Assembly (NCBI GenBank): GCA_020348985.1
Contig: CP070761.1
Location: 207,996 to 222,754 of the forward strand
DNA from: Candidatus Thorarchaeota archaeon
GTDB lineage: Archaea > Asgardarchaeota > Thorarchaeia > Thorarchaeales > Thorarchaeaceae
DNA: 14,759 nt
Direction: 5' to 3'
The notes below the pieces were generated by a model. It had not been told where the DNA came from. It ran no database searches and saw only the letters and a list, made by a program, of their open reading frames with translations. Of this stretch, positions 1 through 14,759 are shown piece after piece. Position numbers and translations under genes: made by a program. The number at the start of each line of letters is the position of its first letter. Positions within the stretch are counted from its first letter, which is position 1.

Positions 1-170
1 GTATCTCCGGCGCGGATTTCTGCTGTAACAGAATATTGAACCTCATCATATTGCCTGATAAGCCACCCCTCATACTCAGCGGCCGGTGGAAGACTGGAAA
101 GCAAACCATAGCTAGCAATCGAGATAGCAATCATGGCTAGAGTGACTGCTCTCTTAGACCTCTCACTCAA
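1..170 (-). CDS. 5' part of a secreted or membrane-anchored hypothetical protein (runs off the left edge)
   Basis: Manual translation, not in the ORF track. TTG at 170 (alternative in-frame TTG at 185) gives MSERSKRAVTLAMIAISIASYGLLSSLPPAAEYEGWLIRQYDEVQYSVTAEIRAGD..., open to base 1. Basic N-region plus hydrophobic stretch resembles a signal peptide/anchor. Confidence 0.7.
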   Translation of the reverse strand, partial: MSERSKRAVTLAMIAISIASYGLLSSLPPAAEYEGWLIRQYDEVQYSVTAEIRAGD

Positions 171-400
171 TGCATTCCCCGACAATGGGTGAATTCTAAT
201 CTGGGCTTATCATCTTTGTCAAACCCTTTTTGTTGGATGTGAATCGGAAAGGCAGGAAACGAGCCGAACAAGATAAATCGCGGATTCGGCATGTGCTGAC
301 CTATATCAATTGCAGTTCACGTCTTTGAGTTCCATGACTGATACTTCTATTTCTCTGCGTTGATGACCAGCTTTCGATTGACGGTTAGGAGACGAGTATA

Positions 401-1486
401 ATGTCAAAAAACCCGTATGAACGCCTTGCGGCCACGCTAGACAAGATACCAAATAGTTTCACGGCTACTGAAGGGGGATCTCACCTAAAGGTGTTAGAAT
501 GGATTTACACTCCAGAAGAGGCCGACCTTGCTAGTCGAATGAGACTGCGAGGCGAAACGGTTGAGGAACTCGCAGCTCGTCTAGAAATCTCGGTGAAGGG
601 CCTGGAGGTGCAGTTGGAGATAATGGCTAAGAAGGGACAAATCCGTGCTTGGACCTCCAGTACGGGCAGAAGATATGCCCTGATTCCATTCGTAGTTGGC
701 GTGTATGATGAGCAGCTAGATAGAATGGATGCTGAGTTCGCACGAATCTTCGAAGACCATTTGGATGAGAGCAAGGGAGGCGACCTGTCGGGTTTGGAAC
801 CTTCATTGTTCAAGGTGATTCCAGTCAATCGGTCGATCAGTGCTGAGTTGGAGATATACCCATACGAAATAGCCGAGGAGATGATTGAGAACTCGAAATC
901 ATGGGGGGTTCGCGATTGTATATGCAAGACGCACATGGACCTCTTGGGCAATCCGTGCGATTACGGATTGTCCAAGTGCATTCAACTGCATCCTAGAAAG
1001 GAGCGCGTGTTTGATGACAGTCATATCACAGAATCCATCACCAAAGAAGAAGCCCTGAAGATTCTGAAAGAGACTGAAGAAGCAGGATTGATTCACTCTT
1101 CCATGAACACACAGAATGATCATCTCTACATCTGCAACTGCTGCACATGCTGCTGTCTTCCGTTCAGACTAATGACGAAGTGGGATCAACCACACGCATT
1201 TATCCGGTCGAATTATCAAGCAAGTGTAGACGCTGAGTTGTGCAATGGATGTGAGACTTGTCTGGGACGGTGTCAGTTTGAAGCATTGAGTGTTTCAGAA
1301 GATGTATGTGTGGTCAATACAGACCGCTGTGTGGGCTGTGGCGTTTGCGGTATTGGCTGTCCTGAGGAGGCGCTTTCTCTTGTCCTACGGCAACCTAAAG
1401 AGAGAGAAACCCCTCCCGAATCAATGATGGAGTGGGGAATGGCAAAGGCGTTCTCAAGAGGTGTTGACCCTTCGGAACTGATGTAG
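401..1486 (+). CDS. 4Fe-4S binding protein: N-terminal HTH-like region, central Cys-rich domain, C-terminal 2x[4Fe-4S] ferredoxin domain
   Basis: Ferredoxin motifs CNGCETCLGRCQ and CVGCGVCGIGCP; central DCICK..C..C and ICNCCTCCC; AGGAG SD before the ATG. Confidence 0.9.
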   Translation: MSKNPYERLAATLDKIPNSFTATEGGSHLKVLEWIYTPEEADLASRMRLRGETVEELAARLEISVKGLEVQLEIMAKKGQIRAWTSSTGRRYALIPFVVGVYDEQLDRMDAEFARIFEDHLDESKGGDLSGLEPSLFKVIPVNRSISAELEIYPYEIAEEMIENSKSWGVRDCICKTHMDLLGNPCDYGLSKCIQLHPRKERVFDDSHITESITKEEALKILKETEEAGLIHSSMNTQNDHLYICNCCTCCCLPFRLMTKWDQPHAFIRSNYQASVDAELCNGCETCLGRCQFEALSVSEDVCVVNTDRCVGCGVCGIGCPEEALSLVLRQPKERETPPESMMEWGMAKAFSRGVDPSELM

Positions 1487-1568
1487 CTCATTATACCCCT
1501 TGCGCAACAAATCCGCCACCTGCACCCATCAACGCCGCATCTTCTAATCATAGAATGAGGCTAGGAAG

Positions 1569-1940
1569 TCAGTACTTCTTGTAGTAGTAGTATCCAGATG
1601 TGTACGCAATTGCCAATGAAATGAACCACACAAGAAGTATCATGCCTACAGCTTCAACTGCGACGGATTGGATTGCCAAGATCGCTCCTATGTAGGGCAG
1701 TGCGAAGAGTAGGAATACAAATGCATTTCGTGCTGCTAGATTATAGATTTGAGTGAACCTTTCATCCTGGAATTGCCTCATCCATCTCGTGAATAGAACT
1801 GCAATGACCGGAGCAGTACATCCACTGAGGACTGCAGGCCAAAAGCCTGGAGAGGATGTAATCCAAGCAGCAATCAATATGGCCGCTGCAGAAACCAGAA
1901 CAACCAGACTTGCAACGTGGTCACGTTTCATTGTCATCAT
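1569..1940 (-). CDS. DUF2178-like small membrane protein (~4 TM)
   Basis: Four hydrophobic segments, QDER..I..LAARNAF motif and C-terminal YYYKKY. Start moved to ATG 1940 (or 1937/1931), overlapping the XRE gene end. Confidence 0.75.
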   Translation of the reverse strand: MMTMKRDHVASLVVLVSAAAILIAAWITSSPGFWPAVLSGCTAPVIAVLFTRWMRQFQDERFTQIYNLAARNAFVFLLFALPYIGAILAIQSVAVEAVGMILLVWFISLAIAYTSGYYYYKKY

Positions 1941-2157
1941 CTCGATACTCGAATATGTCCTCAATCGCCATCCCGAATGCACGAGCAAGCTTGAACGCTA
2001 GAATTAGGGATGGATTATAGGTACCCTTTTCCATTGAGATTACGGTCTGCCGTGAAACTCCCAGACGCTTGGCCATACCCTCCTGCGTCCATTGTTCAGA
2101 CTCGCTGGAACTTCGCATCTTCTCTTCGCGCAGCTCTCTGATTCGGTTCACAATCAT
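1921..2157 (-). CDS. XRE/Cro-C1 family HTH transcriptional regulator
   Basis: NRIRELRE...TQEGMAKRLGVSRQTVISMEKGTYNPSLILAFKLARAFG..IEDIF. Start moved to ATG 2157 (GGAG upstream) because the longer ORF runs through its promoter. Confidence 0.92.
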   Translation of the reverse strand: MIVNRIRELREEKMRSSSESEQWTQEGMAKRLGVSRQTVISMEKGTYNPSLILAFKLARAFGMAIEDIFEYRDDDNET

Positions 2158-2178
2158 TGCCGTGCACTCCATGGCGAT

Positions 2179-2217
2179 GTAAAGTCTACTTGACGTAAAG
2201 TGAACTTTACATATAAG
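2179..2217 (-). promoter_or_regulatory. TATA box plus two abutting 16-bp palindromic operators of the XRE-DUF2178 operon
   Basis: + strand GTAAAGTCTACTTGAC (2179-2194) and GTAAAGTGAACTTTAC (2195-2210; perfect 7-2-7 inverted repeat). CTTATAT on the - strand at 2217-2211. Confidence 0.8.
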
Positions 2218-2288
2218 ATTTGTGAACCTATGCAAGCGTGGTCAACATTTGAGAACTCAGATGACAAGTGCGAACAAAATCTATGCAG

Positions 2289-2687
2289 CTACGCAAAAAC
2301 TCCATTGACAACAGGCAGGTCTCTTAGCTCAACATGATCATGCCAATCGATCTCTGCCGGGTAGTCGAAGCCTTGGAGACCCCTGCTTCGGGCCATCCAT
2401 CTCCAACACGTGACTCCATCTATGCGTTCCAGCTTGTATAGGTTGGCTTTTGTCGCGTCGAAACGGACTTCTACTAGAGTACCTTCAGGAAGAGTGTCTA
2501 GATTCGAAACGTCGAGCATTCGTCGGCCAGTTTTGTCTTCAGCGACAGTGGAGAGGTAGTATCTTACCTTGAGTCCATCATCAGCTTGAACAACTACTGC
2601 TACATGTGGTCTAGAAATTGGATCCCATGTCCGGGGAATAGCGGGCCTTCTCAATAGAATATGTCCTTCAGAGGAAACCATCTTCAT
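2289..2687 (-). CDS. Hypothetical protein (~132 aa, beta-rich)
   Basis: Long ORF. Start moved to ATG 2687 (MKMVSSEG..) because a TATA-like CTTATATA lies at ~2748-2741 inside the longer ORF's 5' extension. Confidence 0.6.
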   Translation of the reverse strand: MKMVSSEGHILLRRPAIPRTWDPISRPHVAVVVQADDGLKVRYYLSTVAEDKTGRRMLDVSNLDTLPEGTLVEVRFDATKANLYKLERIDGVTCWRWMARSRGLQGFDYPAEIDWHDHVELRDLPVVNGVFA

Positions 2688-2921
2688 TGAAACGCCTGCC
2701 TGAATCGTTAACCTCTCCGAGGAATATGTCGGAAACTTGGTATATAAGCGGGAATCGCGTGTTACAATCATCCTAGATAGCCGGCAGAAGGCGTCTTGGC
2801 TAACTTCCGTGGATGGCAGCACATTGGTTTCAAAACTTGGTGGAAAGCCTATGACTTCCATGTAGGAAGCCCGACCTCTCTTACTTAACAAATGGCCAGA
2901 CAGGATTTTGCAGCATAGGAT

Positions 2922-3236
2922 CTAATCTTCGACGTCATCACTTGGGAGTCCTACGTTGAGGGGGCGGCCCTCAAAAAGAGAAAGTATCACCTTCTTGCGG
3001 GCACTAGCAAGAATTCTCCAGATCGTTCCTCTAGATACACCCATTGCTCTCCCGGCCTCTTCTTGATAGAGGCCTTCAAGGTCAACGAGACGCAATGCCT
3101 CTATCTCGGCCAGGTCTATGTAGATGGGGGAAGAGTCTGACATCGGCTCTGGAGTCATCTTCTTAGCTCGCGGAACTTCCACTATTCTTGGTTGAATAGG
3201 AAATCTTCCTCGGGCGCCTCGTCTTTTTCGGTGCAT
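2922..3236 (-). CDS. DUF134 (UPF0251) family predicted DNA-binding protein
   Basis: RGRFP..PRI N-terminus and EIEALRLVDLEGLYQEEAGRAMGVSRGTIWRILASARKKV...LFEG signature. Confidence 0.92.
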   Translation of the reverse strand: MHRKRRGARGRFPIQPRIVEVPRAKKMTPEPMSDSSPIYIDLAEIEALRLVDLEGLYQEEAGRAMGVSRGTIWRILASARKKVILSLFEGRPLNVGLPSDDVED

Positions 3237-3395
3237 CTCAGTTCAAGGAAAACCCTTCGTGTGAGTATTAGTACTCTAAGAATGACGCAATAGATGCGGA
3301 ATCAGCTAGCCCAATGCCTACTGGAGCCCAACCAAAGATTACAAGTGAGCATAGTCTATGAAAGTAAGGTGTCAACTTGACGCTGAGGTGATTCA

Positions 3396-4613
3396 ATGGG
3401 ATTTAGCGTAGGCATTGTCGGAAAACCATCGTGTGGCAAGACGTCATTCACAAATGCAGCCTGCATGACTGAATTCAAGGTGGGAAGCTATCCATTTACG
3501 ACCATTGAGGCGAATGTGGGTGTGGCGCATGTGAGAACAGCATGTGTCTGCAAAGAGCTTGATGTGGATGATAACCCACAGAACAGTATCTGTCTTGACG
3601 GAATAAGACTCATTCCAATCAAACTAATCGATGTGGCTGGACTCGTTCCAGGAGCGCACAGTGGAAGAGGGATGGGAAATCAGTTCCTCGATGATTTACG
3701 ACAAGCAGATGTTTTGATACACATCGTTGATGCCAGTGGGTCACTAGATGCAGAAGGACAAGAAGTCTCAGCCGGAAGTTATGATCCTGTAGAAGATGTA
3801 AGGTTCTTGGAAGAGGAGATTACTGAATGGATGCTTGCAATCATTCAGAAGGACTGGCGTAGGATTACGGGACGAATAAGGGCAGAGGGGGCAAAGCTCG
3901 AAGAGCTTCTCCTCGAGAAGCTATCTGGGCTCAAGATTGGTAGAGTTCAGATCCTAAAGGCATTACGAGACTCGGGACTCAAGCCAGAAGGATCAGACAA
4001 GTGGAGTGAAGAAGACCTGAGACTGTTTACACTGACACTTCAAAGGGCAGCCAAACCAATCATAATTGCGGCAAATAAGATTGACAGACCAACTGCACCC
4101 GCTAATCTCAAGAGACTGCAGGAGGAATTCCCGGATCATCTCATAGTTCCGGTCAGCGCGTTAGCCGAAAAGGTTCTACGTGATTTGGACAAGAAGGGCA
4201 TCATCAAATACGTTCCTGGTGATACGGACTTCACTGTATTAGATGGGCAGAAGATAGGAGAAGCGGAAATGGGGCAGCTTGAGAGGATTAGGGATGAGAT
4301 TCTCAAGGCGCTGAATGGAACGGGTGTACAAGAGCTCCTGAATAAAGCTGTCTTTGAGTTTCTCAGATTGATAGCAGTCTATCCGGTTCATGATGTGAAC
4401 ACTCTTACAGACAGCGATGGAAATGTATTGCCCGATGTCTATCTTGTGCACGAAGGAATTACAGCCAAGGAATTCGCAGGAGAAATCCATACAGACCTCA
4501 TGGAGAGCTTCATCCATGGTATCGATGGCAGAACCAAGATGAAGGTGTCAGATAAGCATGAACTGAAAGATCGTGATGTTATCAAAATAGTCAGCGCCAA
4601 GGGCTCAAAGTAA
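3396..4613 (+). CDS. ychF: Archaeal YchF/Obg-family translation-associated NTPase with C-terminal TGS domain
   Basis: G1 GKPSCGKTS, G2 YPFTT, G3 DVAGLVPGAH.GRGMGNQFLDDLRQAD, G4 NKID, TGS TAKEFAGEIHTDL..LKDRDVIKIV; SD GAGGTGA at 3385-3391. Confidence 0.95.
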   Translation: MGFSVGIVGKPSCGKTSFTNAACMTEFKVGSYPFTTIEANVGVAHVRTACVCKELDVDDNPQNSICLDGIRLIPIKLIDVAGLVPGAHSGRGMGNQFLDDLRQADVLIHIVDASGSLDAEGQEVSAGSYDPVEDVRFLEEEITEWMLAIIQKDWRRITGRIRAEGAKLEELLLEKLSGLKIGRVQILKALRDSGLKPEGSDKWSEEDLRLFTLTLQRAAKPIIIAANKIDRPTAPANLKRLQEEFPDHLIVPVSALAEKVLRDLDKKGIIKYVPGDTDFTVLDGQKIGEAEMGQLERIRDEILKALNGTGVQELLNKAVFEFLRLIAVYPVHDVNTLTDSDGNVLPDVYLVHEGITAKEFAGEIHTDLMESFIHGIDGRTKMKVSDKHELKDRDVIKIVSAKGSK

Positions 4614-4802
4614 GTAGTTGAAACCTTTCCGTCCTGTTAAATGGTTTATAATCTCCTAGTGTTTCAGTAACGAGGTTCGATATTTACGAGGCAATGATGG
4701 GCATTCTGATTTCCACACGATGAAAATCCTGTACAGAGTCTCTCAGATGCACTCGTTTCTACATGATTGTGATTCTTCTGTGATTTTCAGGAGTGTGGAG
4801 AG

Positions 4803-5270
4803 ATGGATGTCTTCACGACACTGGAAGATGCGAAATCCTTTGGGAGTAGACTGGCCAAGAGGGGGAGTTTTCCGACAATCTACAAGCGTCGATCAGATGA
4901 ATACATTGTCGTCATAAAAGGAGAATGGCCCCCAAAGGAATCATGGCCTTTCCTAAAGTGGATTGGAAGAGCTCTTTACGGTAATGAAGAAACGGAAGGC
5001 TGGGTCCCAGTTCTAGCTCGACTTGATACCCTCCAGAGAGCTCAAGATGCATGTGGGCTTTTCAATCTCTTGGGTTTCGACCCCATAATCGTTCACTTTC
5101 CTGGGATTACTTTCGACATCTTTGTTAACGAGGCTCATATCCCAGTGGGCGCACAGATTGTGTTGGACGCTGATGATGACGACTTAGTACTTCAGTTACA
5201 GACAGCTCGGTTCTACGACGAGGAGGATGAGGAACACGAAAATCTGCAACTTAGAAATCAATCAGTCTAA
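4803..5270 (+). CDS. Hypothetical protein with two internal SPOR/DUF2007-like repeats and an acidic tail
   Basis: 155-aa ORF with GGAG SD. Residues 1-51 and 71-121 align without gaps. Overlaps the convergent flavin reductase by 4 bp. Confidence 0.7.
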   Translation: MDVFTTLEDAKSFGSRLAKRGSFPTIYKRRSDEYIVVIKGEWPPKESWPFLKWIGRALYGNEETEGWVPVLARLDTLQRAQDACGLFNLLGFDPIIVHFPGITFDIFVNEAHIPVGAQIVLDADDDDLVLQLQTARFYDEEDEEHENLQLRNQSV

Positions 5271-5812
5271 TCCAGTGATTCCAGTTTGTCACCGAGAGAC
5301 CAATATTGGCCTGTTGCGGGTATATACGTAAACAGTTTGGCCTTAGTCAAATCGAGATGCCCCTCCTCATCTAGCACATCTTCGTTCATGTGCACTTTGA
5401 CTACCTCAGCAATGAATAGGTCATGCACTCCAATGGGTAGAATCTGCTTCTTGATACATTCAATATTGATTGGGCACTCCTTTATCATGGGCGAGCTCAC
5501 CGTCTTAGACGGAATAGGAGTGAGTCCGCACTCGGCGAACTTGTTGAAGTCGCGTCCAGACTTTGAACCCGAGAATTCCGTAGCTTCTAGTAGGTCAACT
5601 GTAGGAATATTGAGGACGAAATCATTCGCTTTCGAGATTAGCTCGTAGCTGAAACGATTCTGACGTATTCCGACAGCAACTGACGGCGGTTTGCTACAGA
5701 TGTTTGCGGCCCATGAAAGAGTGATGATGTTTGGATAGTCCTCACCAGCGACACTCAATAGAACAACGGGGCTTGGTACGATTGCAGTAAATGGCCTCAT
5801 TTCTCGTTTCAT
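5267..5812 (-). CDS. Flavin reductase family protein (flavoredoxin-like, FMN split barrel)
   Basis: PSPVVLLS..PNIITLSW..CSKPPSVAVGI, DFVLNIP, GSKSGRDFNKF, PMIKECPINIEC, GVHDLFIAEV. Confidence 0.93.
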   Translation of the reverse strand: MKREMRPFTAIVPSPVVLLSVAGEDYPNIITLSWAANICSKPPSVAVGIRQNRFSYELISKANDFVLNIPTVDLLEATEFSGSKSGRDFNKFAECGLTPIPSKTVSSPMIKECPINIECIKKQILPIGVHDLFIAEVVKVHMNEDVLDEEGHLDLTKAKLFTYIPATGQYWSLGDKLESLD

Positions 5813-5911
5813 AGTGACCCGTCCTACGTCTCCCCCTAGAAAACATTACCGTCGTCAAGTTTAAGTTGAAGATACCGAGGGCGAAGTTCAGAAGATAGTG
5901 AGGGTTCTACA

Positions 5912-6823
5912 ATGGCACGTGTACTTGTCGCAGATCCGGTGGAAGAGTCCGCCTTGCAGAAAATGCAGAATGCAGGGTTAGAACTTGTAGTCAGAGACGA
6001 GGAGAAGGATGGACCAATTGAGAATCAAATCAAGGGATTTGATTGCATAGTCGTCCGGAGCGCAACCAAAGTGACCAAGGAAGTCATTCAAGCTGCAGAC
6101 ACGTTGAAGTTGGTTGTGAGAGCCGGTGTAGGTCTCGATAATGTGGACATTGAGGCCGCTGAAAAGGCGGGGGTTAAGGTACTCAATACGCCGGAAGCAC
6201 CAACGGTTTCTGTTGCGGAGATGGTGTTCTCTCTGATGTTCGGTCTTGCACGAAATGTCGCCCAGGCAGATAGTTCCATGAAAGGAGAGCGTTGGGAGAA
6301 GAAGAACCTAACTGGCACTGAGCTTTGGAAGAAAACACTTGGAGTGGTCGGTTATGGTAGAATCGGTCAAGAGGTAGGAAAGCGCGCGGGGGCACTGGAC
6401 ATGGAAGTGCTAGCATACGATGTCATTGACATTGAGGCTGCATGTAGAGAGACTGGTGCGGTGTCTGTGACTCTTGATGAACTGATTGAGCGATCCGACT
6501 TTATCACCTTGCACGTACCCTTGCTGCCTCAAACCAAGAACATGTTTGGCACAGAACAGTTCAAGCGCATGAAGAACACAGCTTTCTTGGTTAACACTGC
6601 GCGAGGCGGCGTTGTCGATGAAGCTGCTCTTCTTGACGCATTGAATGAGGGATTGATTGCGGGAGCTGGTTTGGATGTCTTTGAGAGTGAGCCCCCAAAG
6701 GACTGGGAGCTGGTTAGGCATCCGAAGTTGGTCGCCACTCCGCATCTTGCATCGTCAACCCGAGAAGCCCAATCAAGAGTAGGTGACTTGACGGCTGAGA
6801 AGGTGATCAGGGAACTGGCCTAG
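5912..6823 (+). CDS. serA: D-isomer-specific 2-hydroxyacid dehydrogenase, probably short (no ACT domain) D-3-phosphoglycerate dehydrogenase
   Basis: VVRSATKVT, RAGVGLDNVD, GYGRIG with Asp (NAD), catalytic R (NTARG), E (DVFESEP) and H (TPHL). Substrate is inferred. Confidence 0.85.
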   Translation: MARVLVADPVEESALQKMQNAGLELVVRDEEKDGPIENQIKGFDCIVVRSATKVTKEVIQAADTLKLVVRAGVGLDNVDIEAAEKAGVKVLNTPEAPTVSVAEMVFSLMFGLARNVAQADSSMKGERWEKKNLTGTELWKKTLGVVGYGRIGQEVGKRAGALDMEVLAYDVIDIEAACRETGAVSVTLDELIERSDFITLHVPLLPQTKNMFGTEQFKRMKNTAFLVNTARGGVVDEAALLDALNEGLIAGAGLDVFESEPPKDWELVRHPKLVATPHLASSTREAQSRVGDLTAEKVIRELA

Positions 6824-6869
6824 CGACTTAATCGCTACATCTTTAAGCAAACCTACTCCGGCAGTTGCT

Positions 6870-6990
6870 GGCTCGACTGCTACGTCGAGCCTCATCATTC
6901 CTTTGTGATGGCGGATGCGTCCGCATGGGATGTGGCCTTCACGGCTGAACCACAAGCAAAGCGAATTGTAACTACAAAGGAAGACAGAAT
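6870..6990 (+). ncRNA. Putative structured 5' leader (cis-regulatory RNA) of the rpl15e operon
   Basis: TTTAAG TATA-like at 6842-6847; 8-bp perfect hairpin 6870-6891; 9-bp stem 6898-6906/6974-6982 enclosing three hairpins. Confidence 0.55.
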
Positions 6991-7572
6991 ATGTCGGCTT
7001 ACAAGAGAATGAATGAAGCCTGGGTCGAGCAGCAGCAGGAGCGTTCTGAGATTATCAGAAACAGATTGATCGTCTGGCGGAAGCAAGGAACAGTTGTCAG
7101 ACTAGAGCGTCCTACGAGACTTGGAAGAGCTCGCTCACTTGGTTACAAGGCAAAACAAGGTTACATAATTGTTAGAATAAAGATAGGCAGAGGACCGCGG
7201 GAAAAGCCGAGACCTAGAATGGGTCGGAAGCCAAGGAGTCTGGGTGTCACGAAATACACACCACAGAAATCGCGTCGTTGGATTGCAGAAGAACGTGCGG
7301 CACGTAAGTTCCCGAATCTCAGAGTGCTGAACTCGTATTGGGTTGGTTCAGATCATAAGTGGGTATGGCATGAAGTGATTCTAGTCGATCCCAATCATCC
7401 TGTCATTTACAATGATCCTCAGATCAATTGGATTTGTGACCCGGTCCAGAAAGGTCGCGAAAGCAGAGGACTTACATCAGCTGGCAAGAGAAGTCGAGGA
7501 CTAAGGAAAAAGGGCACGGGTGCTGAGAAGATCAGACCCTCTCTGGGCGCCAAAAAGAATAGAGGAAAGTAG
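6991..7572 (+). CDS. rpl15e: 50S ribosomal protein L15e (eL15)
   Basis: RLERPTRLGRARSLGYKAKQG, IAEERAARKFPNLRVLNSYWVG, EVILVDPNHP, GRESRGLTSAG. Confidence 0.99.
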   Translation: MSAYKRMNEAWVEQQQERSEIIRNRLIVWRKQGTVVRLERPTRLGRARSLGYKAKQGYIIVRIKIGRGPREKPRPRMGRKPRSLGVTKYTPQKSRRWIAEERAARKFPNLRVLNSYWVGSDHKWVWHEVILVDPNHPVIYNDPQINWICDPVQKGRESRGLTSAGKRSRGLRKKGTGAEKIRPSLGAKKNRGK

Positions 7573-7603
7573 CTCCAGCGGTTTCGACTCCGAGGAGTTT
7601 CGT

Positions 7604-8065
7604 ATGCTTGGTATTGAAAGGATTGAGACCAGGGCGTACTCGTTGTCAACAGAAGACCCCGACAAAGTCAAGACTGCGATTCTGAATGTTCACGATGAAA
7701 GATTCAGAGAGAAGGTCAAGGTCACTCAGACATTGACTGAAGGACATCTGCAACTCCCGATCATAGTGATCAACAGTGCACTTACTGGAGAGAAGGCCTG
7801 TTTAGAGACCCTTTACTACATTCTAAGTCATCTGCCGCGCGAAGACATTAGATTTCTGAAGGACTCTGTGGAAAGGAGACTTGATGAGAGATGTGTGTTT
7901 TTTCTCAGGATTGATAAGCAAGCGTCCTTTCTTGGTAAACTGCAGCTATCCAAGGGTCCGGACCTGATTAGCGTTCAGATACACTTGCACCAGTATCCCA
8001 GATGTGTCCGTGATGATGCAATTGCATTCATTCTGGATCATCTAGAGAAACACGGAGATTCGTAG
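7604..8065 (+). CDS. COG1325/DUF54 predicted RNA-binding protein (exosome superoperon-associated)
   Basis: STEDPDKVKTAI, EGH..PI, FFLRIDKQASFLG..L..G.D motifs; usual position between rpl15e and rpp30. Start moved to ATG 7604 (GAGGAG at 7592-7597). Confidence 0.88.
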   Translation: MLGIERIETRAYSLSTEDPDKVKTAILNVHDERFREKVKVTQTLTEGHLQLPIIVINSALTGEKACLETLYYILSHLPREDIRFLKDSVERRLDERCVFFLRIDKQASFLGKLQLSKGPDLISVQIHLHQYPRCVRDDAIAFILDHLEKHGDS

Positions 8066-8067
8066 TA

Positions 8068-8766
8068 GTGACAATTGACCTAAATGTGAGAGTCGAAGAC
8101 CAAAACGATCTCGAATCATTTGTTACGATGGCGAAAGCTCTTGGTTTCAAGGGTATTGTCACTCCACTGAAGCTTGCAAAGCCATTCTCAAGATTAGAGG
8201 ATGATTTCTTAATCGGTACCAGGACAGAGCTGAAGGGTTCCACATTAGGATCTCTGAAGAAGGGAATTGGAACTGCTCGACAACGATCTGCTTTGGTTGC
8301 TGTTCAACTTGGCAAAACCCAAGTTTCCAATTGGGCCGCTGAAGACACGAGGGTTGACGTCCTCGCTGTAACAGATATTTCTAAGGATAACAGTCTCAAA
8401 GTGAGTACAGCAAAACTGGCTGCACAATCTGGGACCGCTCTAGAGATACCCGTTGTGCCTCTTCTTGAGACGTCTGGCCTTGACAGGTCTAAGATAATCA
8501 AGAGATATCGAGAATGTGTCCAAACTGCTGTGACAGCAGGAATGCAGGTGGTCCTGACAAGTGGTGCTAGTAAGCCCATTCAGATGAGATCAGCCGCTTC
8601 AGTGCAGTATATTGGCCAGATTTTGGGGATGGAATTGGCCTACATGCGGAAGACAGTTGATGTTACAAGAAGTATGCTTGATAGAAACGAGAGGAATCTG
8701 AGCACTGACTTCGTGGCACCTGGTGTGCACATAGTACAAAGTGGTGAGCCAAGTGAAAAAGACTAG
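8068..8766 (+). CDS. rnp3: Ribonuclease P protein component 3 (Rpp30)
   Basis: AKALGFKG, NWAAEDTRVDVL, AKLAAQSGTALEI, VVLTSGA..PIQMRS, FVAPGVHIV; GTG start; synteny. Confidence 0.92.
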   Translation: MTIDLNVRVEDQNDLESFVTMAKALGFKGIVTPLKLAKPFSRLEDDFLIGTRTELKGSTLGSLKKGIGTARQRSALVAVQLGKTQVSNWAAEDTRVDVLAVTDISKDNSLKVSTAKLAAQSGTALEIPVVPLLETSGLDRSKIIKRYRECVQTAVTAGMQVVLTSGASKPIQMRSAASVQYIGQILGMELAYMRKTVDVTRSMLDRNERNLSTDFVAPGVHIVQSGEPSEKD

Positions 8767-9058
8767 AAGAAGATACGTAAGATTCCGTCTGTTTCAAGAA
8801 GGTAAGCGAGTCAACGAAAAACAGCTAGTAACAGCTATTCGAAAGAGCATGCTCTCTCTTTTTGGAGAAATAGTGGTGGGAGACTCTAAGTTATTCCTTA
8901 CTGACTACGACACGAAATCCGGGGTTGGAATCCTTCAATGTAGTGCGCATATTCTCGAGCGAGCTCTGGCTGCAGCATCAGTCATTGGTACAATTGCTGG
9001 AACCAAAGTGTCATTTCATCCGATGAAGACATCGGGGACAATAAAGGGGCTTGGATGA
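8753..9058 (+). CDS. rnp2: Ribonuclease P protein component 2 (Pop5/Rpp14 family)
   Basis: RRRYVRF, SLFGE, GILQC, TSGTIK; overlaps the rpp30 end. GTG 8753 preferred (GGTGA upstream); 8741 is the alternative. Confidence 0.92.
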   Translation: MKKTRRRYVRFRLFQEGKRVNEKQLVTAIRKSMLSLFGEIVVGDSKLFLTDYDTKSGVGILQCSAHILERALAAASVIGTIAGTKVSFHPMKTSGTIKGLG

Positions 9059-9487
9059 CTAAACAGCGTCCTGGCCAGCTTTCAATAACACTTCTTCATA
9101 AGTCGCTCCTTCAACAATGAATGCGCGAGTTTCCCACTGACCCGTAGTCTTCGATGCAATAAGCCAGACTACGGGATTGAGCTTCATGTTCTCTAGATCT
9201 CTTGATGATGGCCGAGGAGGTGCTGGATGTGAATGGAATATTGCTACTAGCTCTTCACCTCGTTCCTCCGCCTCAATCAAGAGTCGATATTGGTGCTCTG
9301 GATCTACCGAGAAAGAGACAGCTGTTCTTTCCGATAGGTTGTCCACTGTCTCTACGTGAGTCACGGAAACAATCTCATCTTTCACAGTTCCAAACAGCAA
9401 TGCGGCCGATTCAAGCGGAAGTTGTGCTTCGGCTAAATCATGTAGCTGCGCCAAGTCTTCTTTGAGAATCTGAAGTGTAAGCGGCAC
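9059..9487 (-). CDS. JAMM/MPN+ (Mov34, M67) metallo-isopeptidase
   Basis: Catalytic E (PLESAALLFG) and HSHPAPPRPSSRD, matching E-xn-H-S-H-x7-S-x2-D. GTG start with GAGGT SD. Confidence 0.93.
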   Translation of the reverse strand: MPLTLQILKEDLAQLHDLAEAQLPLESAALLFGTVKDEIVSVTHVETVDNLSERTAVSFSVDPEHQYRLLIEAEERGEELVAIFHSHPAPPRPSSRDLENMKLNPVVWLIASKTTGQWETRAFIVEGATYEEVLLKAGQDAV

Positions 9488-9505
9488 GGAGCGTGACCTC
9501 AGATT

Positions 9506-9943
9506 TTAGAATGCTGATTTGATATCCTCAAGAACAATGCAGGTTTCGATTTCACCCACACCAGTAAGCTTCCCAAGACGTTTCTCAAGGAATTGTCGAA
9601 GCTCAGCCAAGTCATAGACGGTAATCTTCAGCATGAGTCCGCATGCACCGTCGAGGAAGTAGGCTTCATTTACTTCTTCATACTCCTTGACCTTTTCTGC
9701 AATCAGTGTGGCTTCTTTCATTATGGTCTTGACTCGAATTATTGCACGAATTCTTCGCCCAATTTTGAGCGGGTCAATTACGACAGTGAAGCGTTTTATG
9801 ATTCCTTCGTCAACGAGACGCTTAACACGTCGCCTGATCGTAACCTCGGTGCGGCCGACCTCTTCTGCTATCTCCGAGAAAGATCTTCTGCCGTCATCCT
9901 GTAGCATTTCGATTATCTGAGAATCAATTGAATCGAGATTCAT
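9506..9943 (-). CDS. Lrp/AsnC family transcriptional regulator
   Basis: LDSIDSQIIEMLQDDGRRSFSEIAEEVG..EVTIRRRVKRLVDEGII plus RAM domain. Start moved to ATG 9943. Confidence 0.95.
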   Translation of the reverse strand: MNLDSIDSQIIEMLQDDGRRSFSEIAEEVGRTEVTIRRRVKRLVDEGIIKRFTVVIDPLKIGRRIRAIIRVKTIMKEATLIAEKVKEYEEVNEAYFLDGACGLMLKITVYDLAELRQFLEKRLGKLTGVGEIETCIVLEDIKSAF

Positions 9944-9995
9944 GAGAACAGCCCCTGGAACAGCTAAAGGCAGACTGCATTGCCTTCGCAAGCTG

Positions 9996-10048
9996 AACGA
10001 CGTCGATACATATACATTACGAATTCGTGCATTATGAACGATTTCGTT
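9996..10048. promoter_or_regulatory. Three ACGA-N2-TCGW palindromic boxes upstream of the Lrp gene (candidate autoregulatory sites)
   Basis: ACGACGTCGA 9997-10006, ACGAATTCGT 10019-10028, ACGATTTCGT 10038-10047; AT-rich TATA-like stretch between boxes 1 and 2. Confidence 0.65.
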
Positions 10049-10095
10049 AACTCTCGTGACTGGAATCTAGCAAGATATTCTGCGGCTGAATCACT

Positions 10096-10926
10096 CTAGA
10101 GAATTCTGAACTCCTCCCGTAGAATTCGGTCTTCGGTCTGAGTCATCACTACGTAAAGCTCGATATGATCAACTAATTGTGCGGCGCTTCTTATCTTCCT
10201 CTCTAGAAGCTCCTGAATCTGAAAGATTCCCGAAGCGTTGTTCATCACAACTTCAATTCTAACTGTCTTCTCTTCGCCCTTCTTTATCTTCACGCGTTCA
10301 ATGGACATCGCTGAAGCAGAGTGGATGTTAACGCTACCAAGCTCAAATGGAATGCGTGCTCTGCCCTTGGTCATGTCGGTAGCATCAGCAATTCCAACAA
10401 CTCCACCCTCAACGGTCTCGGGATTAACGTGTTTGTCATGACAATACATAGCATGCAGAATGTGGCCTCTAACATGTGTTCTTTTTCTTAGATTTCTTGG
10501 ATACACTTTTTCCAAGATTTTGTTGAGTATTGGTACCACAAGCTCTATCGAGAAGTCATTATGTCGATCCCGATGAATGCTCATTCCTATGTCGTGAAGA
10601 TAGCAAGAGAGCAGCACAATCAGTTGAGCATCTTCAAACGTTCCGGTGCCTTCCTGCACTATTGTCGGTTCTAGACCAAATCTTAGCGTGTTCAACAGCT
10701 TCAAACCGTTCATACTAACAATCAGAGAGTGAGTCTGGCCGTGATCAGAGAACCCCATTCTATCGATAGCCATTCGGTTGGAATCCTCTAACATGGTCTG
10801 GATTTCTACATCACTATCGATTATATCGAATGCAAGAACACATAGCTTGTTGTCCTTGAATAGACGTTTCAGGCTTCTTGAGAGCGTGCCCTTCAGTTGA
10901 TGTTTTTGTCTTTGTCTTTTTGTCAA
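10096..10926 (-). CDS. HD-domain metal-dependent phosphohydrolase (COG3294-like)
   Basis: SDHGQTHS, YLHDIGMSIHR..H, YCHD, IADATDMTKGRARIP, NIHSASA; TTG start with GAGGGGG upstream. Confidence 0.92.
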   Translation of the reverse strand: MTKRQRQKHQLKGTLSRSLKRLFKDNKLCVLAFDIIDSDVEIQTMLEDSNRMAIDRMGFSDHGQTHSLIVSMNGLKLLNTLRFGLEPTIVQEGTGTFEDAQLIVLLSCYLHDIGMSIHRDRHNDFSIELVVPILNKILEKVYPRNLRKRTHVRGHILHAMYCHDKHVNPETVEGGVVGIADATDMTKGRARIPFELGSVNIHSASAMSIERVKIKKGEEKTVRIEVVMNNASGIFQIQELLERKIRSAAQLVDHIELYVVMTQTEDRILREEFRIL

Positions 10927-11018
10927 TAGTAAGAACCCCCTCAGTTCATTTCCTGTGTCTCAACTGTGACTCTTCATAGATTCTGGACTTGAGAGGCGTC
11001 TGCTATGAGTTTTGACAA

Positions 11019-11128
11019 CGGATTCCCCTAGAATCCGGCAATACATGATTCCTTCGGTGGTCCTAGTAATGAAGTGTTGCTAATGGGAATGGCAACACAA
11101 GCCACAATTACACTTTCTTTTTCTTCTT
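11019..11128 (+). ncRNA. Candidate intergenic structured sRNA: three hairpins plus U-tract
   Basis: Hairpins at 11019-11037, 11047-11062 (cUUCGg loop) and 11066-11111, then TTTCTTTTTCTTCTT. G-U pairs favour the + strand. Confidence 0.35.
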
Positions 11129-11158
11129 AGTTGCGAGATGGTTCTGTCGTTCGTATTA

Positions 11159-12031
11159 CTATGTATTGGTTGGTGCATGAACTACTGTTTCAACAGGTTT
11201 CTGTGGTGATTCCCTCTTTTGCCAATAGTAGAGTGATACAATAAGAATGTAAGAAACATAGGCAATTACTTCAAGAGCTGATGGATTGCCATTGTATCCA
11301 AAGAGCGACTTGGCAAGTTCTCCAATGAATCCATTTTCGTGCAATGGTGGATAACTGCCATCGGGGAGTAATGGCGGGTTTATGTTCCAGACTTCAATAG
11401 GCCCGATGAGCAAGAATCCCGCCTCTTGTAGCTCGTGTATGCCATAAGCAATCATCCCCGCGGCAAACAGCACTAAGAGAACTGAAGTAGAGTTGAAGAA
11501 TGACTTCAGACTAATGCGTAGAGACCCCTGATAGATTCCAATGCCAAGAACCGTAGCGATAGCCAGACCAATCGTCACGCCTAGGTAGGTGGTATATCCA
11601 TCCTGAATCGCTAGGGCGGCAGTAAACAAGACAAGTTCAACGCCCTCACGGAGAACTAGAGCAAATGCAAGCATAGCGAGGCCTACGCCACTCTCTCGTC
11701 TCGTTCCTTCTTCCACGGATTCTTCAATATCAGAGGCAATCCCTGCTCCAGCGTTCCACATCCAGAGAACCATTGTGGTCAGGAGAAGAGCGGCAATCAG
11801 CACAACTGATCCCTCAAAGACTTCCAGCAAGGGGCCCTCAACGACTCCCCATACAAATGCCATAATTGCGGCGACGCCCACGCTCGCTACAAATGCCATG
11901 ATTGTGCCGCCGAAGACGTATTGTCTAAGATCCTCTCGCTTAGTCTTTCTTAGATATGAAAGCATGATAGCTATAATCAGTGCTGCTTCGATGCCTTCCC
12001 TTAGAGAAATGATCATTGGCGCTATTATCAT
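11159..12031 (-). CDS. FTR1/EfeU-family iron permease
   Basis: Two RExxE motifs (LREGIEA, LREGVEL), ~7 TM, YGIHELQEAG, LFGYN..PS.LE. Confidence 0.96.
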   Translation of the reverse strand: MIIAPMIISLREGIEAALIIAIMLSYLRKTKREDLRQYVFGGTIMAFVASVGVAAIMAFVWGVVEGPLLEVFEGSVVLIAALLLTTMVLWMWNAGAGIASDIEESVEEGTRRESGVGLAMLAFALVLREGVELVLFTAALAIQDGYTTYLGVTIGLAIATVLGIGIYQGSLRISLKSFFNSTSVLLVLFAAGMIAYGIHELQEAGFLLIGPIEVWNINPPLLPDGSYPPLHENGFIGELAKSLFGYNGNPSALEVIAYVSYILIVSLYYWQKRESPQKPVETVVHAPTNT

Positions 12032-12050
12032 GGTTAGCCACGCTCAAGGA

Positions 12051-12074
12051 ATATATCCGGTTAACTATGGTTAA
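12051..12074 (-). promoter_or_regulatory. FTR1 promoter: TATA-like ATATAT and adjacent DtxR/MntR-like palindrome
   Basis: TTAACTATGGTTAA (12061-12074; TTAAC-N4-GTTAA). ATATAT at 12051-12056, 20-25 nt from an ATG with no clear SD. Confidence 0.5.
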
Positions 12075-12141
12075 AATATTATTGATTTAGCCCATATGCA
12101 GCCAGGGGACTGCGTTTGTCTTCGAATCGAGTCAGAATCTA

Positions 12142-14292
12142 CTAGAGTACCTGGACCCAGATTGGACCAGCGTACGTATATCGACCGTTCCGGCCAACCA
12201 CTCGAACAATGTAGAAGTCTGCACCTCCCGTATTGAGTGTGTCTGGATCTATAGCATTGTTGCTGTATTCATTGATGTAGTACTGACCATCCCTCTGTAT
12301 GCAGCTTTCTCTTCCGTATACAGCACCACTTAACGGGTCCATGTCCAAGAAGAGAATCTCAGAAACGGGACTGTCTATGGAGACGGTCGATAGAATCTCA
12401 CCGTTTTTGATTATTTCAACTTCAGCGCGCCAATCGGGTTCCCAGTTGACTTCGACAGATGCGGCTTTGGCCCTTGTGCCTGGTGGCGCTCCATCTTGTG
12501 CTATAATTATGCGAATCTCTCTGGTTGCAGATGAATCACTGACTTGAAGGACAGATCCATCGCCCACTGCGGTACCGTTGATTGTGAAGTCCAAGAAGGG
12601 ACGTCCATGATCAGAACAAGCGAAGACCTTCTGGCGCTCAAGACCCAAAAACACATCCTCTCGGGTAAGACCAGAAGTGTATACTGCTGTGATTCCCGCA
12701 GGGTACGGGTGTTCATTGCGAGTATGCCAGATACTCCAAGGCCGTTGATGTCCTACAAAAGCTGGAGTGTGGCTCAATGAATGTCCAGGATGTCCATCAT
12801 GATTGTCACCTGATGCATACAGAGTCATTCTGTAGCCCATCTTGAATGCGTCTACAATAGACGAGCCGTTCAAGTAGAATGGAGGGGGGTCGATAGCTCC
12901 TACATAATTCAAAGGATGTCTTTGTTCATAGAGAAACTCTCCGTGAACTGAAGTGACTTCGGCTATCTTCACGTACTTCGGATTGATGTAGGTCCAATCC
13001 TGAACATAGGCATTCTGAGTGGTGTGATGCGGGAGTGCTAGCGCTCGACTCCCAGTCGTGTCGGTGAAATGGTCAAGTGCATTCCATAATGAGTCAGTTG
13101 TCGGAAGATGAAGATACGACAAGATTGGTTCTTTGATTAGTTGGTCTCCGCTGAAGATGCAAGTATAATGTCCTGTTTCAACCTGTGTCCACTCAAGTCC
13201 TTGGAATGCTATGAAACTGCCCGGATCATTTACAGCATTTGTTGTAGCCTCTAGTCGATCAAACGACCCAGGGGCCCACATCATGATTTCACTGTGTTCT
13301 GTGAGAGCGCTAAACTCCAAGCCGGCAATATGGCGGGCGTAGAAATAGGAATGCTCTGGTGAGCCCGACCCATCAGACAGCTCGGAATGTGCATGGAAAT
13401 CGCCCCAATAGATCCTCGGGTCAATGGGCGTCAAGTCCTTGACGATGATAGGATTGCTGTAGTACTTATTCTGGGTGAGCGAGTCCTCGACAAGAACATA
13501 GTGGATGCCAGGAGTCTCTACTCTAGCAGAGAAAACATGCCTGCCGTTGTCTCGACTATCTTGGATTTCATACGCGATGTCAGATCCAAATGCCTGCCCT
13601 GTGAATGTATAAGGCGTTGGCAGAGTAGCAACTGGACTCTCAATTGGAGAGTAAGTCGTTAGATTGTATGACACTATTGAGAAGAGGACTGAACCGGTGT
13701 AGGTTGCACTGAGTCGTTCGTAAGGATCCCATGCCTGGACCATTAGGTCGAATTCGTCGCCTCTATTGACAAGTGTGGGTGCATGAATCCACAGAAGACG
13801 TGTTTCATTGTCAAGCATGACTCCCAAGTTGATACTGACACTAGACCAGAGAACAATTGGTGAGATAGTCAACATTGCAATCAGTAAGACACGGATCAAT
13901 CTGGGCATTGCTTTGCCTAGTTTGTCAATCCGTATGATTACTTCGGAGAATGGTTCTCGAATAGATGGCTTAGCAGTCCAGACTATGCTAATTAGCAGAT
14001 ATATGACAAAGGGGACAGTCCCGTAGATGAAAGCTAGTTTCAATGGTGACATTCCCAGCCAAGTATGGGCTATGACTGTGCTAACGCCCGCGGTAATGGC
14101 CAGAACAAGACCGTGGCGCTTCCATTCGAGACCCGAAGATAGAAGGAAGAAGAGAAGACCGATTGTCAAAGCCACGAAATTGAAGAAGAACATGTGAATC
14201 GTGGCAACTCCGATTAGGAAGATAGCTAGTTTTGCCACTGTCCTAGCTTTAGTTCTATCAAGACCGCTTCTTGATGCGAGCTCTTTCGACAA
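12142..14292 (-). CDS. Membrane-anchored PHP-like metallohydrolase (DUF3604 / CehA-McbA-like)
   Basis: N-terminal ~160 aa with 4-5 TM; metal-ligand motifs YWGDFHAHSELSDG, ALTEH, GLEWT..GH, LPHH, EVTSVHG, ASGDNHDGHPG; YAGPIWV C-terminus; TTG start with GGAG upstream. Confidence 0.85.
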   Translation of the reverse strand: MSKELASRSGLDRTKARTVAKLAIFLIGVATIHMFFFNFVALTIGLLFFLLSSGLEWKRHGLVLAITAGVSTVIAHTWLGMSPLKLAFIYGTVPFVIYLLISIVWTAKPSIREPFSEVIIRIDKLGKAMPRLIRVLLIAMLTISPIVLWSSVSINLGVMLDNETRLLWIHAPTLVNRGDEFDLMVQAWDPYERLSATYTGSVLFSIVSYNLTTYSPIESPVATLPTPYTFTGQAFGSDIAYEIQDSRDNGRHVFSARVETPGIHYVLVEDSLTQNKYYSNPIIVKDLTPIDPRIYWGDFHAHSELSDGSGSPEHSYFYARHIAGLEFSALTEHSEIMMWAPGSFDRLEATTNAVNDPGSFIAFQGLEWTQVETGHYTCIFSGDQLIKEPILSYLHLPTTDSLWNALDHFTDTTGSRALALPHHTTQNAYVQDWTYINPKYVKIAEVTSVHGEFLYEQRHPLNYVGAIDPPPFYLNGSSIVDAFKMGYRMTLYASGDNHDGHPGHSLSHTPAFVGHQRPWSIWHTRNEHPYPAGITAVYTSGLTREDVFLGLERQKVFACSDHGRPFLDFTINGTAVGDGSVLQVSDSSATREIRIIIAQDGAPPGTRAKAASVEVNWEPDWRAEVEIIKNGEILSTVSIDSPVSEILFLDMDPLSGAVYGRESCIQRDGQYYINEYSNNAIDPDTLNTGGADFYIVRVVGRNGRYTYAGPIWVQVL

Positions 14293-14454
14293 AGGACCTA
14301 TCTCCGTTGAAGTCCGAATAGGCTATTCGCGGCGCTGCATTGCTCGAATAGCTGGTTCTTGCCTTAGATTTCGTGCCTTCTGTTTCTTTTGTTTTGCAGA
14401 TTTTGGTAAAGACTTATGATAGTGAGACTGCTTGGTTACTGTTGAGAAAGAGTC

Positions 14455-14759
14455 ATGGAGACTGTACTGCTACGTCAGCGTGTTGCAGGAATCCTTCTTT
14501 CTGTATGTGCTGTACTGCTTCCAGTCGGAATCAGATACCACATTCCTGTATCAGTGGTTCCAAGTCCGATAGAGTACATCTTCAGAATCGAGTTCTGGAT
14601 ACCAGTGATGATTGAATTGTATCCGCAAGGGTGGGGTCTTGTCCCTTCCTTTGGCGCTTTGGGGATCTTCCTGCCAATATTCGCACTTGCACATGTTTGG
14701 GTGATAGTGCAGGGAGTTGAGATGGTACAAGGACGTGCGGTCTACTGCGGAGTTCGCAA
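14455..14759 (+). CDS. 5' part of a hypothetical membrane protein (runs off the right edge)
   Basis: Manual translation, not in the ORF track: METVLLRQRVAGILLSVCAVLLPVGIRY...PQGWGLVPSFGALGIFLPIFALAHVWVIVQG..., 101 open codons with hydrophobic segments. Confidence 0.7.
   Translation, partial: METVLLRQRVAGILLSVCAVLLPVGIRYHIPVSVVPSPIEYIFRIEFWIPVMIELYPQGWGLVPSFGALGIFLPIFALAHVWVIVQGVEMVQGRAVYCGVR

Follow-up and report, generated by a model that had tools for sequence, protein, structure and literature searches.

The 5' UTR of the rpl15e operon in this Ca. Thorarchaeota genome contains a full-length member of the eL15-Euryarchaeota leader family (RF03144), joined to a family-specific extension, a putative expression platform. 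We predict that the two together form a translational switch with two states, repressed by eL15, and we give this reading, in which both the ligand and the polarity are predictions, a probability of about 0.55. Membership of the family, the conservation of two alternative pairings, as seen in one-sided changes, and the identity of the Shine-Dalgarno site that one of them covers are established. The core was already known as RF03144; what we did not find described is the family-wide Thorarchaeota extension, and this extension makes the mechanism testable. Coordinates refer to the window, the whole 14,759-nucleotide stretch of DNA that was analysed.

Operon, promoter and leader core

The RF03144 core lies on the sense strand immediately 5' of rpl15e, an arrangement that is identical in all relatives. 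The features of promoter, core and operon are as follows.

6828-6841, + strand: conserved element directly 5' of the TATA box, in the position of a BRE and unusually long, with several positions 92-99% conserved (92 leaders)
6842-6849, + strand: archaeal TATA box of the rpl15e promoter, present in 92/92 leaders (the leader search was itself anchored on the TATA box)
6870, + strand: predicted transcription start, the G of a YG initiator that follows the opening T of the TATA box by 28 nt; 87% of leaders have G here
6911-6924, + strand: P1 hairpin of the RF03144 core (Rfam alignment), paired in 100% of cells, with one both-sided change
6926-6952, + strand: P2 of the RF03144 core, with GG 6927-6928 pairing with CC 6950-6951, an internal loop of GAUGU 6929-6933 against GAA 6947-6949, and a GGCC/GGCU stem with a variable loop
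6991-7572, + strand: rpl15e, the gene presumed to be regulated, whose product eL15 is the likely ligand (PRK04243, 268.6 bits against a cut-off of 178; PF00827)
7604-9058, + strand: probable operon partners 3' of rpl15e, identified by Pfam (PF01877 RNA-binding protein, about 7604-8065; Rpp30, 8068-8766; Pop5/Rpp14, 8741-9058)

The nearest relatives of this eL15 (75-89% identity) are labelled Ca. Thorarchaeota or unclassified Asgard archaea. The order PF01877-Rpp30-Pop5 after rpl15e is kept in all Thorarchaeota loci long enough to judge, and the four genes probably form one transcript. The TATA box begins 18 nt past the stop codon of a SerA-like gene upstream. Across the 92 Thorarchaeota leaders the promoter is strongly conserved; GG is kept at +17/18 and YG at +27/28, counting from the T that opens the TATA box. 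A scan of the region for sigma-70 promoters and terminators, a method ill-suited to archaea, found nothing. About 11 nt of the element at 6828-6841 are conserved in the 92 leaders, which is more than a plain BRE, and they are absent from the tRNA promoters of the same genome; judging from this conservation, the element may include a transcription-factor site. At the other end of the operon, pop5 overlaps rpp30 by 26 nt and directly adjoins a convergent JAMM/desampylase-like gene (9059-9487) with zero spacer, so that no room is left for a separate terminator. Two loci depart from the otherwise fixed neighbourhood, possibly through insertions: L070 (genome G001, of the same genus) has about 600 extra bases between the SerA-like gene and rpl15e, and L056 about 200 extra bases 3' of rpl15e. 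Two ORFs of the window are without a Pfam match (4803-5270 on the + strand, 155 aa, and 2289-2891 on the - strand, about 200 aa).

Positions 6911-6956 match RF03144 with 50.5 bits (gathering cut-off 33.7, E 2.9e-07), covering model positions 1-48 of 48. The identification as an eL15 leader put forward in an earlier note on this DNA is borne out by this match which, being strong and full-length, removes the lineage-specific novelty that the note had also suggested. In P2, the Rfam register (GGCC 6934-6937 with GGCU 6943-6946) is paired in 96-100% of cells (53 leaders), and both ViennaRNA and RNAalifold pick the same register, whereas the inner pairs of the second arm of the cloverleaf drawn in the earlier note are present in only 53% of cells. 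Its third arm reaches only 49-57% of cells, and the drawing is wrong in both of these arms. The unpaired internal loop of P2 is near-invariant and common to distant archaea, and this region is the putative eL15 site. P2 partly resembles a bulged-G module (PMC7247131).

The alignment also bears on the second idea of the earlier note, in which a tRNA mimic of 85 nt would be cut by RNase P at about 6898 and give feedback on RNase P subunits. A multi-branch fold of this size with a closing stem does sit before rpp30 and pop5, and an RNase P RNA is present in the genome. However, ARAGORN reported 0 genes, the Rfam tRNA model gave no match up to E 5, and where a T arm would be expected there is a weak arm (49-61% paired), whose loop varies and lacks a T-loop consensus. 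The closing helix begins with U, the first linker has 4 nt and no 3' CCA follows the stem, while the 5' strand has a second partner and the core is already accounted for as RF03144. We consider a tRNA-like substrate barely credible.

RF03144 matches occur in 26/26 host-family genomes, with one copy each directly before rpl15e. In a sample of 150 genomes from the phylum, six genomes of three other families also have a match. Among 41 genomes of the class Bathyarchaeia, 4 have one. Sediment metagenome rows already present in the published RF03144 alignment have exactly the core of Thorarchaeota locus L075. In other Asgard lineages (Jordarchaeum, Asgardarchaeum and possibly Atabeyarchaeia), degenerate or P1-less eL15 cores were seen before rpl15e, mostly under the Rfam cut-off (L085, L087, L097, L120, L122, L158-L160, L200). 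No eL15 core was seen at many Loki- and Hel-type rpl15e loci. One assembly (G033) has two rpl15e copies with leaders (L022, L117), which is probably bin contamination (6%) rather than a duplication.

One strand with two possible partners

We gathered 92 distinct Thorarchaeota leaders by eL15 homology, without use of the RNA motif. All 92 carry two additions to the Rfam core, a 5' hairpin at the predicted transcript start and an invariant strand. The features involved are as follows.

6870-6891, + strand: P0, 5'-terminal hairpin, structure kept while sequence and length vary; begins at TATA+25 to +28 in 68/92
6897-6910, + strand: switching strand, an anti-Shine-Dalgarno mimic; CCUUUGU (6900-6906) invariant in 92/92, with zero changes on the eL15 tree
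6953-6966, + strand: 3' tail of the RF03144 core, with which the switching strand pairs proximally (ON helix; 6901-6906 with 6956-6961 and 6897-6900 with 6963-6966, 6962 bulged)
6961-6972, + strand: weak third arm that may form in the OFF state (G-C in 90/92, a mismatch, G-Y in 74/92, A-U in 85/92, variable loop), partly broken in this genome
6974-6982, + strand: distal partner of the switching strand (OFF helix), predicted by RNAalifold and including the Shine-Dalgarno sequence AAAGGA (6976-6981)

An extended-leader model that includes the additions matched 26/26 host-family genomes once each and 0/124 other genomes of the phylum. The extension formed by P0 and the switching strand is not in Rfam, and we found no description of it in the literature searched, with most subscription papers outside the reach of the search. 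P0 is stable (median z -2.9): z is below -2 in 79% of leaders, compared with 9% for control DNA taken from 5' of the promoter. It probably serves as 5'-end protection or as a folding insulator. A terminator function for P0 is unlikely, as the hairpin begins at the predicted start site and is followed by no U-tract.

The distal pairing covers a functional ribosome-binding site. AAAGGA pairs with the 16S 3' end, with which the switching strand has UCCUUU in common, and the AGGA of rpl15e lies 9 nt before the ATG, at the genome-wide peak position for AGGA (9-10 nt before starts). Among 1118 genes of the genome, 35% have a Shine-Dalgarno interaction at -7 kcal/mol or better, versus 7% at control positions. 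Shine-Dalgarno use in this genome is real, and the closing helix hides a functional site. A perfect complement of at least 9 bp to a gene's -22 to -5 region, located 30-120 nt upstream, was found for only 2/1118 genes; a closing stem like this one would therefore rarely arise by chance.

The eight core pairs of the OFF helix are paired in 99.5% of cells. Conservation in relatives, which the earlier note had named as a check, holds for P1, for P2 in the Rfam register and for the closing helix across the Thorarchaeota leaders. The elements it had placed by eye are present in the sequence (TTTAAG at 6842-6847, a perfect 8-bp hairpin at 6870-6891, the first arm at 6911-6924 and a 9-bp closing stem, 6898-6906/6974-6982). 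It was also right that this stem hides the ribosome-binding tract, but it overlooked that the 5' strand has another possible partner, exclusive of the first. Folding better than shuffled sequence is found for 6865-6995 (z -2.63, 2/200) and 6870-6993 (z -3.0), but the 85-nt junction alone is marginal (z -1.77, 10/200).

Mapped on the eL15 gene tree, about 26 of the 27 changes at distal paired positions swap A and G opposite a U; the unpaired base adjoining the distal strand, by contrast, varies freely among all four letters. A-G-only changes within a Shine-Dalgarno site could also be a purine preference. In 32 leaders U6906 faces a G, yet it is never replaced by C, which fits a base that must pair with a tail A as well. 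All 92 leaders have C at 6972, two nucleotides 5' of the distal strand; this base could join G6961 in the weak third arm, which overall is paired in 61% of cells. The arm has a C-A mismatch in most leaders, and the invariance of C6972 is therefore not fully accounted for.

The proximal pairing is widely kept as well. The ON helix has 13 pairs, with 91% of cells paired, and its bulged base 6962 is the most variable position of the tail. With P1 and P2 held fixed, 87/92 leaders can adopt an ON fold in which 6 bp or more join the strand to the tail, and 92/92 can adopt the OFF fold. In the nascent prefix, before the distal strand has been made, the proximal helix is dominant in 88% of leaders, with a median probability of 0.96. 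Four strongly diverged tails (L006, L018, L021 and L076, with 5-9 differences from the consensus) have retained or improved the pairing. Compared with a mutational null, 10 of 12 deviant tails lie above the null mean and two are no better, and only one reaches p 0.01 on its own. Support for tail pairing thus appears real but modest. As the 5' strand is constant, no compensatory change on both sides is seen in the core of either switch helix, and the whole-structure shuffle controls are borderline (20-113 of 500).

The main rival to a switch is a leader with a single state, in which a true closing helix hides the Shine-Dalgarno site, no distinct ON helix exists, the junction breathes for ribosome loading and eL15 locks it shut, so that tail complementarity would be accidental. 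In its favour, the consensus fold has the distal helix, which most leaders prefer at equilibrium (a median probability of pairing of 0.91, versus 0.01 for the proximal one). Both partners share one 6-mer, and proximal complementarity could thus be a by-product. The tail is also older than the strand: the A-rich tail is conserved in non-Thorarchaeota leaders of other archaea, just before the Shine-Dalgarno site, where no equivalent upstream strand appears. As the tail is kept where the strand is absent, it probably has a role of its own, e.g., protein contact, and the weak third arm could account for part of its conservation. Left unexplained by a single state, however, are the bulged and most variable tail base between conserved complementary blocks, the retained pairing in diverged tails and the complete invariance of the 5' strand. 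We regard this alternative as rather unlikely.

The energetics place demands on the two-state switch that we prefer. The ON fold is less stable than the OFF fold by 3-6 kcal/mol (median 4.5; 3.6 in this window), and the computed barrier between them is only about 7 kcal/mol. As OFF already wins by about 4.5 kcal/mol without protein, the ON state has to depend either on a 30S subunit loading early or on stacking in the junction, which the model leaves out. A closing helix that is short, rich in A-U and G-U pairs and within a few kcal/mol of an alternative fold could also melt or equilibrate without any ligand, as a thermosensor-like or dampening leader. The near-invariant unpaired loop of P2, kept across distant archaea, suggests instead a macromolecular ligand, and we think a protein-independent leader very improbable.

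Proposed mechanism and ligand

In the mechanism that we propose, transcription would begin at about 6870, and the 5' hairpin would cap the mRNA. In the computed folding order, 6897-6910 would pair first with the tail at 6953-6966, closing a three-way junction and leaving the Shine-Dalgarno site open (ON). When eL15 is in excess of free 23S rRNA, it may bind the core together with the unpaired A-rich tail. The released strand would then pair with 6974-6982, a helix that is both computed and conserved, hiding the Shine-Dalgarno site and blocking initiation (OFF). The freed tail could form the weak third arm, and the OFF state may then be a four-way junction in a register unlike that of the earlier note. 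The downstream PF01877, Rpp30 and Pop5 genes may follow through translational coupling. In this genome and its relatives, the spacer of about 30 nt between the rpl15e stop codon and the PF01877 gene (7573-7606) often appears to fold into a small hairpin over a purine-rich, Shine-Dalgarno-like tract. Such a hairpin would fit translational coupling, relaying eL15 control to the downstream RNase P genes.

That eL15 is the ligand follows the prediction for the family, and the polarity follows from autoregulatory logic and the conservation of the tail. The authors of RF03144 named eL15 as its ligand on the grounds that no gene other than rpl15e is consistently regulated throughout the family (PMC7247131, Table 1). 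The same authors considered rRNA mimicry by the leader unclear and proposed no mechanism, and they note that only a handful of archaeal cis-regulatory RNAs have been confirmed or even predicted (PMC7247131). No demonstration of eL15 binding to any RF03144 member was found in the literature searched. For ribosomal protein leaders in Asgard archaea, follow-up tests of the eL15 leader and contacts between L15e and rRNA, the search yielded only PMC7247131, with most subscription papers outside its reach.

A real switch could also respond to another protein (L7Ae via a kink-turn-like GAUG/CUGA pairing, the PF01877 protein, Rpp30 or Pop5), or binding could stabilise the ON state. GAUG (6929-6932) and CUGA (6945-6948) resemble box C and box D, and synteny of the downstream genes extends to all Thorarchaeota and to several further core-bearing archaea, so genomics cannot separate the ligands. 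The box C/D register, however, clashes with the GGCC/GGCU stem and is without a proper bulge or a canonical stem, and CUGA and GAUG are not retained in haloarchaeal members. Against another ligand also stand the consistent regulation of rpl15e across the family, cited above, and the single copy of the leader in this genome, where no second copy was found. We judge these variants unlikely. By inspection of the alignment we did not find the tandem G-A pairs and the 3-nt bulge between two helices, and a kink-turn or box C/D site for L7Ae was rejected.

Validated archaeal autoregulatory leaders include those of uL1 in Methanococcus and the L7Ae kink-turn leaders in Sulfolobus, in which the protein site lies near the initiation region. 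Feedback by a ribosomal protein at the level of translation, as proposed here, is alike, but no matching kink-turn or uL1 site was found in this leader. In bacterial r-leaders and translational riboswitches, a ligand domain is coupled to one strand, for which the ribosome-binding site and a second segment compete as pairing partners (anti-RBS and anti-anti-RBS). The coupled-strand logic of these platforms resembles ours, but there is no sequence or structural homology, and the Thorarchaeota leader is archaeal and its ligand predicted.

This assembly, 86% complete, yielded no 23S rRNA, and helix 11 was therefore taken from relatives. Its bulged-G region in 23S rRNA is, we assume, a contact of L15e. 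The Thorarchaeota 23S has GAA and then AAGCA three bases on, and the 3' strand of the leader has GAA and then AAACA or AAGCA four bases on. In the rRNA, however, these bases form a hairpin loop opposite a strand with AGUA, whereas in the leader they form the tail, opposite a strand with AUGU. This likeness may serve as a lead only.

In common with the eL15-Euryarchaeota leader (RF03144; Eckert and Weinberg 2020, PMC7247131), the Thorarchaeota leader has P1, P2 with the AUGU/GAA internal loop, the A-rich tail and a location in the 5' UTR of rpl15e. The Rfam model ends at 6956, whereas here an additional 5' hairpin, an anti-Shine-Dalgarno strand and two alternative helices are present. The distance from core to start codon is about 38 nt here and 19 nt in two TSS-mapped Euryarchaeota examples, and the host is an Asgard archaeon, not a euryarchaeon. 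The general anti-RBS mechanism of bacterial r-leaders and translational riboswitches is described in PMC7247131.

More speculatively, it is possible, though we hold it with less than even confidence, that the Thorarchaeota grafted a riboswitch-style, co-transcriptionally ordered two-helix platform onto an ancient eL15 leader, with eL15 flipping the anti-Shine-Dalgarno strand and, via translational coupling, metering Rpp30 and Pop5. RF03144 is a computational prediction without a mechanism, and the Thorarchaeota form offers a concrete ON/OFF readout with defined compensatory mutants. Direct tests of the ligand, the polarity and the function of the A-rich tail thus come within reach, either in vitro or with a reporter in Haloferax or Thermococcus. 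If the proposal is true, the leader would be among the very few conformational RNA switches known in archaea, with none for Asgard archaea in the literature searched. It may thereby point to autoregulation, at the level of the Shine-Dalgarno site, of a eukaryote-type ribosomal protein in Asgard archaea.
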